Source of the DNA: a phage
Sequence record: PZ715802.1
Reading direction: 5' to 3' (one strand)
DNA: 49,124 bases
Part shown: piece after piece, positions 1 to 49,124 of the stretch
Numbering within the stretch: the first letter of the stretch is position 1
How the letters are laid out: every line of letters begins with the position of its first letter
The notes under the pieces: model-generated
Database searches by the model: none
What the model was told of the DNA's origin: nothing
The model's input: only the letters and a program-made list of their open reading frames with translations
Made by a program: the position numbers and the translations under genes

Positions 1-28
1 TGTCGAGACAAGCAAAGGAGAATGACAA

Positions 29-340
29 ATGAAAGTATTTACCACTGTTGGATTTAGAACTAACCATTATTACATTGTTAACGATGACGGCGTTATTTTT
101 GCTTCATCAAAACCGTTCTTTGATGGTGATAACTTTTTCAAGAGCGTGTTTCAATCGCCTGGTGTTTTGGTAAGTATGTGCAATCGTGGCTCGTTAGCGC
201 CTTACAACAAAGAGGCTAATGATTTTGTTAATAAGGCAAATGGCATCAAGAGCAAGCGAGAAATGAATAAAAACGTTATCGCCGTTATTGTTTGTGTGGC
301 AATTGCCGTTGGTTCTATTTTCATGGGGGTTTGGTCATGA
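29..340 (+). CDS. hypothetical early protein with C-terminal hydrophobic segment
   Basis: ORF track; ATG at 29 preceded by AAGGAG at 15-20; C-terminal VIAVIVCVAIAVGSIFMGVW looks like a TM helix. Confidence 0.5.
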   Translation: MKVFTTVGFRTNHYYIVNDDGVIFASSKPFFDGDNFFKSVFQSPGVLVSMCNRGSLAPYNKEANDFVNKANGIKSKREMNKNVIAVIVCVAIAVGSIFMGVWS

Positions 341-519
341 CGCTTGATAATAAATTAGAAACGCAAAAGACGATCAACTATTTACTCGCTCTTGCTGATG
401 CACTTGAAAAAGGCGAGGCAGCATTAAATGATGTTAGTATTGAGTCAAGAAATCACGGATGGACTCAGATCGAAGAAACATTAACCGTTCAATATTTTAA
501 GGTGAATAAAGATGGCTAA
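337..519 (+). CDS. hypothetical protein (60 aa)
   Basis: internal ATG of track ORF 292-519; ATGA overlap with stop of upstream gene; GGGGG RBS 8 nt upstream. Confidence 0.4.
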   Translation: MTLDNKLETQKTINYLLALADALEKGEAALNDVSIESRNHGWTQIEETLTVQYFKVNKDG

Positions 520-1087
520 AATTATCATCCTCAATGCGCCTCCTGGTGCTGGCAAAGACACTATCGGCAAGATGATTTCTTTCTATTCACCTGGTGAGCA
601 ATGCCGAATTATTAGCTTTAAAGAACCAATGTTTGATATTGCATTGGCTATCCTTGGCAAAGAGAACTATCAGCGCTTCATGCTGGCTTATGATGACAGA
701 GAGCAGAAAGAAAGGCCGCAAACATTCCTGATGGGTATGTCACCGCGTGAGTTCATGATCTGGATTAGCGAGGATGTAATCAAACCTAAATTCGGCAAGG
801 ATTATTTCGGCGTAAGGTTTAACCAGAAAGTAAAAGAGTGTGATGCTCCTGTTGTTTGCACTGATGGTGGTTTTCCAGATGAAATTATCGCTCTAATCAA
901 TGCTGGTAATGAGGTGAAGCTATGTCGCTTGCATCGCGACGGGTTCACGTTTGCAGGTGATAGCCGCAACTACATTCGAATCAATCCATATTACCAGAAA
1001 AACGGATATAGTGAGCACGATTACTTATTAACCAATGAAAAGCCGATGATTACAGTTAGCGAAATCATTCGCGATCACCTTAAATAG
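512..1087 (+). CDS. P-loop nucleotide kinase (dNMP kinase / polynucleotide kinase-like)
   Basis: N-terminal Walker A LNAPPGAGKDT resembling the start of T4-type dNMP kinases; stop codon is the TAG of the downstream box element. Confidence 0.55.
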   Translation: MAKIIILNAPPGAGKDTIGKMISFYSPGEQCRIISFKEPMFDIALAILGKENYQRFMLAYDDREQKERPQTFLMGMSPREFMIWISEDVIKPKFGKDYFGVRFNQKVKECDAPVVCTDGGFPDEIIALINAGNEVKLCRLHRDGFTFAGDSRNYIRINPYYQKNGYSEHDYLLTNEKPMITVSEIIRDHLK

Positions 1088-1127
1088 CACGAATTGCTAA
1101 AACTTGCGCAAGGCCATTTGTTATAGT
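1085..1127 (+). promoter_or_regulatory. composite box element: TAGCAcgaatTGCTA palindrome, 22 nt with hairpin aggcca/tggcct, TATAGT
   Basis: one of 17 copies; palindrome 1085-1099, -10-like hexamer 1122-1127, about 40 nt upstream of ATG 1168. Confidence 0.6.
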
Positions 1128-1167
1128 GGCCTTATTCAATAGAAGCAACCAATCATAGGAATAAACG

Positions 1168-1365
1168 ATGAAAATTAAATGCACCAAATCAAACACCATG
1201 AATCTGACAGTTGGCGCGATTTACCATATGGAGGAAGGTGTAAACGGGTTTAGCCCAACTGTAACGCATGAATACGGCGGTCACTTCTTCTTAAACGGTA
1301 AAGACGGATTATCTGTAAACGTTGGTTCTTTCGTACTTGCAGAATTTGAGATCGTGGAGGAATAA
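1168..1365 (+). CDS. hypothetical protein
   Basis: ORF track; AGGAA RBS; follows box element. Confidence 0.5.
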   Translation: MKIKCTKSNTMNLTVGAIYHMEEGVNGFSPTVTHEYGGHFFLNGKDGLSVNVGSFVLAEFEIVEE

Positions 1366-1367
1366 AA

Positions 1368-1535
1368 ATGTTCTGGATTCATTCGCCGCAAGGGTTGCTT
1401 TATGTGCCTGGCGTTGAATTGGAAGAACGACGCGACGGCGACACGGTAAACATCATAACGAAGGATTCAAAAGGCCATACTCTTAAAACGTATGTTTTTA
1501 ACACTCCGGTTAAGGTCGAAAAAGATGATTAGATT
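1368..1535 (+). CDS. hypothetical small protein (55 aa), not in ORF track
   Basis: ATG at 1368 with GGAGGA RBS at 1354-1359; fills gap between 1365 and 1525; below the track length cutoff. Confidence 0.35.
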
Positions 1536-1707
1536 TATTGGTTTTGTGGCATTGCTTATGTGCGGAATATTGCTTACTGATAATGACACTTGGCAAAGCG
1601 CTGTTGGCGGTTTACTTATTTTTCTTGCAGGTGGCATGGTTGGCAGTGATGACGCAGCAAACAAGAATAAACTTTCCGATCATTTACGCAGAGAGACAAA
1701 ACGATGA
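1525..1707 (+). CDS. small membrane protein
   Basis: internal ATG of track ORF 1492-1707 with AAGG upstream; hydrophobic FIGFVALLMCGILL and LLIFLAGGMVG segments. Confidence 0.4.
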   Translation: MIRFIGFVALLMCGILLTDNDTWQSAVGGLLIFLAGGMVGSDDAANKNKLSDHLRRETKR

Positions 1708-1949
1708 ATAGAAAAATGCTGGTACGCGCATTCGCAAAGATTGCTAAAAGATGGGGAGATTCTAACAAATCACCTTACACGTTTAGCCGCTACGGTTATA
1801 AAAATGCTCGCGCCTGGGGTCGCTGCATTGCGGATAACTACAACGCCGAAATGCTGGAAGATTTCGCAAAGTGGATTGATACGCCTTTGAAGGATTGGTG
1901 TCAATTTGACTATGACTATTTCGCAGAAGAAGAAATTTCTTGTTGGTAA
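1704..1949 (+). CDS. hypothetical protein
   Basis: ORF track; ATGA overlap with upstream stop. Confidence 0.45.
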   Translation: MNRKMLVRAFAKIAKRWGDSNKSPYTFSRYGYKNARAWGRCIADNYNAEMLEDFAKWIDTPLKDWCQFDYDYFAEEEISCW

Positions 1950-1961
1950 GGAGAATAAAAT

Positions 1962-2459
1962 ATGAAAGCTAAAAATGATTTTTATAACTACCTGACAAAA
2001 GGCCGTGACTATACCGTTTTGAATAGCATAGATACTCTTTACCTTGTTGTTGCTGATAATGGCGTTAGAGTTTGGCTTGATAAAACTCTTTTCGAAAGCG
2101 AGCACCTAAGCAACGCAAAGCGGATCGCAGATGAAGCAAGCGCATTAGCAGAGCGTGAACGAATTCGCGATATAGTATCGGAGCAGGTTAGAAATTCGTG
2201 CTTACCTGGTGGCGATATCTTCAAATCAATGCGCGGTGAAATGACGGTTGGAATTCAAGATCGCGTAATTTCAAAGTCAGTTGATTCTGTAATTGAGAAT
2301 GCGCGATTCAATGCGTTGATTAACTCAGAGCATAACGAATACGTCAAAGTATTAGAGCAACTGCGTGAAGTGCTGCGAGTGCCGGAAGGTGAAAATATAG
2401 TGACTCATGCAAAGGTTGTAAGAGCGTTGGCTGATGCGCTGATTGGTCTGCAAAAATAG
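1962..2459 (+). CDS. hypothetical protein
   Basis: ORF track; AAGGAGA RBS; stop codon TAG is part of the box palindrome at 2457. Confidence 0.55.
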   Translation: MKAKNDFYNYLTKGRDYTVLNSIDTLYLVVADNGVRVWLDKTLFESEHLSNAKRIADEASALAERERIRDIVSEQVRNSCLPGGDIFKSMRGEMTVGIQDRVISKSVDSVIENARFNALINSEHNEYVKVLEQLREVLRVPEGENIVTHAKVVRALADALIGLQK

Positions 2460-2499
2460 CACTTTTTGTTAAAACTTCCGCGAGGGCATTTGTTAAAGT
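2457..2499 (+). promoter_or_regulatory. composite box element: TAGCActtttTGTTA, 22 nt, TAAAGT
   Basis: palindrome 2457-2471; hairpin gagggca/tgtcctc flanks the -10-like hexamer 2494-2499; precedes ATG 2533. Confidence 0.6.
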
Positions 2500-2532
2500 G
2501 TCCTCATTGAAGCGAAACACGGAGATTTAAAA

Positions 2533-2736
2533 ATGGCTGTATACACTGGCAAGATGTTTGAAAGCGAAAACCCGATTTACGGCGGCACTTATGAGCTAAT
2601 CATTGATGAAGATCGCGTTATCCTGGCTGATGACGACAGCGAGGAATATTATGAAGTAGAGGCCGACAAATGGGATAACGACGTTATGTTTCTTGTTGAT
2701 AACAACCGCATCAAGTTTTACGCAGTGGAGGAATAA
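2533..2736 (+). CDS. hypothetical protein
   Basis: ORF track; GGAGA RBS. Confidence 0.5.
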   Translation: MAVYTGKMFESENPIYGGTYELIIDEDRVILADDDSEEYYEVEADKWDNDVMFLVDNNRIKFYAVEE

Positions 2737-2739
2737 CAG

Positions 2740-3045
2740 ATGATCGCAATCAACCTATCAGAAGAACAAGCGAAATCGTTGCTAATGTGCCTTGGTTGGC
2801 GCATGGGCGCAGGTAACGAGGCGGTTGTAAACATCAAAGAGGAAGTAGCAAAAGAGCTTTTTGTGCAGCTTGAGCATAAACTGATGCCAGCCTCAACAAG
2901 CGCGGCGGAGTTGGCAGTATGGCGGCATGAAAACGGCCTTAATGAAATGGACGTTGAGAAGTGGAAACGTAAAAACGGAAAAGCTGTTGATAAGGTTGGT
3001 TTTGTTTGTCGCTGTATTATGGTTAACGTGGAGAAGTTCAGATGA
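2740..3045 (+). CDS. hypothetical protein
   Basis: ORF track; GGAGGA RBS. Confidence 0.5.
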   Translation: MIAINLSEEQAKSLLMCLGWRMGAGNEAVVNIKEEVAKELFVQLEHKLMPASTSAAELAVWRHENGLNEMDVEKWKRKNGKAVDKVGFVCRCIMVNVEKFR

Positions 3046-3380
3046 TTTACATTCACTCTTACGGCGTTGGCAAGTTTGGCAGCAAGCAGATCAGAAACAT
3101 TCACGACACGTTAGAAGAAGCGCAAGCACAGCAACGCGTTTTAGGTGGAGTTGTTCAGGCGTTTGAGTCAGTGGAAAACTTAGAAAGCGAATGGATGGAT
3201 CGCGAGCATATAAAGGATCTGATTGTTGATGAGGTGTCATGCTTGATTGACGATCTCACAACTGACGCGCCAGGGTCGCCGCGAAACTATGAGCCAGGAT
3301 CAACGCAATGGGATTGCTGGAAGGTCAAAACGCTAGGCAACATCCGTGATATTCTGGACGGAAAATTTAACGAAAATTGA
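3042..3380 (+). CDS. hypothetical protein
   Basis: ORF track; ATGA overlap with upstream stop. Confidence 0.5.
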   Translation: MIYIHSYGVGKFGSKQIRNIHDTLEEAQAQQRVLGGVVQAFESVENLESEWMDREHIKDLIVDEVSCLIDDLTTDAPGSPRNYEPGSTQWDCWKVKTLGNIRDILDGKFNEN

Positions 3381-3391
3381 TAGCTTTTAAA

Positions 3392-3426
3392 GCGCCTCAA
3401 TCGCATTATAAGAGGCGCATTTTTTA
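3392..3426 (+). terminator. intrinsic terminator
   Basis: stem gcgcctc/gaggcgc with 13-nt loop followed by TTTTTT. Confidence 0.5.
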
Positions 3427-3439
3427 GGAAGGTGATTCT

Positions 3440-3568
3440 ATGCCTGAATACATAAAACCGTCTCAGTGGTGCGCACAGAAGCAAGAAGAAGCATTAGAGC
3501 GCGGCGACACTGACACAGCATTGCACTACTTTGAAATGTTTCAACTTTGGAAATCAAGAGGACTTTAA
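3440..3568 (+). CDS. hypothetical small protein (42 aa), not in ORF track
   Basis: ATG 3440 with GGAAGGTG RBS; ends 1 nt before next start. Confidence 0.3.
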   Translation: MPEYIKPSQWCAQKQEEALERGDTDTALHYFEMFQLWKSRGL

Positions 3569-3569
3569 A

Positions 3570-3797
3570 ATGTTTGGACTTAATGAGGCTGAATACAACA
3601 TTGTTAAACGTGCTGCAAAAGAGTGCATGAAGGATCTGAAAGTTGAAGTGACAAGCGGCAACAAATACGATCATATTGCGGCTGGCATTATAACCAAACA
3701 TCACGCGCCAATTTCTACCCTAATCACTCGAACAAAGTTTGTATGGCTTGCTGGCTATATAGCTGGTCGATGGGGTAAGCCTGGCGAGTACGAATAA
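3570..3797 (+). CDS. hypothetical protein
   Basis: internal ATG of track ORF 3531-3797 with AAGAGGA RBS. Confidence 0.45.
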   Translation: MFGLNEAEYNIVKRAAKECMKDLKVEVTSGNKYDHIAAGIITKHHAPISTLITRTKFVWLAGYIAGRWGKPGEYE

Positions 3798-3819
3798 TAA
3801 GCACTTGAATCAATGAAGG

Positions 3820-3848
3820 TTGACGGCGTGTTGTCTGATTGGTAGATT
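3820..3848 (+). promoter_or_regulatory. sigma70-like promoter candidate TTGACG-N17-TAGATT
   Basis: hexamers read directly at 3820-3825 and 3843-3848. Confidence 0.3.
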
Positions 3849-3979
3849 AAACGCCGTGAACATAAGAGGCTCAACAGAGCAAAGCTCGGCGCGTTAGCCG
3901 TAAAACTTAATCGGATTGGATCGCAAGGCGAATGACAATCGCGGGAACCGTAACCCGCAACCATTCAGGAGAATTCACG

Positions 3980-4141
3980 ATGCAAAACAAAGAAATCGCA
4001 AAGGTAACAATTATCGTTGAGCGTGACGGAAAGAAAACGCGATACAAGAAGCGATTTAAACAAGGCGAGGCGATGTTAGGCCGGATCGGTGATTTCATGG
4101 TGAAATTGCAAGAGGATAAGCCGGATGAAATTCAAGGTTAA
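3980..4141 (+). CDS. hypothetical protein
   Basis: internal ATG of track ORF 3932-4141 with AGGAGA RBS. Confidence 0.4.
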   Translation: MQNKEIAKVTIIVERDGKKTRYKKRFKQGEAMLGRIGDFMVKLQEDKPDEIQG

Positions 4142-4307
4142 GCTAACCATCCGTCGCATGGGTCGCAATTGCGGATCATGTAAACAAGATTTCGAATGCG
4201 AGGTTGAAGCGCTAAACAATGTTGATGCGGTTCAATGTGCTAAAGTTCTTTCAGGTGCTAACCCTGAAACACACCAATTTTCAATTAATTATGTGAGGGC
4301 TATATAA
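4125..4307 (+). CDS. hypothetical protein with Cys pairs
   Basis: ORF track; GAGGA RBS; CGSC...C...C pattern. Confidence 0.4.
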   Translation: MKFKVKLTIRRMGRNCGSCKQDFECEVEALNNVDAVQCAKVLSGANPETHQFSINYVRAI

Positions 4308-4537
4308 TGCTGATGTTCATTGCGGGTTTTGGTTTTTGTGCGATTATCTGTTTTTTTCTCTATCTTTGTGTTTCGTGGGGTGTACAGCGTTGCGTAAAAG
4401 ACAACGAATTAGTGATCGCCATTTACGAAAATAAAACTGATAAATGGAAGATTACTAAAAACTTTGAAAAGATTGCTGATGAAATTGCATTCCGTCGCAA
4501 GTTTGGCAAGCCTGGAAGCATTAAGTACATCGACTGA
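4307..4537 (+). CDS. small membrane protein
   Basis: ORF track; N-terminal hydrophobic MLMFIAGFGFCAIICFFLYLCV. Confidence 0.45.
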   Translation: MLMFIAGFGFCAIICFFLYLCVSWGVQRCVKDNELVIAIYENKTDKWKITKNFEKIADEIAFRRKFGKPGSIKYID

Positions 4538-4554
4538 TGCAACAGCAAAAAGAT

Positions 4555-4578
4555 AACCCGCCTTGAGCGGGTTTTTTT
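4555..4578 (+). terminator. intrinsic terminator at end of early gene block
   Basis: stem acccgc/gcgggt, loop cttga, then TTTTTTT. Confidence 0.6.
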
Positions 4579-4627
4579 GTGTCTGCAATTTAGCTATAAT
4601 CATGCCTCAACAATGGAGGATTCTATT

Positions 4628-5152
4628 ATGGCAAAAAAAACAGATGCGCCAGCGGCTGAAAGCCTGAATTTTAAGAAACTATGGAATAAGCAATATTCAG
4701 ATCTCATTGGCACTAAACTTGATAAGCGCACAACGCTAACGCCAGAGCAGGTTATGAATTTGATTGTTCAGTATTTTGAATGGGCTGAATCAAACGCTAT
4801 AAAAGCAGGTGAAACGGCAACATTTCAGGGGCGTGTTTATCAGGATACGATTCACAAGCCGCGCATTTTTACATGGGAAGCGTTGAAGTTGTTTTGTGGT
4901 TTTTCCGGCACAGCACTAGCGAAATGGAAATTAAAGCCTGGCTATGATGTTGTAATTGAATTTGCTGAATCTGTAATTAAAGAGCAGAAATACCAGTTAG
5001 CGGCAAACGGAATGATTAACAGCACCATGATCGCAAAAGAGCTTGGCATTGATAAGGGCGACACGTTCAATATTAGCGCTAACGCTGAAACGGAAGTTAA
5101 CACGGAAGAAGCAATGAAAAACGCCGTCGCAAGCGTTCTAAGCAAAATTTAA
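4628..5152 (+). CDS. terminase small subunit (by position)
   Basis: internal ATG of track ORF 4577-5152 with GGAGGA RBS; immediately upstream of large terminase. Confidence 0.5.
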   Translation: MAKKTDAPAAESLNFKKLWNKQYSDLIGTKLDKRTTLTPEQVMNLIVQYFEWAESNAIKAGETATFQGRVYQDTIHKPRIFTWEALKLFCGFSGTALAKWKLKPGYDVVIEFAESVIKEQKYQLAANGMINSTMIAKELGIDKGDTFNISANAETEVNTEEAMKNAVASVLSKI

Positions 5153-5154
5153 AG

Positions 5155-6735
5155 GTGAATGCTATGTTGATATGGGAAGATTTAAGCAAGCTGGAAAAGC
5201 TGGCTATTAAAGAATTGAGTACGCACGATTTTGATACTTTCGTTAAAATCTGGTTCCCGATCCAGCAAGGTGAAAAATGGATTCCTAACTGGCATCACCT
5301 TTATATCGCAAGAGCGATTGATGAAATTATTGAAGGTACACGGAAAGATACGATCTTTAATGTAACTCCAGGCTCAGGTAAGACGGAATTACTTTCTATC
5401 CATTTCCCGCCGTACTCTTATTTAAAACTTAATAAGGTGCGGAACCTAAATATTTCATTTGCCGATACGCTTGTTAAACGAAACAGTAAGCGTGTGCGTG
5501 ATCTGGTTAATTCTCGAGAATGGCAAGAGCTTTTCCCTGCAAAAACTGGTACAAGCAAAGATGATGAATTTCAGGTTTTAAATGACGCTGGCAAAGTTCG
5601 CCTGGAAATGATTAGTAAATCAATGGGCGGTCAGATTACTGGTAGCCGTGGCGGTTACATTACGCCTGGCGTTTATTCAGGTTGCGTAACGCTTGACGAT
5701 CCAGAAAAGCCAGATGATATGTTTTCGAAGGTAAAACGTGAGCGCGGTCAAATGATCGCAAAGAACACCATTCGATCACGTCGCGCACATTCAGAAACGC
5801 CAATTATCGTTATCCAACAGCGTTTACATGCGCAGGATATGACATGGTTTTTAATGAATGGCGGCATGGGTATAGAGTTTGATCAGATCTCTATTCCGGC
5901 GATGGTTACAGAAGAATACGGGAAATCGCTTCCTGATTGGTTGCAGCCGCACTTTGAAAAGGATGTGCTTTCGTCTGAATACATCGTTATTGATGGCGTG
6001 AAGTATTATTCTTTCTGGCCTAGCAAGGAAAGCATTCATGATCTTAAAGCGCTACGCGATGCGGATTTGTACACGTTCCTTTCTCAGTATCAGCAAGAGC
6101 CAATTGCTCTTGGCGGTAACGCAATTAACGTTGGATGGTTCCAGTATTACGGAACCGGAGAAAAATCAACGATGCCAAAACCGGATCGCTTTGATTATAC
6201 GTTTATTACAGCAGATACCGCTCAGAAAGAAGGTGAGCTAAACGACTACAGCGTTTTATGTTATTGGGGCATGTTCAAAGGCCGTATATATTTTATTGAC
6301 GGTGTGCGCGGAAAATGGGAAGCGCCAATGTTAGAAACGCAGTTTAAAGCGTTTGTTAAACAGTGCTGGAACCGTAACAAAGAATGCGGAAACTTGCGTA
6401 AAATTTACGTGGAAGATAAAGCGAGCGGTACAGGTTTGATCCAGAATTGCCGCAAAGCATTTCCGATAGAAATTACTCCAGTGCAACGCGATAAAGACAA
6501 AGTAACGCGCTGCATGGACGCACAGCCAGTGATCAAGAATGGTTATGTTGTATTGCCGGAATCGCATCACATGCTTGCTGAATTTCTGGCAGAGGCGGCG
6601 GCATTCACTTATGATGATAGCCATCCTCATGATGATATTATGGATAACCTTTTTGATGCGGTTAATATTGAGCTTAACCTTGCTGATAATGCGGTTGATA
6701 GAATGAAGCGTTTAGCTGGATTAGCGAAGCGTTAA
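5155..6735 (+). CDS. terminase large subunit
   Basis: 526 aa; Walker A TPGSGKT; C-terminal nuclease-like region; position before portal; track start is GTG at 5155, alternative ATG at 5164. Confidence 0.85.
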   Translation: MNAMLIWEDLSKLEKLAIKELSTHDFDTFVKIWFPIQQGEKWIPNWHHLYIARAIDEIIEGTRKDTIFNVTPGSGKTELLSIHFPPYSYLKLNKVRNLNISFADTLVKRNSKRVRDLVNSREWQELFPAKTGTSKDDEFQVLNDAGKVRLEMISKSMGGQITGSRGGYITPGVYSGCVTLDDPEKPDDMFSKVKRERGQMIAKNTIRSRRAHSETPIIVIQQRLHAQDMTWFLMNGGMGIEFDQISIPAMVTEEYGKSLPDWLQPHFEKDVLSSEYIVIDGVKYYSFWPSKESIHDLKALRDADLYTFLSQYQQEPIALGGNAINVGWFQYYGTGEKSTMPKPDRFDYTFITADTAQKEGELNDYSVLCYWGMFKGRIYFIDGVRGKWEAPMLETQFKAFVKQCWNRNKECGNLRKIYVEDKASGTGLIQNCRKAFPIEITPVQRDKDKVTRCMDAQPVIKNGYVVLPESHHMLAEFLAEAAAFTYDDSHPHDDIMDNLFDAVNIELNLADNAVDRMKRLAGLAKR

Positions 6736-6749
6736 TGTGTAAAATCAAA

Positions 6750-6774
6750 GGCTGGAATATTCCGGCCTTTTTTA
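6750..6774 (+). terminator. intrinsic terminator/attenuator between terminase and portal
   Basis: stem ggctggaat/attccggcc then TTTTTT; near-identical copy at 10433. Confidence 0.45.
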
Positions 6775-6788
6775 TTATGGGGGTATTT

Positions 6789-8087
6789 ATGAGTGACAAG
6801 GTAAAGGCCATTACTAAAGAAGATGGTTACAACGAAATTTTCGGATCTAAAGATGGAACGTTTAGGCCAAATGCTTTTTACATGCAAAGTGCGGCATTTA
6901 AAACGTTATCGCAATTTTATGAAGAAGATGGAATGGCTCGGCGCATTGTCGATGTTATTCCCGAAGAAATGGTAACGCCTGGTTTTAAAGTTGACGGCTT
7001 GAAAAATGAAAAGGCTTTTAAATCGCGTTGGGATGAATTGCGATTAAACGCTAAAATTATTGATGCGCTTTCATGGTCTCGTTTATTTGGCGGTTCTGCA
7101 ATTCTTGCTGTTGTTGCTGATAACAGAATGCTTAAATCACCTGTAAAGCCTGGAGCACAACTTGAAGATATTCGCGTATATGATCGCTATCAGATCACCA
7201 TTCAGGAACGTGAAACTAATGCGCGGAGTGTTCGTTACGGTGAGCCGAAACTTTATAAGATCTCACCTGGCGGAGATATACCGGAATTCTTTGTTCATTA
7301 CTCGCGTATTTGCATCATTGATGGTGAGCGCGTATCGAATGAAAAACGCCGTCAAAATGATGGTTGGGGCGCAAGCATTTTAAACAAGCGTTTGATTGAG
7401 GCGATTGTTGATTATAACTATTGCCAGGAATTAGCAACGCAATTGCTACGCCGAAAACAACAAGCAGTATGGAAAGCGCGTGATCTGGCTTTGATGTGCG
7501 ACGATGAAGAAGGGCGCTACGCGGCGCGTTTGCGTTTGGCTCAGGTTGATGACGAAAGCGGAGTTGGTAAGGCAATTGGTATTGATGCCACAGATGAAGA
7601 ATATGAGGTTCTCAATTCTGACGTTTCCGGCGTTCCAGAGTTCTTACAGGAAAAGATTGATCGAATTGTTGCCCTAACTGGCATTCATGAAATCATCCTT
7701 AAAAATAAGAACACTGGCGGAGTTTCAGCGAGTCAAAACACGGCGCTAGAGACTTTCTATAAGTTGATTGATCGCAAGCGCGTAGAGGATTACAAGCCGA
7801 TTCTTGAATTCCTTTTGCCGTTCATGATCTCAGAATCCGAATGGTCTATTGAATTCGAACCGTTAAGCGTTCCGAGCGATAAGGACAAAGCTGAAATTAT
7901 GGCTAAGAACGTTGAATCTGTTGTAAAATTGAAAGCTGAACAGGCAATTAATCTCAAAGAAACAAGAGACACTTTGCGATCCATTTGTCCAGATCTTAAA
8001 ATCATGGACAATGACAACATTGAATTGCCAGAGCCAGAAGAAGAACAGGAACCGGAACCAGGAACGGAGGAATTAAACAATGAATGA
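6789..8087 (+). CDS. portal protein
   Basis: internal ATG of track ORF 6735-8087 placed after the terminator hairpin; GGGGG RBS; size and position after large terminase. Confidence 0.7.
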   Translation: MSDKVKAITKEDGYNEIFGSKDGTFRPNAFYMQSAAFKTLSQFYEEDGMARRIVDVIPEEMVTPGFKVDGLKNEKAFKSRWDELRLNAKIIDALSWSRLFGGSAILAVVADNRMLKSPVKPGAQLEDIRVYDRYQITIQERETNARSVRYGEPKLYKISPGGDIPEFFVHYSRICIIDGERVSNEKRRQNDGWGASILNKRLIEAIVDYNYCQELATQLLRRKQQAVWKARDLALMCDDEEGRYAARLRLAQVDDESGVGKAIGIDATDEEYEVLNSDVSGVPEFLQEKIDRIVALTGIHEIILKNKNTGGVSASQNTALETFYKLIDRKRVEDYKPILEFLLPFMISESEWSIEFEPLSVPSDKDKAEIMAKNVESVVKLKAEQAINLKETRDTLRSICPDLKIMDNDNIELPEPEEEQEPEPGTEELNNE

Positions 8088-8820
8088 TGTCTCATGGAGA
8101 TTTCCAGAGGCAACGAGGCGCGACGTTGATCGCGCCTTACAATTGCTTGTGAGGGATCTTGTTGTAAGAATGCGCCGTAACACAAAGCGCCTTAAATTTG
8201 ATGATCAGGTTAGTGAGGCGGCGGCAGATAATGAATCATACGCAGAGGAATTAATTTCCGCATTCATTGCGCTACTGCCAACTTTCGCGCTATCCATCTA
8301 TAAATTCAACTCAAAGGAATTTATCAGGATCGCAAATAAGACTGGAGGCAAGAATAATTTAGCCGTCCTGTTGCTGATTGGTCGAGGGGCTAACGCTGGT
8401 GAATCGTGGTACGCTCCTAAATATCACGTATGGCGGCAAATGGTGCGCGACTCTATCAGAAAGATGGTTGACAATATTCTTGACGATTGGGAAATGCAAG
8501 TAAGGTTAGCCGAATTGCACGAAGCGGATCAGAAAAGATTAAACGCAATTATCGAAAGGCGATTTAAGGTCTATAAAAATTGGGCGTCACGTCGCACTTC
8601 TGGTATAGTTGGCGCTTGGAATAGCGTGTTAATGTATCAGCGTTGTGTTGATGCTGGCGTTACCCATTATATTTGGCGCGGTCAGTTAGATGATCGCGAG
8701 CGTGAAAAACATTTGATGTGGGAAAAGAAACGGATCGCCTTAACATCTAATCACGTTTTTCCTGGTGAGGAATTTAATTGTCGTTGTTGGGCGCAACCGG
8801 ATTGGGAGACAGCAAAATGA
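8080..8820 (+). CDS. head morphogenesis / minor head protein
   Basis: ORF track; GGAGGA RBS; position after portal. Confidence 0.5.
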   Translation: MNDVSWRFPEATRRDVDRALQLLVRDLVVRMRRNTKRLKFDDQVSEAAADNESYAEELISAFIALLPTFALSIYKFNSKEFIRIANKTGGKNNLAVLLLIGRGANAGESWYAPKYHVWRQMVRDSIRKMVDNILDDWEMQVRLAELHEADQKRLNAIIERRFKVYKNWASRRTSGIVGAWNSVLMYQRCVDAGVTHYIWRGQLDDREREKHLMWEKKRIALTSNHVFPGEEFNCRCWAQPDWETAK

Positions 8821-9926
8821 AAAAGGTGCAACGTTTTGATAGCGTAAGAGTAAAGGCGCATTTTGATGAACATGGTTTTTTAGTTGATCGGCCTATTGTA
8901 GCGCGGATTGGTTTGCAGATTTACCAAACGCCATTTGGAGAGCGTAGAGAGTTCAGGCCAGCAAGTGAAGTATTCAAGGCTGATTCACTGGCAACCTATG
9001 CAGGAAAACCAATCACAGTAGGTCACGTCACCGTAACGCCGGAAAATGCGCGTAATGTTGTTGTTGGTACTTGTTCAGGCGCTGGCATTCCAAATGGGAT
9101 CGGAGTTGAAGCGCCTTTGAATATTTACGCAAAGGATGCAATTGAAAGCGCGAAGAAAAAACAAACGGCTGAAATCAGCGTTGGCTATACTTCAATTGAT
9201 ATTGATAAGCCAGGTTGGGGGTCTAATGAAACGGGCGAATACATCTTTGAAGAAGATCTAAAAGATGGTGAGCAGCCGCCGAAAGATTGGGTTAAGTTTG
9301 ATGCGCTACAAACAAACATTAGCGTAAACCATATCGCGCTTGTTTTTAAAGGTCGTGCCGGAATTGCAAAATTGAATCTTGATAGCGAGCAGGAATTCCC
9401 GTATGATACTGACGTTAAATTAAATAAAGAGGACGAAGTTATGACCGTTAAAATTAAACTGGATGGTGCTGTTGAATTTGACGTACCAAAAGAGGTTGCT
9501 ACCTTTATCGAAACCGTAAAGGCAGATGCTGAAAAAGCCAAAACCAAAGCCGACAGCCTGGAGGCAGAGCGTGACGCGCTACAGTCGAAAGTTGACGGCA
9601 TTCCGGCGCAGATTGAAGAAGCAGTGAAAAAAGCAAAAGCTGACGCTGATGAACATGCCGCACTGGTCGCTACCGCTTCCGAAGTTGGCGTAAAATGCGA
9701 CGGACTAACAGCAAAAGAAATTAAGATCGCATATGTGAAAGAGGTCATGGGTAATGACATTAGCGCAAAGGCTGATGCATATATTGATACCGCTTTTGAT
9801 ATCGCGAAAGAATCTGATAAAATGGCGGCTCAACGTATTGCACTGAAAGGCGATTCAGCAAAAGAAAAAGAAGATGGCGCGGATTCTGTTTTAAATCCTT
9901 CCGCACGTCTGAACAAAGCTAAATAA
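8817..9926 (+). CDS. prohead scaffold / protease-like protein
   Basis: internal ATG of track ORF 8778-9926 in ATGA overlap with upstream stop; C-terminal coiled-coil-rich AEKAKTKADSLEAERDALQSK region; position before capsid. Confidence 0.45.
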   Translation: MKKVQRFDSVRVKAHFDEHGFLVDRPIVARIGLQIYQTPFGERREFRPASEVFKADSLATYAGKPITVGHVTVTPENARNVVVGTCSGAGIPNGIGVEAPLNIYAKDAIESAKKKQTAEISVGYTSIDIDKPGWGSNETGEYIFEEDLKDGEQPPKDWVKFDALQTNISVNHIALVFKGRAGIAKLNLDSEQEFPYDTDVKLNKEDEVMTVKIKLDGAVEFDVPKEVATFIETVKADAEKAKTKADSLEAERDALQSKVDGIPAQIEEAVKKAKADADEHAALVATASEVGVKCDGLTAKEIKIAYVKEVMGNDISAKADAYIDTAFDIAKESDKMAAQRIALKGDSAKEKEDGADSVLNPSARLNKAK

Positions 9927-9938
9927 GGAGAAAATATT

Positions 9939-10427
9939 ATGGCTCAGATTTCAGCAAGTTATCATGTTGCAATGGCTCGCGCCTTGCCTGGTCAAGTTTC
10001 CGACACTTCCGCGTATAACATCGACGGAGCTTGTGTTCTTGAGAATGCAGCAGGCAATCAGAATAAGCCTGTTTTTGTTGGTGTGGCGGTCCAGCATGGC
10101 GGCGTTGATGCCATGGGCAATAAGCTGATTAAGCCGATGGAGGCAAGCGGCAAGGCTTACGGCGTTGCTATTCGATCCAACTTCCAGACCACATCTAAAG
10201 ATGGTCGCATGGTTTATGAGGCTGGTAGCGGAATTAACGTAATGACTAAAGGGCGCGTTTGGATGTTATCTGTAGAGTCGGAAGCGCCAGCATTCAAAAC
10301 AGCTATCAAACTTGATGATTCAGGACAGGTTGATTTAACGTCTGGATTAATTGAAACCACTTGGATCGCAACTGGAGACTTTACGGAATTCCAAGGTCTA
10401 AAACTCGTTGAGGTTCAACTGGTATAA
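9939..10427 (+). CDS. structural protein, paralog A of a tandem pair
   Basis: AAGGAGA RBS; shares YNIDG, NV.T.GR.W and C-terminal ..VQL with 10471-10911. Confidence 0.5.
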   Translation: MAQISASYHVAMARALPGQVSDTSAYNIDGACVLENAAGNQNKPVFVGVAVQHGGVDAMGNKLIKPMEASGKAYGVAIRSNFQTTSKDGRMVYEAGSGINVMTKGRVWMLSVESEAPAFKTAIKLDDSGQVDLTSGLIETTWIATGDFTEFQGLKLVEVQLV

Positions 10428-10432
10428 TAATA

Positions 10433-10457
10433 AGGCCGGATTATTCCGGCCTTTTAT
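10433..10457 (+). terminator. intrinsic terminator/attenuator
   Basis: stem aggccgga/tccggcct, loop ttat, then TTTTA; near-identical to hairpin at 6750. Confidence 0.5.
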
Positions 10458-10470
10458 ATATGGTGGTTTT

Positions 10471-10911
10471 ATGTCTGATTACGGTTCTATAATAGGTATA
10501 GTTGAAAATGGGTGCTTGGTAGATTCAAGCCTTTATAATATAGATGGCTCGCCAGTTATGGATGTTTCAGCCGTGATAGGTAAGGCCGTATGTGTTGATC
10601 GCATATCTTGCGGTTACAAAATAATCAGCCACAATTTTAATGAAAACTCAAAGCATTACGGAATCGTTACGCGTGATTATATGGATTTTTGCAAAGAATA
10701 TTACGACGCCGGAGATCCTGTTAACGTAATAACTCATGGTAGAATTTGGGTAATCACTCAGGACGAACAGGATATTCCATCGTATAAAGATCCTGTTTTT
10801 GTTAAAGACAATGGCTCTATATCAACAAGTGGATTTCCTACTAGTTGGTTTTTTACTGGCGAATACGTAAGATATTCACACGGATATATTTTACTATCAG
10901 TTCAGTTGTAG
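10471..10911 (+). CDS. structural protein, paralog B of a tandem pair
   Basis: internal ATG of track ORF 10408-10911 placed after the terminator; protein similarity to 9939-10427. Confidence 0.5.
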   Translation: MSDYGSIIGIVENGCLVDSSLYNIDGSPVMDVSAVIGKAVCVDRISCGYKIISHNFNENSKHYGIVTRDYMDFCKEYYDAGDPVNVITHGRIWVITQDEQDIPSYKDPVFVKDNGSISTSGFPTSWFFTGEYVRYSHGYILLSVQL

Positions 10912-11000
10912 CGTGCTAACACAAAAAACACTTGAACGTTTAACAAAAAATGCTATATTAAAGCCGTTATTGTGACGGCTTTTCTATGAGGGGAAATATT

Positions 11001-11978
11001 ATGTCTAAAGAAAAAATTAAATTTGATGAATTTGAAGCGTCTGTGATTTCTAATCACCTGCAACTGCAAGGCGCTAAAAACGATGCGTCTGATATGGGTA
11101 TTTGGACGGCTCAAGAGCTACACAAAATTAAGTCTCAGGCTTATGAGAAAGAATATCCGGCAGGTTCCGCACTGCGTGTATTCCCTGTAACGTCAGAGCT
11201 TTCCGATACTGATAAAACTTTTGAATACCAGACTTTCGACAAAGTAGGTCACGCAAAAATCATCGCTGATTATACTGATGATCTGCCAACTGTTGACGCG
11301 ATGATGACTTCTGAATTTGGTAAAGTGTTCCGCCTGGGTAATGCGTTCCTGATTTCCATTGACGAAATCAAAGCAGGTCAACGCACTGGCAAGAGCCTTT
11401 CCGCTCGCAAGGCAAACGCCGCACAGAATGCGCATGATCAGCTTGTCAATCACCTGGTTTTCAAAGGCTCTAAGCCGCACAAAATTATCAGTGTGTTTGA
11501 ACATCCGAACATCACAACTATCACCTCCGCAGGTTGGAACAACGCCGCAGGTACTGGTAAAAAGCCGGAAACAGCACAGGATGAATTAGAGCAAGCGATT
11601 GAAAAAATCGAAACGCTGACCAACGGGCAGCACCGCGCTACTCACATTCTGATCCCGCCGTCAATGCGTAAGGTTTTGAGCGTTCGTATGCCGGAAACCA
11701 CCATGAGCTATCTTGATTACTTCAAGCAGCAGAATGGAGGTATCACTATCGAATCCATTTCCGAGCTTGAAGATATCGACGGCGCAGGGACTAAAGCGGC
11801 GCTGGTTTACGAAAAAGATCCGATGAACATGAGCATTGAGATTCCAGAAGCGTTTAACATGCTGACCGCGCAACCTAAAGACCTGCATTTCAAAGTGCCT
11901 TGCACCTCTAAATGTACTGGCCTGACGATTTACCGTCCGTTGACGCTGGTTCTGATTAAAGGTCTTGTAGTAGGCTGA
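11001..11978 (+). CDS. major capsid protein (by position and size)
   Basis: internal ATG of track ORF 10986-11978 with GAGGGG RBS; about 325 aa; strong terminator immediately downstream. Confidence 0.6.
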   Translation: MSKEKIKFDEFEASVISNHLQLQGAKNDASDMGIWTAQELHKIKSQAYEKEYPAGSALRVFPVTSELSDTDKTFEYQTFDKVGHAKIIADYTDDLPTVDAMMTSEFGKVFRLGNAFLISIDEIKAGQRTGKSLSARKANAAQNAHDQLVNHLVFKGSKPHKIISVFEHPNITTITSAGWNNAAGTGKKPETAQDELEQAIEKIETLTNGQHRATHILIPPSMRKVLSVRMPETTMSYLDYFKQQNGGITIESISELEDIDGAGTKAALVYEKDPMNMSIEIPEAFNMLTAQPKDLHFKVPCTSKCTGLTIYRPLTLVLIKGLVVG

Positions 11979-11994
11979 TAATTCAATTAATATA

Positions 11995-12021
11995 GGGAAC
12001 CGTTAAAAGGTTCCCTTTTTT
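11995..12021 (+). terminator. intrinsic terminator
   Basis: stem gggaacc/ggttccc then TTTTTT. Confidence 0.65.
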
Positions 12022-12039
12022 ATATATGGAGAAAAACAA

Positions 12040-12312
12040 ATGGCTAAAGAAAAAGAAATTACACTGGTTAACACTGGCGTTGCACTGATTATTATTGATC
12101 GCATTGACGTTATGCCAGGTAAGGAAATTACCGTTGCGGAAAGCGTGTTAGAGCGGCAAGGCACTAAAGCACTTATGGCAGAAGGTAAGCTAACAATCAA
12201 AGATAACAGCGATCTCAATGCTGAAATCGTTGAAGCGTTTAAGAGCAAGCGCAAAAAAGATCCGAACGAAGGCAAGACAAAAAAAGAGCTTGAGGACGGC
12301 GGCGAGTATTAA
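12040..12312 (+). CDS. hypothetical head-associated protein
   Basis: ORF track; GGAG RBS; flanked by terminators. Confidence 0.45.
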   Translation: MAKEKEITLVNTGVALIIIDRIDVMPGKEITVAESVLERQGTKALMAEGKLTIKDNSDLNAEIVEAFKSKRKKDPNEGKTKKELEDGGEY

Positions 12313-12319
12313 TTAATAA

Positions 12320-12344
12320 AGGCGCTTATTTAGCGCCTTTTTTA
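12320..12344 (+). terminator. intrinsic terminator
   Basis: stem aggcgct/agcgcct then TTTTTT. Confidence 0.65.
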
Positions 12345-12357
12345 TTGGGGGTAAATC

Positions 12358-12762
12358 ATGAATGATATTGAGATCTTAGAGCAGATTTATAAACTTGCTC
12401 CAGCATTTAAAAAAGTAGATCCTGAATTGATTCAGGCATGGATCGAATTAGCAAAAGATTTCGTTTGCGTTAACCACTTCAAAGACAAGTACAATCGCGC
12501 TGTTGCTCTTTATACGTTGCACCTGATGACTCTTGACGGCGCAATGAAACAGGAAGGTGAAAGCGTAGAAAGCTACTCGCATCGTATAGCGTCATTTTCC
12601 CTGACTGGTGAGTTTTCTCAGACATTCAGCAAAGTTAGTGACGACACAAGCGGTAACACGTTGCGCCAAACGCCGTGGGGTAAAATGTATGAAGTTCTTA
12701 ACAAGAAAAAAGGCGGCGGATTTGGCCTTACAACTGCCTTTCGTCGGAGGTGCTCACGATGA
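12358..12762 (+). CDS. head-tail connector (gp6-like) protein
   Basis: ORF track; position; ALYTLHLM-type motif recalled from head-tail connector families. Confidence 0.45.
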
Positions 12763-13130
12763 ATTATGAACAAATCAGATCTATGGCATCGGCTGGAATT
12801 AATTTTTTTAGCGATGGAACTGGTGAATTTGATTGCATTACTCAACCTGGAAGCGTTGAAATTGTTGGCGGTATTGAGGTTGAAAAACCTGAAATAAAGG
12901 TGAAGATTAAAGGTCTTGTGAGAGCACCACGGACGCGAGAAGTTGACGGAGAGACAATTAGAGTTACCGACAAGTTAGGCGTTTTTAATGCTGATGTAGA
13001 GCTTAAAAACGGATATCAGATTGATATCGACGGCGAGCGTTATGTTATGGTTGAAACAAGACCAATCAGACCAACAAGCATTACCGTTGCTTACCGTCCA
13101 ATAATGCGGAGGGTTGCGGTTCATGGCTGA
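12759..13130 (+). CDS. neck / head closure protein
   Basis: internal ATG of track ORF 12750-13130 with GGAGGTG RBS; position. Confidence 0.4.
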
Positions 13131-13563
13131 TTATTCGATCCGAGAATTTCATGGCAATGTTGATAAATGGATCGAGCAAGTAGAAAGCGGATTGAATGAC
13201 GTGATTCAGATTTTTGGTGAAAAGGTTCACGGCGCATTAGTTGATATTGCGCCAGTGGACACAGGACGATTCAAAGCAAATATGCAGATCACAGCAAACA
13301 AGCCACCTCTTTACGCGCTCAATCAATATGATCCTGATGGTGAGAAAACAAAGGCGGAAGGTCGCAGGACGCTTTATGCTTTATTGCATGGCGGCGGCGC
13401 TATTAAATCAATATACTTTTCCAATATGCTGATTTACGCTAATGCTCTTGAATATGGTCATTCAAAGCAAGCGCCAGCGGGGGTATTTGGTATCGTTGCG
13501 ATCCGGTTGCGCTCTTACATGGCGGAAGCGATAAGGGAGGCGAGAAAGAAAAATGCACTATGA
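13123..13563 (+). CDS. HK97 gp10-like neck/tail component
   Basis: internal ATG of track ORF 13114-13563 with GGAGGG RBS; PVDTGRF motif. Confidence 0.45.
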   Translation: MADYSIREFHGNVDKWIEQVESGLNDVIQIFGEKVHGALVDIAPVDTGRFKANMQITANKPPLYALNQYDPDGEKTKAEGRRTLYALLHGGGAIKSIYFSNMLIYANALEYGHSKQAPAGVFGIVAIRLRSYMAEAIREARKKNAL

Positions 13564-13945
13564 ATTATCTGTTGCGGCAAGAATGGCGCTGGCTCAAGAA
13601 TACGAAAGCGAATATATGATCGCTTATGAAAACGTTGAATTTACGCCACCAAAAGGCGGAGGCATTTGGCTTAAATATGACTACAAAGAAGCAGATACAA
13701 TAATTCATGATCTGAAAAGGAAATGCATTAGCTATATTGGAATGGTTCAGATCGGAATTGAATTCCCGCCAGGTTCAGGAATTGATAAGGCTCGCAAGCT
13801 GGCAAAAAATATTGCTGATTTCTTTGAAGATGGTAAAATGCTTTCGAATGGCTATATTTCAGAAGGTGCAAAAGTGCATCCAGTTCAGAAATCAGAATCA
13901 GGCTGGTTTTATCCAGTACGTTTTTATGTTCGTTATGATGGTTAA
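13553..13945 (+). CDS. tail terminator / completion protein (by position)
   Basis: ORF track; position before major tail protein. Confidence 0.35.
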   Translation: MHYELSVAARMALAQEYESEYMIAYENVEFTPPKGGGIWLKYDYKEADTIIHDLKRKCISYIGMVQIGIEFPPGSGIDKARKLAKNIADFFEDGKMLSNGYISEGAKVHPVQKSESGWFYPVRFYVRYDG

Positions 13946-13959
13946 TAAAGGGGGCTATT

Positions 13960-14622
13960 ATGCACTTACCTAACGGAGCACAGATTTTTATTGAGAATAC
14001 TCGCGCACAGGCAGTAAGCGCAACCAACGTTAGCAACGCTGAAAAACCGGAGTTCACTGTTGCAAGTGGCGGAACTGACTTTAAAAAGGGTGATTACATT
14101 ATCGTTACCGCCTCAAGTTGGGGTAAATTGCTTGATCGCGTTCTGCGTGTGACGGCGGCTGAAGAAACTAAGGTTACTGTTGAAGGTATCGACACAACCG
14201 ATACTAACGTTTTCCCTGCTGGCGCTGTAACTGCGAGCTTTGCGAAAATCAACGGTTGGACAGAGATCCCATGCGTACAGGACTTGGGGCAGGACGGAGG
14301 CGAGCAACAGTATTACAATTACCAGTGCTTGAGCGATGACCAGGAGCAGCAGTTACCAACCTATAAAAGCGCGGTATCACTGACTTACACATTTGCGCAT
14401 GAATACGATAACCCGATTTATCCGCTATTGCGTAAGGCTGACGAATCCGGCGACGTTAAAGCATTGCGCATGTATGTACCAAAAGCGAAAGAAATGCGCC
14501 TTTGGGCTGGTGTGCTTTCTTTCAACGAGATCCCACAAACGGCGGTAAACGAAATGGAAACCGTTTCTTTGTCGGTATCCCTGAAAGGTCGCTTTACTTT
14601 CCTCCCTGCTAACCAGGATTAA
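13960..14622 (+). CDS. major tail protein (by position)
   Basis: ORF track; AAGGGGG RBS; followed by terminator and then the frameshifting chaperone gene. Confidence 0.55.
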   Translation: MHLPNGAQIFIENTRAQAVSATNVSNAEKPEFTVASGGTDFKKGDYIIVTASSWGKLLDRVLRVTAAEETKVTVEGIDTTDTNVFPAGAVTASFAKINGWTEIPCVQDLGQDGGEQQYYNYQCLSDDQEQQLPTYKSAVSLTYTFAHEYDNPIYPLLRKADESGDVKALRMYVPKAKEMRLWAGVLSFNEIPQTAVNEMETVSLSVSLKGRFTFLPANQD

Positions 14623-14628
14623 TATTAA

Positions 14629-14651
14629 GGGGCGCATTGCGTCCCTTTTTT
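14629..14651 (+). terminator. intrinsic terminator
   Basis: stem ggggcgc/gcgtccc (one G-U) then TTTTTT. Confidence 0.6.
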
Positions 14652-14699
14652 ATTTGATGTAATATCACCTCAATATTTAACCACTCAGGAGAAATGACA

Positions 14700-15014
14700 A
14701 TGGCTAAAATGAAATTGACTCTTGCCCCGCTTCCAGATTTCAAACTTCCAGTTAAATTTGTATTGCCGGATGGTAACGAGCAAAAAATTGTGTTTACCGT
14801 TAAGCATAAAAAGGCCAGCGAGATTCAAGAGCTTTACCAGAAAGAAGGTATTAAAGATCCTGAATTCATCATGAATGTTGCCGTGGGTTGGGATCTGGAG
14901 GAAGAATTCAACGAAGAAAACGCGCAACTGTTAGTTGATTATTATCCTGGCGCGGCGCTGGCTCTTATGGGATCTTATTTAAGTGCGCTGGCAGGGCAAC
15001 GCGTAAAAAACTAA
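14700..15014 (+). CDS. tail assembly chaperone, G-like short product
   Basis: track ORF 14694-15014; AGGAG RBS favours ATG 14700; lies between major tail protein and tape measure protein. Confidence 0.6.
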   Translation: MAKMKLTLAPLPDFKLPVKFVLPDGNEQKIVFTVKHKKASEIQELYQKEGIKDPEFIMNVAVGWDLEEEFNEENAQLLVDYYPGAALALMGSYLSALAGQRVKN

Positions 15015-15331
15015 AACGGGCGGTTTATCTGTATTATCAGAAACCGCCGACAGATGCAGAATTGCAAGCCGTAGGATTAACCCGCGCAGACTATGAAGGA
15101 GAAGATCCGCCAGAGGTCATATTTGATGAAAGTATGATGCAATCATGGGATATATTTTGCGCGATGGGTACACAGTGGCGTAGTGCTGGCGCTGGTGCTT
15201 ACGGTTTTGATTATAATGTTTTGCCTATGTTATTCAGAATCTATAAAATAGACGATGAAGAAATGGCCTTAAATGACTTGCGCATCATGGAACAAAAAGC
15301 ACTGGAAATGATGCAAGCAAATAACAAATAA
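14700..15331 (+). CDS. tail assembly chaperone, GT-like product via -1 frameshift at 15005-15011
   Basis: slippery heptamer A_AAA_AAC just before the stop; -1 frame is open from 15011 through track ORF 15062-15331. Confidence 0.55.
15005..15048 (+). other. programmed -1 ribosomal frameshift signal
   Basis: heptamer A_AAA_AAC 15005-15011, 7-nt spacer, perfect 8-bp stem ggcggttt/aaaccgcc at 15019-15048. Confidence 0.6.
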
Positions 15332-15353
15332 AGCGCCTACGGGCGCTTTTTTT
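15332..15353 (+). terminator. intrinsic terminator
   Basis: stem agcgcc/ggcgct, loop tacg, then TTTTTTT. Confidence 0.6.
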
Positions 15354-15368
15354 ATGAGGGTAAAATAT

Positions 15369-18278
15369 ATGGCTGAACAATTTGCAGGTTTAACACTTGG
15401 CGTTAACGTCGAGCAGTTAAACAAAGCTGTTAAGTCGTTACAGGACTTTAAAAAAGCCAACGACGAAGCAAAGAAAGGCGTTGAGAGCTTTGTTAACGAG
15501 GAAGAAGTTGCAAAGCAAAAGGCTAAACAGTTAGCCGATGAATTAGCGAAACAGAGCCGTGAATTTAAGAGAATTCAGGATACAGTTGATCCGACAGCGG
15601 CAAAAATGCGCAAGCTGTCACAGGCAGCAAGTGATCTTGATAAGCTATGGCAAAAAGGGATTGTACCTGATGAAACATTCTTCCAATTAGGGAGCATGTT
15701 GGAAACTCAGATCAGTAAATTGGAGCGCAACAAAAAGGCGCTTACGGAAGAAGGCCGCGCAGCGTTGGAAGAATCACGCACCAAAGAGAAAGCAGCGGCA
15801 GCAGGAAAGAGCTTCCTTGCGGATCTAGAATCACAAGCGGCTGCTCTTGGAAAAACCAAATCTGAATTACTGGAAATGAAAGCCGCGCAACTTGGCGTAA
15901 GTGCTCAGGCCGCGCCATTCATTGCACAGCTTAAAGCGCAAGAGCGCCAGATGAAATTAACCGGAATTAGCGCGGGGCAATATAACCAGGCAATGCGACA
16001 ACTTCCGGCTCAGATCACTGACGTTGTAACGTCGCTGGCTTCCGGCATGCCTGTTTGGTTGGTTGCAATCCAGCAGGGTGGGCAGATTAAAGATTCTTTC
16101 GGCGGCGTTGGTAATACGTTTAAAGTGCTGTTGTCGTTTCTTAATCCGGTAAACGTTGGCCTTGCCGCATTAGCCGTTTCAATGGGTGCTCTTGTTAAGG
16201 CTGGTTATGATGCGTATAAGTCGCAACGTGACTTGCAAGAGGCGTTAGTGATGACTGGTGGATATGCTGGCACAAACGGCGCACAGTTTGACAAGATGGC
16301 GCAGGATATTAATAACAGCACTGATGCGACCATTGGCAGCATTCGCGGCATTGCAACAGAGCTTGCAAAATCTGGAAAATACACCATTGATCAGATTAAA
16401 GCCATTACGAAAACTACCGCTCAGTGGTCAACTGTAACGGGTGAATCAAGCGATAAGATTACTGGTTACTTTGATAAGATTGCTGGCGATCCGGTTAAAG
16501 GTCTTGCAGAGCTAAACGAGCAATTCAACTTTTTAAGCGAAGGGCAGTTAACTTATATTGCAGACCTGGAGAAAACGAAAGGAAAAACGGAAGCAGTGAC
16601 GGCGGCGACAAAGTTATTTGCTGATGTTATGGATCAGAGATTAGCTAAACTGGCAGACTCCGCAACGCCATTAGAAAAGATGTGGACGAACATTAAAAAA
16701 TGGGCGTCAGATGCTTGGGGATGGGTTGGAGATCACACGCTGGCGGCGCTTAACCTGATTATCGACGTTGTAGCCGGAACGGTTGAGCAGGTCAGATACT
16801 TGCTTAATCAGGGTGATATTCTCATTGGTGAATTTATTGTGTCGGCAACTAAGACGATGCAAAAAATCCCAGGTCTTGATAATGTTGGCGATTCTGTAAT
16901 TTCGCAACAACAGAAGATCATTAATAACGCCAAAGAGAACAACAAGGAGCTATTAAAATCAATTGCAGAACGTAACGAGCGAGTCAAAAAAGGCGAGCAG
17001 GGTTACATTGACATGATGAAAAATCGTGCGGCGGTTGAACAGCAATATGCGACAAAAACAAAAGAGAATATCAGGAAGGAAGCCGAGGAATTAGCCAAAC
17101 GCGATAAAAAGCAAAAGGCTGAAAAAGTTAAGGTATCGGCTGGCGATAAGCTGGAAGAACAATATCAGCGTGATATCCTGGCGTTAGAAACTCAATTAAG
17201 AGTATTGAAAGAGCACAAGACGATCACAGATACCATAAGCCAGCAACGTAAATCTTTATGGGCTGAACAAGCTAAAATTCAGATTTTGCAAGAAGCCTCA
17301 ACAAAACGGCAACTTACTGATGAAGAAAAAAGCATTTTAGCCAACAAAGATAAGATCCTGGCGATGGCTGAACAAAAAGCTATTTTAGGAGATCAGATTG
17401 TTGCACAAACGCGCCTTAATCAGTTGCAAGATAGCTCAATCAAGTTTATCCAGCAGCAGAAAGCAGCAACAGAAGCACTAGCCAAAACCAGAGGGTTAAG
17501 TGAACGTGAAGCAGCAAGAGCGGCGGAACGTGCAAAGGTTGAGGCTGATTATCTTGCCAAAGGAGGTAAGGAAGGAGATCCGCAACTCACCGCCATGATG
17601 GATGAATTAGACAACCGCTATAAAGAGGAAGATGCTAAACGTGCTGATTGGTTATCTGGTGCAAAACATGCCTTTGCGGAGTACGGCGAAGAAGCAATGA
17701 ACATGTATGATAATATCGGCAACATTGCGAGCCAGGCGTTAAACGGCCTATCGCAACAAATGGCTGATTTCTTGACTACTGGACAAGCAAACTTCAAAGA
17801 CTTTGCAAAATCGATCATTAGCCTTATTGTTCAGATGATCACAAAGATGGTTATCTTCAATAGCATTTCCGGCATGATGGGCGGCTCAACCTGGACGCTT
17901 GGAAGCCTTTTAAGCGGTGCTGGTTTTGCTAGCGGCGGTTATACTGGCGACGGTGGCAAATATGATCCGGCTGGCGTTGTTCATAAGGGTGAGTTTGTTT
18001 TCACCAAAGAGGCAACGCAAAGAATCGGAGCTAAAAACCTGTATCGCATGATGCGAGGTTATGCAAACGGCGGTCAAGTAGGAAGCGTGACAACTGGCGG
18101 TGCTGGCATCAATCGCGGTGCATCGCAATTTGCATTTGGTGATATCAACGTTAACATTGACAACGGTCAAGATCCAAAAGGGATGGAAACTGGTATCAAG
18201 ATGATTTTCACTGAAATGATTCAACGGTCATGCTCGCAAGGTGGCGAGGTTTATAATTTTGTTCATGGGAGGGCTTAA
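15369..18278 (+). CDS. tail tape measure protein
   Basis: internal ATG of track ORF 15354-18278 with GAGGG RBS; about 970 aa, Ala/Gln/Lys-rich helical sequence; position after chaperone. Confidence 0.8.
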   Translation: MAEQFAGLTLGVNVEQLNKAVKSLQDFKKANDEAKKGVESFVNEEEVAKQKAKQLADELAKQSREFKRIQDTVDPTAAKMRKLSQAASDLDKLWQKGIVPDETFFQLGSMLETQISKLERNKKALTEEGRAALEESRTKEKAAAAGKSFLADLESQAAALGKTKSELLEMKAAQLGVSAQAAPFIAQLKAQERQMKLTGISAGQYNQAMRQLPAQITDVVTSLASGMPVWLVAIQQGGQIKDSFGGVGNTFKVLLSFLNPVNVGLAALAVSMGALVKAGYDAYKSQRDLQEALVMTGGYAGTNGAQFDKMAQDINNSTDATIGSIRGIATELAKSGKYTIDQIKAITKTTAQWSTVTGESSDKITGYFDKIAGDPVKGLAELNEQFNFLSEGQLTYIADLEKTKGKTEAVTAATKLFADVMDQRLAKLADSATPLEKMWTNIKKWASDAWGWVGDHTLAALNLIIDVVAGTVEQVRYLLNQGDILIGEFIVSATKTMQKIPGLDNVGDSVISQQQKIINNAKENNKELLKSIAERNERVKKGEQGYIDMMKNRAAVEQQYATKTKENIRKEAEELAKRDKKQKAEKVKVSAGDKLEEQYQRDILALETQLRVLKEHKTITDTISQQRKSLWAEQAKIQILQEASTKRQLTDEEKSILANKDKILAMAEQKAILGDQIVAQTRLNQLQDSSIKFIQQQKAATEALAKTRGLSEREAARAAERAKVEADYLAKGGKEGDPQLTAMMDELDNRYKEEDAKRADWLSGAKHAFAEYGEEAMNMYDNIGNIASQALNGLSQQMADFLTTGQANFKDFAKSIISLIVQMITKMVIFNSISGMMGGSTWTLGSLLSGAGFASGGYTGDGGKYDPAGVVHKGEFVFTKEATQRIGAKNLYRMMRGYANGGQVGSVTTGGAGINRGASQFAFGDINVNIDNGQDPKGMETGIKMIFTEMIQRSCSQGGEVYNFVHGRA

Positions 18279-18625
18279 TGTTAGATGAATTTACCTGGTG
18301 TACGCAGATTCAGAGCGGCGGAGGTGTAATGACAACTACCAATAACGACAGGGAAGTTGTTTTTGGTAACGGCTATCGCCAAAAGGCATCTTCTGGATTT
18401 AACACGGAAAGGAGGGAGTTTTCTATTGTATATGTTGGCAATGATTATAAGGCTGTTAAAGCATTTATGACGGATCACAGGTTAAAGCCTTTCTTGTGGA
18501 AAACTCCAGACGGTAGTTTTGGGTTGTTTACCGTAAAAGCCGGAACGGTTGGACTAACGCCAATTAGCCGAACCGCTCAGGAAGTCAAAGCAACTTTTAC
18601 GGAAGAATTTACATCAATGCGATAA
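18278..18625 (+). CDS. minor tail protein (lambda M-like)
   Basis: ORF track; GGGAGGG RBS; size and position. Confidence 0.6.
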   Translation: MLDEFTWCTQIQSGGGVMTTTNNDREVVFGNGYRQKASSGFNTERREFSIVYVGNDYKAVKAFMTDHRLKPFLWKTPDGSFGLFTVKAGTVGLTPISRTAQEVKATFTEEFTSMR

Positions 18626-18630
18626 ATCAA

Positions 18631-18653
18631 AGCCGCCTTGTGCGGCTTTTTTA
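18631..18653 (+). terminator. intrinsic terminator
   Basis: stem agccgc/gcggct then TTTTTT. Confidence 0.6.
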
Positions 18654-18691
18654 TTGTGTCTATAATGGTGCTTTATTGGAGGGCATAAAAT

Positions 18692-19450
18692 ATGGCTGAA
18701 AAACAGATCAAAAAGACTTTTGAAAATTGTCTGCAATCGCTTTTTCCTGGTGAGATTATTACTCTTGTCGAGGTTGACGGCACAAAATTTGGTGCTCAGG
18801 TTTACCGCTTTCATGCTGAAAATATCGCGTACACGCCAGAGGAATTAATGAAAGCGCGTGAAACTGGAATATTGCCGCCTAAAGACATTAAATTCCGTGG
18901 CGAGGTTTACGGGGCGCGTCCTTTTGGGATTACTGGCATAGGATTTACAAGTAACGGAAAGGCAGAGAAACCACAATTAGCGCTTTCAAATTTAGATAGC
19001 CGCGTATCTGCATTAATCAGATCATATAATGGCATGATGCAAGCCAAAGTAACAATTTGGGTTACATCGGCTGATTTAATTGATGATGAAGGTAATGTGG
19101 AGGACGGCGCATATAGAAAACTGGTTTATTATATTGAGCGTCCAAATTTTGTTAATCAGACGGTTGCACGTTTTGAATTAACATCCCCTTATGATATGGA
19201 TGGAATTATGATCCCGCCGCGACTCACTCAAAGCGTTTGTTATTGGGCGCAACGCGGATGGTATAGAAGCGGTAAAGGTTGCGGATATAACGGATCAGCA
19301 ATGTTTGATAAAGACAATAATCCGGTAACAGATCCGAGTAAGGATTATTGCGCCGGAACGGTAACAGCTTGCAAATTGCGCTTTGGCGCTCAAAATGAAT
19401 TAGACTTTGGCGGTTGCGCGGTTGCATCACTATTGAGGAAAAACCAATGA
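18692..19450 (+). CDS. minor tail protein (lambda L-like)
   Basis: ORF track; GGAGGG RBS; C-terminal Cys cluster; position. Confidence 0.65.
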   Translation: MAEKQIKKTFENCLQSLFPGEIITLVEVDGTKFGAQVYRFHAENIAYTPEELMKARETGILPPKDIKFRGEVYGARPFGITGIGFTSNGKAEKPQLALSNLDSRVSALIRSYNGMMQAKVTIWVTSADLIDDEGNVEDGAYRKLVYYIERPNFVNQTVARFELTSPYDMDGIMIPPRLTQSVCYWAQRGWYRSGKGCGYNGSAMFDKDNNPVTDPSKDYCAGTVTACKLRFGAQNELDFGGCAVASLLRKNQ

Positions 19451-20169
19451 TTAACGCAAAAATTAAACTTGAAATTATGCGCCATGCCAATGACGTTTAT
19501 CCTAATGAATGTTGTGGCCTGGTAACTCAAAAATCACGCGTACAGAAGTATCACCGGATCGACAACGTGAGCAAGGAGCCGGAAAAGCATTTTGAAATGG
19601 ATGCTGAACAATATGCAGAAGTTGAGGACGGCGGCGCAGATATCATCGCGATAGTTCATAGCCATACAGGTGAGGGAGCAACAACAATCCCTAGCGCACA
19701 CGATTTGTGCATGTGTGATGAAACTGGTGTTTCTTGGGTTATAGTTTCGATACCAGAAGGAGACATGAGAATCATAGAGCCACAATCACGGCCTTTGATT
19801 GGTCGCCCCTGGTCGCTTGGCGCTTATGATTGTTGGGGGCTTATTATGGCCTGGCATAAAGAGCAAGGCGTGATCCTGAATGATTTCCGTAAGCCGTATG
19901 AATGGTGGAAGCCGGAACATGGTGAAAACCTTTATCAAGATAATTACTTGAAAGAAGGTTTTATAGAAACAGGAGAGCCACCAAAGCCAGGTGATATGAT
20001 CATAATGCAGTTGCAAGCTCCAGTATGGAACCACGCCGGAATTTATTTAGGCAACAATCAACTATTGCATCATGCATTCGGCAAGTTGTCGCGAGTTGAT
20101 TTATATTCTGGATGGTATCAGGAACACACAACAATGATTTGCAGACATAAGGATCTGAAAAATGAATAA
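19447..20169 (+). CDS. tail tip assembly protein (lambda K-like: JAB/MPN plus NlpC/P60)
   Basis: internal ATG of track ORF 19414-20169 in ATGA overlap; JAMM-like HSHTGEGATTIPSAHD; C-terminal Cys/His YDCWGL...H. Confidence 0.75.
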   Translation: MINAKIKLEIMRHANDVYPNECCGLVTQKSRVQKYHRIDNVSKEPEKHFEMDAEQYAEVEDGGADIIAIVHSHTGEGATTIPSAHDLCMCDETGVSWVIVSIPEGDMRIIEPQSRPLIGRPWSLGAYDCWGLIMAWHKEQGVILNDFRKPYEWWKPEHGENLYQDNYLKEGFIETGEPPKPGDMIIMQLQAPVWNHAGIYLGNNQLLHHAFGKLSRVDLYSGWYQEHTTMICRHKDLKNE

Positions 20170-20761
20170 GGTTATCAACGTAAAATTATCAGGCTCACTA
20201 GGTCGCCGCTTTGGTGTTTTCCATAAATACGCCGTTGAGAGTTGGCCTGAATGCGTAAGGGCATTATCAAGCCAGGTTGAAGGATTCAAAGAATTTATGC
20301 AAAGTGAAATCGGATCAAAGATGAAATTTGCAATTTTCGTTGATGGTAAAAATGTTGGTCTGAATAATGATAGCGCATGGCGTTGCGCTCGCGAGGTTCG
20401 AATTGTTCCGGTTCCAACAGGTTCAAAATCTGGCGGTTTATTTCAGGTTGTTTTGGGTGCTGTTATTATGGTCACTGCGTTTTTCACTGGTGGTGCATCG
20501 CTGGCGGCTATGGGCGCGTTTTCATCGGCTGCATTTATGATGGGTGGTGCAATGGCTCTTGGAGGTGTGATGCAGATGATTAGCCCACAACAAGGGGGAA
20601 TGAGAATGGAGAGCCAAAGCGCAGCAAATAAACCATCATATGCGTTTGGGGGTGCTGTTAATACTACGGCGGCAGGTTATCCGGTATGTTTGCCATATGG
20701 TTATAGAACTGTTGGCGGCGCTGTATTCAGTGCTGGCTCATACGCAGAAGATAAACTTTAA
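20162..20761 (+). CDS. tail assembly protein (lambda I-like)
   Basis: ORF track; position; Gly/Ala-rich hydrophobic C-terminal half. Confidence 0.6.
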   Translation: MNKVINVKLSGSLGRRFGVFHKYAVESWPECVRALSSQVEGFKEFMQSEIGSKMKFAIFVDGKNVGLNNDSAWRCAREVRIVPVPTGSKSGGLFQVVLGAVIMVTAFFTGGASLAAMGAFSSAAFMMGGAMALGGVMQMISPQQGGMRMESQSAANKPSYAFGGAVNTTAAGYPVCLPYGYRTVGGAVFSAGSYAEDKL

Positions 20762-20769
20762 TTATATAA

Positions 20770-20793
20770 ACCCGCCGTTGCGCGGGTTTTTTG
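20770..20793 (+). terminator. intrinsic terminator
   Basis: stem cccgc/gcggg then TTTTTT. Confidence 0.6.
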
Positions 20794-20842
20794 TTACATG
20801 TACAATGGCAGCACGTTTAAATAGCACAAAAGGTTAAAAGCT

Positions 20843-23800
20843 ATGATCAAAAATATGATAACTGGCAGTAAGGGCGGTTCTTCAAAGCCTCATACACCTG
20901 TTGAAATGGAAGATAACCTAATTTCAATTAACAGGATCAGAATTCTTTTAGCCGTTTCTGATGGTGAAGTTGATCCAGACTTTTCATTGAAAGATTTATA
21001 TTTTGATGACGTTCCGGTTATGAATCAGGATGGTTCACTAAACTTTCAGAATGTTAAGGCAGAATTCAGACCAGGGACGCAAACGCAGGATTATATTCAG
21101 GGGTTTACTGATACAGCCAGCGAAATTACAGTTGCTCGCGATCTGACAGCCGCAACGCCTTATATTATTTCCGTGACTAATAAAAACCTTTCCGCGATCC
21201 GTATTAAAATTTTAATGCCGCGAGGGTTTACGCAGGAGGATAACGGAGATTTAACAGGTGTTCGCGTTGAATATGCTGTTGATATGGCTGTTGATGGTGC
21301 TGAATATAAAGAGGTTTTGCATGATGTAATTGAAGGTAAAACAATGAGCGGTTACGACAGAAGCCGACGAATTGATTTGCCTGCTTTTAATGAGCGTGTT
21401 TTATTGCGCGTCCGTCGCCTGGCAGATAGCACGTCAGCAAGGGTAACGGATCTGATTAAAATGCAAAGCTATGCGGAAGTTGTAGACGCTAAATTTCGTT
21501 ACCCCTTGACTGGTTTAGTATATGTTGAGTTTGACAGCGAATTATTCCCTAATGCGTTGCCGAATATCAGCATTAAGAAAAAATGGAAAATCATTAATGT
21601 TCCGTCAAATTATGATCCTATTTCCCGCACTTACTCAGGGTCATGGGATGGAACATGGAAAAAGGCATGGAGTAATAACCCTGCTTTTGTTCTGTATGAT
21701 TTGATTACCAATCAGCGTTACGGACTCGATCAAAGAGAATTAGGCATCGCGCTTGATAAATGGAGCATTTACGAATGTGCGCAGTATTGCGATCAGATGG
21801 TTCCAGACGGTAAAGGCGGAACAGAGCCGCGCTATCTTTGCGACGTTGTGATCCAGAGTCAAGTAGAGGCTTATCAGCTTGTGCGTGATATTTGTTCAAT
21901 CTTCCGTGGCATGAGCTTTTGGAATGGTGAGAGCCTTTCAATCGTGATCGATAAGCCTCGCGATGCGTCATACATCTTTACTAATGACAACGTGGTTAAC
22001 GGCGATTTCAGCTACACGTTTGCCAGCGAGAAAAGCATGTACACGCAATGCAACGTGACTTTCGACGACGAACAAAACATGTATCAACAGGACGTTGAGG
22101 GAGTTTTCGAAACGGAGGCGGCGTTACGATTTGGATATAACAGCACGTCAATTACTGCGATTGGATGCACACGACGCAGTGAGGCTAATCGCCGTGGTCG
22201 CTGGATTCTAAAAACCAACGTTAAGAGCACAACAGTTAACTTTGCTACTGGCCTGGAAGGTATGATCCCAACAATAGGTGATGTTATTGTTGTATCTGAT
22301 AACTTCTGGTCAAGTGCTCTAACGCTGAATCTATCAGGTCGCGTGATGGAGGTTAGCGGGTTGCAGGTGTTCACGCCGTTTAAGGTTGACGCAAGAGCAG
22401 GTGATCGCATTCTGGTAAATAAGCCAGATGGTAAGCCAGTTGGTCGAACCATTGCGCGTGTAAGTGATGACGGTAAAACGCTAACGCTAAACACGACATT
22501 TGGCTTTGACGTTCAGCCGGATACCATTTTTGCAATTGAGCGAACAGATATTGCACAGCAACGATATGTTGTAACCGGAATCACTAAGGGTGACGGTGAT
22601 GAAGAATTTACCTACAACATAACGGCTGTTGAATACGATCCTAACAAATACGATGAAATTGATTATGGCGTAAACATTGATGACCGTCCGACTTCAATCG
22701 TGCAGCCTGACATTTTGCCAGCACCGCAAAACGTCAAGATCGAATCTTATTCGCGAGTTGTTCAGGGTGCGAGCGTGGAAACAATGCACGTTTCATGGGA
22801 TAAGGTTGAATATGCAAGCCTTTATGAAATGCAGTGGAGAAAAGATAATGGCAACTGGAACAACACGCCGCGCACAGCCAACAAGGAAACGGAAGTTGAA
22901 GGTATTTACGCAGGAAACTATCACGTAAGGGTTAGATCTGTTGCAGCTAATGGTTCAGCGTCTGGATGGTCAGCAATTGTTAGCGCCGGATTAACTGGCA
23001 AAGTTGGCGAGCCAGAAAAGCCGATTAACCTTACAGCGTCTGACAATGAGGTTTTCGGCATTCGCGTAAAATGGGGTATGCCGGAGGGTTCTGGTGATAC
23101 AGCTTACATAGAGTTGCATCAAGCGCCGAACGGTGCTGATGGTCATCCTATTGTTGATGAAGCAACGCTCTTAACGCTGATACCGTTCCCGCAATATGAG
23201 TATTGGCATTCAATACTGCCAGCGGGTCATGTTGTCTGGTACAAGGCAAGGGCAGTTGACAAAATCGGGAATGTGTCTGATTGGACTGACTTTGTGCGCG
23301 GCATGGCTTCCGACGATACGAGCATTATCACGGATCATATTAAGGTCGATATTGAAAATTCTGATGGATATAAGTGGTTACAGGAAAACGCAATAAAGGC
23401 CAATGATAAGATCCACAGCACAGCGGAATCAGTGATTGAAAACGCATTAGCGAATGATAAAGATGTGCGACGTATGCGAGTTGAAAACGGCAAGCGTAAA
23501 GCGGAGTTCTTGCAATCGCTGAAACTCATTGCAGACGAAACAGAAGCAAGGGTAACGCAGGTCACTCAAATGAGTGCGCAATTTGACGAGAAATTAACGG
23601 CTCAAAATAGCGAATTGAGAGAGGTAATTGCTAACAGCACTGAAACCATTAGCCAAAGGATTGATCAGCTTACAGCTACGTTTGAGAGCGAAATTGATGG
23701 TGTTAAGCAGGATATCAAAGCACAGATAACTGATGTTAACCAGGCAATCACCAATGAAGCGGAAGCGCGAGCGTCAGCGGATAGGGCGTTATCAACTCAG

Positions 23801-24619
23801 ATTGGTGATACCCAATCAGCGGTGAATCAGAAACTTGATTCTTGGGTTAATGCCGATAGCGTTGGTACGATGTACGGCGTTAAGTTGGGGATCAGGTATA
23901 ACGGGCAGGAATATAGCGCAGGTATGGCGCTTTCTCTTGTCGCTGATGGTAGCGGAGTTAAATCACAATTCCTGTTTGATGCTGGACGATTTGCGATCAT
24001 CAATAATGCTCAAAGCGGAGCCTTTACATTGCCGTTTGTCGTTGAAAATAATCAGGTGTTTATCAATAGCTTACTTGTTAAAAATGGTTCTATCGGTAAT
24101 GCACAGATTGCAGATCAGATAAACTCTAACAACTGGAGTAGCGGCGCGGCTGGCTGGATGATTAATAAGAATGGTTATGCTGAATTTAACCAGGTAACTG
24201 TAAGGGGTGGCGTTTACGCATCATATGGTTCATTCACCGGAAGCGTTTACGCGCAAGATGGTTGGTTTAGGGGTACTGTTTACGCCGAAAAAATTGAGGG
24301 TGACGTTGCAAAGGCTGTTGTTCTTCCGTTTAACGGATCGGTTCACATTCCGGCGGTTAACTACAACAGACATCTTGTGATCCCTTATGTTGGTATTCAT
24401 GGGTACACATATTCAGGTGGTACATGGGGCGGCGGTACTGTTTGGGTTGATTCAACATATGGCGGTCGCCTTGCTAACGTTCAGGCAACTGCAATGCATG
24501 GCGGATCAAGTGGTTATGTTCTGTTGCCAGCAGGTAACGCAACTACGCTTTCATATGGTGGAAATCTAAACCACGCAAACGCAGTACCGATCTTAACAGT
24601 TCTGCTATTCAAAGCATAA
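20843..24619 (+). CDS. central tail fibre / host specificity protein (lambda J-like)
   Basis: 1258 aa; N-terminus GSKGGSSKPHTP and central PSNYDPISRTYSGSWDGTWK...YCDQMVPDGKGGTEPRY match lambda J as recalled. Confidence 0.85.
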   Translation: MIKNMITGSKGGSSKPHTPVEMEDNLISINRIRILLAVSDGEVDPDFSLKDLYFDDVPVMNQDGSLNFQNVKAEFRPGTQTQDYIQGFTDTASEITVARDLTAATPYIISVTNKNLSAIRIKILMPRGFTQEDNGDLTGVRVEYAVDMAVDGAEYKEVLHDVIEGKTMSGYDRSRRIDLPAFNERVLLRVRRLADSTSARVTDLIKMQSYAEVVDAKFRYPLTGLVYVEFDSELFPNALPNISIKKKWKIINVPSNYDPISRTYSGSWDGTWKKAWSNNPAFVLYDLITNQRYGLDQRELGIALDKWSIYECAQYCDQMVPDGKGGTEPRYLCDVVIQSQVEAYQLVRDICSIFRGMSFWNGESLSIVIDKPRDASYIFTNDNVVNGDFSYTFASEKSMYTQCNVTFDDEQNMYQQDVEGVFETEAALRFGYNSTSITAIGCTRRSEANRRGRWILKTNVKSTTVNFATGLEGMIPTIGDVIVVSDNFWSSALTLNLSGRVMEVSGLQVFTPFKVDARAGDRILVNKPDGKPVGRTIARVSDDGKTLTLNTTFGFDVQPDTIFAIERTDIAQQRYVVTGITKGDGDEEFTYNITAVEYDPNKYDEIDYGVNIDDRPTSIVQPDILPAPQNVKIESYSRVVQGASVETMHVSWDKVEYASLYEMQWRKDNGNWNNTPRTANKETEVEGIYAGNYHVRVRSVAANGSASGWSAIVSAGLTGKVGEPEKPINLTASDNEVFGIRVKWGMPEGSGDTAYIELHQAPNGADGHPIVDEATLLTLIPFPQYEYWHSILPAGHVVWYKARAVDKIGNVSDWTDFVRGMASDDTSIITDHIKVDIENSDGYKWLQENAIKANDKIHSTAESVIENALANDKDVRRMRVENGKRKAEFLQSLKLIADETEARVTQVTQMSAQFDEKLTAQNSELREVIANSTETISQRIDQLTATFESEIDGVKQDIKAQITDVNQAITNEAEARASADRALSTQIGDTQSAVNQKLDSWVNADSVGTMYGVKLGIRYNGQEYSAGMALSLVADGSGVKSQFLFDAGRFAIINNAQSGAFTLPFVVENNQVFINSLLVKNGSIGNAQIADQINSNNWSSGAAGWMINKNGYAEFNQVTVRGGVYASYGSFTGSVYAQDGWFRGTVYAEKIEGDVAKAVVLPFNGSVHIPAVNYNRHLVIPYVGIHGYTYSGGTWGGGTVWVDSTYGGRLANVQATAMHGGSSGYVLLPAGNATTLSYGGNLNHANAVPILTVLLFKA

Positions 24620-24741
24620 AAAGGAGGTAAATCAATGCCCTGGCTTAACGGTCGGGGCATTTTGTTTTCTTTTGTTCTACGGTGTTCACAACTTAATCCG
24701 GCGTAGAATTGAGAACGTTATGACAACAAAAAGAACAAATT

Positions 24742-24799
24742 AAATATCTATATAATACATACACTTAGAGTTTAATTATTATTATATATATCTATTTGT
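24742..24799 (+). repeat. AT-rich repeat copy A (AAATATCTATATAATACAT ... TAATTATTATTATATAT)
   Basis: direct sequence match to second copy at 45514-45570. Confidence 0.6.
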
Positions 24800-25024
24800 A
24801 TCCTTCTTGTTTCCATTGTTCTATATGGTTTGTGGTGGTTGTGTGTTTTGTATTGGTTGATGGTTATATATCACATGGTATGTATTTATATATGGTATGC
24901 GGCTTAAATGCGTGAACAATGGAACACTAAAACAACAACTAGTAAAATCATAAACTTACGATGTGATTTTGTTGTCAACGCTAGTTGTAAACGTATGCAA
25001 AACAAAAAGAACGCTTAAATGGTA

Positions 25025-25052
25025 TTGACTACATGAAACATTCACATATAAT
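25025..25052 (+). promoter_or_regulatory. sigma70 promoter TTGACT-N16-TATAAT
   Basis: near-consensus hexamers 25025-25030 and 25047-25052, about 30 nt upstream of exonuclease ATG. Confidence 0.5.
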
Positions 25053-25080
25053 GCAGACATACCAACGAGAGGATGACTAA

Positions 25081-26136
25081 ATGAGCGATTTTAAAGTTTA
25101 CACCTTTGACCAGTTAACCAACGGTGAATATCACGATCCGAAAGGCTGGTCGGCTGAATACGTTAGCGGTTCAAGCCTAGCAGAAATCTTTGCAAGTTGT
25201 CCGGCAGCATGGAAATACAGACCACGCGAGGAAAGCAAAGCGCTTGTTTTCGGTACGCAGTCACACACAAACTTCCAGAGTAGTGAGCTATTCGCAAAAG
25301 AGTACCGCAGAGCGCCAGCGCCGGAAGATTATGAAAACCTGATTACGAGCCAGGCAGCATTGGCAGCGAAATTAAAATCTTTTGGCCTGACTGGTACAAG
25401 CGGGAAAACGTATCCAGATCTGATTAAGATGATGGTTGATTGTGGTGAGGATCTAAATGTGCAATGGCTCATTGAAATGATCGCAGAAAGCCAAGCGCGA
25501 GCGGATAACGTTGAATTGGTTCCGGCTAAAGATTACGACGCTTGCGTTTCTATGCGCCGTGTTCTTGAGGCAATACCAGAGCACAACGCTTGCATGAATA
25601 GCCCAACAGCACAACGCGAGCTATCAATTTTCGGCACTATAAAAGGCGTGAAAGTCAAAGTAAGGCTTGACCATGTTGATATTTGCAAGGATGTGCTTGC
25701 AACGGTAATTTCCGGCTATGACGGTGAAGGGAATCCGGTTTATGAAACAACGCGATTTGATGAAGCGATTGTGATCACTGATTACAAAACAACGTCAAGC
25801 GCTAACCCAACGGAGTTTTCACGGCTGGCATTTAATCATGGTTACTACTTAAAAATGGCATTGCAGCACGACCTATTCAAGAAAGCGTATCCAGAAGAAA
25901 AACGACCTGTTGTTGTTCGACTTCTGGCGCAAGAAAAGAAAGAGCCGTTTTTACCTATCGCATACCGAATGACAGACGAGCAATTGAAGATCGGACGTCT
26001 GCAATACATGAGCGTTATCAACCAGTTTGCAGAATGCCAGGCTAATGACGTTTGGCCTTCATATGCAAACGGTGAGCCGGAAATTGACCTGCAAACGCCT
26101 GATTGGGTACGCAGACAATACAAAGGTTTTTTATAA
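25081..26136 (+). CDS. PD-(D/E)XK recombination exonuclease
   Basis: ORF track; GAGAGGA RBS; ITDYKTT motif; sits directly upstream of Erf and SSB. Confidence 0.6.
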   Translation: MSDFKVYTFDQLTNGEYHDPKGWSAEYVSGSSLAEIFASCPAAWKYRPREESKALVFGTQSHTNFQSSELFAKEYRRAPAPEDYENLITSQAALAAKLKSFGLTGTSGKTYPDLIKMMVDCGEDLNVQWLIEMIAESQARADNVELVPAKDYDACVSMRRVLEAIPEHNACMNSPTAQRELSIFGTIKGVKVKVRLDHVDICKDVLATVISGYDGEGNPVYETTRFDEAIVITDYKTTSSANPTEFSRLAFNHGYYLKMALQHDLFKKAYPEEKRPVVVRLLAQEKKEPFLPIAYRMTDEQLKIGRLQYMSVINQFAECQANDVWPSYANGEPEIDLQTPDWVRRQYKGFL

Positions 26137-26137
26137 A

Positions 26138-26179
26138 TAGCACTTTTTGCTAAAACAGCCATTCGATGCGTGGTATACT
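26138..26179 (+). promoter_or_regulatory. composite box element: TAGCActtttTGCTA, 21 nt, TATACT
   Basis: palindrome 26138-26152; -10-like hexamer in loop of gcgtg/cacgc hairpin. Confidence 0.55.
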
Positions 26180-26211
26180 ACACGCATCAACCAACAAGAG
26201 AGGAAATAAAA

Positions 26212-26502
26212 ATGGAACAGCAATTCAATGAACAAGACACTCAAGACGTTCGCGATCATGTAGGCGGATTTGTAAACGCATTAGGCATTATGCAACGCCA
26301 GTTCTTACGAGTAATTGATCCAAGCGAATCACCGGAAACTCTTGAATACGTTCGCAAGGTTGCATATTCGATTGATAACGTTGTGTTAACAGTTCTTCAA
26401 ATGGAGAATAACGAAGAACACCGCAAGATGATTAATCAGGCAAGTGAAATCATGATCCAGAATTTGATTGATTATCACAACGAGAACAAAGAAAAGCATT
26501 AA
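26212..26502 (+). CDS. hypothetical protein
   Basis: internal ATG of track ORF 26170-26502 with AGAGGA RBS; track start would lie inside the box element. Confidence 0.45.
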   Translation: MEQQFNEQDTQDVRDHVGGFVNALGIMQRQFLRVIDPSESPETLEYVRKVAYSIDNVVLTVLQMENNEEHRKMINQASEIMIQNLIDYHNENKEKH

Positions 26503-26548
26503 TTAACACGGCGGCGCAAGCCGCCATTATTAAACCGGAGTCAATGAA

Positions 26549-27211
26549 ATGAAATTTTCCGATCAAAACGCAAACGTAATTAAGGCATTGTTTGAGGCGC
26601 GTCAGTTATTCACAAAAGTAAAAAAGGATAAGCAAAACACGCACCTTAAAAACAAATATGCAACTCTTGACAGCGTTCTTGATGCTATTATGCCTGGCCT
26701 TACTGATAAGGGTTTATTCCTTACTCAAGATCAGAAAGTTGGCGAAGATTTGAAATCAATGACGGTTTTAACTCGCTTCATTCACGTTGAATCAAATGAA
26801 TGGGTTGAATATAGTTTCACGTTGCCAATGCAGAAATTAGATCCACAAGGCGGCGGCTCAACAAACAGCTATGCGAGACGTTATGCTCTTTGCACGGCTC
26901 TTGGCCTTGCAACGGCTGACGATGACGCAAATCTTGCCACCAAAAACGCGCAGGATTGGAAAAAAGATCTTGATGCTTGCGATAACCTTACAGACTTACA
27001 AGAAACGTTTAAAACGGCTTACAAGCAATCTGACGCGGCTAACAGGAGAATCATTAAAGAGCATTACGACAAGCTAAAAGCAAAAATGGAAATCGGAAAG
27101 GCTCGCGGTTTTAATCCGGCAGCGCCAGCGGCTAATGTTGCGAAGAAGGAAAATGTTGAAAACGAGCCGCAACAGGAAGTAAAATCTCAATCTATCACAG
27201 ACTTTGAATAA
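26549..27211 (+). CDS. erf: Erf-family single-strand annealing protein
   Basis: ORF track; CCGGAG RBS; sequence around SYARRYALCTALGLA matches Erf family as recalled; adjacent to exonuclease and SSB. Confidence 0.7.
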   Translation: MKFSDQNANVIKALFEARQLFTKVKKDKQNTHLKNKYATLDSVLDAIMPGLTDKGLFLTQDQKVGEDLKSMTVLTRFIHVESNEWVEYSFTLPMQKLDPQGGGSTNSYARRYALCTALGLATADDDANLATKNAQDWKKDLDACDNLTDLQETFKTAYKQSDAANRRIIKEHYDKLKAKMEIGKARGFNPAAPAANVAKKENVENEPQQEVKSQSITDFE

Positions 27212-27249
27212 ATTAACGTGGGGCGGTAACGCCCCAATAAGGATTAAGA

Positions 27250-27675
27250 ATGCACGTAATCACCGGAGAAATTCGCAAAGAGCCATTTGTAAAGCAAGGC
27301 GCAAACGGCACATTATACATCGTTGAGCTTTCGGAGTCATTTAAAGATCGTGAAGGTAATCGACAATACACCAATTACAAATTCTTCTTTAATGCTAAAA
27401 GCGACGGCATGAATAATTGGTATCGTGAAGCATTTCAGCAGGGTAAAGTTATTTCTGTATCATGCGATCAGTTACGCATTGATAGCCAGGAATACAACGG
27501 GCAGATTTATAACACATTGACGGCGGCGGGCTTTCCTAATCTTTTATTCAGTCAACGCGGAGAAGGGCAAGCGCCACAACAGCAGCAACCTCGACAGCAA
27601 CAACAATCGCCACGCCAGCAAGCGCCTCAAAACAACGAGCCGCCTATGGATTTTGACGACGATATTCCATTCTGA
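27250..27675 (+). CDS. ssb: single-stranded DNA-binding protein
   Basis: ORF track; Gln/Pro-rich linker and acidic C-terminal tail DFDDDIPF. Confidence 0.8.
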   Translation: MHVITGEIRKEPFVKQGANGTLYIVELSESFKDREGNRQYTNYKFFFNAKSDGMNNWYREAFQQGKVISVSCDQLRIDSQEYNGQIYNTLTAAGFPNLLFSQRGEGQAPQQQQPRQQQQSPRQQAPQNNEPPMDFDDDIPF

Positions 27676-27677
27676 TA

Positions 27678-27707
27678 AAAGAAAAGGAGCCGAAAGGCTC
27701 CTTTTTT
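27678..27707. terminator. bidirectional intrinsic terminator between convergent genes
   Basis: palindrome aaaaggagcc-gaa-ggctcctttt with A-run and T-run on either side. Confidence 0.65.
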
Positions 27708-27708
27708 A

Positions 27709-30072
27709 TTACTTAGCAATCTGAACAAACATTGCTTGCATTTCCGCAATTGCGGCTTTCATTTCTGCGATCTCGTTTTTCAACTCTTTAATTTCCTCCT
27801 GTTGTTTCTCTATTTTTTCTTTCTGCTCTTTGAATGCGTTAACCAAAAGAGCTACAACGCCATTATAGTTAATGCCTTTGATTGCCTCGCCTTTTGGATC
27901 TAGCTGACCATCATTATTCAAAGAATGAACCGCTTCCGGCAAAACCCTTTCAACATCTTGTGCGATCAATCCAGCCTCAATACTATAAACGCTGTTTTCA
28001 TCTTCAATTAGATTGTTGCGCTTGTAGTAAGTATAACCAGTTAGATAATCAATTTTGTCGGATGCCGTTTCGATCTCTTTTAGATGTGCTTTCATCCTTA
28101 TGTCAGATGTGCTGATCCATTGGTTACAACTTGCATTTCCGGCGTGATTAAATATAAATTGCGCTCCCTTAACATAAAGATGTGTTTCAGCACCGCCACT
28201 CGACCAGTTAACGGCATCCATTCCAGTAATCCAAGAATCACCCCAATGAACAACCTTAAATACGTTAACGGCTGCGTCTTTTGCTGTAATCTCGCAAAGC
28301 ATTCCAGCACCACGATCACGCCAGGCATCAAAAGCGCCTTCCTGAATTTGACCGCCAATCATGGCATTTGCCCCACCAGACCTAATGCCAGCAACCCTAA
28401 TGCCGTTTGCATCGTCACTAATAGGCCATATACTCAATAACCCGTACATGTTAAAATCATTAGCTTGGCATGTTGCAATATTTCTACCGTTGCACATTAC
28501 TTGCAAAATGCCATCACCGCCCCACTTAAAACCTGTGTCAGTGTCACCAATTACTAACGCATTACTTCCAAGCGCATTACCAATACCCCTACCGATAACT
28601 ATTGAATTGTAATTTAGCGCGTTACCGCTTTCATCAAATTGATAATAGTTTGTATCACCTCCTTCCCTAGTGACTTGTATTGTTGATTTTGCTAATCCAC
28701 CTTGAATTTCGTTGTAAATTCTTGAGTATGAAAGCTGTACATTTTCTGGACTTTTGTTTATTAAATAAAGAATTCCAGAGTTTGCAGAGTTTTTTTCTGT
28801 TAGGCTTATCCCTCTAAAAACAGGAATGTCAGTTTCACCAATGCCAAAGTTATTCCTTGCTTGGCTTACGTTTGCTGCACCTGTGCCGCCCTGTAGAATT
28901 CCAAGAGGAATATACTGTTGCGATGCGATATTCCAGTAACCCCAACCATCGTTACCAACTGTAAGGTATTTGATCTTATCCGGCGACCGAATAAACGTTT
29001 CACCATCGCCCTGATCAAATCGGTCAATCTGGAAATTAATTCTTGCTTGCGTTACGTTTTCCGCACCAGTACCGCCAGCACCAACAGAAAGAGCGGATGT
29101 GCTGTTATCGCTATTTCTTGCAACTCGCCACTCGCCGTTGTTTGCGATCCGTAATTCATAAGTCCATGCAGGGTTACGAAATGAGTTATAATCACCTGGA
29201 TTTTGACCCTTAACTGAATTAACAGCCTCAACTTTCAGCGCCTCCCTTGCTAAATCTTTATTAGCAAGATCATTAAGATTCTGATCCTTATGCAGAAGGT
29301 TTTCAGGGTTAACTTGTTGTGCCCATTGGCGAGCTTCATCACGCGCAGTTTCAGCGCCTTGTTTAGCGTTTCCGGCTGCAACCTTTGATTGTTCAGCCAG
29401 ATCACGAGCTTCCACGGCTTCATCACGAGCGTTGAAAGCCTCCTGCTTAATGGCTTCCGTTTCTCTAACAGCAGCGTCTTTAATGCCTTGCGTTTGCGTC
29501 TTTATTGCGTCAGTGTCTGCCTTAATCTGATTGGTTTCATAAACAGCAGCATCCTTAATCCGTTGAGTTTCTGCAATCGCAGTATCTTTAATTTGCGTAG
29601 TCTCAGAAACAGCGGCATCCTTAATAGCTTGCGTGTCGTTTTTTAATTGCTCAGTTGCGGCGCGATCTGCATCCGTTTTTTGTGCGGAAGACTCAGCGCG
29701 AGCAACAAGATCCTGTAATGTTTTAAGGTCAAAGTTTTTGAAGAATTCAATTGCTTCCTCAATAACCGTTTCTTTACTTTGGTAATATCTCAGCGTTTCC
29801 GCAACATCTTGCGCCATTCCATCTACCGTTAAAGAGTCATTCAACAGGATCACATAATTTCCGTTTTCTACTGGCTCGCCGTCAGTCTGGATCGCTTTCA
29901 TTTCCGTGTCGCTTACAATATCGCTAATCACAGCCAATTTAAGAGGCGATGTGAGAAATACGATTGTTGCGCCAGTGCGGATAAGAGAAAGCGGCTCACG
30001 CCATTTTGTGCCAGTACCAGTGATAACGCCTTGTGCGTCCATTGCAGCCGTACCAGTGCGATATAAAGCCAT
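27709..30072 (-). CDS. side tail fibre with C-terminal intramolecular chaperone domain
   Basis: 787 aa; internal tandem IKDAAV.ET repeats; C-terminus DYLTGYTYY...IEAGLIAQDVERVLPEAV typical of self-cleaving chaperone domains. Confidence 0.8.
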   Translation of the reverse strand: MALYRTGTAAMDAQGVITGTGTKWREPLSLIRTGATIVFLTSPLKLAVISDIVSDTEMKAIQTDGEPVENGNYVILLNDSLTVDGMAQDVAETLRYYQSKETVIEEAIEFFKNFDLKTLQDLVARAESSAQKTDADRAATEQLKNDTQAIKDAAVSETTQIKDTAIAETQRIKDAAVYETNQIKADTDAIKTQTQGIKDAAVRETEAIKQEAFNARDEAVEARDLAEQSKVAAGNAKQGAETARDEARQWAQQVNPENLLHKDQNLNDLANKDLAREALKVEAVNSVKGQNPGDYNSFRNPAWTYELRIANNGEWRVARNSDNSTSALSVGAGGTGAENVTQARINFQIDRFDQGDGETFIRSPDKIKYLTVGNDGWGYWNIASQQYIPLGILQGGTGAANVSQARNNFGIGETDIPVFRGISLTEKNSANSGILYLINKSPENVQLSYSRIYNEIQGGLAKSTIQVTREGGDTNYYQFDESGNALNYNSIVIGRGIGNALGSNALVIGDTDTGFKWGGDGILQVMCNGRNIATCQANDFNMYGLLSIWPISDDANGIRVAGIRSGGANAMIGGQIQEGAFDAWRDRGAGMLCEITAKDAAVNVFKVVHWGDSWITGMDAVNWSSGGAETHLYVKGAQFIFNHAGNASCNQWISTSDIRMKAHLKEIETASDKIDYLTGYTYYKRNNLIEDENSVYSIEAGLIAQDVERVLPEAVHSLNNDGQLDPKGEAIKGINYNGVVALLVNAFKEQKEKIEKQQEEIKELKNEIAEMKAAIAEMQAMFVQIAK

Positions 30073-30109
30073 AATTTCACCTCATTTACTTGATTAAAAT
30101 AGTGTAGTG

Positions 30110-30138
30110 ATTATGCGATATTGCTATGTTACATGCAA
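30110..30138 (-). promoter_or_regulatory. sigma70-like promoter TTGCAT-N17-CATAAT for tail fibre gene
   Basis: read on minus strand; -35 at 30133-30138, -10 at 30110-30115. Confidence 0.4.
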
Positions 30139-30140
30139 TA

Positions 30141-30164
30141 AAAAACCCGCCGTAGCGGGTTTCG
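30141..30164 (-). terminator. intrinsic terminator after primase gene
   Basis: minus-strand stem acccgc/gcgggt then T-run. Confidence 0.5.
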
Positions 30165-30226
30165 TCAACAACAACGAGAAGTCAATGAAACAGATTCATC
30201 GAAAAGTGTTAGTAGCAGGATGAATA

Positions 30227-31153
30227 TTATAATAAGTCACTTGCCTTGTAAAGCCTCCGCTCTATTCCATTTTTGAATTTACCGTTAATTGGTAGCATTA
30301 CGTCTAATTCTCGATCATCAGCAGCAATCAAAGTGTCGCGATCATTAGCATGGCACACAACGCGCATTTTGCGATCTCCTTTGTATCTGTATGCAACAAT
30401 TTCAAGATTTGAAGGTGAAAAACACGCCCATACTTCTTGCCCCGTCGCCATGTGTATATGTTGCGCATCAATCCAATCAACGCAAAGGTAAATTGTTTTG
30501 TCAGTCTTGCCAGTTACTGCAACGCTTCCGCGCGTGTAATCTTTCGCGTAAAAACTGCTTTTACCTTCCTCATTGACGAAAAGAATATTGCACATGTCAT
30601 CATCCAATTCATCACTATGCACCAGGTGGCAAGGAATAGCGTGTATATGCTCGCAATATCCATTTTCATGAGTTTTTACGCCCACTTGATACGATTCGCC
30701 GTCTAATGGATAAAACGCCTCAAAAACGCTTAGATTTGTTATTTCCATGCGTTCAGTTTTATCCATAACCTCAACACATTTTTCATGAGGCGCTTGAGAT
30801 CCGAAGTTGTAACCGGAATCACGCTTTGCCGCTTTGTTAGCCTTGTTGACAACCTCAACCGGAACCAGGTTTAACCATTCGCCTAGCGTGTCGATTGCTT
30901 CACTGTAATTTTCACCACGTATGCGCATGAATAATCCGATCCCTGAATCATTCCCGCATTGGTTGCAAATGTTTCCGCCGTCGCCTTTCTCGTTGATTTT
31001 GTCAGTCCAACGAAAGCGATCTTTACCGCCGCAATAAGGGCAAGGCTGATGCTTTCCGTTAAAGGTTAATTGAGGAATATCACAAAGTTTCATCAATGCC
31101 GCTTGCCACATGCCGCGCATCTTTGGGATCACTTCTTCTTTTTGATAATGCAT
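30227..31153 (-). CDS. DNA primase (zinc-ribbon type)
   Basis: ORF track; GGAGG RBS; CPYCGGKDRFRW...CNQCG zinc-ribbon motif. Confidence 0.55.
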   Translation of the reverse strand: MHYQKEEVIPKMRGMWQAALMKLCDIPQLTFNGKHQPCPYCGGKDRFRWTDKINEKGDGGNICNQCGNDSGIGLFMRIRGENYSEAIDTLGEWLNLVPVEVVNKANKAAKRDSGYNFGSQAPHEKCVEVMDKTERMEITNLSVFEAFYPLDGESYQVGVKTHENGYCEHIHAIPCHLVHSDELDDDMCNILFVNEEGKSSFYAKDYTRGSVAVTGKTDKTIYLCVDWIDAQHIHMATGQEVWACFSPSNLEIVAYRYKGDRKMRVVCHANDRDTLIAADDRELDVMLPINGKFKNGIERRLYKASDLL

Positions 31154-31165
31154 TTCTCAACCTCC

Positions 31166-31203
31166 AAATAAAAAACCTGGCACGATGATAAACCATGCCA
31201 GGC
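31166..31203 (-). terminator. hairpin terminator between HTH gene and primase
   Basis: minus-strand stem cctggca/tgccagg followed by TTTTTT. Confidence 0.4.
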
Positions 31204-31211
31204 CGGAATTT

Positions 31212-31820
31212 TTAGCAATCAGTGCTATCGACGGAAATCACAACGCGTTTCTTCTGATTGGCTTCCTTTGCTTTGCGCCGTTCTTCTTTCGCCTTGTCGC
31301 GTTCAGCTTTGCGCCGCGCTTTCTCCTTCTCGCGTTCTTCTGGAGTCATAGACCGTAACGGATCGTAAGGCCGGACAAATCCCCTTGCTTCCGCTTCCTC
31401 TTTGGTTACAAATCGCATTAGCTTTCTGTTGCTGCAACGATTCTCTAATGGCTTGCCGTTATTATCAAATTTGATATCTGGACGGCAATATGAAGCGCGG
31501 AAGCCGTTAAAACCTTTGCGTCGGTAATCTTTCTGGATCAGTTCAGCGCCTTTAGTTGAAATCATGCCGCGCTCTTTCCATCCCCATACTGTTTTAAGGT
31601 TAACGCCAATTTCACGCGCCAGGGCAGCGCAACCGCCGTAAGCGTTGACAACTTCATCAAGCCGCGCTTTTAATCCGGCTCTTACTTCTTCCTTTAATAC
31701 AAGATAACCGCTAACAGGTGCGCGACGTTTACGATCTTTACCACGTCTTACGCCGTTGTTACCATTGATTGTGCGTTTGTCGATTTCGCCAGTTGATGCA
31801 GCAATTTTGATTTCGCTCAT
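31212..31820 (-). CDS. HTH DNA-binding protein (Cro/YdaS-like) with basic C-terminal tail
   Basis: ORF track; helix-turn-helix-like CAALAREIGVNLKTVWGWK; Lys/Arg/Glu-rich C-terminus; weak RBS. Confidence 0.55.
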   Translation of the reverse strand: MSEIKIAASTGEIDKRTINGNNGVRRGKDRKRRAPVSGYLVLKEEVRAGLKARLDEVVNAYGGCAALAREIGVNLKTVWGWKERGMISTKGAELIQKDYRRKGFNGFRASYCRPDIKFDNNGKPLENRCSNRKLMRFVTKEEAEARGFVRPYDPLRSMTPEEREKEKARRKAERDKAKEERRKAKEANQKKRVVISVDSTDC

Positions 31821-31831
31821 ATTTTTATATA

Positions 31832-31873
31832 TAGCACTTTTTGCTAAAAAACTTGATTAAGTTTGTGTATGAT
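31832..31873 (+). promoter_or_regulatory. composite box element: TAGCActtttTGCTA, 21 nt, TATGAT
   Basis: palindrome 31832-31846 upstream of helicase ATG 31909. Confidence 0.55.
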
Positions 31874-31897
31874 ATGCCGCAAATGGCATTTAGTCAA
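31869..31897 (-). promoter_or_regulatory. sigma70-like promoter TTGACT-N17-TATCAT for HTH gene, face-to-face with box element
   Basis: read on minus strand; its -10 (31869-31874) overlaps the + strand -10 (31868-31873). Confidence 0.45.
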
Positions 31898-31908
31898 AAG
31901 GATAAAAA

Positions 31909-33882
31909 ATGATTCCTAACATTGAAAAGCAGATTGCAGATCTGGGAGAGGAAAGGATTAAGGCAATCCAGAAGCGTTTCACGGTTGGTGAGATTGTCCC
32001 GTATGAATACCAATGCGTTGCTTACGCTGAAATTGCAAAGCGCTTGAGTAAGTATGTTGATCCGTTTTTCGTTAAAGCGGCGGTGTCGGCAGGTAAAACA
32101 ATCATCTTTGCTATGGTTGCGGCTCAGTGCAGGAAAATGGGATTGAAAGCGTTATTTCTGGCGCGTCAATCTGAAATTGTGGATCAGGATTCAAAAGAGA
32201 TTAGCGCCTTTGGTGTTCCGAATTCCGTTTATTGCGCTGGCCTGAATACCAAAAGCGCTTATTTCCCGATTGTTGTAGGATCGGAAGGTACTGTAATTGG
32301 CGGATTGAATAAGGCGTTAGGTGATTACGTCCCACAGGTTTTAGGTATAGATGAATGTCATCAAGTCAACTGGAATGATATTGTTGAAGCCGAGGAAAAC
32401 GGCGAAAGCATAGAGCAAATGATGACACCGAAAGGTGAACCAGTTGAAGGGAATCCGTTGCTGATTGGTTCAGGCCGCGCACAATACACCATTATCATTG
32501 CAGAAATGCGCCGCCGTTGCCTTGAGACTTACGGTCATCAGTTGCGCATATTTGGAATGACAGGATCGGAATATCGCGGAATTGAGCCGATACTTGTCGA
32601 AGATAAAAGAATTCCTGGGTTTTGGCGTGAGCAGATCACAAACATTGATACTGATTACCTGGTAAAATTTGGTTCAGTTGTTCCCACTTATTTTGGCAAT
32701 GTTGGTGATTTGGGTTACGACTTATCAGAATTTACGCCAGTACATGAATTTGGCGTTGCTGATTATGACCAGAAGCAATTAAAGGCAATGAGTGACAAGA
32801 TTCACAAATCAGGAACCATGACGCAGAAAATAATGCAGATGGTTCATGAGGTGATGAAAAACCGCTTGTGCGCTCTTGTTACTTGCGCTGACGAAAGGCA
32901 CTGTAAAGAGGCGGCGGCGGCGCTTCCTCCTGGCACGAAATATCACATTATCACCGGAAAAACTGGAGAGAAACAGAGGCGCTTATGGCTTGAGGATGCT
33001 TATGAAGGCAGGGTGAAATATATTTTTCAGGTTCAGGCGCTAACAACTGGCGTGAACGTGCCGCCGTGGGATACTTCTGTTATTTTGCGTAAGATCGGAA
33101 GTCTAACGCTATTAACTCAGCTTTTGGGGCGTGGTATGCGTCAATTAAAAACATACCATAAAGAAGTATTGGGGATGCACAAAACGGATCACCTTGTTTT
33201 GGATTTTTCAGGCACGATGTTTGAAATGGGTAATTTGTATTTCGATCCGATGTTAGAGCAAGCGCAATTCCAGTTACGTAAATCACAGGACAAAGATCCG
33301 AAATATTGCCCGATTTGCGGTACAGAAAACTCATTCTATGCTCGCCGTTGCATTAATGAGGATGAAAACGGAAATCGTTGTGAACATTTCTGGACGTTCC
33401 AGGAATGTGAGGATCAGATTGATGACCGCACAAAGAAAGTTATTGTAAAAGGTTGCGGCGCAAAAAATGACGTTGCGGCGCGTGTATGCCGTTGCTGTAA
33501 TGTTCAGTTACGCGATCCAAATGATAACTTATCCGGCAAGATGTACCGTAAAAACGATTGGTGCGACGTGTTAGATTTTAATGTGACGCTGACAAAAAAC
33601 CAGGCTGGCGTAATATTCTGCTACACGTTACGTGATAGTGGCGGCGTAGAATTCAGGGCATACGAAAAATATTTCCCTGAATCAGAACACAAGATATGTA
33701 AAACTCTTTGGACAAAGGCGGTTAGAACACACGTTATAGATCGCCAGGCCGCAAACTTTATGATCACTTGCAGAAATGCAATTAAGATCATGAGTTATGC
33801 TGGGCAAATATTGCCACCAAAACGTGTTACCCATCGCAAGAACACAAAGAAAGAAGATTTGATCGCACAGAAGGAGTTTTAA
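31909..33882 (+). CDS. superfamily 2 DNA helicase with C-terminal Cys-rich region
   Basis: ORF track; Walker A SAGKT; DECH box; CPICG...C...C and CRCC clusters. Confidence 0.8.
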   Translation: MIPNIEKQIADLGEERIKAIQKRFTVGEIVPYEYQCVAYAEIAKRLSKYVDPFFVKAAVSAGKTIIFAMVAAQCRKMGLKALFLARQSEIVDQDSKEISAFGVPNSVYCAGLNTKSAYFPIVVGSEGTVIGGLNKALGDYVPQVLGIDECHQVNWNDIVEAEENGESIEQMMTPKGEPVEGNPLLIGSGRAQYTIIIAEMRRRCLETYGHQLRIFGMTGSEYRGIEPILVEDKRIPGFWREQITNIDTDYLVKFGSVVPTYFGNVGDLGYDLSEFTPVHEFGVADYDQKQLKAMSDKIHKSGTMTQKIMQMVHEVMKNRLCALVTCADERHCKEAAAALPPGTKYHIITGKTGEKQRRLWLEDAYEGRVKYIFQVQALTTGVNVPPWDTSVILRKIGSLTLLTQLLGRGMRQLKTYHKEVLGMHKTDHLVLDFSGTMFEMGNLYFDPMLEQAQFQLRKSQDKDPKYCPICGTENSFYARRCINEDENGNRCEHFWTFQECEDQIDDRTKKVIVKGCGAKNDVAARVCRCCNVQLRDPNDNLSGKMYRKNDWCDVLDFNVTLTKNQAGVIFCYTLRDSGGVEFRAYEKYFPESEHKICKTLWTKAVRTHVIDRQAANFMITCRNAIKIMSYAGQILPPKRVTHRKNTKKEDLIAQKEF

Positions 33883-33884
33883 AG

Positions 33885-34292
33885 ATGGTTACTGACAAAG
33901 GCGATTATCTGGAGTATTACAACAAATCAGATCCAGACGATAGGAAGGAGGAAGCGCACCAGGTTGATTCTTATTCATGGCTAACATATGAGTTTCCAAT
34001 GTGGCTTGTTTGGCACACTAAAAACGAGGGGAAGAAAACCATAGGCACAGCCGTAAAGGATCAGCAAGCGGGTGTGAAGAAGGGAGTTAGCGACATTCTA
34101 ATCCTGACTGGTTTTATTGGCTGCAAGTATTCATTTATAGCCATTGAGCTTAAACGCGCCAACAAGAAAGGCACGAAGGTAAGCGACGAACAAAAGGAAT
34201 TCTTGCGACGTGTCAGAGAGTGCGGAGGGTTTGCCGCCGTATGCTATGGAGTAGAGCAAGTAAAATTGGCTATCGCAGACGCTACAAAATAG
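33885..34292 (+). CDS. VRR-NUC domain nuclease
   Basis: ORF track; AAGGAG RBS; D..ELK and EQKEFLRRVRECGG motifs; stop codon is TAG of box. Confidence 0.55.
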   Translation: MVTDKGDYLEYYNKSDPDDRKEEAHQVDSYSWLTYEFPMWLVWHTKNEGKKTIGTAVKDQQAGVKKGVSDILILTGFIGCKYSFIAIELKRANKKGTKVSDEQKEFLRRVRECGGFAAVCYGVEQVKLAIADATK

Positions 34293-34332
34293 CACTTTTT
34301 GTTAAAACAGGCGCAACGGAATGCGCCATAAT
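34290..34332 (+). promoter_or_regulatory. composite box element: TAGCActtttTGTTA, 22 nt, CATAAT
   Basis: palindrome 34290-34304; hairpin ggcgca/tgcgcc in spacer. Confidence 0.6.
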
Positions 34333-34363
34333 GCACCCATCAGAACGAAACGGAGAAATCAAA

Positions 34364-34690
34364 ATGAAAAAGCTTTTAGCAGCAATCTTATTATCAGCAA
34401 GCTTTTCAGTAAATGCAGACTCTTGCAACAATATCATTCTTTATGCAATGAATAACGCAAAAGATAATTGGGGTTCAGAAGCAAGATTAGTTTCTCAACC
34501 TATGCATGTATCAATTTACAAGGATACATGCAAGACAGCAATAACAGCAAAAGGTGTTATAAGCAAAGATGACTTTTACGAAGGAATAAAAAACGGATCA
34601 AGCGCGGTGCTTGAAAAGCATGGTTATATTGATGCGGCAGATGTAAATTCTTTGGTAGCAAAAATTTCATACGATTTCGCAACAGAATAA
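34364..34690 (+). CDS. secreted small protein with signal peptide
   Basis: internal ATG of track ORF 34220-34690 with GGAGAAA RBS; N-terminus MKKLLAAILLSASFSVNA then DSC. Confidence 0.5.
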   Translation: MKKLLAAILLSASFSVNADSCNNIILYAMNNAKDNWGSEARLVSQPMHVSIYKDTCKTAITAKGVISKDDFYEGIKNGSSAVLEKHGYIDAADVNSLVAKISYDFATE

Positions 34691-34704
34691 GAGGCAAGAT
34701 AAAA

Positions 34705-35445
34705 ATGGCTAAAGATATTCAGGACGTAGCAACTATTGACACTTTCGAGCCGGAAATGGATTTTCATGAATTGCAATACGGAAAATATTCAGATATTGCA
34801 TTGCGCTCAGGTGGTCATTATCAGCCAGTTAGAGAAAACCCATTATTTAAGGTTAGCGGCAACCGTTATGCAGGAAGTAAAACGCCGGACGTTGTTCGCG
34901 ATTTGTGGGAAACGCCAGATGAAATTGTTGATTATCTTGCTGAACGTTACGGCAAATATGATCTTGATGCAGCCGCAACGGAAGATAATAAAAAATGCGA
35001 TAAGTTTTACAGCAAAGAAACAAACTGCTTAAAGCGCTGGTGGGGTAGCAATAAGCACGTTTGGTTAAATCCACCATACAGCAATCCAGATCCATTTATC
35101 AAAAAAGCAATTGAGCAGATGGAACACGGAAACCAGATTGATATTTTACTTCCGGCTGATAATTCAACTGCATGGTTTAGTGACGCACAAAAACACGCGG
35201 CAGAAATTATCTGGATTACTGGTGAAACCTGGAAGGATGAAGAAGGTCGCGAATATTCCAGAACTGGTCGAGTAGCGTTTATTTCTGGCATGACAGGTGA
35301 ACAAGTACAGGGCAACAATAAAGGCAGCGTGATTTTTATCATGCGCCAACTTAAAGAAGGTGAGCAACAGCAAACTCACTATGTGAAGATTAGCGACATT
35401 TGCCCTTCCGTAAAAAATAAACGAGCCAAAGCGCGGAGCATTTAA
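34705..35445 (+). CDS. dam: DNA N6-adenine methyltransferase (phage Dam type)
   Basis: ORF track; AGAGG RBS; catalytic NPPY motif in WLNPPYSNP. Confidence 0.8.
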   Translation: MAKDIQDVATIDTFEPEMDFHELQYGKYSDIALRSGGHYQPVRENPLFKVSGNRYAGSKTPDVVRDLWETPDEIVDYLAERYGKYDLDAAATEDNKKCDKFYSKETNCLKRWWGSNKHVWLNPPYSNPDPFIKKAIEQMEHGNQIDILLPADNSTAWFSDAQKHAAEIIWITGETWKDEEGREYSRTGRVAFISGMTGEQVQGNNKGSVIFIMRQLKEGEQQQTHYVKISDICPSVKNKRAKARSI

Positions 35446-35446
35446 A

Positions 35447-35677
35447 ATGAGCATTCGATTAGCCGATCACATGAAATGGGATTTATTTGTTGGTATGACA
35501 ATTCGCTTACTTGATAAGCATGGTTATAACGCTGATAAAATGGAGTTGATAAACTGCCTGGATATGACATTTGACGAAATAAAAGTTGCGCCTTTGTACA
35601 TGTGGGAAAGAAAAATTGAGCACGACCTGATACAATACAAACGCAGAGAGGGCGCACGATTTTTCAATGTGAAATAG
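35447..35677 (+). CDS. hypothetical protein
   Basis: ORF track; stop codon is TAG of box. Confidence 0.45.
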   Translation: MSIRLADHMKWDLFVGMTIRLLDKHGYNADKMELINCLDMTFDEIKVAPLYMWERKIEHDLIQYKRREGARFFNVK

Positions 35678-35717
35678 CACTTTTTGTTAAAACCCGCTTC
35701 GGCGGGTTTTGTATTAT
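35675..35717 (+). promoter_or_regulatory. composite box element: TAGCActtttTGTTA, 22 nt, TATTAT
   Basis: palindrome 35675-35689; spacer hairpin cccgc/gcggg followed by TTTT also looks terminator-like. Confidence 0.55.
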
Positions 35718-35747
35718 GTGCTTAACGGAGAACAAGAGGATTCAAAA

Positions 35748-35912
35748 ATGAAAATTGTAAACGTTGAATACTTAAAAGATGCGCAATGGCTGGCTAAAGA
35801 ATCATTGTTTATGCTTGATCGCAAACATCCAAAAGTAATTGCACAAATACTTTGGAATGACGCAATGGAGTTACTTAAAAAGGCTTACGGTTATGAAAGT
35901 GACAAAAGGTAA
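35748..35912 (+). CDS. hypothetical small protein
   Basis: internal ATG of track ORF 35709-35912 downstream of box and AGAGGA-like RBS. Confidence 0.4.
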   Translation: MKIVNVEYLKDAQWLAKESLFMLDRKHPKVIAQILWNDAMELLKKAYGYESDKR

Positions 35913-36135
35913 AAAGGAAACTTGGGAGTTAGCGAAAAAAGGCGGTCTTGATGAAGGGATCGCCAAAATAGCGCAATATTTCGATATCAAAGACGTGTGC
36001 GTTATTGTCGGTGATGAAATGGCATATGTGGATGAAAAGCCGCACAAGGTTCATCGCGTTCCGGCAATTCCGACAACAATCGACTATAAAGAAGTGATCA
36101 ACAAAACAAAAGAGCAAAGGAAATATTACAAGTGA
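35893..36135 (+). CDS. hypothetical protein (start uncertain)
   Basis: track ORF 35839-36135; chosen ATG overlaps previous gene by 20 nt; weak RBS. Confidence 0.3.
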   Translation: MKVTKGKKETWELAKKGGLDEGIAKIAQYFDIKDVCVIVGDEMAYVDEKPHKVHRVPAIPTTIDYKEVINKTKEQRKYYK

Positions 36136-36228
36136 AAACAATTAAATTCATGTTTGCTGTTATCTTGCCGCCAATGCTGGCATGGTTTATGATGTACGCC
36201 GTTGTTATGAAATAAGAGGATTTGTGAA

Positions 36229-37344
36229 ATGAGTGCAGCAAAAATTACTGACGAACAACTTATAGCAGAAAGGGCGGCAGGTTTAAAACTGCGTGAGATT
36301 GCGGAAAAATACGGAATGAGCTTGCGCCAGGTTGAGCACCGTCACAGCAAATTGGCTAAGCGTGGCGAAATCTCAACTATCGGATCACCTGGATTTGCTG
36401 TAATTGGTGAATCACAGCTTAAACGTGCAAATGGTGAGGTTGTAATGACCTGGACTAAAACGCACAAAGACAAAGCGCAATTAGATGCAATAATGCAAGC
36501 GGCTATGGCTGCATTTTCGGAAGAATTGCCACGAGTAGAACCGCAACCGGAAAAGATTGTTGACTATTCGAAAACTCTTGCGCTATATCCGATCTTTGAT
36601 ATTCACATTGGCGCAATGGCGCACAAGCATGAAAGCGGTGAGAATTACGACACGGCGACGGCAGAAAAGATCATGAATGAATTCTTTGATTATGCCGTCG
36701 ATAAAGCACCGAATAGCGAAAAGGCTGTATTGCTGATTGGTGGTGATATGATTCACAGTGACGGTCTGGAGGCTGTAACACCTGCAAGCGGTCACGTTTT
36801 GGATCAGGATTCGCGATATGCGAAACTTGTTTATGTTGCCATTCGAGCCACGCGCAGAGCAGTAAGCCGAATGCTGGAAAAACATAAAGAGGTTGAATTG
36901 CAGATCATTGAAGGTAATCACGACCAATCAGGAATGATCTGGCTACGTGCTGCAATGGCGGCGGCGTATGAGAATGAGCCACGCGTAAAGGTTGATGTTT
37001 CTCCGCGCGTCGTGCATCACACTCAATATGGTAAAACTTTCCTAGCTTATCATCATGGTCACACTGTACGCAAGCCAGAAACGCTTTTAATGATGTGTGC
37101 AGCGGATTGGCGGGAAGATTTCGGAAACTCCAATTCAATGTATGCGCATGTAGGGCATTGGCATCACCAGACTGTTACAGAAACGAGCCTTGGCATTGTT
37201 GAGGTGCATAACACTATGGCAGCAAAAGACGCTTACGCCGCGCGTGGTGGCTGGCGTTCACGTCGCAGGGCGGCGGTAATTATTTATGATAAGGAATATG
37301 GCGAAATAGGGCGGTTTATGTTTTACCCCGAAATGATTGCTTAA
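36229..37344 (+). CDS. metallophosphoesterase (calcineurin-like) with N-terminal HTH
   Basis: ORF track; AGAGGA RBS; N-terminal LKLREIAEKYGMSLRQV; phosphoesterase motifs DIHIG, GGDMIHSD, GNHD, HHGH. Confidence 0.6.
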   Translation: MSAAKITDEQLIAERAAGLKLREIAEKYGMSLRQVEHRHSKLAKRGEISTIGSPGFAVIGESQLKRANGEVVMTWTKTHKDKAQLDAIMQAAMAAFSEELPRVEPQPEKIVDYSKTLALYPIFDIHIGAMAHKHESGENYDTATAEKIMNEFFDYAVDKAPNSEKAVLLIGGDMIHSDGLEAVTPASGHVLDQDSRYAKLVYVAIRATRRAVSRMLEKHKEVELQIIEGNHDQSGMIWLRAAMAAAYENEPRVKVDVSPRVVHHTQYGKTFLAYHHGHTVRKPETLLMMCAADWREDFGNSNSMYAHVGHWHHQTVTETSLGIVEVHNTMAAKDAYAARGGWRSRRRAAVIIYDKEYGEIGRFMFYPEMIA

Positions 37345-37357
37345 TTAAATTATCAAG

Positions 37358-37392
37358 AAAAAGGCTGGCTAAGTGCTGGCCTTTTTTTGTTT
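37358..37392 (+). terminator. hairpin terminator candidate
   Basis: aaaaaggc...gccttttttt inverted repeat with 13-nt loop. Confidence 0.4.
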
Positions 37393-37455
37393 TTGTGGTT
37401 AACATATTCACACTAATTTTGGCATTGACATTTTAATTTAATTGAGGATCAGATT

Positions 37456-37680
37456 ATGAGAGACTTTCTTTTAATGGCGCAAAACTCTTTCGGAGGTGCA
37501 ACGGTAGTTGGATCTTTTACTGGTGAGTTTTTGCTTGCACTTGCTACGTTTATTTTGTTCGCTATTTTCGGCTGTTGGGGCGCATGGCTGAAATGGCGTG
37601 ATAGTAAAGCGATCCGAGAGGCTTTAGATTCAGGGGATTTAAAAACGGCGCTTAATCTACGGCAGAAAGAGAGGGTATAA
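37456..37680 (+). CDS. holin (by position and hydrophobicity)
   Basis: ORF track; GAGGA RBS; TM segment [21 protein letters not shown]; immediately upstream of endolysin. Confidence 0.55.
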
Positions 37681-38171
37681 TGACAATCAAGAAAGGTATA
37701 GCCGCCACCGTCACAGGGGCGGCTTTAATGTTGGCATCGCCTTTGATTGAAGAAATTGAAGGCGTAAAGTATAAGCCTTACAAGGATATTGCGGGGATCT
37801 GGACTGTATGCCACGGCATTACAGGAAAGGATGTGATTCTTGGAAAGGAATATACCAGGCGAGAATGTGACGCGCTATTAGCAAAGCATATGAAAGTAGC
37901 GGCTGACGCTGTTGATAAGGCGGTTAAGGTTGAAATTCCTTTATCAATGCGAGCGGCTCTATACTCATTCACTTTTAATGCTGGTACTGGCGCGTTTCGT
38001 AAGTCAACCATGCTGAAAAAGATCAACAATGGTGATCTATGGGGCGGTTGTGGTGAGCTATGGAACTGGACATATTACCGTAACCCTAAAACTGGTAAAA
38101 AGGAAAAATCAAGAGGATTGAAGAACCGCCGCGCCGTCGAATATAAATATTGCGTAAGGGATCTTAAATGA
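37680..38171 (+). CDS. SAR endolysin (T4-type lysozyme)
   Basis: start overlaps holin stop; N-terminal weakly hydrophobic [18 protein letters not shown]; E-x8-D-x5-T catalytic spacing. Confidence 0.8.
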
Positions 38172-38557
38172 AAAAGAAATTAATGGCTGTTTTGATGTGC
38201 GTTATGCTTTCCGGTTGTTCTGCGTCGAGCTTGTTACCTGGCCTGATTGGTAGCAAGCCCGATATAACAGCACAGGCAGGATCTGAAAATGTGAAACAAA
38301 CTGTTGGTGTAACTGCAAAGCATGATACATCAAGCAATCAGGAAACCACATTTAAAGAATCGGCTGTTGGAAAGGTTGACACGTCGAATAAAAAACAGGT
38401 GAGCACTTCAAGCATTAAGGCAGATAACATCACAGCGGAAAGAATAGAGATCCGAAACAATGATGGTCTTAATGTTCCGGCAATCGCAATGGGTATATTG
38501 ATGTTTATTGCTGGTATGCTGGCAGGGTGGGCACTTAAACGTAACAAGGCGGCATAA
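38168..38557 (+). CDS. unimolecular spanin
   Basis: ATGA overlap with endolysin; lipobox LSGC at N-terminus and C-terminal [21 protein letters not shown], the architecture described for T1 gp11. Confidence 0.75.
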
Positions 38558-38573
38558 GCCGCCTTTTCTTTTA
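38547..38573. terminator. hairpin terminator at junction of convergent blocks
   Basis: stem aaggcggc/gccgcctt followed by TTCTTTT. Confidence 0.5.
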
Positions 38574-38792
38574 AAAAATATTGTTCATTAAGTCTTGGAA
38601 ACTATTACCGCTATAATCCTTTTCCTCAATAATGTGAGCGCCTTTCTTTTTTATATCCCACAGCATTTTTTCATATTCGCAGCGGTTAATGCCAAACGTA
38701 CTACCATCATCAACATATGCGGTTCCTTTGTTGTTGAAAACGTCAAATGTAACATTAACAACGCGAATTGTTTTGATAGTGCATTTTAACAT
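38571..38792 (-). CDS. hypothetical protein
   Basis: ORF track; AAAGGA RBS; box element upstream. Confidence 0.45.
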   Translation of the reverse strand: MLKCTIKTIRVVNVTFDVFNNKGTAYVDDGSTFGINRCEYEKMLWDIKKKGAHIIEEKDYSGNSFQDLMNNIF

Positions 38793-38828
38793 TTTGTTTT
38801 CCTTTTGTTGCTACGTTTCGTTAAAGCA

Positions 38829-38871
38829 AATATACCCGATACAAGATCGGGTGTTTTAACAAAAAGTGCTA
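38829..38871 (-). promoter_or_regulatory. composite box element (minus): TAGCActtttTGTTA, 22 nt, TATATT
   Basis: palindrome 38857-38871; spacer hairpin cccgat/atcggg. Confidence 0.55.
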
Positions 38872-39066
38872 TTCAAAGCGCCTGACGTGAATTAGTAGTT
38901 CACCGTCATCATTTGTTAACTGGTGCTCATTATCTTCAAACGCTCGCATATCACTGTAAAGCAACAACATTAGTGCATAGACAAAATCATCATGCGAAAT
39001 TTGCATTGCTGAACTTTCTTTCAAAATAAGATCTATCAAATGCTGGCTTGCTGAATAATTCTTCAT
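38869..39066 (-). CDS. hypothetical protein (overlaps 38990-39382; status uncertain)
   Basis: track ORF; stop codon coincides with TAG of the box, as for several other genes. Confidence 0.3.
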   Translation of the reverse strand: MKNYSASQHLIDLILKESSAMQISHDDFVYALMLLLYSDMRAFEDNEHQLTNDDGELLIHVRRFE

Positions 39067-39382
39067 CGCTCATTTTCTCAATGTTCATCATCTCCCACAC
39101 ATAACGATTGGAATCACCTTCCAGGCTATGCAACTCAAAATTAAACGGCCTTTTCATCTTGTTTTTGCACCAGTACACGCAATGAACGCCGTCAAGATAT
39201 CCATAACCCATCATTCGCGCTATAAACTCTTTGCTTGAGCTTGAAGCGAAATAGCGGGGCGTTACCCCCGCATTTTTGGCGAGCCTTTCACATTCACGGT
39301 GACGGAATATAAATCTTGCTAACTCTTGGCGGTTGAATTTCTCGCGAGACTCGCAAAAGCGATACAGATCTAATAAGAACAT
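38990..39382 (-). CDS. hypothetical protein
   Basis: ORF track; GGGG RBS. Confidence 0.45.
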   Translation of the reverse strand: MFLLDLYRFCESREKFNRQELARFIFRHRECERLAKNAGVTPRYFASSSSKEFIARMMGYGYLDGVHCVYWCKNKMKRPFNFELHSLEGDSNRYVWEMMNIEKMSDEELFSKPAFDRSYFERKFSNANFA

Positions 39383-39384
39383 GA

Positions 39385-40965
39385 TTACCCCATTAACGCC
39401 GGATTTACATAAACAAATTTACCAACGCTGCAAACATAATTCTTTTCTTCAAGCATTGGCAATAATTGTTCCTCAATTCGTTTCATCACGCCTGATTGAC
39501 CTGTAAACGGCTTAACCTTACGCGCACTTTCATAGATAGCTCTTGCATTGGTAACGCCTTTATTTTGACGTGAGATCTTAATGATTATTTCAATTAACTT
39601 GCTCATTTCTGCATCATCGCCAGCGTGACCGGAAGCATTCGCGGCGTTGATATATGTTTTGCTTAATTCGCTGAACATCACCAAAGCCTCTTGCATTGTC
39701 TCAACTTCAATTTCTCGCGACTTTTGCGGCGTACCGTTTGGATTAAACCAATTGCGGATCGTGTGCAATACTGACGCAATGCGGATCACTTGCTTATCCA
39801 TTTTGCCCAAAGCACCACGCAACATTGTATGTGAATATTTCCCGCCGTCTGCTAAATCTGGCTCTAATTGCTGGCGAGCAATATTAAGAACACGCATTGC
39901 AGAACGTGACGGCTTCAATACAACATTTTGCTCAGTCATGATGTTATGAATCAACTGGAAATATTGCGCCTTTAATTCTTTATCAACTGGCGTGTAATCA
40001 AGATCACCATTTTCATCAATAAATACACGCTCGCCTAACATTGTTTTTTCACGTACAAGTAAGAAACGTTCACTAACACCGATACCACGCGCCCCTGCAT
40101 CCATGATCCCTTTTATCGTTTCATCCTGGGCAATTACGCTCATGCAGCCCAACGCAACAAAACTCATATTGTTTTCAGAGTTGGCGCGAGCTATTGAAAC
40201 GTGTCCGGCGTCCCATGCTTTTAGAACCAATTCGCTGTTAGTCTTGCGATCACTATTAGCGTAAGTCAATCCGAGTAAGCTGTTGATGCTTGTTGCTTCA
40301 TCGGAAATAACAGCAAAGTTACCCTGGCGATTGTTGATCTTTGCTAACCCTTCCGGCGTGGTGTCTGATACCGGAAAAACGATATCGCACATTTTTTCTA
40401 ACTTTTCCTCTAATTCCTCCTTTTCCTCAAACAACGCAGCTAACTCAGTGCCGGAACGTTCAGCTTTCAATTCCTTTTCAACGCCTTTTAATTTCGCTGC
40501 GATCTTCTTTCGCTCTTTCTTGCGTTGTTCGTTGATGCGCTCAACTTCACAGACCATTGGCGCAATAGCCAGGCTGTTGATTGCTGATTTACCAGTTGAT
40601 GGCGGCTGACTGGTTACAACGTAAAGCGCCGTTGGTTGTTCAGTGCCGTGGTACTCAACTTGGAAGCGTCCAACCATAGCGGCGGAAACGCAACCTATGA
40701 AATGCATATAGGCCGATGATTCAGGAAATTGAACAGATTGCGCAATGCTACGTGACAGTTTACCCACAACATCAACATCATTACCCAAAGAGATCACAGG
40801 ATAACGGTCATTAGCGCCGTTGATATCCTTCACAGGTTCCCAAAAGCTGGACGATTGGCGGTAGCCGTTCGACTGAATAGCAACGCGAAGCGGCGATGTT
40901 CCCTGCGATTCTGCAATGGCTATAACTTGTTGAGGTGTCAATTTGTTGGTGTCAAAGTCAAACAT
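39385..40965 (-). CDS. Walker-A ATPase, possibly replication-associated
   Basis: 526 aa; AAGGAGA RBS; SQPPSTGKSA P-loop-like motif; box element upstream. Confidence 0.5.
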   Translation of the reverse strand: MFDFDTNKLTPQQVIAIAESQGTSPLRVAIQSNGYRQSSSFWEPVKDINGANDRYPVISLGNDVDVVGKLSRSIAQSVQFPESSAYMHFIGCVSAAMVGRFQVEYHGTEQPTALYVVTSQPPSTGKSAINSLAIAPMVCEVERINEQRKKERKKIAAKLKGVEKELKAERSGTELAALFEEKEELEEKLEKMCDIVFPVSDTTPEGLAKINNRQGNFAVISDEATSINSLLGLTYANSDRKTNSELVLKAWDAGHVSIARANSENNMSFVALGCMSVIAQDETIKGIMDAGARGIGVSERFLLVREKTMLGERVFIDENGDLDYTPVDKELKAQYFQLIHNIMTEQNVVLKPSRSAMRVLNIARQQLEPDLADGGKYSHTMLRGALGKMDKQVIRIASVLHTIRNWFNPNGTPQKSREIEVETMQEALVMFSELSKTYINAANASGHAGDDAEMSKLIEIIIKISRQNKGVTNARAIYESARKVKPFTGQSGVMKRIEEQLLPMLEEKNYVCSVGKFVYVNPALMG

Positions 40966-40992
40966 CTAAAAATCTCCTTCTTGTTGCCGCTA

Positions 40993-41035
40993 ATTATAAC
41001 GGCAACATTCTACAGCCTTTTAGCAATTCGTGCTA
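40993..41035 (-). promoter_or_regulatory. composite box element (minus): TAGCAcgaatTGCTA, 22 nt, TATAAT
   Basis: palindrome 41021-41035; -10-like hexamer in loop of gttgccg/cggcaac hairpin. Confidence 0.6.
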
Positions 41036-41281
41036 TTTGATCGGCTCAACCCTGGCTAATAACTTTCCGTCTATAATGCTATGACATTCAAGAGTTTTAG
41101 GATCGAACGCAAGCGAACGATGGAACGTATGACCAATCAGCAAATATGAATGCTTATCCCTGATGCGATAGACCGTTTCACCTTCCTTTAATGACGATAT
41201 CGCACTAAAAACAACCTTGTAACGATATTTTTGCATAGCCTCAGAACGGTGAGGAATGTAATCTTTTTCCGGTAAACTCAT
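41033..41281 (-). CDS. hypothetical protein
   Basis: ORF track; ATGA overlap; stop is TAG of box. Confidence 0.45.
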   Translation of the reverse strand: MSLPEKDYIPHRSEAMQKYRYKVVFSAISSLKEGETVYRIRDKHSYLLIGHTFHRSLAFDPKTLECHSIIDGKLLARVEPIK

Positions 41282-41640
41282 GAGTATTTGGCCTCAAACA
41301 GATAAGCACCGCCAGCGGCTGAAAATCCAACTTCTTCCCGATACAGAGTGAAACGGTCTCCGTTTTCGTCGAAAACATATCCAGCAACAGCACCTAACAC
41401 GCGGCCTTGTTCGATCTGGTAACGCTTATCGGCTTTGAAAGTTTTCTTGATCTGCATGGAGTGGTTTACCCATGTGCATTTAATGGTTTTGGTCTTAACA
41501 TTTCGGAATGTTAATCCGGTTAAGTTGGCGTGAATCCATTTCCCATCTAACTTAACGAAAGTATCATCATTTTCGTCTACCCGCGCTTTGTATAGGCGGT
41601 TATCAGATCCGATAAGTTTGATTGATTTGAATTTAGCCAT
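41278..41640 (-). CDS. hypothetical protein
   Basis: ORF track; AAAGGAGA RBS. Confidence 0.5.
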   Translation of the reverse strand: MAKFKSIKLIGSDNRLYKARVDENDDTFVKLDGKWIHANLTGLTFRNVKTKTIKCTWVNHSMQIKKTFKADKRYQIEQGRVLGAVAGYVFDENGDRFTLYREEVGFSAAGGAYLFEAKYS

Positions 41641-41673
41641 TTGATTTATCTCCTTTTGTTTTCGTTGAAAGCA

Positions 41674-41715
41674 TTATGCCGGATACGTGATCCGGCGTTT
41701 TAACAAAAAGTGCTA
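41674..41715 (-). promoter_or_regulatory. composite box element (minus): TAGCActtttTGTTA, 21 nt, CATAAT
   Basis: palindrome 41701-41715; spacer hairpin gccggatc/gatccggc. Confidence 0.55.
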
Positions 41716-42408
41716 TTTCTGATTTGCCAGGCATACAGCAAGCGCAAAGCCGCGCGGAGTGAGTGAGCGGATCAGCTTTGTTCGCTTAGACTTGCCGCCG
41801 AGCTTTTGCCAGCCTGGATTGTTGTTCCCTGTTGGCAATACTGCGTTTGTATCCGGCATTACAAAGCCGTTACCCGTCCAAAGACAAGTTTTTTTGGTGT
41901 ACGCATCGCGAGCGGGAATGATTTCAGGAAAGTGAGGATGTTTATCATCTTCCGGCAACAGACCTCCAAACGCGCAAGGATGAAAGATAAAATCAGGTTG
42001 CCGCCACATTGACGACAGAACACTAACAGGATTCTCAATCATGTATGGAACGTTAAACCGATCCGCAATATTGGCAGCAATCTTTGCCGTTTCAACCGCC
42101 TTTTTCTGGAAGTCTGGATCACGTTCACGCTTTGCGGCAAAGTGACGCGATCCACTAACAGCTAAATCAGTGCATGGAGGGAATGCAATAATAAAATCTG
42201 GAGTGCCAAAGACGCGCATCATTGCGTTATGCTGGAATGATAATCCGATCCACTCATTCAAATAAACTATGTTGGGATGAGTCACGCGCACTGATTGGTA
42301 ATCACCATGATCAGCACCGTCGAAATTAAAGCACAGCACTTTGTGACCACGTTCAGCCCACGGCAACGCAGCATAACCAGAACCATCAAATAGTGAGAAA
42401 ATAAGCAT
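41713..42408 (-). CDS. compact DNA cytosine-5 methyltransferase-like protein
   Basis: internal ATG of track ORF 41713-42462 with AAAGGA RBS; motif I LFDGSG, motif IV FPPC, motif VI ENP with spacing as in M.HhaI-type enzymes; only about 231 aa. Confidence 0.5.
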   Translation of the reverse strand: MLIFSLFDGSGYAALPWAERGHKVLCFNFDGADHGDYQSVRVTHPNIVYLNEWIGLSFQHNAMMRVFGTPDFIIAFPPCTDLAVSGSRHFAAKRERDPDFQKKAVETAKIAANIADRFNVPYMIENPVSVLSSMWRQPDFIFHPCAFGGLLPEDDKHPHFPEIIPARDAYTKKTCLWTGNGFVMPDTNAVLPTGNNNPGWQKLGGKSKRTKLIRSLTPRGFALAVCLANQK

Positions 42409-42516
42409 GTTTAAATCCTTTCTGTATGACCTTGTAAGGCGTTTTGTTTGTAGGTGTGACAATCGTATTAGTTACGGCCTGAAATCGCGACATAATGCGA
42501 AACAGGCCGCTATTTT

Positions 42517-42594
42517 TTACTTACAGAATGGGCATGTTGTTTTATTCCCGCTTCCGCCGTGTTTTGGACAGCAAATTTTTTCGATAGGTGTCAT
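42517..42594 (-). CDS. Cys-rich mini-protein (25 aa), not in ORF track
   Basis: ATG with GGAG RBS; MTPIEKICCPKHGGSGNKTTCPFCK. Confidence 0.25.
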   Translation of the reverse strand: MTPIEKICCPKHGGSGNKTTCPFCK

Positions 42595-42606
42595 TTTAAA
42601 TACTCC

Positions 42607-42831
42607 TTAGAATGGGAAACAACGCTTGCAAGATGGATCGAAGTTACAACCGCAATCATTGATTATTGCGTTAGGATCAGCAAGCATCACGCTACTTTCT
42701 TGATCCATATCCATAGCGCCTAATGCGTCATCAAGCGTTATTTCAAGATAGGCAACTTTAAGCGCCCATTCCTTGTTGAGTCCAGCCGCATCCGCTTCAT
42801 GTAGGCGAGCAAAGAAAGCATCTTGAACCAT
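42607..42831 (-). CDS. hypothetical protein with C-terminal Cys cluster
   Basis: track ORF 42607-42849 begins with TTG; first ATG at 42831. Confidence 0.4.
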   Translation of the reverse strand: MVQDAFFARLHEADAAGLNKEWALKVAYLEITLDDALGAMDMDQESSVMLADPNAIINDCGCNFDPSCKRCFPF

Positions 42832-42832
42832 A

Positions 42833-43054
42833 TCAACCCCACTTCTCAATAAACATGCTCATTTCGTCAATCATCGCGTAAGCATCGCTTTCAGTCATGC
42901 GACGGATTCTTCCGCCTGGGTGTTCGCCAACAGCGTAACCAGTTTTTACGCGGGTAATCGTTAACTGATGGAATCCAGAGTCGCGATCCATTTTCAAAAC
43001 TACTTTCCCGTGAGCTTTGACAATGTTCATGATGGATTCAGTTTTCAGTTTCAT
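42833..43054 (-). CDS. hypothetical protein
   Basis: ORF track; GGAGA RBS. Confidence 0.45.
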   Translation of the reverse strand: MKLKTESIMNIVKAHGKVVLKMDRDSGFHQLTITRVKTGYAVGEHPGGRIRRMTESDAYAMIDEMSMFIEKWG

Positions 43055-43085
43055 TTTTGATTCTCCATTTTGTTTATGTGAAAGT

Positions 43086-43128
43086 ATGATACCAATCAGA
43101 GCGTTATCGTTTTTAGCAATTCGTGCTA
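43086..43128 (-). promoter_or_regulatory. composite box element (minus): TAGCAcgaatTGCTA, 22 nt, TATCAT
   Basis: palindrome 43114-43128. Confidence 0.55.
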
Positions 43129-43280
43129 TTTACGGCGATAAACGGATATCCTGTTAAATCTGCATTTCTATAACGTGCAGACCTAACCCAACAGCCGCCT
43201 TTGCTCATAATTAAAGCGTTTTTATGGCGAATATTCACGCGGTAAATTCTTCCGGTTTTTATGTTTTTGAAGTAGGTCAT
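43113..43280 (-). CDS. hypothetical small protein (55 aa), not in ORF track
   Basis: ATGA overlap with stop of 43277-43510; reads through the box and stops within it. Confidence 0.3.
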   Translation of the reverse strand: MTYFKNIKTGRIYRVNIRHKNALIMSKGGCWVRSARYRNADLTGYPFIAVNSTNC

Positions 43281-43510
43281 AATTTAACCTCATGATACTC
43301 TATAAACTCTTGCACATATGCGCATTCGCGCGGCGACTCCTGGCCTTTTATCACCTCACAGCCACCATTAAACAGATAGCAGTGCTGGCAAAGGTTGCCA
43401 CCTGCGTTTTCCTCAGCGATCTGAATTCCGGTACACAAACCGCCACCAAACCTATGAGGAAAATCGTAAGCATGGCAGCGGCACGTTGCTTGATTCCGCT
43501 TACGTTTCAT
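43277..43510 (-). CDS. Cys-rich hypothetical protein
   Basis: ORF track; eight Cys residues. Confidence 0.45.
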   Translation of the reverse strand: MKRKRNQATCRCHAYDFPHRFGGGLCTGIQIAEENAGGNLCQHCYLFNGGCEVIKGQESPRECAYVQEFIEYHEVKL

Positions 43511-43791
43511 TAGATGTTCTCGCTAATAAACTGGATAACCTGGCGAAGATGTTTTTCATCTTTAATTAATGCTGGCAATTCTTCCATAACTTCTTTTTTA
43601 AGATAAATGTTTGCATTCCATGTGAATGAGCCATCACCATTTACGCGGTAAGAGCAAAGCCATTCGCAATCATTATCAGATTCCCAAATGCACAGCGTTT
43701 CAAATTCTTCAAACTTGTTGTAACCCGTTTCAATGCTTAACTCAATGCCACGTTTGCCAGCGAAGTTAGTAGTTGTTTTTGATACCATCAT
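43510..43791 (-). CDS. hypothetical protein
   Basis: ORF track; GGAGA RBS. Confidence 0.45.
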   Translation of the reverse strand: MMVSKTTTNFAGKRGIELSIETGYNKFEEFETLCIWESDNDCEWLCSYRVNGDGSFTWNANIYLKKEVMEELPALIKDEKHLRQVIQFISENI

Positions 43792-43823
43792 TTTAAAATT
43801 CTCCGGTTCGTTTCGATGAATGC

Positions 43824-43866
43824 ATTATGCCAAAACAAACCGGATCGCTTTTAACAAAAAGTGCTA
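43824..43866 (-). promoter_or_regulatory. composite box element (minus): TAGCActtttTGTTA, 22 nt, CATAAT
   Basis: palindrome 43852-43866. Confidence 0.55.
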
Positions 43867-43968
43867 TTTAATTAAAATACTAATACCTTTTCGCACGCTT
43901 TCCGTCGCCTCCGTAATGGTCATTAGCAACAGCAAGAATCCAAGCGTTAGGAATAAAAAATAGCTTCA

Positions 43969-44163
43969 TTAATCACTCTCCATGACAATTACAGGCTCCA
44001 GGCGCTCAAGCACCACTTTGAAATCGGAGTAAAAAGTGGGGCGACATTTTGTTAATTCCTCATATGTATCAGTTGCCAGGCAAGCGCGATCACCTTCATA
44101 GCACACAACTCGCTTACCATTTGCGCGACTGATTGCAACGACGCGATAAGTATTATTGATCAT
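43969..44163 (-). CDS. hypothetical protein
   Basis: ORF track; start overlaps upstream stop. Confidence 0.4.
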   Translation of the reverse strand: MINNTYRVVAISRANGKRVVCYEGDRACLATDTYEELTKCRPTFYSDFKVVLERLEPVIVMESD

Positions 44164-44396
44164 TTCATCACCTCAATTGAATAAATACTTTCAACGCCTG
44201 GCGCGTATAACCGATCTCCATCTTCAGTTATGCAAAGGCAAAGTGCAAGGCCGCGATTGTCTAAAATATGCAAGTCATTTTGTCTATCCATCAAAATTTC
44301 ATATTCGCGATCTTCATCAAATCGCCAAACGCTTAACATGCACTTTCCAGATGATTTAACTTTTACTTTCTTTCCGGCGAAATTTAAACGACTCAT
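44160..44396 (-). CDS. hypothetical protein
   Basis: ORF track; ATGA overlaps at both ends. Confidence 0.45.
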   Translation of the reverse strand: MSRLNFAGKKVKVKSSGKCMLSVWRFDEDREYEILMDRQNDLHILDNRGLALCLCITEDGDRLYAPGVESIYSIEVMK

Positions 44397-44611
44397 TGCG
44401 CCACCTCCACAGTTTCAAATACGGTATTGAATGCCAGAAGTTTAAATTTCTTGCCAGGCTCAACCACTGCGATATTCCAGGTAATGCCGCCGTGATATGC
44501 AACCATATCATCAATATCAACAGTAACCTCAGTACCTTTTTTGAACAATCCTTTTTCGTGGCTCGCATCGCGTACAGTAACCACAGTTTCGAATTGAGTT
44601 TGAATTTCCAT
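44393..44611 (-). CDS. hypothetical protein
   Basis: ORF track; AGGAGA RBS. Confidence 0.45.
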   Translation of the reverse strand: MEIQTQFETVVTVRDASHEKGLFKKGTEVTVDIDDMVAYHGGITWNIAVVEPGKKFKLLAFNTVFETVEVAQ

Positions 44612-44642
44612 CGTTAATCTCCTGATTGGTTTCGATGGGGTA

Positions 44643-44685
44643 ACTATATCAAGATACCCCGATCCGGTTTTAACAAAAAATGCTA
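44643..44685 (-). promoter_or_regulatory. composite box element (minus): TAGCAtttttTGTTA, 22 nt, TATAGT
   Basis: palindrome 44671-44685. Confidence 0.55.
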
Positions 44686-44686
44686 T

Positions 44687-45121
44687 TTACAGCCATTCGC
44701 CGGAAACAATGAAATCAGTGAAATCGTCATGATCCAAAATGCTGTGATAGCCAGTGCAATAATCATTTTTAACCATGTTACCACGCAAACGCACATAATC
44801 AGCCTTTCGATCCGTAATCCAACGAATAAAGCGAGCGTTACGTTGTGGTATCGTTCCGGCGTAAGCCTCTTTGAATCCAATGTGTGCGATGAATGCCACA
44901 AAGCGGATTTGCAAGCCTGGATTGTCTTTCTTTGCCTCGTTAACCAGGTCGCGGAAGTTTTCACGCGTTGGCTTGACCGGAACCAATTCGCCTAACTCGA
45001 TCATGCGGTTGAAGTCTGAAACACTGGAAGATGATTCCATAAACAGCCCATCGCTACCAAACATCACAACGCCGCTTTCGATGAAGTAAGTGTGTCCGTT
45101 GTATTTGTTGGTGTATTTCAT
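44687..45121 (-). CDS. hypothetical protein
   Basis: internal ATG of track ORF 44687-45157 with GAGGA RBS; first gene after the minus-strand box at 45153-45195. Confidence 0.5.
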   Translation of the reverse strand: MKYTNKYNGHTYFIESGVVMFGSDGLFMESSSSVSDFNRMIELGELVPVKPTRENFRDLVNEAKKDNPGLQIRFVAFIAHIGFKEAYAGTIPQRNARFIRWITDRKADYVRLRGNMVKNDYCTGYHSILDHDDFTDFIVSGEWL

Positions 45122-45152
45122 CGTGAATTCCTCATTTCGTTTCGATGAAGTA

Positions 45153-45195
45153 ATCATAGCAATTCGCGTCTGATTGGTTTTAACAAAAAGTGCTA
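45153..45195 (-). promoter_or_regulatory. composite box element (minus): TAGCActtttTGTTA, 22 nt, TATGAT
   Basis: palindrome 45181-45195; first promoter of the minus-strand block. Confidence 0.55.
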
Positions 45196-45205
45196 TTCAT
45201 GCAAT

Positions 45206-45233
45206 AGACCGATTGGTCTAGACCGTTTGGTCT
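45206..45233. promoter_or_regulatory. operator-like tandem 14-bp palindromic repeats AGACCGATTGGTCT / AGACCGTTTGGTCT
   Basis: two adjacent copies differing at one base; includes perfect 10-bp palindrome GGTCTAGACC. Confidence 0.45.
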
Positions 45234-45269
45234 AATGAACGCATCGTTTTGTGTATCGAACGCATTCAT

Positions 45270-45297
45270 GATCCTGTTACGTGATCGTTATATGATC
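45270..45297. repeat. cluster of three GATC sites within 28 bp
   Basis: GATC at 45270, 45283, 45294 inside a non-coding region; the phage encodes a Dam-type methyltransferase. Confidence 0.4.
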
Positions 45298-45513
45298 AGA
45301 TGATGATTGATGTGTGAGATTTTGTGATTGAAATTGATTTGATTTGATTAGATTTGAGTAGTGAGTGAGTAGAAATAATCACACCTTGCCGATCAGTGAA
45401 AACTTTTCCCGCAAAACATCACTCCATGCTCCGCGCGTTTCGTTTTGTTCCTCGTTGTTTTCCGCCAGACCTTCCGCAGTTTAGCGCAACGTTACACAAC
45501 ACGTATAACAACA

Positions 45514-45570
45514 AAATATCTATATAATACATTGAAAAGTAAGATAATTATTATTATATATCTATATTGT
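45514..45570 (+). repeat. AT-rich repeat copy B
   Basis: matches copy A at 24742-24799. Confidence 0.6.
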
Positions 45571-45784
45571 TATATAACTTGTTTTGCTTGTTTCTTGTGA
45601 TATTGATACCCATTTGCGGATTGATAGAGTATAAAATTATAAGATAGGTGCTCTTATTTATTATGGGTGATGCTGATTTTTTGCGAAATAGTGTAACGAT
45701 TTAGAACACCGTTGATTTGAAAGGATAAATTTTCAAATCCTGTTATATTGCGTGATGTTTTTGTTGCCTAATCAAAAATAACAC

Positions 45785-45812
45785 TTGACGCATAAGCCAG
45801 GTTTGCTAAGAT
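45785..45812 (+). promoter_or_regulatory. sigma70-like promoter TTGACG-N16-TAAGAT
   Basis: hexamers at 45785-45790 and 45807-45812, about 35 nt upstream of ATG 45847. Confidence 0.45.
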
Positions 45813-45846
45813 TTCTGCATCGAGCAACAACGGAGGATAACCAATC

Positions 45847-46134
45847 ATGGTAAGGGGCAAAATCGTAAAGCGTGACCTATCCATAGTTGATGCAACGCCA
45901 GAAGATGCAACCAAAGATATCATGCGCCTAATGTACATAGCGCGGATAATTGAGGCGGCAAAACCAAACAGGCTGTATTACATCGACGTTAAGGCATCCG
46001 GTCGAGATGTTAACTCATTGCGCCAGGCAATAAACACGATTGCGAAAGAGGATCGCAGAACCATTAAAACAATAACCACTGATAACGGCTATATCGGCTT
46101 TGTTATCATCGACGTTAAAGAAGCGTTTGTGTAA
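45847..46134 (+). CDS. hypothetical protein
   Basis: ORF track; GGAGGA RBS. Confidence 0.5.
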   Translation: MVRGKIVKRDLSIVDATPEDATKDIMRLMYIARIIEAAKPNRLYYIDVKASGRDVNSLRQAINTIAKEDRRTIKTITTDNGYIGFVIIDVKEAFV

Positions 46135-46145
46135 AGAGGTGAATC

Positions 46146-46589
46146 ATGGAACAAATGACAAGTAAAGAGTTTTGCGATAAATTGCGCGAAGCTGCAAGAG
46201 CCGCTGCAACAGGTGAAGTGATCAAGTTGCCAGTTGCCTATATCACAATGCACGTTCAGGCAGAGGACGCAAAGAAACTAAATTCATCATACATCCGCAC
46301 GATCATGAATCGCGTACCGGAAGTAAAAGAGGTTGGATCTGTAAGTGTCAAGAAAAAGACAAGTGATGACGGCGCGGAGTATTACGAGATCGCAATCAAC
46401 CGCGACACAAAACGCCGCATAGTGACAACTAATGACCTTCCGGCAATCAAAGAGCATGAGCGCGAAAAGCTGGTTGAAAAGATTATGCGCATATCGCCAG
46501 ACTTCTCACACCTGGACGATGAAAAGGCACTTGTTGCAATGCGAGCGGTTGCCACGTTCAAAGATCTGATTAAGGAGATCTCAAAGTGA
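46146..46589 (+). CDS. hypothetical protein
   Basis: ORF track; AGAGGTG RBS. Confidence 0.5.
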   Translation: MEQMTSKEFCDKLREAARAAATGEVIKLPVAYITMHVQAEDAKKLNSSYIRTIMNRVPEVKEVGSVSVKKKTSDDGAEYYEIAINRDTKRRIVTTNDLPAIKEHEREKLVEKIMRISPDFSHLDDEKALVAMRAVATFKDLIKEISK

Positions 46590-46822
46590 AAGCATTCGCC
46601 TTTGTCGCTGCAATGTGGTGTGTCGTTATTGATAGTCCTGGCGTGGCGCTGGTTGTTCTTGGCTTGATATTGTTGGGGGCGTTTGATGAATAAGAAACTT
46701 TTAGATCATGCCGTGGTGTTCTTTATCGCTGCTGCTGGATTTTCGCTGTTGTCAATTGCTTTTTCAATCCTTGCTTTTGCTGTGTCAATGCTGAAATGAC
46801 GGATTACATCCTGATTGGTAAA

Positions 46823-46865
46823 TAGCACTTTTTGTTAAAACTCGATTGGGGTAGTTTGGCATAAT
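46823..46865 (+). promoter_or_regulatory. composite box element: TAGCActtttTGTTA, 22 nt, CATAAT
   Basis: palindrome 46823-46837; spacer hairpin ggggta/tacccc. Confidence 0.6.
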
Positions 46866-46897
46866 TACCCCATCGAAACGAAACGAGGAAAACACAA

Positions 46898-47056
46898 TGA
46901 CTACATTAATCACCTGGGAACACGAAGCAAGCCAGCCAGTAACCCGCGAGTTTGAAACTCTTAGCCAGGCTTATTTGCTGGCGGCGAATGGCGGTTATTA
47001 CAAGGCTCAAGTCATTGATGAAATGGGGGTGATTGTTTATGAGTTTAAAGCGTGAT
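46898..47056 (+). CDS. hypothetical small protein (52 aa), not in ORF track
   Basis: ATG 46898 with ACGAGGAAA RBS immediately downstream of box. Confidence 0.35.
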
Positions 47057-47239
47057 GTAGCCTACCAGAGTGCATACGGTACGCGCCAATACAAATGGGA
47101 CGGCTTGCACGTTTGGACGCGCGGATTCCCTGGCGAAATCTGGCGGCTGGCGGCTGGCTGGCCTCAGCCTCAGATGTCAAAGCGCGATCTTGAATATTAT
47201 GTGAACAAAGGCGAATTTAAGGAGTGGGATAATGTTTGA
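47039..47239 (+). CDS. hypothetical protein
   Basis: first ATG of track ORF 47033-47239, which begins with TTG. Confidence 0.4.
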   Translation: MSLKRDVAYQSAYGTRQYKWDGLHVWTRGFPGEIWRLAAGWPQPQMSKRDLEYYVNKGEFKEWDNV

Positions 47240-47489
47240 ACTGAAACGCGTAACTGTTGAGATCCTGAATGATGGCTCTTACGATGGAATGAAACACTTA
47301 ACCTTCCCGATCCGCATTGAGAATTGCATTGATTACGGTATTGAAGTTGGCATGGTTGACGTTCCTCTTGATGCACTTATCGCGGCTGGCTATGACAAAG
47401 AGAAAGGCCAATGCGCCGATATACCGGATAGCTATGAAAGCGACACACATTTTCCGTTCACCTATGGCGAATGCCGGATTGTTGATTGA
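47232..47489 (+). CDS. hypothetical protein
   Basis: ORF track; AAGGAG RBS. Confidence 0.5.
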   Translation: MFELKRVTVEILNDGSYDGMKHLTFPIRIENCIDYGIEVGMVDVPLDALIAAGYDKEKGQCADIPDSYESDTHFPFTYGECRIVD

Positions 47490-47563
47490 GGTTATAAAAT
47501 GAGCAGTTGGCACAATGAGCACGTAATGCAATTCTACCGCCACAGAATAAAGAAAATGATCAA

Positions 47564-47606
47564 TAGCACGAATTGCTAAAACAGAATCCTGGGGTTGCGG
47601 TATAGT
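47564..47606 (+). promoter_or_regulatory. composite box element: TAGCAcgaatTGCTA, 22 nt, TATAGT
   Basis: palindrome 47564-47578; spacer hairpin ggggtt/aacccc. Confidence 0.6.
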
Positions 47607-47638
47607 AACCCCACACCAAACGAAAGAAGGAAATCAAA

Positions 47639-47962
47639 ATGGAATTAGCACGTAACGCAATTTATGGCTTACACCTCAAAGGCGGTAAAGGTTCAACCTA
47701 TGTTCACCTTTTTCATGTGAATGAGCGCAACCAGGTTGATATTGCGATGTATACAGATCAGTTTCTGGTAAAAGGTGAAATGGGCGATAGGTTTAATCCG
47801 CAATTCGTCGAACAAGATCCAACGTATAGCCATGACCATTGGGTTTGTGATGATTACTATAATTTCATCATGGTTGATAGTCACGTTACGGACACGCGGA
47901 AAATAACAGTTAGCGACTATAAGCGCATGACTCGAAAAGTATTGAAGCATAAAGCGCAATAG
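47639..47962 (+). CDS. hypothetical protein
   Basis: ORF track; AAGGAA RBS; stop is TAG of the next box. Confidence 0.5.
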   Translation: MELARNAIYGLHLKGGKGSTYVHLFHVNERNQVDIAMYTDQFLVKGEMGDRFNPQFVEQDPTYSHDHWVCDDYYNFIMVDSHVTDTRKITVSDYKRMTRKVLKHKAQ

Positions 47963-48002
47963 CACAAAATGTTAAGCGGTCATGTGTCCTGATGGGTATA
48001 AT
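47960..48002 (+). promoter_or_regulatory. composite box element, variant: TAGCAcaaaaTGTTA, 22 nt, TATAAT
   Basis: palindrome 47960-47974; spacer hairpin gcggtcat/atgaccgc. Confidence 0.5.
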
Positions 48003-48034
48003 GACCGCATCAACCAACCAAAGGAGAAGTAAAA

Positions 48035-48142
48035 ATGTCTAAAGAGTCTATCAAGCAGTTTCTGAAATACGGTTCTATGATTGTGCTCGCTACCGTTGTG
48101 CTGGCTGGCATCGCGTATAGCATTATTGAGTTTGCGGGGTAA
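48035..48142 (+). CDS. small membrane peptide (35 aa), not in ORF track
   Basis: ATG with AAAGGAGAAG RBS; hydrophobic MIVLATVVLAGIAYSII. Confidence 0.3.
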   Translation: MSKESIKQFLKYGSMIVLATVVLAGIAYSIIEFAG

Positions 48143-48145
48143 TTG

Positions 48146-48709
48146 ATGTTTACGATCAACTTGTGGGGAAGGGATTATGTTAATCCCTATGTTGCGACAA
48201 AACAGCGTTTCGTTATTTTCGACCTAGACGGCACATTGTCAAATGGTGAGCACCGCTTGCACCTGTTGCCAACGGTTGATTTGCATCTTACTGAAAGCTG
48301 GAGTGAGTTTAATCGCGCCGCAAAGGATGATTCACCATTCAGCAATAACATTTCCGTGTGCAACGCCATGTTTGACGCCGGATACCTGGTTATCATCCTA
48401 ACAGGACGTAGTGATGAAGTTGAAGCAGAAACGCGAGCCTGGTTAGCTGAAAACGGCGTTTCTTTCGATTGGCTAATTATGCGCCGCGCGGAGGACAACC
48501 GGAAAGATACAGTAATCAAAGAGGAAGTTTTACGGACTATCGGACTAGATCGCATTGTCGCATGTTGGGATGACTCACCAAACGTTATTGCACACCTGCG
48601 CGGCCTGGGCTTGACTGTTTACCAGGTAATTGACTACGGCGAGCAGTTACACGATCACTTAAAATCTCACGGCGTGGAGGAATTGAGCGATGACAGCAAA
48701 GATAATTGA
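48146..48709 (+). CDS. HAD-superfamily phosphatase
   Basis: track ORF 48143-48709 begins with TTG; ATG at 48146; DxDGT motif in FVIFDLDGTL. Confidence 0.55.
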   Translation: MFTINLWGRDYVNPYVATKQRFVIFDLDGTLSNGEHRLHLLPTVDLHLTESWSEFNRAAKDDSPFSNNISVCNAMFDAGYLVIILTGRSDEVEAETRAWLAENGVSFDWLIMRRAEDNRKDTVIKEEVLRTIGLDRIVACWDDSPNVIAHLRGLGLTVYQVIDYGEQLHDHLKSHGVEELSDDSKDN

Positions 48710-48878
48710 AGATCGGCATGGTGATAACGTGCTTATTTACATCGAAGGGAAATCGGTGTGGATTGACTGCAAATACGAGGATGACACACATTTGCAGTTT
48801 CGCGGAATCTTTGACAAGAAAGGCGCGTTAGAGTTAGCAGAACACATCAAGCGGCTTGCGGAAGAATTACCGGAATAG
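48690..48878 (+). CDS. hypothetical protein
   Basis: ORF track; overlaps end of upstream gene. Confidence 0.4.
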   Translation: MTAKIIEDRHGDNVLIYIEGKSVWIDCKYEDDTHLQFRGIFDKKGALELAEHIKRLAEELPE

Positions 48879-49074
48879 AGTATTTATTATGTTGACTTTT
48901 ATCTTGATCGCTATCGTTTTAATTCTGTATGTTTGCGGCGCTTTCCTGATGCGAGCGCTACTAAAAGAGGCTGACGCTGATGACAAGGATAGTTGGAAGC
49001 CGATTGTTTTGTGGCCTGGCTATATCATCGTGCCAATTTACGAGCTAATCCGCGATGGTGAGTTTAAATGGTAA
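48856..49074 (+). CDS. small membrane protein (start uncertain, 48856 or 48890)
   Basis: ORF track; hydrophobic MLTFILIAIVLILYVCGAFLM. Confidence 0.4.
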   Translation: MRKNYRNRVFIMLTFILIAIVLILYVCGAFLMRALLKEADADDKDSWKPIVLWPGYIIVPIYELIRDGEFKW

Positions 49075-49117
49075 ATAGCACTTTTTGCTAAAACTTGCTA
49101 AGGCACATTTGATAAAG
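49075..49117 (+). promoter_or_regulatory. composite box element: TAGCActtttTGCTA, 22 nt, TAAAGT; no downstream gene inside the window
   Basis: palindrome 49075-49089; spacer hairpin aggcaca/tgtgcct; would drive the gene at 29 if the ends are joined. Confidence 0.55.
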
Positions 49118-49124
49118 TGTGCCT

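What the first reader, a model, noticed from the sequence alone, without database searches (positions are those of the whole stretch)
36229..37344. Fusion of an HTH DNA-binding domain to a calcineurin-like metallophosphoesterase
The N-terminus has an HTH-like segment and the remainder has the ordered metal-binding motifs D.H, GD...D, GNHD, HH of protein phosphatase / Mre11-type phosphoesterases. A DNA-tethered phosphoesterase directly upstream of the lysis cassette is unusual. It could be a regulatory phosphatase, a nuclease, or an enzyme that degrades nucleotide second messengers.
Basis: partly seen in the sequence, partly recalled or inferred. Interest (0 to 1): 0.55.

Follow-up and report, generated by a model that had tools for sequence, protein, structure and literature searches.

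The report
HTH-fused phage metallophosphoesterase (TLS gp66)
This gene of a T1-like phage does encode a DNA-binding-type domain fused to a metal-dependent phosphoesterase, but it is a widespread, already catalogued and biochemically untested phage protein, most likely a host-toxic DNase, and its place next to the lysis genes is incidental.

Summary
The ORF 36229-37344 (+), 371 aa, is real. The window is a Tlsvirus (T1-like) genome and the gene is the orthologue of TLS gene 66 (91% nt), U136B_067 and, at 58% aa identity, Bas1 bas01_0050. It matches PHROG 704 'DNA repair exonuclease' (E 3e-149).

The fusion is not unusual. There are over 4,500 protein clusters and over 2,000 phage genomes, and all 140 full-length representatives aligned carry the N-terminal extension.

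The position next to the lysis genes is shared by the T1-like phages examined (U136B, Bas1) but not by homologues in other phage groups. A strong terminator separates the gene from the holin.

Motif forms and fold neighbours argue against a lambda-type protein phosphatase and favour a stand-alone DNA nuclease, with no Rad50 partner and no capping domain.

My best reading is an HTH-guided DNase, possibly the unidentified T1/TLS host-chromosome-degrading function, analogous to T5 A1. No biochemistry exists.

The parts
36214..36219 (+). Shine-Dalgarno-like AAGAGG, 9 nt before the ATG
   Evidence: sequence read
36229..37344 (+). Complete ORF, 371 aa. Orthologue of TLS gene 66, U136B_067 and bas01_0050. 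Member of PHROG 704.
36250..36360 (+). N-terminal basic three-helix HTH domain (aa 8-44), of sigma-70 region 4 / LuxR-GerE / homeodomain-like type
36394..36522 (+). Conserved beta-hairpin (aa 56-80, including near-invariant G69 and W75) plus helix 82-98. It links the HTH to the catalytic domain; its role is unknown.
36568..37323 (+). Metallophosphoesterase catalytic domain (aa 114-365)
36598..36606 (+). Motif I, D124-x-H126 (DIH; the family form is DxHxG)
36742..36762 (+). Motif II, G172-D173-x-x-H176-x-D178
36778..36816 (+). Family-specific loop T184-P-A-S-G-H189-V-L191-D192-Q-D194-S-R196. T184 is 120/120 and R196 117/120. pLDDT is lower here (about 73-75).
36913..36924 (+). Motif III, G229-N230-H231-D232
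37051..37062 (+). Motif IV, H275-H276-G277-H278
37153..37167 (+). Motif V, G309-H310-W-H312-H313
37356..37388 (+). Intrinsic-terminator-like hairpin (14 pairs, then a T run) between this gene and the holin gene (37456-37680)

Best explanation
The gene encodes a stand-alone, two-metal DNA nuclease of the metallophosphoesterase superfamily. Its nearest solved folds are PolD-DP1, Mre11 and SbcD.

A basic N-terminal HTH domain, joined through a conserved beta-hairpin and helix, would hold the enzyme on DNA. It is an accessory gene, dispensable in the laboratory, that sits in the replication/recombination/nucleotide-metabolism gene cluster of the phage.

Its most probable target is the host chromosome. 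T1 and TLS are known to degrade the chromosome for nucleotide re-use, by a gene product that has not been identified. The protein would then be a functional analogue of T5 A1. Its activity, or the DNA products it makes, would be what makes T1-like phages visible to the DRT7/UG10 defence.

Shown here: the ORF, the domain architecture, conservation of all metal ligands, the fold, the lack of a Rad50 partner and of a capping domain, the variable genomic context, and the terminator before the holin.

Shown in the literature for the 58%-identical, syntenic Bas1 orthologue: dispensability, toxicity in E. coli, and being the gene mutated in DRT7 escapers.

Inferred: DNA as the substrate, the host chromosome as the target, and DNA binding by the HTH.
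For: - Catalytic residues are invariant across the family.
- Motif I (DxHxG) and motif III (GNHD) have the SbcD form, not the lambda phosphatase form.
- The N-terminal extension is universal. Where tested it matches HTH models, and it is basic, with median pI 9.2 against about 6 for the rest.
- Neighbours are replication, recombination or nucleotide-metabolism genes in most of the phages examined.
- Bas1 escapers of DRT7 carry missense or frameshift mutations in bas01_0050. Lambda escapers hit gam. bas01_0050 expression is toxic in E. coli (bioRxiv 10.64898/2026.02.16.706125). Orthology is shown.
- T1 and TLS degrade host DNA, and the responsible gene is unidentified (PMC11447400).
- T5 A1, a predicted metallo-phosphatase with the same structural neighbours, is essential and sufficient for chromosome digestion and is toxic (bioRxiv 10.64898/2026.04.02.716235).
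- Drexlerviridae, like T5-like phages, give a 'mutual destruction' phenotype from toxic phage products when infection is stalled (PMC13250531).
Against: - No enzymatic assay exists for any member of the family.
- Specific kinship with T5 A1 is unproven. hhalign gives Prob 43%, confident only around motif III, and motifs I and II do not line up.
- The window also encodes other candidate host-DNA nucleases: a RecE-like exonuclease, a VRR-NUC-like protein and an HNH endonuclease.
- How the phage's own DNA would be spared is unexplained.
- Some homologues lie among nucleotide-metabolism genes or tail genes.
- Toxicity could have causes other than DNA cleavage.
Confidence: 0.5

Rival explanations
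1. It is a nuclease or end-binding factor that acts on phage DNA rather than host DNA. It would process or protect the ends of linear or concatemeric phage DNA for recombination-dependent replication, or counter RecBCD as lambda Gam does.
For: - It is structurally close to Mre11, SbcD and DP1.
- It is encoded in the same genome as RecE-like, Erf-like and SSB genes, or next to ERF, YqaJ or DnaB in prophages.
- In the DRT7 escape screen it is the T1-like counterpart of lambda gam, a RecBCD inhibitor.
Against: - There is no Rad50/SbcC partner and no capping domain.
- Toxicity on its own in uninfected E. coli fits a host-directed activity better.
- It is dispensable in Bas1.
Confidence: 0.15
2. 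It is a nucleotide-directed phosphodiesterase or phosphatase. It would act in dNTP/dNMP pool remodelling, or degrade cyclic (oligo)nucleotide immune signals. The HTH would serve regulation or localisation.
For: - Fold neighbours include MJ0936, Rv0805, GpdQ, the Ap4A hydrolase Spr1479 and 5'-nucleotidases.
- In some phages the gene lies next to thymidylate synthase, dCMP deaminase, dGTP_diPhyd_N, HD_4 or Thy1/RNR genes.
Against: - A universal basic HTH extension is not explained by a small-molecule substrate.
- DRT7, as characterised in that preprint, synthesises DNA; no nucleotide second messenger is described there.
- There is no PADLOC hit, and the anti-defence phosphodiesterases recalled from general knowledge (Acb1, Apyc1) have other folds.
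- No evidence points to a cyclic-nucleotide substrate.
Confidence: 0.15
3. It is a DNA-binding transcription regulator or antiterminator that controls the adjacent lysis (late) genes. The phosphoesterase domain would act as a sensor or accessory domain.
For: - It has an HTH of sigma-70 region 4 / LuxR type.
- In the window it sits immediately before a strong terminator and the holin-endolysin-spanin cassette. This resembles the lambda arrangement NinI-Q-(tR')-S-R-Rz.
Against: - This synteny is seen only in the T1-like phages examined, not in other groups.
- Frameshift mutants of the Bas1 orthologue form plaques, so lysis gene expression does not depend on it.
- Complete conservation of the catalytic residues argues for an enzyme.
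Confidence: 0.05
4. It is a regulatory Ser/Thr/Tyr protein phosphatase like lambda NinI (lambda-PPase).
For: - It belongs to the same superfamily.
- In a Microbulbifer prophage it follows NinG and precedes the lysis genes, the slot that NinI occupies in lambda.
Against: - It lacks the GDxHG, GDxVDRG and GNHE signatures seen in lambda NinI.
- hhalign against NinI gives Prob 0.4%.
- One phage contig carries both this protein and a separate NinI-sized PF00149 protein.
Confidence: 0.03

Closest known systems
TLS gene 66 ('proof-reading exonuclease'), U136B_067 ('putative phosphoesterase'), Bas1 bas01_0050; PHROG 704 'DNA repair exonuclease'
   Same: These are orthologues. TLS is 91.4% nt identical. 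Identity to Bas1 is 58% aa over the full length, with the same synteny. The PHROG 704 match is full length, E 2.7e-149.
   Different: There is no material difference. The window protein is 371 aa, against 374 aa in several close relatives. None of these proteins has been characterised biochemically.
Phage T5 A1 (pre-early host-DNA-degradation and 'DNA transfer' protein; PHROG 1745)
   Same: - It is a phage metallophosphoesterase missed by Pfam, with all motifs invariant in its family.
- The T5 preprint describes the same kinds of structural neighbours for it: DSB-repair nucleases and polymerase proofreading nucleases.
- It is toxic when expressed alone.
- It is implicated as a trigger of a reverse-transcriptase-based defence (retron Eco2), as bas01_0050 is for DRT7.
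- Motif III and the helix after it are alike ('GNHDxxSxWL' against 'SNHDLALxRWL').
   Different: - It is 556 aa, with a long, unrelated N-terminal region.
- It is essential in T5 and also needed for second-step DNA transfer.
- It belongs to a different PHROG.
- Profile-profile Prob is only 43%, and motifs I and II are out of register.
- T5 A1 was not among the 50 BFVD matches shown.
Mre11 / SbcD double-strand-break nucleases
   Different: - There is no capping domain; only 45-75 residues follow motif V across the family.
- No Rad50/SbcC ATPase gene is in the genome.
- There is no sequence-level membership (NCBIfam SbcD_rel_arch 12.6 bits against a cut-off of 115; hhalign Prob 2.6%).
- It has an N-terminal HTH instead.
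Archaeal PolD small subunit DP1 (3'-5' proofreading exonuclease)
   Different: - Identity is 10-14%.
- No DP2-type polymerase partner is present, and the annotated Tlsvirus genome lists no DNA polymerase gene.
- The name 'proof-reading exonuclease' therefore transfers a resemblance in fold, not a demonstrated role.
Lambda NinI (lambda Ser/Thr protein phosphatase)
   Same: It is in the same superfamily. It occupies a comparable slot at the end of the early region, before the late and lysis genes.
   Different: The motif signatures differ. It is distant in fold searches. NinI is 221 aa with no HTH. The two types co-occur on one phage contig.

Membership tests
Calcineurin-like metallophosphoesterase (MPE) superfamily | Five ordered motifs that supply the dinuclear-metal ligands: DxH, GDxx(D/H), GNH(D/E), H, GHxH | tested here: met
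   D124/H126, D173, N230/H231, H276 and H310/H312 are present. They are kept in 115-120 of 120 relatives.
Calcineurin-like metallophosphoesterase (MPE) superfamily | Beta-sandwich MPE fold, with the motifs at the C-terminal ends of the strands | tested here: met
Calcineurin-like metallophosphoesterase (MPE) superfamily | Match to the curated Pfam models PF00149 or PF12850 | tested here: not met
   The window protein gives no hit even at E<=10. Of 120 relatives, 26 (PF00149) and 19 (PF12850) reach E<=0.01. The clade is divergent, and membership rests on motifs and fold.
Calcineurin-like metallophosphoesterase (MPE) superfamily | Metal-dependent phosphoester hydrolysis | not testable with these tools
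   This needs purified protein.
Mre11/SbcD nuclease family | DNA-capping domain C-terminal to the MPE core | tested here: not met
   Only 58 residues follow motif V in the window protein, and 45-75 in 140 relatives. The model shows no extra domain.
Mre11/SbcD nuclease family | Partner Rad50/SbcC SMC-like ATPase | tested here: not met
   The ORF map shows no such ORF in the whole 49-kb genome. The annotated parts of U136B (from the SSB gene to the record's end) and the full Bas1 annotation list none either.
Mre11/SbcD nuclease family | Sequence-level family match | tested here: not met
   NCBIfam SbcD_rel_arch scores 12.6 bits against a cut-off of 115.2. hhalign against E. coli SbcD gives Prob 2.6%.
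PPP-type protein phosphatase (lambda NinI) | GDxHG, GDxVDRG and GNHE signatures | tested here: not met
   The window has FDIHIG, GGDMIHSDG and GNHD. Lambda NinI has GDLHG, GDLVDRG and GNHE. hhalign Prob is 0.4%.
T5 A1-like host-DNA-degrading MPE (PHROG 1745) | Sequence or profile membership | tested here: inconclusive
   The two belong to different PHROGs. hhalign of the two family profiles gives Prob 43%, E 2.5e-4. Motifs III-V line up in register; motifs I and II do not.
T5 A1-like host-DNA-degrading MPE (PHROG 1745) | Sufficient for chromosome degradation; toxic when expressed alone | not testable with these tools
   Toxicity is reported for the orthologue bas01_0050. Chromosome degradation has not been examined for any member.
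PHROG 704 / TLS gp66 orthologous group | Full-length profile match and conserved synteny in Drexlerviridae | tested here: met
   E 2.7e-149 over residues 4-370. Synteny is shared with U136B and Bas1. Nucleotide identity to TLS is 91.4%.
HTH DNA-binding domains (sigma-70 region 4 / LuxR-GerE / homeodomain-like) | Three-helix bundle that matches curated HTH models | tested here: inconclusive
   The window protein is below threshold (HTH_23 18 bits against 24.6). The model has three helices. Relatives reach 1.5e-9 (Sigma70_r4_2) and 2.4e-8 (GerE). The family profile against PDB GerE gives E 0.027.
HTH DNA-binding domains (sigma-70 region 4 / LuxR-GerE / homeodomain-like) | Actual DNA binding | not testable with these tools
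   Only indirect evidence is available: the N-terminal segment is basic (pI 9.7; family median 9.2).

The most novel reading that the evidence does not exclude
The HTH-metallophosphoesterase (TLS gp66 type) would be the long-unidentified function by which T1-like phages destroy the host chromosome. That phenotype was described in 1981 and was still unassigned in the 2024 TLS re-annotation. The protein would work as a Rad50-independent, HTH-targeted relative of Mre11/DP1 and as a functional analogue of T5 A1. Its DNA products or its activity would be the signal that activates the DRT7/UG10 reverse-transcriptase defence. The family (over 4,500 protein clusters) would then be a widespread host-takeover nuclease class that curated domain libraries do not capture.
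Probability: 0.3. Interest if true: 0.6.

Novelty: already known. Interest (0 to 1): 0.35.

Why it matters
As a sequence feature it is ordinary. It is a catalogued gene found in every Drexlerviridae genome examined here and in thousands of other phages.

What remains open is its function, and three independent threads now meet on it:
- T1 and TLS degrade host DNA through an unidentified gene.
- A different phage metallophosphoesterase, T5 A1, has just been shown to be sufficient for chromosome digestion.
- The Bas1 orthologue is toxic and determines sensitivity to DRT7.

A few simple experiments (a nuclease assay, nucleoid imaging on expression, a clean deletion) could assign a function to a very large phage protein family. 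They could also identify the trigger of an RT-based defence system.

Tried and rejected
- Sequence searches against solved structures returned only weak HTH hits, never an MPE. This held for the single protein and for the 120-member profile.
- hhalign of the family profile against single sequences of E. coli SbcD, lambda NinI, T5 A1 and T5 A2 was too insensitive or negative.
- The idea that the N-terminal HTH corresponds to T5 A2 fused to an A1-like enzyme found no support.
- A profile of nine A1 homologues against the family profile gave only Prob 43%. Specific kinship with A1 is left open.
- I looked for a conserved partner gene in 10 neighbourhoods (Jersey, Vibrio BUCT_X002, roseophage EE36P1, E. 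coli and Microbulbifer prophages, four metagenomic contigs, Bas1). None was found.
- PADLOC gave no hit, and NCBIfam gave only sub-threshold hits.
- The DRT7 preprint and its supplement do not give the positions of the Bas1 escape mutations. I could not tell which domain they hit.
- Several literature searches returned nothing relevant.
- The antiterminator-for-lysis idea was considered and set aside (non-conserved synteny; viable frameshift mutants).
Full report
**What is there**

The window holds one ORF at 36229..37344 on the + strand, with an ATG start and 371 codons. AAGAGG lies 9 nt upstream of the start. The minus-strand ORFs that overlap it (36583-36927 and others) have no support and look like shadow ORFs.

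The whole window is a roughly 49-kb Tlsvirus genome (Drexlerviridae, Tempevirinae). The region 35500-38600 is about 95% identical to Escherichia phage U136B, Salmonella phage phSE-2 and Citrobacter phage Stevie.

The gene corresponds to:
- U136B_067, 'putative phosphoesterase'.
- TLS gene 66, at 91.4% nt identity. It was re-annotated in 2024 as 'proof-reading exonuclease' and is called 'DNA repair exonuclease' in RefSeq.

It matches PHROG 704 'DNA repair exonuclease' over its full length at E 2.7e-149.

**Checking the observation: the phosphoesterase**

The five metallophosphoesterase motifs are present in order:
- I: D124-I-H126.
- II: G172-D173-M-I-H176-S-D178.
- III: G229-N230-H231-D232.
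- IV: H275-H276-G-H278.
- V: G309-H310-W-H312-H313.

Pfam's Metallophos models do not hit this protein even at E<=10. No solved structure is found by sequence. The call therefore needed independent support, and it got it from three sources:
- A phmmer search of 1.84 billion cluster representatives found 4,574 clusters at E<=1e-3 and 997 at E<=1e-30.
- In an alignment of 120 of these (30-58% identity), D124, H126, D173, N230, H231, H276 and H312 are invariant. H310 is 115/120 and H176 is 117/120.
- An AlphaFold2 model built on a 114-sequence alignment has mean pLDDT 87.9 and pTM 0.74. It places every motif at the C-terminal end of a beta-strand.

**Checking the observation: the HTH**

For the window protein alone the evidence is below threshold:
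- Pfam HTH_23 at E 0.0025, 18 bits against a gathering score of 24.6.
- IscR at E 0.003.
- NCBIfam sigma70-ECF at 0.0099.

The model shows three helices at 8-16, 21-28 and 32-44. The segment is basic, pI 9.7.

Among 120 relatives many HTH models are hit significantly: HTH_1 in 23, HTH_8 in 15, HTH_50 in 13, HTH_23 in 12 and Sigma70_r4_2 in 11 (best 1.5e-9), with GerE reaching 2.4e-8. The family profile aligns to GerE with the typical 'T.RQREVL......S...AA..LGVS..TV' pattern.

All 140 full-length representatives have at least 89 residues before the first catalytic strand, with a median of 132. The fusion is therefore a property of the whole family.

Between the HTH and the enzyme lies a conserved beta-hairpin (aa 56-80, with near-invariant G69 and W75) and a helix (82-98). 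Their role is unknown.

**Is it unusual, and does the lysis cassette matter?**

No. tblastn finds the protein in 2,038 phage records: Escherichia, Klebsiella, Salmonella, Vibrio, Campylobacter, Flavobacterium, roseophages and others. It also occurs in prophages.

The gene sits before holin-endolysin-spanin in the T1-like phages examined (U136B, Bas1). Elsewhere it lies:
- Between tail genes and an antirepressor (Jersey; a similar case on a metagenomic contig).
- After SSB (Vibrio phage).
- After thymidylate synthase (N4-like roseophage).
- Between an ANT/Bro gene and a DnaB-type helicase in E. coli lambdoid prophages.
- After NinG and before the lysis genes in a Microbulbifer prophage.
- Near a beta-clamp, PhoH, Thy1, dCMP deaminase or HD_4.

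No partner gene is conserved. In the window a 14-pair hairpin followed by a T run (37356-37388) separates the gene from the holin. The gene simply ends the early/middle transcription unit. Lambda NinI occupies a comparable slot.

**Which kind of phosphoesterase?**

A lambda-type protein phosphatase is disfavoured for these reasons:
- Lambda NinI reads GDLHG, GDLVDRG and GNHE. This protein reads FDIHIG, GGDMIHSDG and GNHD.
- E. coli SbcD reads SDWHLG, AGDVFD and GNHD, which is closer to this protein for motifs I and III.
- One phage contig carries both this protein and a separate NinI-sized PF00149 protein.

It is not an Mre11/SbcD family member either:
- There is no capping domain; only 45-75 residues follow motif V.
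- There is no Rad50/SbcC gene in the genome.
- There is no sequence-level match.

It works like a nuclease-clade MPE but belongs to its own clade. That clade also has a family-specific loop, T184-P-x-S-G-H-x-L-D-x-D-x-R196, between motifs II and III.

**Evidence from the literature**

- *DRT7/UG10 preprint* (bioRxiv 10.64898/2026.02.16.706125).
  - Bas1 mutants that escape DRT7 carry missense or frameshift mutations in bas01_0050, 'putatively a nucleic acid-targeting phosphoesterase'. Lambda escapers hit gam.
  - Expression of bas01_0050 from pBAD33 was toxic in E. coli.
  - I verified that bas01_0050 is the orthologue: 58% identity over the full length, E 2e-161, in the same position between the helicase block and the lysis genes.
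  - The protein is therefore dispensable, harmful to the host on its own, and the determinant of DRT7 sensitivity.
- *TLS re-annotation* (PMC11447400).
  - T1 and TLS enzymatically degrade the host genome and re-use the nucleotides. The paper cites Roberts & Drexler 1981 and Christensen et al. 1981.
  - The responsible early gene product has not been identified.
- *T5 preprint* (bioRxiv 10.64898/2026.04.02.716235).
  - The predicted metallo-phosphatase A1 is essential and sufficient for chromosome digestion in vivo and is toxic.
  - It shares structural features with DSB-repair nucleases and polymerase proofreading nucleases. These are the same neighbours I obtained for this protein.
  - A1 is also reported as a trigger of retron Eco2 (PMC12916289).
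- *Daunorubicin study* (PMC13250531).
  - Drexlerviridae (including Tempevirinae) and T5-like phages both give an abortive-infection-like 'mutual destruction' phenotype when infection is stalled by daunorubicin.
  - The paper attributes this phenotype to toxic phage products, and works out the detail for T5-like phages.

**Relation to T5 A1**

A1 has no Pfam hit. An alignment of nine A1 homologues shows invariant GDxH, HD, SNHD, HG and GHxH motifs.

Profile-profile comparison with this family gives Prob 43%, E 2.5e-4, confident only around motif III ('GNHDxxSxWL' against 'SNHDLALxRWL'). With a permissive alignment, motifs III, IV and V and the C-terminal 'D..Y..G..S....ITY' stretch line up, but motifs I and II do not.

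The two families belong to different PHROGs. T5 A1 was not among the 50 BFVD matches shown. I treat A1 as a functional analogue within the same superfamily, not as a demonstrated close relative.

**Best explanation and rivals**

The most likely reading (about 0.5) is an HTH-guided, Rad50-independent two-metal DNase whose probable target is the host chromosome. Host-chromosome degradation specifically I put at about 0.3.

Rivals:
- A phage-DNA end-processing or anti-RecBCD role (0.15). The parallel with gam favours it.
- A nucleotide or second-messenger phosphodiesterase (0.15). Some neighbourhoods and fold neighbours such as Rv0805 and MJ0936 favour it, but it does not explain the universal basic HTH.
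- A regulator or antiterminator of the lysis genes (0.05). Non-conserved synteny and viable frameshift mutants contradict it.
- A lambda-type protein phosphatase (0.03).

What is shown is the architecture, the conservation, the fold, the absence of Mre11-type accessories and the context. The substrate, the target and DNA binding are all inferred.

**Verdict**

The feature is already catalogued, so novelty is low. The residual interest is that this large family has no tested function. It is now a well-motivated candidate for the unidentified T1/TLS host-DNA-degrading activity and for the DRT7 trigger.

Noticed in passing
OR786094.1 (public record), matching window 35500-38574: 'Streptococcus phage MBBL140' (host given as S. 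agalactiae) is about 94% nt identical to this enterobacterial Tlsvirus region. Its protein is 97% identical to the window protein. The host label looks implausible; contamination or mislabelling is likely.
   Followed up: no
orthologues of window 36229-37344 in public records: The same protein carries contradictory names: 'DNA adenine methyltransferase' (STSR3), 'oxidoreductase' (Jerseyvirus EnJE1 and SS8), 'Rrf2 family transcriptional regulator' (E. coli), 'DNA polymerase II small subunit', 'proof-reading exonuclease' (TLS), and 'host specificity protein' (Salmonella phage 36). These are annotation-transfer artefacts.
   Followed up: partly
KR296690.1 / NC_029071.1, 35784-36897: In Salmonella phage 36 the orthologue is split into two or three annotated ORFs. 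This is either a frameshift or pseudogene, which would fit dispensability, or a sequencing error.
   Followed up: no
window 37345-37455 and the equivalent gap in relatives: Several relatives (SorkZaugg, CF1 DK-2017, LL5, Bas1) carry an HNH homing endonuclease between this gene and the holin. The window has none.
   Followed up: no
window 34364-34687 (+): A 108-aa ORF with a signal-peptide-like start (MKKLLAAILLSASFSVNADS) lies between the VRR-NUC-like gene and the Dam-like methylase gene. It has no PHROG match. It may be a secreted or periplasmic moron product.
   Followed up: no
L015:1709-3376 (-), phage T5 A1: T5 A1 has no Pfam hit. An alignment of nine homologues shows all five metallophosphoesterase motifs invariant in its C-terminal half. 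A1-like proteins also occur in Agrobacterium T7-like phages, Caulobacter jumbo phages and Flavobacterium phages.
   Followed up: partly
L014 422-1072 and 6001-7230: One metagenomic phage contig encodes both a 216-aa PF00149 Metallophos protein (NinI-sized) and the HTH-MPE. The two types are therefore not redundant.
   Followed up: no
window 35688-35711, 37356-37388, 38546-38565: Three strong terminator-like hairpins divide the + strand block into units: helicase to methylase plus one small ORF, then two small ORFs plus this gene, then the lysis cassette. The last hairpin is bidirectional. Terminator-like sites are enriched over shuffles (13 found against 5.1 expected).
   Followed up: partly
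window 35709-35912 and 35839-36135 (+): Two small conserved ORFs of unknown function (PHROG 2180 and 2817; the second has a weak DUF7334 hit) lie directly upstream in the same transcription unit as the phosphoesterase. Whether either modulates the toxic enzyme is unknown.
   Followed up: no

Follow-up and report, generated by a model that had tools for sequence, protein, structure and literature searches.

The phage DNA of sequence record PZ715802.1 (49,124 nucleotides in all, hereafter the window) carries a lysis region at positions 37456–38557 that consists of three genes, all on the plus strand. This region is very probably a late lysis module, orthologous to genes 13-12-11 of T1 and working by the pathway of pinholin, signal-anchor-release (SAR) endolysin and unimolecular spanin (u-spanin). 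The genes and the features that bound them are as follows.

36229–37344: phosphoesterase/DNA-repair-exonuclease gene upstream of the module, closed by the hairpin at 37356–37388
37356–37388, plus strand: terminator-like hairpin with a T-run and a 14-pair stem; 5' boundary of the lysis module
37456–37680, plus strand: holin, 74 aa (open reading frame; T1 gp13 homologue)
37680–38171, plus strand: predicted class II (R21-type) SAR endolysin, GH24 muramidase, 163 aa (PF00959, PDB homologues)
38168–38557, plus strand: predicted unimolecular spanin of the T1 gp11 family, 129 aa (phrog_1804, lipobox, C-terminal transmembrane domain)
38546–38565, both strands: bidirectional intrinsic-terminator-like hairpin, AAGGCGGC-ATAA-GCCGCCTT; 3' boundary of the module

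Our calls of signals, SAR segments and transmembrane domains (TMDs) are drawn from hydropathy, motifs and homology, together with one AlphaFold2 model of the spanin whose confidence is low (mean pLDDT 59.6). What is said below on membrane topology, on the Sec export, tethering and release of the endolysin, on how the spanin is lipoylated, sorted and active, on pinholin action and on the fusion of membranes is inferred from the literature on homologues.

Gene layout and boundaries of the module

Adjacent genes of the module overlap: the holin and endolysin genes share one base in the sequence TAATG, and the endolysin and spanin genes overlap in ATGA. These overlaps fit translational coupling of the three genes. 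A Shine-Dalgarno-like motif lies 5–7 nt 5' of each of the three starts. The holin gene falls inside the stretch covered by the initial annotation, but went undescribed there.

The hairpin at 38546–38565 has an 8-pair stem with six GC pairs, was detected on both strands and overlaps the spanin stop codon; it is common to the spanin gene and to a convergent 73-aa open reading frame on the minus strand (38571–38792). A terminator is annotated in Stevie at the equivalent of 37356–37388, and terminators on both strands are annotated in Stevie and T1 at the equivalent of 38546–38565. A search of the plus strand from the upstream terminator to the start of the holin gene detected no sigma-70-like promoter; the hexamer TTGACA at 37425–37430 is a perfect −35-like sequence, but was rejected as a promoter because it has no usable −10 hexamer.

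T1, TLS and Stevie share with the present genome the order of phosphoesterase, holin, endolysin and spanin, followed by a convergent helicase block. T1 additionally carries two genes, for an HNH endonuclease and gp14, between the exonuclease and the holin. TLS and Stevie agree with the present genome in gene order, overlaps, flanking genes and terminators, and differ from it by point substitutions only, mostly in the signal peptide and periplasmic domain of the spanin, apart from an endolysin that here has 163 rather than 164 residues, being one residue shorter at its C-terminus.

The endolysin and the holin

The 163-aa product of the middle gene matches PF00959 Phage_lysozyme (1.1e-35) and phrog_7 (endolysin, 9e-53), and is 61% identical to T1 gp12, 95.7% to the TLS endolysin and 98.8% to that of Stevie. 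Its PDB homologues are 3HDE and 3HDF (phage 21 R) and 4ZPU (E. coli RrrD), with E-values from 5e-45 to 3e-42; 3HDE is phage 21 R in its inactive full-length form and 3HDF the same protein in its active form. Residues 3–159 align with phage 21 R, SAR segment included (3HDE, E 5e-45). The T4-lysozyme-type E-D-T triad named in the initial annotation is present as E27-x8-D36-x5-T42, is aligned with E35/D44/T50 of R21, and is invariant in eight aligned sequences.

A weakly hydrophobic N-terminal SAR segment had also been claimed, and hydropathy, the alignment with the SAR domain of R21 and conservation across the Drexlerviridae homologues examined all agree with it. The segment comprises approximately residues 6–23, the best 17-mer (7–23) having a KD mean of 1.84 and a G/A/S/T content of 53%, and it is flanked by K4 and K5 in front and by E24 and E25 behind. 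The first 30 residues contain no Cys and the triad has D36, unlike the P1 Lyz class. A SAR-like segment (KD 1.5–2.1, about 50% G/A/S/T, no Cys, K/R in front) was recognized in all seven Drexlerviridae sequences. Because the protein is homologous over its full length to the characterised SAR endolysin of phage 21, in an alignment that includes the SAR segment, its assignment as a class II (R21-type) SAR endolysin is supported at the level of sequence.

With R21 and RrrD the protein has in common the GH24 fold, the E-x8-D-x5-T triad, a Cys-free, Gly/Ala-rich SAR segment with basic residues in front of it, and about 50% identity over the full length. It lacks six residues (TGPSGN) that R21 has between its SAR segment and its catalytic Glu, carries a six-residue insertion (NPKTGK) near the C-terminus, and has one Gly in the SAR segment where R21 has a GGG run. 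The partner spanin of phage 21 is the two-component Rz/Rz1.

It is very improbable that the lysozyme is instead a canonical soluble cytoplasmic endolysin that passes through the large holes of a canonical holin, its N-terminal segment simply belonging to the globular fold. In soluble GH24 endolysins, among them T4 E and P22 gp19, the sequence begins directly at the catalytic helix, and the matches of the present protein to more distant lysozymes start only at query residue 20–25; the segment before this point can be aligned with the R21 SAR domain, which is established by experiment, and its K4/K5 and E24/E25 flanks are as in a type II signal anchor. The hydropathy of the segment is only moderate (1.84, against 2.29 for R21 and 2.24 for P1 Lyz), but its composition, and not its sequence, is kept across the Drexlerviridae at 45–76% identity. 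A 98%-identical protein in the Sazh GenBank record is annotated as a 'putative soluble endolysin', whereas the proteins of Stevie and TLS and T1 gp12 have been annotated as SAR endolysins by specialists. A single TMD, as annotated for the T1 holin, and the ability of u-spanins to work with either endolysin type (PMC6139136) would also suit a soluble enzyme; against this, lysis by 57_3Lys, a Drexlerviridae homologue, is reported to need Sec, being azide-sensitive (bioRxiv 10.64898/2026.09.09.750462). In our alignment the N-terminus of 57_3Lys is almost identical to that of phiA2-1.

Even less credible is an N-terminus that acts as a cleavable Sec signal peptide, leaving a free periplasmic enzyme, as with some Gram-positive phage endolysins, that would be controlled in some other way. 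The n-h-c layout does resemble a signal peptide, and the homologous N-terminus of 57_3Lys has reportedly been flagged as one by SignalP 6.0 (bioRxiv 10.64898/2026.09.09.750462). The homologous segment of R21, however, is uncleaved and part of the active fold, 3HDE and 3HDF being one protein in two states, and a muramidase free and active in the periplasm would cause lysis too early. Moreover, towards its end the hydrophobic stretch has a single small-x-small site, L-A-S at residues 18–20, which is followed by Pro21, and a Pro just after a cleavage site blocks signal peptidase I.

Even with a SAR endolysin of R21 type, the refolding mechanism of R21 may not transfer in detail, because the linker to the catalytic Glu is six residues shorter than in R21; T1 has the same E27/D36/T42 spacing and an equally shortened linker. 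Since this shorter linker leaves the catalytic Glu only four residues from the SAR segment, it is conceivable that the Drexlerviridae endolysin might be inactivated purely by membrane proximity, and not by refolding of the R21 type. That the pinholin and SAR endolysin of the Drexlerviridae form a pair differing mechanistically from the phage 21 paradigm seems to us unlikely. The short linker and the compact holin are not particular to PZ715802.1, and are common to hundreds of sequenced T1-like phages.

The 74-aa product of the first gene has phrog_2877 'holin' as its sole match (1.7e-35), and no family was matched in Pfam and NCBIfam. It is 55% identical to T1 gp13, 98.6% to the TLS holin and 100% to the 'pinholin' of Stevie. 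By hydropathy it has one clear TMD (residues 25–45, KD 2.25); residues 8–23 or so are rich in Gly, Ala, Ser and Thr and weakly hydrophobic, and are parted from the TMD by E24 alone (Gln in relatives), with no loop. The C-terminal tail is charged, with a net charge of +3. The T1 holin differs in having no second Met and in having Gln in place of Glu24, which results in a 42-residue uncharged stretch. Two TMDs are assigned to the holin in the TLS paper (PMC11447400) and a 'single transmembrane domain' in the T1 GenBank record; pinholins of the S21 68 type have two, of which the first is SAR-like and can leave the membrane. With its one clear TMD and no loop, the Drexlerviridae holin could conceivably be a pinholin that crosses the membrane once or is unusually compact. 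The holin gene lies directly upstream of the SAR endolysin gene, which is the genetic pairing seen for pinholins, and its product is probably a pinholin.

The second Met of the holin (M7) is confined to the Tlsvirus clade in our alignment, and the Tlsvirus holin may carry a clade-specific M1/M7 dual start. An sdi-like RNA structure was suggested for such a dual-start holin in the TLS paper (PMC11447400), but it is unsupported here, the fold of 37420–37500 having an energy of −9.9 kcal/mol with z = +1.1 relative to shuffled sequences.

The 129-aa candidate spanin

The initial annotation had reported a lipobox and a C-terminal transmembrane helix in one protein encoded by the third gene, and both are recognizable by motif and hydropathy. 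The predicted lipoprotein signal occupies residues 1–16 and ends in an LSGC lipobox with Cys17, followed by Ser18 at position +2; the C-terminal TMD comprises approximately residues 101–123 (KD 2.27) and is followed by the basic tail KRNKAA. Between Cys17 and the TMD lies a periplasmic domain of about 85 residues with no Cys at all. A single-sequence AlphaFold2 model has helices only at residues 3–15 and 103–126, the latter with a pLDDT of 79–90, and gives residues 16–102 no secondary structure, at a pLDDT of about 50. For gp11-type spanins, predictions give the periplasmic domain a short helix and at least four beta strands (PMC6139136).

The protein matches phrog_1804 (Rz-like spanin, 1.7e-50) and is 38% identical to T1 gp11 (E 3e-28), 89.9% to the TLS spanin and 90.7% to that of Stevie. 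Among 11 homologues, with identities down to 31%, L14, G16 and C17 are invariant, the +2 residue is always Ser or Ala and never Asp, and the C-terminal TMD, the basic tail and the lack of periplasmic Cys are found without exception, the TMD being kept in its hydrophobicity and not in its sequence. The absence of periplasmic Cys is the rule for u-spanins, unlike two-component spanins (PMC6139136). T1 gp11 itself complements a lambda Rz/Rz1 defect, and the list of its spanin family (Table 5) includes TLS and Stevie (PMC6139136). For clustering into a spanin family, a protein must share 40% identity or more with a member across no less than 40% of the length (Kongari et al. 2018); T1 gp11, at 38%, lies just under this level, and the present protein reaches it through TLS and Stevie.

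When all six frames of the window were scanned for lipoprotein signals, from every start codon, only two open reading frames were recovered, namely the 129-aa gene and one of 48 aa on the minus strand. The latter (16205–16351, LISC) was rejected, having no hydrophobic C-terminus and lying antisense in the structural-gene block. The 129-aa gene is thus the sole open reading frame in the window that combines a lipobox with a C-terminal TMD, which, like the conservation of these features in homologues, speaks against a chance occurrence. Two-component spanins consist of an i-spanin, with an N-terminal TMD and a coiled coil, and an o-spanin, a small lipoprotein, whose genes are embedded, overlapping or adjacent. 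No plus-strand open reading frame of at least 30 aa is embedded in the 129-aa gene or overlaps it; a two-component Rz/Rz1 pair was therefore rejected, the window containing neither such an embedded frame nor a second credible lipoprotein.

Because the protein is homologous to gp11 and phrog_1804, has a conserved lipobox and TMD, and is encoded last in the cassette of a window that offers no two-component candidate, the sequence evidence supports its assignment as a unimolecular spanin of the T1 gp11 family, the architecture that had been proposed for it initially. That the gene encodes a lipoprotein of another role, for example in Cor-like superinfection exclusion, can hardly be sustained: the weak matches to phrog_1119 Cor (3.5e-4) and a TraV lipoprotein (0.0039) are limited to the N-terminal signal and early region, for which reason a Cor-like or TraV-like identity was rejected, whereas phrog_1804 is matched over the full length, with a margin of 46 orders of magnitude in its favour, the homologous T1 gp11 acts in place of lambda Rz/Rz1, the gene always lies last in the holin–endolysin cassette of Drexlerviridae or beside the holin and endolysin genes in Autographiviridae, the C-terminal TMD present in all 11 homologues would be needless in a simple outer-membrane lipoprotein, and there is no other spanin candidate in the window.

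The predicted spanin resembles T1 gp11 in its LSGC lipobox with Ser at +2, in a C-terminal TMD that precedes a basic tail, and in a Cys-free periplasmic region of nearly the same length (85 residues here, 86 in T1). Homologous u-spanins of the gp11 family (31–44% identity) are found in Autographiviridae, namely in Drulisvirus (KP34-like) phages, LIMEzero and J8-65. Their C-terminal TMD is likewise followed by a basic tail, the periplasmic motif TAQxGxENxKQ is conserved in them, and their lipobox is L-T-G-C; those of LIMEzero and J8-65 are longer, with 102–129 periplasmic residues. In contrast to the present cassette, the spanin gene of these phages, which belong to another virus family, is upstream of the holin and endolysin genes, and not last.

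With lambda Rz/Rz1 the predicted spanin shares a role, disrupting the outer membrane in the final step of lysis, and the linking of the inner membrane with the outer membrane's inner leaflet. It differs in consisting of one polypeptide instead of two, lacks a coiled-coil i-spanin, an embedded gene and any periplasmic Cys, and is without detectable sequence similarity to Rz/Rz1.

Proposed lysis pathway and placement of the phage

The features described above suggest the following sequence of events. The three genes would be translated as a coupled unit through their TAATG and ATGA overlaps. The endolysin would be exported by Sec and tethered to the inner membrane by its SAR segment (approximately residues 6–23) in an N-in/C-out orientation; in this state it would be held inactive, because the catalytic Glu27 lies four residues from the membrane-embedded segment. 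The small holin would meanwhile build up in the inner membrane and, triggering at a programmed time, form small lesions through which the proton-motive force collapses. Depolarisation would free the SAR segment from the bilayer, whereupon the lysozyme could refold to its active form and degrade the peptidoglycan; this refolding step is modelled on the structures of the homologue R21.

The spanin would be processed at Cys17 by Lgt, LspA and Lnt, and the Ser at +2 would let the Lol system sort it to the outer membrane. Because its lipid end would then be in the outer membrane and its C-terminal helix would remain in the inner one, a single polypeptide would be threaded through the murein. Once the murein is gone, the spanin would be free to move or collapse and would disrupt the outer membrane, most probably by fusion of the inner and outer membranes. 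A beta-rich collapse that leads to membrane fusion is a candidate mechanism for u-spanins, to which the window adds nothing new.

By genome comparison, PZ715802.1 is a Tlsvirus genome (Drexlerviridae, Tempevirinae) of a siphophage, and not that of a Tunavirus. Megablast covers 91–98% of the window at 94–96.6% identity with phSE-5, U136B, phSE-2, Sazh and Stevie, the closest genomes being those of phSE-5 and U136B (approximately 96% identical to the window), and similarity to recognised Tlsvirus members over the whole genome is well above the genus threshold. The taxonomy given in the records of Stevie and TLS is Tlsvirus. The initial placement in a T1-like group thus holds at the level of the family, Drexlerviridae, but genome similarity and the taxonomy of the records give Tlsvirus of the Tempevirinae as the finer position, whereas T1 belongs to the subfamily Tunavirinae. 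The spanin had been offered as support for that placement. Since gp11-type spanins also occur beyond the Drexlerviridae, in podophages of the Autographiviridae, the phage cannot be placed by its spanin alone, and the placement rests on whole-genome similarity and synteny. Aligned with T1 gp11–gp13, as had been proposed, the three proteins are syntenic homologues of gp13, gp12 and gp11 (55, 61 and 38% identity, in that order).

The cassette is already known: it is covered by the spanin census of Kongari et al. (2018) and has been described for Stevie (2015) and TLS (2024), phages whose corresponding proteins are 90–100% identical. The same interpretation has been published for the cassette of Citrobacter phage Stevie, CPT_Stevie38-40 (PMC4319613), and for that of Escherichia phage TLS, in which gp67 is the holin, gp68 the SAR endolysin and gp69 the u-spanin (PMC11447400). 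In agreement with what was published for TLS (PMC11447400), the holin begins with M1RDFLLM7 and the spanin has an LSGC lipobox and its C-terminal TMD at residues 101–123. The value of the present analysis is mainly one of correct annotation of a textbook lysis route of pinholin, SAR endolysin and u-spanin, and some nearly identical GenBank records still label the spanin a 'hypothetical protein' or the endolysin 'soluble'. Homologues are present in 1171 records of an annotated phage collection.

Organization and boundaries of the lysis cassette

Three consecutive plus-strand ORFs, lying between two terminator-like hairpins, confirmed the lysis cassette that the initial annotation had placed at 37456–38557. 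That annotation described the endolysin and the spanin but left out the holin, which is encoded within the same interval.

Features of the cassette and its boundaries
37356–37388, terminator-like hairpin 3' of the upstream 371-aa phosphoesterase/exonuclease gene
37456–37680, plus strand, holin (74-aa ORF)
37680–38171, plus strand, endolysin (163-aa ORF)
38168–38557, plus strand, spanin (129-aa ORF)
38546–38565, both strands, bidirectional terminator-like hairpin overlapping the spanin stop codon

Because hairpins flank the three-ORF block on both sides, 37456–38557 delimits a complete three-gene module. The holin and endolysin ORFs overlap by one base (TAATG) and the endolysin and spanin ORFs by four (ATGA), and a purine-rich Shine-Dalgarno-like motif can be read 5' of all three starts. 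The plus-strand interval from the upstream terminator to the holin start (37389–37455) yielded no sigma-70-like promoter; a perfect TTGACA at 37425–37430 has no acceptable -10 hexamer at 16–18 nt and, if used, would place the transcription start at or inside the holin start codon. Immediately 3' of the spanin gene, small convergent ORFs of 73, 65 and 130 aa on the minus strand (38571–38792 and 38869–39382) use the same bidirectional terminator as the spanin, and are kept as 'hypothetical protein' in phages Stevie and TLS and in T1-like genomes, before a 526-aa helicase-like gene.

The endolysin and the holin

By homology, the 163-aa protein is well supported as an endolysin of the signal-anchor-release (SAR) type with an E-D-T triad, as initially annotated; its export and release are predicted. 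It matches Phage_lysozyme in Pfam (PF00959, 1.1e-35) and the PHROG endolysin profile phrog_7 (9e-53), and its best matches among solved structures are the phage 21 endolysin R21 (3HDE, inactive full-length form, E 5.4e-45; 3HDF, active form) and the Escherichia coli endolysin RrrD (4ZPU). The 3HDE and 4ZPU alignments span residues 3 to 159, and thus cover R21's N-terminal SAR domain. The catalytic motif E27-x8-D36-x5-T42 aligns with E35/D44/T50 of R21, and its three residues are invariant in an alignment of eight sequences (five Drexlerviridae lineages plus R21). The N-terminal segment comprises 17 residues (53% Gly/Ala/Ser/Thr, no Cys), with K4 and K5 before it and E24 and E25 after it; its Kyte-Doolittle (KD) mean is 1.84, compared with 2.29 (R21), 2.24 (P1 Lyz) and 1.68 (T1 endolysin gp12). 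Among Drexlerviridae homologues this segment varies in sequence while keeping its composition and hydropathy, as expected for a SAR segment. Lysis by the Drexlerviridae homologue 57_3Lys, whose N-terminus is almost the same as phiA2-1's in our alignment, is reported to be azide-sensitive (2026 preprint, bioRxiv 10.64898/2026.09.09.750462) and thus Sec-dependent.

The linker from the SAR segment to the catalytic Glu (residues 21–27) is six residues shorter in every Drexlerviridae endolysin examined than in R21, TGPSGN being absent, a difference that may bear on SAR-dependent activation. Relative to R21 and to the phiA2-1 and C119 lineages, the other Drexlerviridae endolysins examined carry a six-residue NPKTGK-type insertion near the C-terminus. 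The GenBank record of phage Sazh names its SAR endolysin 'putative soluble endolysin'.

The 74-aa protein matches the PHROG profile phrog_2877 'holin' (1.7e-35) and is 55% identical to the T1 holin gp13. It has one unambiguous transmembrane domain (TMD; residues 25–45, KD 2.25), and its C-terminal tail is charged (net +3). A weakly hydrophobic Gly/Ala/Ser/Thr-rich stretch (~8–23) adjoins this TMD with only Glu24 between, and in most relatives examined Gln replaces Glu24, resulting in an uncharged run of 42 residues. A single-TMD holin is annotated in the T1 record, and two-TMD pinholins are annotated in Stevie and TLS (PMC4319613, PMC11447400). The holin may have one or two TMDs; pinholin function is the more likely, because the holin is paired with a SAR endolysin. 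The holin begins M1-R-D-F-L-L-M7 (37456–37476), and the M1/M7 pair was noted in the TLS paper (PMC11447400). A dual-start antiholin arising from this pair is unsupported. Members of the Tlsvirus clade (the window, Stevie and TLS) are alone in having the second Met, which is replaced by Ala in T1, Samwise, SLUR29, phiA2-1 and C119; unlike those of the lambda S107 antiholin, the additional residues bring in R and D (net charge 0); and no RNA structure around the holin start folded better than shuffled controls.

The spanin and the predicted lysis pathway

The initial annotation of a single protein with both a lipobox and a C-terminal transmembrane helix was borne out by a basic n-region, a hydrophobic core and the lipobox LSGC (Cys17, Ser at +2) at the N-terminus, and by a hydrophobic stretch at ~101–123 (KD 2.27) followed by KRNKAA. 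The 85 residues between Cys17 and the C-terminal helix contain no Cys. A single-sequence AlphaFold2 model has helices only at 3–15 and 103–126 (pLDDT 79–90 for the latter) and leaves the periplasmic part undefined. A match to phrog_1804 'Rz-like spanin' spans the entire protein (1.7e-50), which is 38% identical (E 3e-28) to T1 gp11, the unimolecular spanin (u-spanin) that serves as prototype. T1 gp11, whose wild-type lipobox is LSGC, complements the lambda Rz/Rz1 defect, and the same census describes u-spanins as lacking periplasmic Cys and assigns TLS and Stevie to the gp11 family (Kongari et al. 2018, PMC6139136). In an alignment of 11 homologues from Drexlerviridae and Autographiviridae (31–91% identity), L14, G16 and C17 are invariant, the motif TAQxGxENxKQ is conserved, and all 11 have the C-terminal hydrophobic helix and basic tail, with periplasmic Cys in none. 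No ORF embedded in or overlapping the spanin gene was found, and a six-frame lipoprotein-signal scan of the whole window gave no other credible lipoprotein candidate; the predicted spanin is thus unimolecular, not two-component, in agreement with the initial annotation. Several Tlsvirus GenBank records (phSE-2, phSE-5, Supreme284, SorkZaugg and CF1) call this spanin 'hypothetical protein'.

The sequence features and homologies are the part of the lysis pathway seen directly in the window; we infer its topological and functional steps from T1 gp11, R21 and related work. The lysozyme would be exported by Sec, with the SAR segment keeping the inactive enzyme tethered to the inner membrane. Holin triggering would depolarise the membrane and the SAR segment would leave it, so that the lysozyme refolds, becomes active as in R21, and degrades the murein. 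The u-spanin, with acylated Cys17 in the outer membrane and its C-terminal helix anchored in the inner membrane, would be freed once the murein is gone and would disrupt the outer membrane, with membrane fusion as the probable means, as in the model of Kongari et al. 2018 (PMC6139136).

Relatives and taxonomic placement

The cassette as annotated is correct and already known: the 2024 TLS paper (PMC11447400) describes the same three genes, an identical lipobox and a TMD at 101–123, and its T1 identity figures are those obtained here. The holin, endolysin and spanin are 98.6, 95.7 and 89.9% identical to TLS gp67–69, and 100, 98.8 and 90.7% identical to Stevie gp38–40. With its immediate flanks (37300–38700), the cassette shares 99.1% identity with Escherichia phage U136B and Salmonella phage PCST1, and the two window halves show 94–96.6% identity over 91–98% of their length to Tlsvirus genomes, including phSE-5, U136B, phSE-2, Sazh and Stevie. 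The T1 genes gp11–gp13 align with the cassette and are syntenic; T1, TLS and Stevie all have the same gene order and neighbours (exonuclease 5'; convergent small ORFs and helicase 3').

The SAR-endolysin and u-spanin interpretation is therefore supported, with a minor taxonomic caveat. Genome similarity and synteny uphold the T1-like placement, but the spanin architecture cited for it is insufficient by itself, because Autographiviridae podophages (Drulisvirus PWKp2 and SFN6B, LIMEzero and J8-65) likewise have u-spanins of the gp11 family. From genome-wide similarity and synteny, the phage is a Tlsvirus (Tempevirinae), and does not belong to T1's own genus. Unlike the Drexlerviridae order, the u-spanin gene in Autographiviridae (Drulisvirus, Waewaevirus LIMEzero and Bonnellvirus J8-65) lies 5' of the holin and endolysin genes, directly after the large terminase region, which suggests that this gene moves from one phage family to another independently of its partner genes. 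The RefSeq record of Shigella phage SFN6B (NC_047929.1) leaves its gp11-family spanin ORF (1501–1890 of L006, the SFN6B locus compared) without a CDS.

Comparison of 37300–38700 and 337–25000 with public records also showed ~93–94% identity between this enterobacterial Tlsvirus-type genome and the record labelled 'Streptococcus phage MBBL140' (OR786094.1, host S. agalactiae), and about 21 'Campylobacter phage' records (e.g. MG065680.1, A113) carry Drexlerviridae-type sequence including a gp11-type spanin. A spanin that joins the inner membrane to the outer one would be meaningless in a Gram-positive host, so these host labels appear to reflect contamination or mislabelling.

What the first reader, a model, noticed from the sequence alone, without database searches (positions are those of the whole stretch)
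38571..45121. Minus-strand accessory block of about 15 small genes with seven box promoters
This 6.6-kb block is read opposite to the flanking genes and carries one box element per one to three genes. It encodes mostly proteins of 60-150 aa with no recognisable motifs, several Cys-rich, plus the Walker-A ATPase and the compact C5-methyltransferase-like protein. Gene density, short overlaps (ATGA) and independent promoters are typical of host-takeover or anti-defence islands, making it the most likely place for an uncharacterised function.
Basis: inference. Interest (0 to 1): 0.6.

Follow-up and report, generated by a model that had tools for sequence, protein, structure and literature searches.

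The report
Phage early genes behind marbox-like promoters
This is the already-sequenced right-arm early gene block of a T1-like (Tlsvirus) phage; what is new is that its repeated "box" matches the binding site of the host stress regulators MarA/SoxS/Rob, placed exactly as in host promoters that these proteins switch on.

Summary
Window 38571-45121 carries 17 annotated minus-strand genes, plus one unannotated 25-codon ORF, and seven box elements, between plus-strand flanks. The window is a near-complete Tlsvirus genome, 98.4% identical to Citrobacter phage Stevie. The block matches TLS gp70-86 and T1 orf1-10.

It is not purely accessory. Genes g2, g3 (winged-helix), g4 (DUF3987 ATPase, found in 920 phage records), g6 and g9 are conserved across three Drexlerviridae lineages (Tlsvirus, T1, Webervirus). 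The g10-g17 half, nearest the divergent intergenic region, varies most. It includes a homologue of Gp54, the published trigger of the CapRel defence protein. The compact C5 methyltransferase is confirmed by motifs and fold.

The box is genome-wide, with at least 17 promoter-type copies, and was published in 2024 as a 21-nt repeat of unknown function. I find that it matches the E. coli marbox consensus. It lies in forward orientation, 18 nt upstream of a -10 hexamer, with no -35. That is the geometry of the class II promoter micF.

Published Bas11 data show that a fragment starting at the box drives expression in uninfected E. coli. No MarA-like phage protein was found.

My best explanation is that these are host MarA/SoxS/Rob-responsive early promoters. 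Factor binding is untested.

The parts
45122..45196 (-). Promoter cassette 1, serving g17. Marbox ATAGCACTTTTTGTTAAAAC at 45177-45196, 18-nt spacer, extended -10 TGC-TATGAT at 45153-45158, leader CATCGAAACGAA, RBS GAGG.
44687..45121 (-). g17, 144 aa, function unknown (phrog_21159). Absent from TLS and U136B, so variable.
44612..44686 (-). Promoter cassette 2, serving g16-g13. Marbox ATAGCATTTTTTGTTAAAAC at 44667-44686, -10 TGA-TATAGT at 44643-44648. The hairpin GGGGTA/TACCCC encloses the -10.
44393..44611 (-). g16, 72 aa. Member of Pfam PF25180, 'Phage antiviral trigger protein Gp54'.
   Evidence: E 6.7e-31, 106 bits against a cut-off of 27; PDB 9axb/9erv Gp54, E 2.5e-9; 212 phage records
43880..44396 (-). 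g15 (44160-44396, 78 aa), g14 (43969-44163, 64 aa) and g13 (43880-43969, 29 aa). Small proteins of unknown function joined by ATGA and TAATG overlaps.
43792..43867 (-). Promoter cassette 3, serving g12-g10. Marbox at 43848-43867, -10 TGG-CATAAT at 43824-43829.
43113..43791 (-). g12 (43510-43791, 93 aa; replaced by an HNH endonuclease in TLS and U136B), g11 (43277-43510, 77 aa, 7 Cys; also in Webervirus) and g10 (43113-43280, 55 aa).
43055..43129 (-). Promoter cassette 4, 'G' variant, serving g9, g8, the micro-ORF and g7. Marbox ATAGCACGAATTGCTAAAAA at 43110-43129, -10 TGG-TATCAT at 43086-43091.
42607..43054 (-). g9 (42833-43054, 73 aa; conserved in T1 and Sushi) and g8 (42607-42831, 74 aa, with a Cys cluster at the C-terminus).
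42517..42594 (-). Unannotated 25-codon ORF MTPIEKICCPKHGGSGNKTTCPFCK with a GGAG RBS. It is 24/25 identical in TLS, Stevie and U136B, and is followed by a conserved hairpin GGCCTG...CAGGCC.
41713..42408 (-). g7, a compact (231 aa) orphan C5-cytosine DNA methyltransferase.
   Evidence: phrog_757, 1.5e-86; invariant FDGSG, PPC and ENPV motifs; AlphaFold2 pLDDT 89.7; the best 50 Foldseek PDB matches are all C5 DNA methyltransferases; no Pfam or NCBIfam hit
41641..41716 (-). Promoter cassette 5, serving g6 and g5. Marbox at 41697-41716, spacer hairpin GCCGGAT/ATCCGGC, -10 CATAAT at 41673-41678.
41033..41640 (-). g6 (41278-41640, 120 aa; conserved in T1 and Sushi) and g5 (41033-41281, 82 aa; Tlsvirus only).
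40966..41036 (-). Promoter cassette 6, 'G' variant, serving g4, g3 and g2. Marbox ATAGCACGAATTGCTAAAAG at 41017-41036, -10 TATAAT at 40993-40998, enclosed by the hairpin GTTGCCG/CGGCAAC.
39385..40965 (-). g4, 526 aa. DUF3987 P-loop ATPase with Walker A (PSTGKS) and Walker B (ISDE) motifs. A core gene of the family.
   Evidence: PF13148, 5.9e-43; phrog_2373, 'DNA helicase'; 920 phage records; next to primase and helicase genes in Vibrio phage pYD38-A
38869..39382 (-). g3 (38990-39382, 130 aa, winged-helix protein) and g2 (38869-39066, 65 aa). g2 overlaps the 3' end of g3 by 77 nt in another reading frame. Both genes and the overlap are conserved in T1 and Sushi.
38793..38872 (-). Promoter cassette 7, serving g1. 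Marbox at 38853-38872, terminator-like spacer hairpin at 38834-38852, -10 TATATT at 38829-38834.
38571..38792 (-). g1, 73 aa, function unknown (phrog_10679). Absent from TLS.
38546..38565 (.). Bidirectional intrinsic terminator between the spanin gene and g1. It marks the end of the block's transcripts.
   Evidence: T69/T70 in the TLS table
45205..45234 (.). Two overlapping palindromes, TAGACC-N4-GGTCTA, immediately upstream of cassette 1. They occur nowhere else in the window and are conserved in TLS and Stevie. A possible operator.

Best explanation
The block is the conserved right-arm early/middle region of a T1-like (Tlsvirus) genome. It has two parts:
- a family-wide core: a winged-helix protein, a DUF3987 ATPase that is probably replication-associated, and g2, g6 and g9;
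- a variable set of small genes, including an orphan C5 methyltransferase (self-methylation against restriction, inferred) and a Gp54-family protein.

The block is transcribed leftward in seven units. Each unit starts at a copy of a roughly 75-bp cassette that occurs at least 17 times in the genome. The cassette runs: 20-bp box, 18 bp, -10 hexamer (about half with a TGn extension), a roughly 25-nt A/C-rich leader, RBS, ATG.

The cassette is a sigma-70 promoter without a -35 element. Its box is a consensus marbox in forward orientation, centred near -41. This is the class II architecture of E. coli micF and fumC.

I therefore propose that a monomer of the host activators MarA, SoxS or Rob (RamA in other hosts) binds the box. 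GCAC would be read by one helix-turn-helix and TAAA by the other. The bound activator replaces the missing -35 contact and recruits RNA polymerase. Rob is made constitutively, which would give expression in unstressed cells. MarA, SoxS and activated Rob would raise phage early expression under antibiotic, oxidative or bile stress.

Shown: the sequence match, the geometry, conservation across the family, and promoter activity without phage proteins.
Inferred: which protein binds, and that it activates.
For: 1. Sequence match to the marbox.
- Published consensus GCAHWWWWTGYYAAA (PMC6900184): 13 exact and 9 one-mismatch matches, against 3.4 expected at up to one mismatch. Exact matches expected by chance are 0.018 per window and 1.7 per whole E. 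coli chromosome.
- AYNGCACNNWNNRYYAAA: 17 exact matches against 0.11 expected. I recalled this consensus from memory. It fits the real fumC, micF and mar sites with 0-1 mismatch over its 20-nt form.
- The box is 16/20 identical to the marRAB marbox.

2. Pattern of variation. Variation among a loosely seeded set of 60 box-like sites, a few of them false positives, in window, T1, Sushi and Bas11 falls mainly at positions 8, 9, 10, 14 and 20, which the marbox consensus leaves degenerate. G4, C5 and A6 never vary; C7 is T in 12 of 60 sites, most of them false positives of the seed.

3. Geometry.
- Every promoter-type copy (16 of 18 in the window) reads in the same direction as its downstream gene.
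- 39 of 43 boxes have a hexamer matching TATAAT at 4/6 or better, 18 nt (36 cases), 17 nt (2) or 19 nt (1) after the 20-nt marbox. The background rate is 16%.
- micF has exactly 18 nt. fumC has 17 nt.
- The best -35 match is only 2-3 of 6. This fits the published description of class II promoters: centred near -41, no recognisable -35, normal -10 (PMC10268841; PMC9638938).

4. Host factors suffice. In Zhang et al. 2024 the 'native promoter' construct for Bas11 gene 54 begins at TAGCACTTTTTGTTAAAAC. It gave Gp54-FLAG in uninfected MG1655. Escape mutations just upstream of the gene lowered expression. The Bas11 sequence is marbox, 18 nt, TATCAT.

5. No phage MarA-like protein.
- A MarA/SoxS/Rob profile and single-sequence searches against all 1618 six-frame ORFs of window, TLS and T1 gave a best E of 0.085.
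- The g3 model is a winged helix, not an AraC fold.
- The HHpred-based T1 annotation lists no AraC-type protein.

6. Distribution. The cassette is conserved in T1, TLS, Bas11 and Webervirus Sushi, all on enterobacterial hosts. It is absent from Vibrio phage pYD38-A, which shares the replication module.

7. Identity of the block.
Against: - No binding or activation data exist for MarA, SoxS or Rob on these sites, and no transcription start site has been mapped. The -41 position is inferred from the -10 hexamer.
- Position 19 is A in most copies where the consensus has Y, although micF also has A there.
- About half of the copies contain the dyad TAGCA-N5-TGCTA. That could instead suit a dimeric phage regulator, such as the Cro/C2-like protein encoded at 31212-31820, which has its own sigma-70 promoter in TLS.
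- About half of the promoters have an extended -10 and might work without any activator.
- The Bas11 plasmid experiment shows host sufficiency, not dependence on the box or on Rob.
- Rob is largely sequestered in unstressed cells.
- From memory, I know of no host-factor screen that reported rob, marA or soxS for T1-like phages. Redundancy among the three genes could hide an effect.
- Absence from the Vibrio phage is confounded with phylogeny.
- A stable hairpin of variable sequence overlaps the spacer or -10 in 30 of 43 cassettes. This model does not explain it.
Confidence: 0.6

Rival explanations
1. The box is the operator of a phage-encoded regulator. A dimeric helix-turn-helix protein would bind the TAGCA-N5-TG(C/T)TA dyad at about -41 and switch these promoters on as a middle class, or later off. 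Candidates are the Cro/C2-like protein at 31212-31820 and the winged-helix g3. The resemblance to the marbox would then be coincidental.
For: - The dyad is perfect in the TTGCTA copies.
- The regulator gene has its own canonical sigma-70 promoter, P57, in TLS. That fits an immediate-early activator.
- The regulator is conserved as phrog_2856, 'transcriptional regulator'. The T1 homologue resembles the P22 C2 repressor by HHpred.
Against: - The dyad is imperfect (TGTTA) in most copies. The invariant flanks are asymmetric: AAA on the 5' side and AAAA on the 3' side.
- A cloned cassette works in uninfected cells.
- A chance match to 13 of 14 specified marbox positions has a probability of about 5e-7 per site, before counting the agreement in orientation and spacing (my calculation).
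Confidence: 0.15
2. The box is a factor-independent promoter element. It would act as an UP-element-like contact for the RNA polymerase alpha C-terminal domain, which, together with an extended -10, gives strong constitutive early promoters. This is one of the suggestions made by the TLS authors.
For: - The box is A/T-rich in its centre and 3' end and lies between -50 and -31.
- 20 of 39 promoters have a TGn extension.
- Expression occurs in uninfected cells.
- The idea is proposed in PMC11447400.
Against: - The invariant G4-C5-A6 core (C7 is nearly invariant) is not an UP-element feature.
- The element lies closer to the -10 than a full UP element does, which I recall as -40 to -60.
- Half of the promoters, including Bas11 gene 54, lack both a -35 and a TGn extension.
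Confidence: 0.12
3. One reading: the block is an accessory host-takeover or anti-defence island whose small proteins mainly inhibit host defences or host physiology.
For: - The small early genes have no known domains.
- The g10-g17 half varies between close relatives. g12 is replaced by an HNH endonuclease, and g1 and g17 are absent from TLS.
- g16 belongs to the Gp54 family, which is non-essential and is suggested to inhibit a defence system.
- The methyltransferase could protect the phage genome from restriction.
Against: - Five genes, including the largest, are conserved in the same order across three lineages.
- The DUF3987 ATPase travels with replication genes in a distant phage.
- No hit to any characterised anti-defence protein was found.
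- The promoters are not specific to the block.
Confidence: 0.35
4. The box and hairpin act on RNA or on elongating polymerase. They would work as stoperator-like roadblocks, terminators or processing sites that separate transcription units, not as promoters.
For: - The box overlaps the stop codon of the upstream gene.
- A stable hairpin follows it in 30 of 43 copies. Some of these have T-runs and are annotated as terminators T57 and T62 in TLS.
- The stoperator idea is raised in PMC11447400.
Against: - A -10 hexamer at a fixed distance is nearly universal.
- The cloned cassette drives expression.
- Most of the hairpins lack a T-run.
- The two roles are not exclusive. The hairpin may terminate upstream transcripts while the cassette starts new ones.
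Confidence: 0.08

Closest known systems
Class II MarA/SoxS/Rob-dependent promoters of E. coli (micF, fumC, lpxC, lpxL, rfaY)
   Same: - A 20-bp asymmetric marbox with GCAC and YAAA elements, in forward orientation.
- 17-18 nt from the marbox to a sigma-70 -10 hexamer.
- Centred near -41, with no usable -35.
- Basal activity without induction.

   Different: - These copies are on a virulent phage genome, at least 17 per 49 kb, and almost all match the consensus perfectly. Host marboxes are degenerate.
- They are fused to a conserved leader and RBS as a repeated cassette.
- A hairpin of variable sequence usually overlaps the spacer or -10.
- Binding by MarA, SoxS or Rob has not been tested.
The 21-nt intergenic direct repeat of phage TLS (German et al. 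2024, PMC11447400); the authors also report it in T1, Rtp and Rogue1
   Same: It is the same element, aaATAGCACnnnTTGnTAAAA. It has the same position, about 76 nt before start codons, and the same orientation.
   Different: That paper left the function open, suggesting a stoperator, an enhancer site or an UP element, and counted only three sigma-70 promoters. Here a fixed -10 partner, the marbox identity and the micF-like spacing are added.
Right-end minus-strand gene block of Drexlerviridae (TLS gp70-86, T1 orf1-10, Stevie gp41-57, Sushi gp43-53)
   Same: Same position after the lysis cassette and same order: winged-helix protein, DUF3987 ATPase, small genes, methyltransferase, small genes. 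Identity to Stevie is 98.4%.
   Different: Relative to TLS and U136B, the window has g1, g12 and g17 and lacks the HNH endonuclease. g13 is 29 aa rather than 33 aa.
T4 middle promoters (MotA box plus -10, sigma appropriation)
   Same: An activator box replaces the -35 element upstream of a good -10. The box contains TTGCT, as I recall the MotA box does.
   Different: As I recall, the MotA box is centred at -30 and needs the phage proteins MotA and AsiA. Here the box is centred near -41, no MotA or AsiA homologue was seen, and the promoter works in uninfected cells.
Gp54 of phage Bas11 (PF25180; PDB 9axb, 9erv)
   Same: g16 scores 106 bits against the family model and aligns with the solved protein. 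It has the same size, the same genomic neighbourhood and the same type of promoter.
   Different: Only about 41% identity to Bas11 Gp54. [quoted passage not shown]

Membership tests
Class II marbox (MarA/SoxS/Rob) promoter | A 20-bp site matching the marbox consensus (GCAC element, A/T-rich spacer, RYYAAA element) | tested here: met
   17 exact matches to AYNGCACNNWNNRYYAAA against 0.11 expected. 13 exact matches to GCAHWWWWTGYYAAA. 19 exact matches to GCANNWWNTGNNAAA.
Class II marbox (MarA/SoxS/Rob) promoter | Forward orientation relative to transcription | tested here: met
   Each of the 16 promoter-type copies in the window has GCAC distal and reads toward the downstream gene. Two further copies lack a -10 hexamer, and one of them (10956) lies antisense in the structural region.
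Class II marbox (MarA/SoxS/Rob) promoter | Site overlaps the -35 region and is centred near -41; 17-19 bp to the -10 hexamer | tested here: met
   18 nt in 36 of 39 cases. micF has 18 nt, with its annotated start giving a centre of -41.5. fumC has 17 nt. The phage position rests on the predicted -10 hexamer; no start site has been mapped.
Class II marbox (MarA/SoxS/Rob) promoter | Sigma-70 -10 element present, -35 not recognisable | tested here: met
   Mean -10 score is 4.5 of 6 against a background of 2.6. The best -35 match is 2-3 of 6 in 55 of 60 sites.
Class II marbox (MarA/SoxS/Rob) promoter | Bound by MarA, SoxS or Rob, and activated by them | not testable with these tools
   Needs gel-shift or footprinting assays, in vitro transcription, and reporter assays in a marA soxS rob deletion strain. 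The only indirect support is activity in uninfected MG1655.
Drexlerviridae / Tlsvirus right-arm block | Nucleotide identity and synteny with TLS gp70-86 and Stevie gp41-57 | tested here: met
   98.4% identity over 100% of the block to Stevie.
C5-cytosine DNA methyltransferase (PF00145) | Catalytic motifs I (FxGxG), IV (PC) and VI (ENV) | tested here: met
   FDGSG, PPC (with C79) and ENPV are invariant in 32 homologues.
C5-cytosine DNA methyltransferase (PF00145) | Score above the family-model threshold | tested here: not met
   No Pfam or NCBIfam hit even at E up to 10. A few homologues at about 60% identity do carry PF00145. This is a divergent, short branch of the family.
C5-cytosine DNA methyltransferase (PF00145) | Fold of the catalytic domain | tested here: met
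   Model pLDDT 89.7. The best 50 PDB matches are all C5 DNA methyltransferases (DNMT3A/B, DNMT1, MET1, prophage CP-933R 3g7u), with E about 1e-6 and TM-score 0.45-0.5.
Gp54 antiviral-trigger family (PF25180) | Family-model score above cut-off, and similarity to the solved protein | tested here: met
   106 bits against a cut-off of 27. PDB 9axb, E 2.5e-9.
Gp54 antiviral-trigger family (PF25180) | Activates CapRel-SJ46 | not testable with these tools
   The paper reports that other homologues do not trigger it.
Anti-defence island | Contains homologues of characterised anti-defence proteins, and is variable between relatives | tested here: inconclusive
   No such homologue was found by Pfam, PHROGs, NCBIfam or PDB sequence search. 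The g10-g17 half is variable, but the g2-g9 part is largely conserved. Only two of the proteins were modelled.
UP element | A/T-rich tract at -40 to -60 with no conserved G/C core (feature recalled from memory) | tested here: not met
   G4, C5, A6 are invariant and C7 nearly so. The element spans about -50 to -31.

The most novel reading that the evidence does not exclude
T1-like phages of enterobacteria have wired almost their whole early and middle transcription programme to the host MarA/SoxS/Rob (RamA) stress regulon. That is at least 17 promoters per genome, conserved across Tunavirinae, Tempevirinae and Webervirus. Phage gene expression would then rise in cells exposed to antibiotics, oxidants or bile. 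For TolC-dependent members such as TLS, the same regulators also raise the level of the phage receptor. This would be the first virulent-phage regulon run by a host multidrug-resistance activator, and it would answer the open question about the 21-nt repeat.
Probability: 0.5. Interest if true: 0.8.

Novelty: new member of a known kind. Interest (0 to 1): 0.6.

Why it matters
The gene block itself is ordinary. It is annotated, mostly as hypothetical proteins, in well over a hundred sequenced relatives.

The promoters are what matter. The authors of the 2024 TLS re-annotation list the function of the 21-nt repeat among the open questions for T1-like phages. They also could not find enough promoters to explain how the genome is transcribed.

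Reading the repeat as a class II marbox supplies the missing promoters. It also names a concrete host factor that can be tested in days with existing strains and purified proteins.

If the reading is correct, three things follow:
- Infection by a very common group of enterobacterial phages, some of them used in therapy, would be linked to the host's antibiotic and oxidative stress response. This bears on phage-antibiotic combinations.
- It would explain why the element is so strictly conserved across divergent phages.
- It would provide a set of compact, near-consensus marbox promoters for studying MarA, SoxS and Rob.

Tried and rejected
- Sigma-54 promoter. The box resembles TGGCAC-N5-TTGC, but it has AG where sigma-54 needs GG, the spacing is 2 nt short, and a sigma-70 -10 follows. 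Rejected by inspection.
- TTGYTA as a displaced -35. It lies 23 nt from the -10, too far for sigma-70.
- MotA-box analogy. The position is wrong (-41 rather than -30), and the promoter works without phage proteins.
- A phage-encoded MarA-like activator. Profile and single-sequence searches of all ORFs in three genomes found nothing, best E 0.085. The g3 model is a winged helix with only weak matches to MarR, GntR and IclR family proteins, E 0.2 or worse.
- Known RNA families and tRNAs in the window: none.
- The generic sigma-70 scan found fewer sites than in shuffled sequence, 11 against 20. It missed the box promoters because they lack a -35.
- PDB sequence searches for g3, g4 and g7 gave nothing usable.
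- Literature searches linking the marbox or MarA/SoxS/Rob with Drexlerviridae or phages found nothing relevant. A search for Drexlerviridae transcriptomes found no start-site data.
- I looked for the exact positions of the Bas11 promoter escape mutations in the paper's supplements. They are not held.
- The inaA upstream region gave no marbox with two or fewer mismatches, so it was not used as a comparator.
- Vibrio phage pYD38-A has neither a marbox nor any other repeated box. It is an outgroup of limited value.

Full report
**What the window is.** A megablast of 38571-45121 finds 174 phage records. The best are Tlsvirus members (Drexlerviridae, Tempevirinae): vB-Eco-KMB25 at 98.5% and Citrobacter phage Stevie at 98.4%, both over 100% of the query. 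The 49,124-base window is therefore essentially a complete T1-like genome. The block corresponds to Stevie gp41-57, TLS gp70-86 and T1 orf1-10. In Webervirus Sushi the same arrangement follows the lysis cassette.

**Check of the observation.** All real genes in the interval are on the minus strand. They lie between the plus-strand holin, endolysin and spanin genes (ending at 38557) and plus-strand small genes that start at 45847. GC skew is negative across the block.

Mapping onto the Stevie annotation gives 17 genes of 29-526 aa. An unannotated 25-codon ORF with a GGAG ribosome-binding site lies at 42517-42594 and is 24/25 conserved in three relatives.

Seven box copies lie at 38854, 41018, 41698, 43111, 43849, 44668 and 45178. 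ATGA overlaps occur at four gene junctions and TAATG overlaps at two. Several products are Cys-rich. There are 13 matches to the 20-mer with up to 3 mismatches, plus variant copies, against none expected.

**What the genes are.** The Pfam, PHROGs and NCBIfam searches, with follow-up analyses, give the following.

- g4 is a DUF3987 P-loop ATPase (5.9e-43; PHROG label 'DNA helicase') with Walker A and Walker B motifs.
- g16 belongs to PF25180, 'Phage antiviral trigger protein Gp54' (6.7e-31). It matches PDB 9axb/9erv.
- g7 hits no Pfam or NCBIfam model even at E up to 10. It does belong to phrog_757 and has 5404 homologues, a few of which carry PF00145.
  - The motifs FDGSG, PPC and ENPV are invariant in the family.
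  - A confident model (pLDDT 89.7) matches only C5 DNA methyltransferases among its best 50 PDB hits.
It is a divergent, short branch of that family.
- g3 models confidently (pLDDT 88.4) as a winged helix. It has only weak matches to MarR, GntR and IclR type domains.
- The remaining genes fall in PHROGs of unknown function.

**Core or accessory.** Local tblastn shows that g2, g3, g4, g6 and g9 are present, in the same order, in TLS, T1 and Sushi.

- g8 and g14 are also in T1. g7 and g11 are also in Sushi.
- g5, g10, g13, g15 and g16 were found only in Tlsvirus genomes among those compared locally.
- g1 is missing from TLS.
- g12 and g17 are missing from TLS and U136B. Those phages carry an HNH endonuclease where g12 sits.
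- g4 homologues occur in 920 phage records, g16 homologues in 212.
- In Vibrio phage pYD38-A the g4 homologue sits beside the primase and helicase genes.

The block is therefore a conserved core joined to a variable end. It is not an island of purely accessory genes.

Zhang et al. 2024 (PMC11578894) showed that Bas11 Gp54 is non-essential, directly activates CapRel-SJ46, and may inhibit another defence system. That gives partial support to the anti-defence reading for the variable half.

**What the box is.** The element is already published. German et al. 2024 (PMC11447400) describe a 21-nt repeat, aaATAGCACnnnTTGnTAAAA, with 18 intergenic copies in TLS about 76 nt before start codons. They list its function among the open questions. 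They suggest a stoperator, an enhancer site or an UP element, and they found only three sigma-70 promoters in the genome.

Aligning all copies in the window shows a fixed architecture: box, a constant spacer, a TATAAT-like hexamer, a leader close to CATCGAAACGAA, GGAG, then ATG.

Across window, T1 and Sushi, 39 of 43 boxes have a hexamer matching TATAAT at 4/6 or better. It lies 18 nt (36 cases), 17 nt (2) or 19 nt (1) after the 20-nt box. The background rate is 16%. Twenty of the 39 carry a TGn extension. The best -35 match is only 2-3 of 6.

**The marbox match.**

- The box fits the MarA ChIP-seq consensus 5'-GCAHWWWWTGYYAAA-3' (PMC6900184). There are 13 exact matches in the window. Expectation is 0.018 per window, or 1.7 for a whole E. 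coli chromosome.
- It fits gcannwwntgnnaaa (PMC12052159) 19 times in the window, 19 in TLS, 20 in T1 and 11 in 15.7 kb of Sushi. Expectation is about 0.4 per genome.
- It fits the 20-nt Martin consensus 17 times against 0.11 expected. I recalled that consensus from memory. I checked it against the real fumC site (0 mismatches), the micF site (1 mismatch) and the mar site.
- Variation among copies falls mainly at positions the consensus leaves degenerate (8, 9, 10, 14 and 20). G4, C5 and A6 never vary.

**Geometry.** Every promoter-type copy is in forward orientation. In E. coli micF, the archetypal class II promoter, the site is stated to be centred at -41.5 (PMC9638938). There the marbox ACAGCACTGAATGTCAAAAC is followed by exactly 18 nt and then TAGAAT. 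In fumC the distance is 17 nt. Published descriptions of class II promoters say: forward orientation, near -41, no recognisable -35, normal -10, often with basal activity. All of these fit the phage cassette.

**Host or phage factor.**

- A profile built from E. coli MarA, SoxS and the Rob N-terminal domain, plus single-sequence searches, found nothing among the 1618 six-frame ORFs of window, TLS and T1. The best E was 0.085.
- g3 is not AraC-like.
- The HHpred-based T1 annotation lists only Cro/C2-like and RipR-like helix-turn-helix proteins.
- Most telling is the 'native promoter' construct for Bas11 gene 54 in Zhang et al. Its primer starts at TAGCACTTTTTGTTAAAACCAGTCAGATGC, which is at the box. 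The Bas11 sequence reads marbox, 18 nt, TATCAT. The construct produced Gp54-FLAG in uninfected MG1655, and phage escape mutations just upstream of the gene lowered expression.

The cassette is therefore a promoter that needs only host components.

No paper in the searchable library connects the marbox or MarA/SoxS/Rob with these phages.

**Mechanism proposed.** I propose sigma-70 promoters of class II type in which a host MarA-family monomer bound at the box substitutes for the -35 contact. Rob is constitutive and the other activators are stress-induced. The block is read from seven such promoters and ends at the bidirectional terminator at 38546-38565.

The sequence identity, the geometry, the conservation and host sufficiency are shown. 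The identity of the bound protein, and activation itself, are inferred.

**Caveats.**

- No binding data or start-site data exist.
- A partial dyad, TAGCA-N5-TGCTA, could suit a dimeric phage regulator. The candidate has its own sigma-70 promoter in TLS.
- Extended -10 elements may make some copies activator-independent.
- Absence of the box from the Vibrio phage is confounded with phylogeny.

**Unexplained.** In 30 of 43 cassettes the 36 nt after the box fold into a stable hairpin (z below -2, mean z -2.7; controls 7 of 60). The stem sequences differ from copy to copy, for example GGGGTA/TACCCC, AAGGCCA/TGGCCTT and GTTGCCG/CGGCAAC. The hairpin usually encloses the -10 or fills the spacer. A few have T-runs and are annotated as terminators in TLS. 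They may end or stabilise upstream transcripts, but this has not been tested.

**Verdict.** The block itself is known. The new element is the reading of its promoters, and of the family's repeat of unknown function, as class II marbox promoters. That reading is well supported by sequence analysis and is directly testable.

Noticed in passing
window, 36 nt downstream of each box (e.g. 44643-44666, 40987-41010, 46842-46877); also in T1 (L005) and Sushi (L011): A stable hairpin whose stem sequence differs from copy to copy overlaps the promoter spacer or encloses the -10 in 30 of 43 cassettes (mean z -2.7). Most have no T-run. Its role is unknown; it might be a 3'-end stabiliser, an insulator or a processing site.
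   Followed up: partly
window 42517-42594 (-): An unannotated 25-codon ORF, MTPIEKICCPKHGGSGNKTTCPFCK, lies between g8 and the methyltransferase gene. It has four Cys residues in a zinc-knuckle-like pattern and a GGAG ribosome-binding site. It is 24/25 identical in TLS, Stevie and U136B, while the noncoding DNA after it diverges.
   Followed up: partly
window 42440-42515 (-): A remnant-like cassette lies upstream of the methyltransferase gene. It has AAATAGC, then the hairpin GGCCTG...CAGGCC, then an ACACC/AAACAAAAC leader, but no full marbox. The -10-like CATTAT inside the loop is not conserved in Stevie, whereas the hairpin arms are.
   Followed up: partly
window 38990-39066 (-); T1 (L005) 44105-44193; Sushi (L011) about 2664-2809: g2 starts 77 nt inside the 3' end of g3, in another reading frame. 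Both the overlap and the g2 N-terminal sequence are conserved in T1 and Sushi, where g2 is not annotated. This may be dual coding or a programmed frameshift.
   Followed up: no
window 45205-45234: Two overlapping perfect palindromes, TAGACCGATTGGTCTA and TAGACCGTTTGGTCTA, lie directly upstream of the first box of the block. They are unique in the window and conserved in TLS and Stevie. They may be an operator for a dimeric regulator.
   Followed up: partly
window 10937-10956 (-) and 20821-20840 (+): Two box copies lack a -10 partner. One is antisense in the structural region, in the position of TLS DR7 between the decoration-protein and capsid genes, and T1 has one there too. The other is an 'AAA' variant just before the tail-fibre gene. 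They may be binding sites without promoter function.
   Followed up: no
window 45240-45846: This is the roughly 650-bp divergent intergenic region between the two early arms. It holds TTGAT/TTGATTAGAT tandem repeats (45334-45361), very A/T-rich stretches, and a canonical extended -10 sigma-70 promoter (TTGACG, 16 nt, TGC-TAAGAT at 45785-45812) for the plus-strand arm. It corresponds to the TLS genome ends.
   Followed up: partly
window 31212-31820 (-): A Cro/C2-like helix-turn-helix regulator of 202 aa (phrog_2856). In TLS it is one of only three genes with a canonical sigma-70 promoter. It is a candidate temporal regulator of the box promoters or of late genes.
   Followed up: partly
window 47959-47978 (+): An additional 'A-type' box, ATAGCACAAAATGTTAAGCG, followed after 18 nt by a perfect TATAAT. 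The first 20-mer searches missed it, so the count of promoter-type boxes in the window is at least 17.
   Followed up: partly
window 43880-43969 (-): g13 is 29 aa here but 33 aa in Stevie. An earlier stop codon shortens it, and the Stevie coordinates do not transfer exactly.
   Followed up: yes

What the first reader, a model, noticed from the sequence alone, without database searches (positions are those of the whole stretch)
39385..40965. Large Walker-A ATPase of unclear family inside the accessory block
The 526-aa protein has a P-loop-like SQPPSTGKSA and a strong RBS but matches no family I can name from sequence. It is the largest non-structural protein without a clear assignment and lies between unknown small genes, not in the primase-helicase cluster. 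It might be a replication initiator, a DNA translocase or a defence-related ATPase.
Basis: inference. Interest (0 to 1): 0.5.

Follow-up and report, generated by a model that had tools for sequence, protein, structure and literature searches.

The report
MCM-like DUF3987 helicase of a T1-like phage
The 526-aa "unassignable" ATPase belongs to the known DUF3987 family of MCM-like helicases, is conserved in hundreds of T1-like phages, is already labelled "DNA helicase" in public records, and is most likely the phage's replication-fork helicase.

Summary
A 526-aa ORF lies at 39385-40965 on the minus strand, with an AAGGAG ribosome-binding site and a P-loop, SQPPSTGKSA. The claim of "no nameable family" does not hold.

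- **Identity:** The window is a Tlsvirus genome (Drexlerviridae). The protein is 100% identical to the annotated "DNA helicase" of phages LL5 and Stevie, and 59% identical to T1 gp9.
- **Family:** It matches Pfam DUF3987 (E=6e-43) and PHROG 2373 "DNA helicase" (E=4e-253).
- **Catalytic residues:** K126, E223, Q280 and R300 (in an MCM-like "SERF" motif) are invariant across the family.
- **Link to replication:** Relatives are fused to primases or a DnaB N-domain, or sit directly upstream of the same primase, SF2 helicase and VRR-NUC genes that this phage keeps 6-9 kb away. The location in the "accessory block" therefore reflects a rearrangement in this phage lineage.
- **Prior work:** DUF3987 was classed as an SF6 helicase in 2016, and one member was shown to be a 5'->3' helicase in 2025.

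The most likely role is the replicative, possibly self-loading, helicase. The finding is ordinary and already known. No T1-like member has been tested biochemically, and no DUF3987 structure has been solved.

The parts
39385..40965 (-). CDS for a 526-aa DUF3987-family, MCM-like AAA+ (SF6) putative replicative helicase. It is the orthologue of T1 gp9 (ST9) and TLS 'yfiJ'.
   Evidence: ORF. Pfam DUF3987 E=5.9e-43. PHROG 2373. 99% nt identity to Stevie, phSE-2 and U136B. 59% aa identity to T1 ST9.
40974..40979 (-). Ribosome-binding site AAGGAG, 8 nt upstream of the ATG.
   Evidence: Sequence read. An RBS is annotated at the same place in U136B.
40786..40965 (-). N-terminal module (residues 1-60): three short helices followed by a linker. 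Relatives carry a primase or a DnaB N-domain at this end. Inferred to be a partner- or primase-docking module.
   Evidence: DSSP of the model. Profile coverage and fusions in relatives.
40036..40770 (-). AAA+ ATPase core (about residues 66-310), with a fold closest to the MCM AAA+ domain.
40585..40608 (-). Walker A motif, Q120-P-P-S-T-G-K-S127.
   Evidence: Invariant in A2. K126 is invariant family-wide.
40393..40554 (-). Long, highly charged helical hairpin (about residues 138-191) inserted between the Walker A helix and the next strand. 53% of its residues are K/R/D/E.
   Evidence: DSSP helices 124-168 and 172-191. Composition. Present in all aligned homologues.
40297..40317 (-). Walker B strand F217-A-V-I-S-D-E223. 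E223 is invariant, while D222 is A in some members.
40156..40203 (-). Beta-hairpin (residues 255-270) immediately before the sensor-1 strand, carrying invariant R260. Inferred to be a pre-sensor-1 beta-hairpin that contacts DNA.
   Evidence: DSSP strands 255-258 and 267-270 before strand 273-279. R260 and Q280 are invariant. The assignment is an inference.
40063..40074 (-). S298-E-R-F301, with invariant R300 just before strand 301-305. Inferred arginine finger, compare the MCM 'SRF' motif.
   Evidence: The comparison with the MCM SRF motif rests on established knowledge of MCM.
39751..39981 (-). Alpha-helical lid (residues 329-405) with R383, G384, G387, K388 and D390. K388 is invariant family-wide. 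Candidate sensor-2 region.
39388..39705 (-). C-terminal helical plus winged-helix domain (residues 421-526). It also matches PHROG 7327 on its own.
38990..39382 (-). Downstream 130-aa gene, starting 2 nt after the helicase stop codon. It encodes a winged-helix protein with a conserved C-terminal SDEELF motif and is the orthologue of T1 gp10. The pair is conserved in Drexlerviridae. Inferred to be a DNA-binding or adaptor partner.
38546..38565 (.). Bidirectional intrinsic terminator that ends the leftward operon and the convergent lysis cassette.
   Evidence: A terminator is annotated at the same position in T1 and Sweeny.
30227..31153 (-). Stand-alone primase (Zn-ribbon type, 308 aa) with no helicase domain. 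Presumed working partner of the DUF3987 helicase.
   Evidence: Pfam Zn_Ribbon_Prim. PHROG 510 'DNA primase', covering only the first half of that profile.
31909..34292 (+). SF2 helicase (ResIII/Helicase_C, 657 aa) followed by a VRR-NUC nuclease. In distant relatives this pair lies directly downstream of the DUF3987 gene and the primase.
   Evidence: Synteny in L004-L006, L008 and L009.

Best explanation
The gene encodes the phage's own replication-fork helicase. It is a DUF3987-family, MCM-like AAA+ (superfamily 6) ATPase. The proposed mechanism is as follows. The protein assembles into a ring. ATP binds at subunit interfaces through Walker A K126, Walker B E223 and sensor-1 Q280, with R300 of the neighbouring subunit acting in trans. 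The ring then translocates on single-stranded DNA to open the duplex. The phage encodes no DNA polymerase, so the helicase would work with the separate phage Zn-ribbon primase and the host polymerase. Its C-terminal winged helix, possibly together with the translationally coupled 130-aa winged-helix protein encoded just downstream, probably directs loading at the phage origin or recruits partners. Shown here: family membership, fold, motif conservation, conserved synteny, and genomic linkage or fusion with primases in relatives. Inferred: ring formation, helicase activity, polarity (5'->3' if it behaves like the one characterised member), the origin-loading role of the winged helices, and use of host Pol III.
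For: - **Family:** Pfam DUF3987 scores 147.9 bits against a cut-off of 27, and PHROG 2373 'DNA helicase' gives E=4e-253.
- **Catalytic residues:** K126, E223, Q280, R300 and K388 are invariant in 49 members at 24-37% identity.
- **Fusions in relatives:** These include DnaG Zn-finger primase, Prim-Pol, BT4734-type AEP, the NrS-1 polymerase helix bundle and the DnaB N-terminal domain.
- **Gene order in relatives:** Relatives at 35-38% identity lie immediately upstream of primase, SF2 helicase, VRR-NUC, exonuclease, Erf and SSB genes.
- **Need for a helicase:** The window's primase lacks a helicase domain. No DNA polymerase is annotated in T1 or in the parts of U136B and TLS examined.
- **Conservation:** The gene is present in 920 phage records and at the same position in T1, TLS, U136B and Webervirus.
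- **Literature:** DUF3987 proteins were classed as divergent SF6 replicative helicases with a C-terminal wHTH (PMC4889955). A PriCT-DUF3987 protein is an ATP/dATP-dependent 5'->3' helicase that is inactivated by Walker A and B mutations and binds its primase-polymerase (PMC11724360).
Against: - No biochemical or genetic data for any T1-like member were found.
- In this phage the gene is not adjacent to the primase.
- The phage has a second helicase (SF2, 31909-33882) that could in principle be the fork helicase.
- The characterised relative AgaPH has a PriCT domain and works with an AEP PrimPol, so it is a distant context. Its similarity to this protein was not measured.
- N4 dns, the genetically essential member cited in the literature, matches only weakly here: 24.2 bits, below the Pfam cut-off, and hhalign probability 13%.
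- From memory, and unverified: a 1980 Virology paper by Bourque and Christensen reports that T1 DNA synthesis needs host elongation dna genes. If dnaB is among them, this explanation fails.
Confidence: 0.65

Rival explanations
1. The protein is an origin-binding initiator or helicase loader, not the fork helicase. It would use its AAA+ module and winged helix to melt the phage origin and recruit host DnaB, as ORC/Cdc6, DnaA or lambda O/P do. Bulk unwinding would be done by DnaB.
Confidence: 0.15
2. The protein is a recombination or repair motor, acting as a branch-migration or fork-restart translocase like MCM8/9, ComM or RuvB. It would support the recombination-dependent concatemer formation of T1-like phages.
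Against: The block also contains the primase. The recurrent fusion partners are primases, not recombinases. The SF2 helicase and VRR-NUC pair is the more obvious branch-processing module.
Confidence: 0.12
3. The protein is a defence-related or counter-defence ATPase carried in an accessory gene block.
For: It lies among small genes of unknown function and next to a DNA methyltransferase gene.
Against: There is no PADLOC match for it or its neighbours. It is a conserved gene of Drexlerviridae and related siphophages at a fixed position, not a variable gene acquired from elsewhere. Its fold and fusions point to replication.
Confidence: 0.03

Closest known systems
DUF3987 (Pfam PF13148) helicases of phages and mobile elements, including AgaPH (PriCT-DUF3987, Seonamhaeicola; PMC11724360), E. 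coli CP4-57 YfjI-type proteins, and T1 gp9 / TLS 'yfiJ'
   Same: The protein gives a full-length match to the family HMM. It shares the Walker A and B residues and the architecture the literature reports for the family, an ATPase followed by a small C-terminal winged helix. Primase association is seen in relatives. The protein is 100% identical to the LL5/Stevie protein.
   Different: It has no PriCT or primase domain of its own. It is encoded 6-9 kb from the primase, in a different operon. In Drexlerviridae it is paired with a small winged-helix protein that is absent next to the distant relatives. Activity and polarity are untested for this clade.
MCM (minichromosome maintenance) replicative helicases of archaea and eukaryotes, superfamily 6
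   Different: There is no match to the MCM Pfam model in any of 49 members. Sequence identity is only 11-17%. The N-terminal OB-fold/Zn domain is absent, because the N-terminus is about 100 residues of helices. A 55-residue charged helical hairpin follows the Walker A helix. The one characterised DUF3987 helicase runs 5'->3', whereas established knowledge is that MCM runs 3'->5'.
Self-loading primase-helicases of mobile elements: SCCmec Cch (DUF927), SaPI Rep / SaPI5 primase-helicase, and phage P4 alpha
   Different: Their structural similarity is clearly weaker than that of MCM. They belong to different Pfam families. For this protein no origin iterons were identified beside the gene.
Phage N4 dns (gp43)
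   Same: The literature cites it as a DUF3987-type helicase essential for replication. The alignment places its GKG P-loop opposite the Walker A of this protein.
   Different: The relationship is only marginal here: Pfam 24.2 bits, below the cut-off of 27, and hhalign probability 13%. N4 gp43 also carries a C-terminal primase part (PriCT_1).

Membership tests
DUF3987 (PF13148) | Score above the Pfam gathering threshold over most of the model | tested here: met
   147.9 bits against a cut-off of 27. Residues 81-432 cover model positions 3-352 of 364. All 49 diverse relatives also match.
DUF3987 (PF13148) | Conserved Walker A Lys and Walker B Glu, the residues whose mutation kills AgaPH helicase activity | tested here: met
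   K126 and E223 are invariant across 49 members. The AgaPH K213A and E297Q mutants are inactive.
DUF3987 (PF13148) | [quoted passage not shown] | tested here: met
DUF3987 (PF13148) | Encoded next to, or fused with, an AEP or DnaG-type primase | tested here: inconclusive
   Not adjacent in this window, where the primase lies at 30227-31153, about 8 kb away. Adjacent or fused in relatives.
DUF3987 (PF13148) | ATP-dependent DNA unwinding | not testable with these tools
   Shown only for AgaPH.
MCM family proper (PF00493, SF6) | Match to the MCM sequence model | tested here: not met
   No MCM hit at E<=1 for the protein, or at E<=0.01 for 49 relatives. No PDB hit by sequence or by profile.
MCM family proper (PF00493, SF6) | AAA+ core of MCM type, as closest structural neighbour | tested here: met
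MCM family proper (PF00493, SF6) | N-terminal domain with OB fold and zinc motif | tested here: not met
   Residues 1-100 are modelled as helices only, and there is no Cys/His cluster.
MCM family proper (PF00493, SF6) | Pre-sensor-1 beta-hairpin and helix-2 insert | tested here: inconclusive
   A hairpin at 255-270 precedes strand 273-279, consistent with a pre-sensor-1 hairpin. No beta-hairpin is seen in helix 204-214. Instead a helical hairpin at 138-191 follows helix 1. No residue-level superposition could be inspected.
MCM family proper (PF00493, SF6) | 3'->5' translocation polarity | not testable with these tools
   The only measured DUF3987 member is 5'->3'.
DnaB-type (SF4, RecA-fold) replicative helicase | RecA-type ATPase domain or DnaB_C model match | tested here: not met
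   No such Pfam hit. The structural neighbours are AAA+ proteins.
Anti-phage defence ATPases (PADLOC models) | Match to any defence-system protein model | tested here: not met
   No hits at E<=0.1 for the protein or three neighbours.

The most novel reading that the evidence does not exclude
The most novel reading that the evidence does not exclude has three parts. First, T1-like phages replicate with an MCM-fold ring helicase that runs 5'->3' on the lagging strand, taking the place and polarity of DnaB. Second, this helicase loads itself at the phage origin through its C-terminal winged helix and the co-translated winged-helix/SDEELF partner, making a minimal two-protein initiator-helicase. 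Third, it couples directly to host Pol III. The charged helical hairpin after Walker A would replace the MCM helix-2 insert as the DNA- or partner-contacting element.
Probability: 0.25. Interest if true: 0.5.

Novelty: already known. Interest (0 to 1): 0.22.

Why it matters
The result matters mainly for annotation. The largest "unassigned" non-structural protein of this phage has a clear family, a confident fold and a probable job, so it should not be counted as an unknown ATPase or a defence candidate. There is a modest wider point. T1-like phages are classical, abundant and used therapeutically, yet their presumed fork helicase has never been tested biochemically. No DUF3987 protein has a solved structure. 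The one measured relative has the opposite polarity to canonical MCMs. A structure and polarity measurement for the T1/TLS protein would show how an MCM-type AAA+ core was adapted to work with bacterial replisome parts.

Tried and rejected
- **NCBIfam:** no meaningful hit.
- **PDB by sequence and by profile:** only noise. This included a non-significant resemblance of the N-terminal 'LTPQQVIAIAESQG' to TALE repeats, E about 6.
- **PADLOC:** nothing for the protein or its neighbours, so the defence reading was dropped.
- **Literature on Drexlerviridae helicase escape mutants:** the papers found concern capsid, tail or RecA-type helicases, not this protein.
- **Literature on T1 replication genetics and host dna gene requirements:** nothing is held in the library. 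The supplement of Kazlauskas 2016 that might list T1 is not held.
- **N4 dns as a close, genetically validated relative:** only marginal similarity, so it is not used as strong support.
- **Iterons or an origin next to the gene:** only short two-copy matches within 38.5-41 kb, which are likely chance.
- **Partner protein as a duplicate of the helicase's own winged helix:** no similarity (hhalign probability 0.1%).
- **Promoter directly upstream:** no convincing promoter in the scan, and fewer consensus matches than in shuffles. The gene is probably read as part of the long leftward operon.

Full report
**1. The observation**

The ORF is real. One search lists it at 39385..40965 on the minus strand, with an ATG start and 526 codons. 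An AAGGAG box lies at 40979-40974, 8 nt upstream of the start. SQPPSTGKSA occupies residues 119-128. An open frame this long has a chance probability of about 2e-13 at the window's composition, and 50 shuffles gave at most 220 codons. The flanking genes are small and unnamed. The primase (30227-31153, minus strand) and the SF2 helicase (31909-33882, plus strand) lie 6-9 kb away.

**2. What the window is**

The gene is 98.6-99.2% identical at the DNA level to Citrobacter phage Stevie, Salmonella phage phSE-2, Escherichia phages U136B and TLS, and others. These are Tlsvirus phages of the family Drexlerviridae.

- The protein is 100% identical to proteins annotated "DNA helicase" in phage LL5 and Stevie.
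- The original TLS record already called it "yfiJ: putative ATPase".
- It is 59% identical to T1 gp9 (ST9, "DNA helicase").
- tblastn finds it in 920 phage records, mostly Klebsiella, Escherichia, Salmonella and Shigella siphophages.

**3. Family**

- Pfam DUF3987 (PF13148) matches residues 81-432 with E=5.9e-43 (147.9 bits; cut-off 27).
- PHROG 2373 "DNA helicase" matches end to end with E=4e-253. The last 86 residues also match PHROG 7327 on their own.
- NCBIfam and PADLOC give nothing.
- A profile search of 1.84 billion representative proteins finds 6443 relatives at E<=1e-3 and 4004 at E<=1e-10. This is a large family.

**4. Structure**

An AlphaFold2 model built from 35 homologues is confident, with mean pLDDT 89.4 and pTM 0.87. 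Along the chain the model shows:

- a small three-helix N-terminal module (11-41);
- two helices (66-97);
- a strand leading into the P-loop (115-127);
- a 45-residue helix and a return helix (124-168 and 172-191) forming a charged hairpin, with 53% K/R/D/E;
- the Walker B strand (217-221);
- a beta-hairpin (255-270);
- the next core strand (273-279);
- a helix (281-292);
- strand 301-305;
- a helical lid (329-405);
- a C-terminal helical and winged-helix domain (421-520).

Foldseek independently ranks only MCM subunits in its first 14 places, with probability 1.00 and E from 4.6e-6 to 2.5e-3. By sequence or profile there is no PDB match at all. No DUF3987 protein therefore appears to have been solved, and the MCM link is visible only at the level of fold.

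**5. Motifs**

Among 35 homologues down to 34% identity, the following are invariant:

- Q120, P121, P122, G125, K126, S127;
- S221, E223;
- I278, A279, D281, E282;
- G296, E299, R300;
- R383, G384, G387, K388, D390.

Across 49 wider relatives (24-37% identity), the invariant set shrinks to P81, K126, E205, E223, R260, Q280, G296, R300, E306 and K388.

Read against the model, I assign these residues as follows. The assignments are inferences from order and conservation, not from a superposition.

| Residue(s) | Assigned role |
|---|---|
| K126 | Walker A lysine |
| E223 | Walker B glutamate |
| R260 | basic residue in the hairpin before the sensor-1 strand |
| Q280 | sensor 1 |
| R300 (in S-E-R-F) | arginine finger, at the place of the MCM "SRF" motif |
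| K388 / R383 | lid, sensor-2-like residues |

**6. Context**

Relatives show otherwise.

At 35-38% identity the gene sits immediately upstream of primase, SF2 helicase, VRR-NUC, exonuclease VIII/DUF3799, Erf or another annealing protein, and SSB. This is seen in:

- three metagenomic phage contigs (L004-L006);
- Escherichia phage C1;
- Pseudoalteromonas phage XCL1123.

The window contains that same set of genes at 25-34 kb: DUF3799 exonuclease, Erf, Zn-ribbon primase, SF2 helicase and VRR-NUC. In Drexlerviridae the DUF3987 gene has simply been moved to the end of the leftward early operon, where it is convergent with the lysis cassette. That arrangement is conserved in T1, TLS, U136B and Webervirus Sweeny.

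Other relatives are fused to primases or primase-associated domains: DnaG-type Zn finger, Prim-Pol, BT4734-type AEP, the NrS-1 polymerase helix bundle and the DnaB N-terminal domain. The window's own primase is only 308 aa, shows no helicase domain in Pfam, and covers only the first half of its PHROG profile.

**7. The partner**

The next gene (38990-39382, 130 aa) starts 2 nt after the helicase stop codon. It is 53% identical to T1 gp10, belongs to PHROG 2794, and follows the helicase in T1, TLS, U136B and Sweeny.

- It is followed by a nearly invariant S-D-E-E-L-F motif, which in some homologues is the very C-terminus.
- It is not found next to the distant relatives.
- It is unrelated in sequence to the helicase's own winged helix.
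- I treat it as a lineage-specific DNA-binding or adaptor partner. This is an inference.

**8. Literature**

- Kazlauskas et al. 2016 classed phage DUF3987 proteins as divergent SF6 (MCM-like) replicative helicases with a C-terminal wHTH, often next to or fused with primases. They named N4 dns as an essential member (PMC4889955).
- Kazlauskas et al. 2018 list DUF3987 among ATPase domains fused to AEP primases (PMC5862659).
- A 2025 paper showed that a PriCT-DUF3987 protein (AgaPH) elutes from gel filtration as an apparent oligomer and is an ATP/dATP-dependent helicase. [quoted passage not shown]
- My structural results reproduce the 2016 assignment independently.
- The N4 link is only marginal in my hands.

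**9. Most likely mechanism and rivals**

Best explanation (confidence 0.65): this is the phage's fork helicase, an MCM-like AAA+ ring. It would work with the stand-alone phage primase and a host polymerase, and it may be loaded through its winged helix and the partner protein.

Rivals:

- **Initiator or loader for host DnaB (0.15).** This would be favoured if T1 needs dnaB. I recall, but could not verify, an old report that T1 requires host elongation genes.
- **Recombination or fork-restart motor (0.12).**
- **Defence or counter-defence ATPase (0.03).**

**10. Membership and novelty**

The protein is a member of DUF3987. It works like an MCM AAA+ motor but is not a member of the MCM family proper: there is no MCM HMM match, no OB/Zn N-domain, a helical hairpin insert, and probably the opposite polarity.

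Nothing about the assignment is new. The identical protein is already annotated as a helicase, and the family was placed in SF6 in 2016. The open points are experimental ones for this clade: activity, polarity, loading, the role of the partner, and structure.

Noticed in passing
window 45195-45600: An AT-rich intergenic region lies between the leftward early operon (which ends near 45157) and the rightward genes (which start near 45847). It contains a 29-nt palindrome (45195-45244), short TTGATT-type tandem repeats (45324-45355) and a 35-nt inverted repeat (45495-45586). By comparison with T1 it corresponds to the genome-end, divergent early promoter region. It could hold pac, promoters or an origin.
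   Followed up: no
window 44606-44687 and 45116-45197: Two direct repeats (47 nt at 70% identity and 22 nt at 95% identity) recur with the same 510-nt spacing at the starts of two neighbouring small leftward genes (families D1-D3). This suggests a local duplication of a small early gene with its upstream signals.
   Followed up: no
window 38990-39382 (-): The 130-aa winged-helix partner carries a nearly invariant S-D-E-E-L-F motif (residues 105-110). In some homologues this motif is the extreme C-terminus. It resembles the acidic-hydrophobic tails used for protein docking, such as the SSB tip, but its target is unknown.
   Followed up: partly
window 40924-40965 (-), residues 1-14 of the protein onward: The N-terminal stretch KLTPQQVIAIAESQG resembles the consensus of TAL-effector repeats (LTPxQVVAIAS). 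The hits to Hax3/dHax3 have E about 6-9, which is not significant. It is probably coincidence.
   Followed up: no
window 41713-42462 (-): The 249-aa protein annotated in relatives as a C-5 cytosine (dcm) methyltransferase has no Pfam hit at E<=0.1, but it matches PHROG 757 'DNA methyltransferase' (E=2e-87). U136B and TLS annotate different start sites for this gene.
   Followed up: no
window 36229-37344 (+): The 371-aa 'DNA repair exonuclease / phosphoesterase' gives weak, below-threshold Pfam HTH matches at its N-terminus (HTH_23, E=0.0025, residues 11-39), ahead of the nuclease body (PHROG 704). It lies directly upstream of the lysis cassette.
   Followed up: no
phage records: for example phiEB49, phiJLA23, vB_EcoS-2006IV; Klebsiella phage KL 6221-6508: Some Drexlerviridae records show two tblastn places for this protein. 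Klebsiella phage KL matches only the C-terminal winged-helix part (residues 430-525, 43% identity) in an unannotated stretch. The C-terminal domain also has its own PHROG (7327). The domain may occur on its own, or the gene may be split in some phages.
   Followed up: partly
phage records MG065640, MG065681, MG065669, MG065638: About 21 records labelled 'Campylobacter phage' with host C. jejuni carry a T1-like helicase about 79% identical to this one, and they have T1-like genome sizes. These look like enterobacterial Drexlerviridae that were mislabelled or came from contaminated preparations.
   Followed up: no

What the first reader, a model, noticed from the sequence alone, without database searches (positions are those of the whole stretch)
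41713..42408. Compact C5-cytosine methyltransferase-like protein, in addition to the Dam-type enzyme
The 231-aa product carries motif I (LFDGSG), motif IV (FPPC) and motif VI (ENP) with the spacing of classical C5 methyltransferases but is too short for a full target-recognition domain. With the NPPY Dam enzyme at 34705-35445 this gives the phage two distinct DNA-modification folds. It may be an orphan methyltransferase with relaxed specificity or a different pyrimidine-modifying enzyme on the same fold.
Basis: partly seen in the sequence, partly recalled or inferred. Interest (0 to 1): 0.55.

Follow-up and report, generated by a model that had tools for sequence, protein, structure and literature searches.

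The report
Compact phage Dcm-like cytosine methyltransferase
The gene is a real but already annotated, very small DNA cytosine-C5 methyltransferase; it is common in T1-like phages, and a 65%-identical relative has been shown to make 5-methylcytosine and to set off the bacterial retron Ec86 defence.

Summary

It is not new. The window is a Tlsvirus-type Drexlerviridae phage, and the protein is identical to phSE-2 gp61 ("DNA methyltransferase"). The gene is named dcm in phage Tls, belongs to PHROG 757, and occurs in about 1,500 phage records.

A 236-aa enzyme of this family from phage K42 was shown by LC-MS to put 5mC on retron Ec86 msDNA and to trigger that defence. A 65%-identical homologue has the published C82/E128/K175/K176 in register with C79/E125/K172/K173 here.

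The target-recognition interval really is tiny: 46 aa against 128 in E. coli Dcm. What stays open is the true recognition sequence. CCWGG was assumed from the host enzyme's name, not mapped. "A different pyrimidine modification" is unlikely. The companion Dam (PF05869) is confirmed. Low interest.

The parts
41713..42408 (-). dcm-like gene: 231-aa compact DNA cytosine-C5 methyltransferase (stop codon 41713-41715)
42416..42420 (-). Shine-Dalgarno AAGGA, 7 nt upstream of the ATG at 42408
   Evidence: Read from the sequence. Phage K42 escape mutants carried a point mutation 9 bp upstream of their dcm start codon, so this region matters for expression in a relative.
42376..42393 (-). Motif I, LFDGSG (residues 6-11): predicted SAM-binding glycine loop after strand 1
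   Evidence: G9/S10/G11 are invariant in alignment A1. It aligns with the motif I region of DNMT3B and M.HaeIII in the profile search against PDB sequences.
42172..42183 (-). Motif IV, FPPC (residues 76-79): catalytic nucleophile Cys79
   Evidence: P78/C79 are invariant. It aligns to the PC of DNMT3B and to the FPCQ of E. coli Dcm. Cys79 is equivalent to C82 of phage K42 Dcm, which was mutated in the inactive control.
42028..42036 (-). Motif VI, ENP (residues 125-127): counterpart of the ENV glutamate that protonates cytosine N3
   Evidence: E125/N126/P127 are invariant. E125 is equivalent to E128 of K42 Dcm.
41878..41907 (-). Motif VIII-like segment DAYTKKTCLW (residues 168-177), with K172/K173
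   Evidence: D168, Y170, K172, T174 and W177 are at least 90% conserved. K172/K173 are equivalent to the K175/K176 that the K42 authors called substrate-binding residues. Assignment to motif VIII is my inference from order and spacing.
41800..41853 (-). Variable loop, residues 186-203 (DTNAVLPTGNNNPGWQKL): candidate minimal target-recognition element, 'NPGW' subtype
   Evidence: This is the most variable block of the C-terminal half (entropy 2.73 for residues 191-200) and relatives carry insertions here; lower pLDDT, 81-83. The family splits into NPGW, GYSxQ and other subtypes. The SECphi27/K42-type enzyme is NPGW like this one. Its role in recognition is inferred, not shown.
41737..41769 (-). 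Motif IX-like RSLTPRGFALA (residues 214-224), followed by N229 (invariant among the 31 close relatives) at 41722-41724
   Evidence: R214, S215, P218, G220 and A224 are at least 90% conserved. The segment is directly comparable to RRLTPRECARL of E. coli Dcm. No classical motif X (GN[AS]V) can be recognised; N229 is invariant in A1.
34705..35445 (+). Companion phage Dam (N6-adenine methyltransferase, NPPY at 35068-35079); a separate gene, not part of one system with dcm
   Evidence: PF05869 Dam, E 6.6e-63. Annotated dam in Tls and 'DNA methyltransferase' in phSE-2.

Best explanation
The gene encodes an orphan, SAM-dependent DNA cytosine-C5 methyltransferase of the compact 'phage Dcm-like' family (PHROG 757). 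It is expressed from the leftward cluster of small genes next to the DUF3987 helicase gene.

Mechanism, inferred from the conserved C5-MTase chemistry:
- The motif I loop (F7-x-G9-S10-G11) binds SAM.
- A target cytosine is flipped out.
- Cys79 (motif IV, PPC) attacks C6.
- Glu125 (motif VI, ENP) protonates N3.
- The methyl group is transferred to C5, and Cys79 is then eliminated.

Recognition must rely on a very small element, about 20-35 residues around the variable 186-203 loop, instead of the usual 80-130-aa domain. The enzyme methylates phage DNA, and any other DNA in the cell. The target is most probably the inner C of CCWGG, as for host Dcm. That would make the phage independent of host Dcm for protection against EcoRII-type restriction. 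The cost is that the methylation can be sensed by retron Ec86/Eco1.

Shown: fold, motifs, family membership, and (for a 65%-identical relative, in the literature) 5mC formation. Inferred: activity of this particular protein, its CCWGG specificity and its anti-restriction role.
For: Family and annotation:
- PHROG 757, E 1.5e-86.
- 5,404 homologues; 1,534 phage records, many annotated dcm or C5-methylase.
- Identical to phSE-2 gp61; 87% identical to Tls dcm.

Fold:
- AF2 pLDDT 91.1, pTM 0.89.
- Foldseek's best PDB hits are DNMT3A/3B.

Sequence:
- 16 of 31 relatives hit PF00145 at E<=1. P0078, P0091 and P0112 exceed its gathering score, with 24.7-28.5 bits against 22.
- The catalytic residues are invariant.

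Experiment in a relative (Wang et al., bioRxiv 10.1101/2023.08.16.553469; published as Cell Rep 2024;43:114857):
- Phage K42 dcm is 711 bp.
- Four retron-Ec86 escape mutants all hit dcm.
- Expressing Dcm alone raised 5mC in msDNA by LC-MS. The C82A/E128A/K175A/K176A mutant did not.
- Changing the msDNA CCTGG site abolished defence.
- The SECphi27 homologue is also 711 bp, is 65% identical to this protein, and places C82/E128/K175/K176 exactly on C79/E125/K172/K173.

Genome statistics consistent with CCWGG and GATC being protected sites:
- CCWGG 108 against 41.8 +/- 6.3 in shuffles; GATC 284 against 184 expected.
- The one-base variant CCSGG is absent: 0 against 45.
Against: - No experiment was done on this protein or this phage.
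- The query itself gets no Pfam or NCBIfam hit.
- Profile comparison with E. coli Dcm aligns only the PC motif, so it is not a copy of the host enzyme.
- The CCWGG specificity of the K42 enzyme was assumed from host Dcm and supported only by loss-of-defence mutants of the msDNA site. Those mutants could also act by disturbing effector binding.
- Phage T1, which lacks this gene, does not avoid CCWGG either: 83 against 72 expected. So the site statistics do not prove that the phage enzyme is what protects CCWGG.
- The BASEL study found no simple link between methyltransferase genes and restriction resistance in Drexlerviridae.
Confidence: 0.72

Rival explanations
1. It is an active C5-methyltransferase, but its recognition sequence is not host-Dcm-like CCWGG. 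With such a small recognition element it may read a shorter or different site (2-4 bp, like DNMT3 at CpG or CmoX at GC), or need dimerisation to read a palindrome.
For: - The motif VIII-to-IX interval is only 46 aa, against 128 in E. coli Dcm.
- The closest solved folds are DNMT3A/3B, which read 2 bp.
- There is no detectable similarity to Dcm outside the catalytic motifs.
- In the K42 work the motif was taken from the literature on host Dcm, not mapped. msDNA had low 5mC in the vector control even though (from general knowledge, not stated in the paper) the MG1655 host is dcm+.
- The recognition-loop region differs between subfamilies (NPGW, GYSxQ, others), which suggests several specificities within the family.
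Against: - Mutating either C of the msDNA CCTGG abolished K42-triggered defence.
- This protein has the same NPGW loop subtype as the K42-type enzyme.
- In this genome and in Tls, every CCNGG is CCWGG (108 and 115 sites) and CCSGG is purged. That is what W-specific protection would allow.
- Dense methylation at a short site would create many RmC sites. These phages grow on K-12 hosts, which from general knowledge carry McrBC (inference).
Confidence: 0.2
2. It transfers a group other than methyl, for example carboxymethyl from carboxy-SAM like phage CmoX. That would make it 'a different pyrimidine-modifying enzyme on the same fold'.
For: - E. coli CmoA can supply carboxy-SAM to such enzymes in vivo (PMC12783734).
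Against: - CmoX scores no better than ordinary C5-MTases.
- The K42 relative produced 5mC by LC-MS against a standard.
- CmoX-type enzymes depend on an Arg at the motif X Asn position and usually sit next to cmoA and ligase genes. None of the four small neighbouring ORFs or the adjacent helicase matched CmoA or a ligase family in Pfam, and none is annotated as such in the flanking 8 kb of phSE-2.
- The conserved C-terminal polar residue is Asn229, not Arg. Its structural equivalence to the motif X Asn could not be checked.
Confidence: 0.03
3. It is a catalytically dead or non-DNA enzyme: a DNMT3L-like regulator or a Dnmt2-like tRNA m5C methyltransferase.
For: - The protein lacks a recognisable motif X and a classical target-recognition domain.
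Against: - All catalytic residues are invariant over hundreds of relatives, so it is not a degenerate paralogue.
- DNA MTases score higher than Dnmt2.
- The K42 enzyme methylated DNA (msDNA) in vivo, and its catalytic mutant did not.
Confidence: 0.03

Closest known systems
Phage K42 (KarlJaspers-like, Drexlerviridae) Dcm, the trigger of retron Ec86/Eco1 (Wang et al., Cell Rep 2024;43:114857; preprint 10.1101/2023.08.16.553469)
   Same: Same family and architecture: 236 vs 231 aa. The SECphi27-type 711-bp homologue is 65% identical over the full length, and the published C82/E128/K175/K176 fall on C79/E125/K172/K173. Both have the NPGW variable-loop subtype. Both genes sit upstream of the DUF3987-type helicase gene, with two small ORFs between.
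   Different: 35% sequence divergence; a different genus (Tlsvirus vs Warwickvirus-type). Nothing has been tested for this protein. I could not retrieve the K42 sequence itself, so the link rests on gene length, residue numbering and taxonomy.
Tls dcm (PTLS_gp75) and phSE-2 gp61, annotated DNA methyltransferases of Tlsvirus phages; PHROG 757
   Same: 100% identical to phSE-2 gp61 and 87% to Tls dcm, in the same genomic position. PHROG 757, E 1.5e-86.
   Different: None in substance. Tls annotates a longer 780-bp CDS from an upstream start. The ATG at 42408 with its AAGGA site is the better start.
Classical bacterial C5-MTases (Pfam PF00145: E. coli Dcm, M.HhaI, M.HaeIII)
   Different: 231 aa against 327-472 aa. 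The variable region is about 80 aa shorter (46 vs 128 aa). There is no recognisable GN[AS]V motif X. The query is below Pfam's threshold, and relatives match only profile positions 4-97 of 324. No sequence similarity to E. coli Dcm beyond the motifs.
DNMT3A/DNMT3B catalytic domains
   Different: 12-19% identity. DNMT3 enzymes work as oligomers with large regulatory N-terminal regions and read CpG. Nothing shows that the phage enzyme oligomerises.

Membership tests
DNA cytosine-C5 methyltransferases (PF00145-type) | Class I SAM-methyltransferase fold closest to solved C5-MTases | tested here: met
DNA cytosine-C5 methyltransferases (PF00145-type) | Motif I FxGxG, motif IV Pro-Cys nucleophile, motif VI ENV-type glutamate, in that order | tested here: met
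   FDGSG at residue 7, FPPC at 76, ENP at 125. These positions are invariant in the family. The PC motif aligns with DNMT3B, M.HaeIII and Dcm.
DNA cytosine-C5 methyltransferases (PF00145-type) | Score above Pfam's PF00145 gathering threshold | tested here: inconclusive
   The query has no Pfam hit. Relatives at 58-60% identity (P0078, P0091, P0112) score 24.7-28.5 bits against a cut-off of 22, covering only motifs I-IV. 16 of 31 relatives hit at E<=1.
DNA cytosine-C5 methyltransferases (PF00145-type) | Motifs VIII (QxRxR), IX and X (GN[AS]V), and a target-recognition domain between VIII and IX | tested here: inconclusive
   A conserved D-x-Y-x-K-K-T-C-x-W segment and an RSLTPRG segment occupy the expected positions. 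The latter resembles the RRLTPRE of Dcm. No GN[AS]V is present, only an invariant C-terminal N229. The interval is 46 aa. Residue-level structural superposition was not available.
DNA cytosine-C5 methyltransferases (PF00145-type) | Formation of 5-methylcytosine in DNA from SAM | not testable with these tools
   Shown only for the K42 relative, by LC-MS with a catalytic-mutant control.
Compact phage Dcm-like family (PHROG 757; K42 Dcm, Tls dcm) | Full-length similarity, length about 210-260 aa, conserved catalytic and K-K residues | tested here: met
   PHROG 757, E 1.5e-86, over residues 1-230. 65% identity with in-register residues to the SECphi27/K42-type enzyme. Most of the best 150 of the 1,231 representative clusters are 210-260 aa long.
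Compact phage Dcm-like family (PHROG 757; K42 Dcm, Tls dcm) | CCWGG specificity (the reason for the name 'Dcm') | not testable with these tools
   Only indirect evidence. CCWGG is enriched and CCSGG absent in this genome. In the literature the motif was assumed and supported by msDNA site mutants.
CmoX-type cytosine C5-carboxymethyltransferases | Arg at the motif X Asn position, an SPPC motif, and neighbouring cmoA/ligase genes (PMC12783734) | tested here: not met

The most novel reading that the evidence does not exclude
This compact family may be the smallest natural sequence-specific DNA C5-methyltransferase. It may read its site with a loop of about 20 residues (NPGW subtype here). Its true specificity may differ from host Dcm, or vary between loop subtypes (NPGW, GYSxQ, insertion-bearing forms). 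If so, the label 'Dcm' and the assumed CCWGG target in the retron Ec86 model would need revising.
Probability: 0.2. Interest if true: 0.45.

Novelty: already known. Interest (0 to 1): 0.2.

Why it matters
For this window, very little. The gene is correctly described by existing annotation, and a close relative has been characterised.

It does carry some practical meaning. Phages with this gene should be self-sufficient for cytosine methylation on dcm-minus hosts such as E. coli B. They should also be sensitive to retron Ec86/Eco1, which senses this activity.

The one question still worth asking is biochemical. How does a 231-aa enzyme with a 46-aa variable interval achieve sequence specificity, and is that specificity really CCWGG? 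A minimal, well-folded C5-methyltransferase scaffold could also be useful for enzyme engineering.

Tried and rejected
- Pfam and NCBIfam scans of the query found nothing. Single-sequence search of PDB sequences found only noise.
- hhalign of the family profile against E. coli Dcm aligned only the PC motif. I tried the tool's comparison and my own 221-sequence profile, in global and local modes. So motifs VIII-X could not be mapped by sequence.
- The fold-search tools give no residue-level superposition. I therefore could not test whether N229 occupies the motif X Asn position.
- The Cell Reports version of the K42 paper is not held; I used the preprint. I could not retrieve the K42 or KarlJaspers sequence and used SECphi27, with FritzSarasin's 'Dcm-like' annotation as supporting evidence.
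- A literature search for phage methylomes of Drexlerviridae returned nothing relevant.
- I tried to infer specificity from site statistics. CCWGG enrichment is real, but T1, which lacks the gene, does not avoid CCWGG either, so the test is not decisive.
- I considered a trans-acting recognition subunit, as in M.AquI, and rejected it. K42 Dcm expressed alone was sufficient in vivo, and the small neighbouring ORFs have no informative matches.
- The promoter/terminator scan around the gene gave fewer hits than shuffles and was not used.

Full report
**Observation**

The ORF is real. It runs from ATG 42408 to the stop at 41713-41715 on the minus strand and encodes 231 aa. An AAGGA Shine-Dalgarno lies at 42416-42420, 7 nt upstream of the ATG. 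An in-frame TTG at 42462 would give 249 aa. However, many homologues start at the ATG, and RefSeq annotates the same 696-bp CDS in phage phSE-2.

They are not chance matches. G9/S10/G11, P78/C79 and E125/N126/P127 are invariant in 31 relatives reaching down to 57% identity. C79, E125, N126 and P127 remain at least 90% conserved in 221 relatives reaching about 35% identity.

The second enzyme at 34705-35445 is a phage Dam (PF05869, E 6.6e-63), with NPPY at 35068-35079.

**What the window is**

The region is 99% identical to Tlsvirus-type Drexlerviridae phages of Salmonella, Citrobacter and E. coli, including phSE-2, Mishu, Sazh and Stevie.

- The protein is 100% identical to phSE-2 gp61, annotated "DNA methyltransferase".
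- It is 87% identical to the gene named dcm in phage Tls.
- It matches PHROG 757 "DNA methyltransferase" at E 1.5e-86 over its whole length.
- Relatives occur in 1,534 phage records: Drexlerviridae, HK578-like phages and larger phages of 136-176 kb.
- There are 5,404 hits in the 90%-clustered protein set and 1,231 representative clusters at 50% identity. Most of the best 150 are 210-260 aa long, so compactness is a family trait, not a truncation.

**Is it a C5-methyltransferase?**

Sequence evidence on the query alone is weak. There is no Pfam or NCBIfam hit. Profile comparison with E. coli Dcm aligns only the Pro-Cys motif.

Relatives give more:

- 16 of 31 relatives hit PF00145 at E<=1.
- Three relatives at 58-60% identity exceed its gathering score (24.7-28.5 bits against 22), over motifs I-IV only.
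- The family profile finds DNMT3B and M.HaeIII as the best PDB sequences, aligned from motif I to the PC motif.

Structure evidence is clear:

- The AlphaFold2 model is confident (pLDDT 91.1, pTM 0.89).
- Foldseek agrees.

**Anatomy**

Motif positions compare with E. coli Dcm as follows:

| Interval | This protein | E. coli Dcm |
|---|---|---|
| I to IV | 69 aa | 82 aa |
| IV to VI | 49 aa | 49 aa |
| VI to VIII(-like) | 45 aa | 50 aa |
| VIII(-like) to IX(-like) | 46 aa | 128 aa |

- The RSLTPRGFALA segment resembles RRLTPRECARL of Dcm.
- The protein ends 7 residues after that segment, with N229 (invariant in A1) two residues from the end. No GN[AS]V motif X can be seen.
- The most variable block of the C-terminal half, where relatives also carry insertions, is residues 191-200. 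It sits within 186-203 (DTNAVLPTGNNNPGWQKL) and has the lowest confidence in that half of the model.
- The family splits there into an NPGW type (this protein and the SECphi27 type), a GYSxQ type and others with insertions.
- I take this loop as the candidate minimal recognition element. That is an inference.

**What is already known experimentally**

Wang et al. (bioRxiv 10.1101/2023.08.16.553469; cited as Cell Rep 2024;43:114857) studied phage K42, a KarlJaspers-like Drexlerviridae phage.

- They isolated K42 mutants that escape retron Ec86. All four had lesions in or just upstream of a 711-bp dcm gene.
- Expressing that Dcm alone was toxic only in cells carrying the retron.
- LC-MS showed high 5mC in msDNA with wild-type Dcm and low 5mC with a C82A/E128A/K175A/K176A mutant or empty vector.
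- Replacing the msDNA CCTGG with AATGG, ACTGG or CATGG abolished defence.
- 34 of 35 Ec86-sensitive phages encoded such a Dcm.

The SECphi27 homologue is also exactly 711 bp and 65% identical to this protein. Its C82, E128, K175 and K176 align with C79, E125, K172 and K173 here. The BASEL phage FritzSarasin annotates the same gene as "Dcm-like C5 cytosine methyltransferase". The BASEL paper notes that such enzymes are abundant in Drexlerviridae, but found no simple link to restriction resistance. The family is therefore known and partly characterised.

**What remains open**

In the K42 work the CCWGG target was taken over from host Dcm rather than mapped. The site mutants could also act through effector binding. 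The enzyme shares no recognition domain with Dcm.

I looked for indirect evidence in the genome:

| Site | Window (observed / expected from base composition) | Tls | T1 (lacks the gene) |
|---|---|---|---|
| CCWGG | 108 / 59 | 115 / 59 | 83 / 72 |
| CCSGG | 0 / 45 | 0 / 44 | 65 / 60 |
| GGNCC | 1 / 104 | 2 / 103 | 52 / 131 |
| GATC | 284 / 184 | 281 / 187 | 235 / 188 |

- CCWGG also exceeds dinucleotide-preserving shuffles, which give 41.8 +/- 6.3, with none of 100 reaching 108.
- CCWGG and GATC are among the most enriched palindromes. The one-base variant CCSGG is completely absent and GGNCC occurs once.
- This fits a phage whose CCWGG and GATC sites are protected while other sites had to be purged. 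It argues against a specificity as broad as CCNGG.
- T1 lacks the gene by tblastn and does not avoid CCWGG either, so the argument is suggestive only.

**Rivals**

- A CmoX-like carboxymethyltransferase is unlikely. The relative made 5mC, and no cmoA or ligase was found among the scanned or annotated neighbours. The motif is FPPC rather than SPPC, and the conserved C-terminal residue is Asn rather than Arg.
- A dead or tRNA-directed enzyme is unlikely, given invariant catalytic residues and DNA methylation by the relative.
- A specificity different from CCWGG is the only rival with real weight (about 0.2).

**Verdict**

The feature is already known. Interest is low. The only residual question is how such a minimal enzyme recognises its site, and which site that is.

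Noticed in passing
whole window (the single GGWCC is at 10088); also Tls = L006:1-49902: Near-total purge of two restriction-type sites. GGNCC occurs once against about 104 expected from base composition. CCSGG occurs 0 times against about 45. Every one of the 108 CCNGG sites is CCWGG. Tls shows the same (2 GGNCC, 0 CCSGG), whereas phage T1 has 52 and 65. This suggests strong past selection by GGNCC- and CCSGG-cutting enzymes of the enterobacterial hosts of Tlsvirus phages.
   Followed up: partly
whole window: Other depleted palindromes: CTNAG 54 vs 184 expected (T1: 197), TCGA 97 vs 184 (T1: 202), GTAC 66 vs 184, CTAG 20 vs 184. CTWGG/CCWAG is about 0.6 of the Markov expectation in both this phage and T1. 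From memory, that resembles the known Vsr very-short-patch repair signature of E. coli.
   Followed up: partly
34705-35445 (+): The T1-type Dam (PF05869) co-resides with the Dcm-like enzyme. A paper read here states that Dam as well as Dcm methylation of msDNA is among the reported phage triggers of retrons (PMC12640716). Both of this phage's methyltransferases are therefore potential liabilities in retron-bearing hosts.
   Followed up: no
39385-40965 (-) and 41033-41640 (-): Downstream of dcm lie two small ORFs (120 aa and 82 aa, no significant family match) and a 526-aa DUF3987 protein annotated as DNA helicase in relatives (E 5.9e-43). The order dcm, two small ORFs, helicase is kept in Tls, phSE-2 and SECphi27. 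T1 has the helicase but no dcm.
   Followed up: partly
BFVD hits A0A6J5SE15 (1397 aa) and A0A6J5NPY6 (1126 aa), not in the window: In some uncultured phages a domain with this compact methyltransferase fold (24-29% identity, TM about 0.65) is part of a very large protein. One of these is annotated with a helicase/UvrB N-terminal domain.
   Followed up: no
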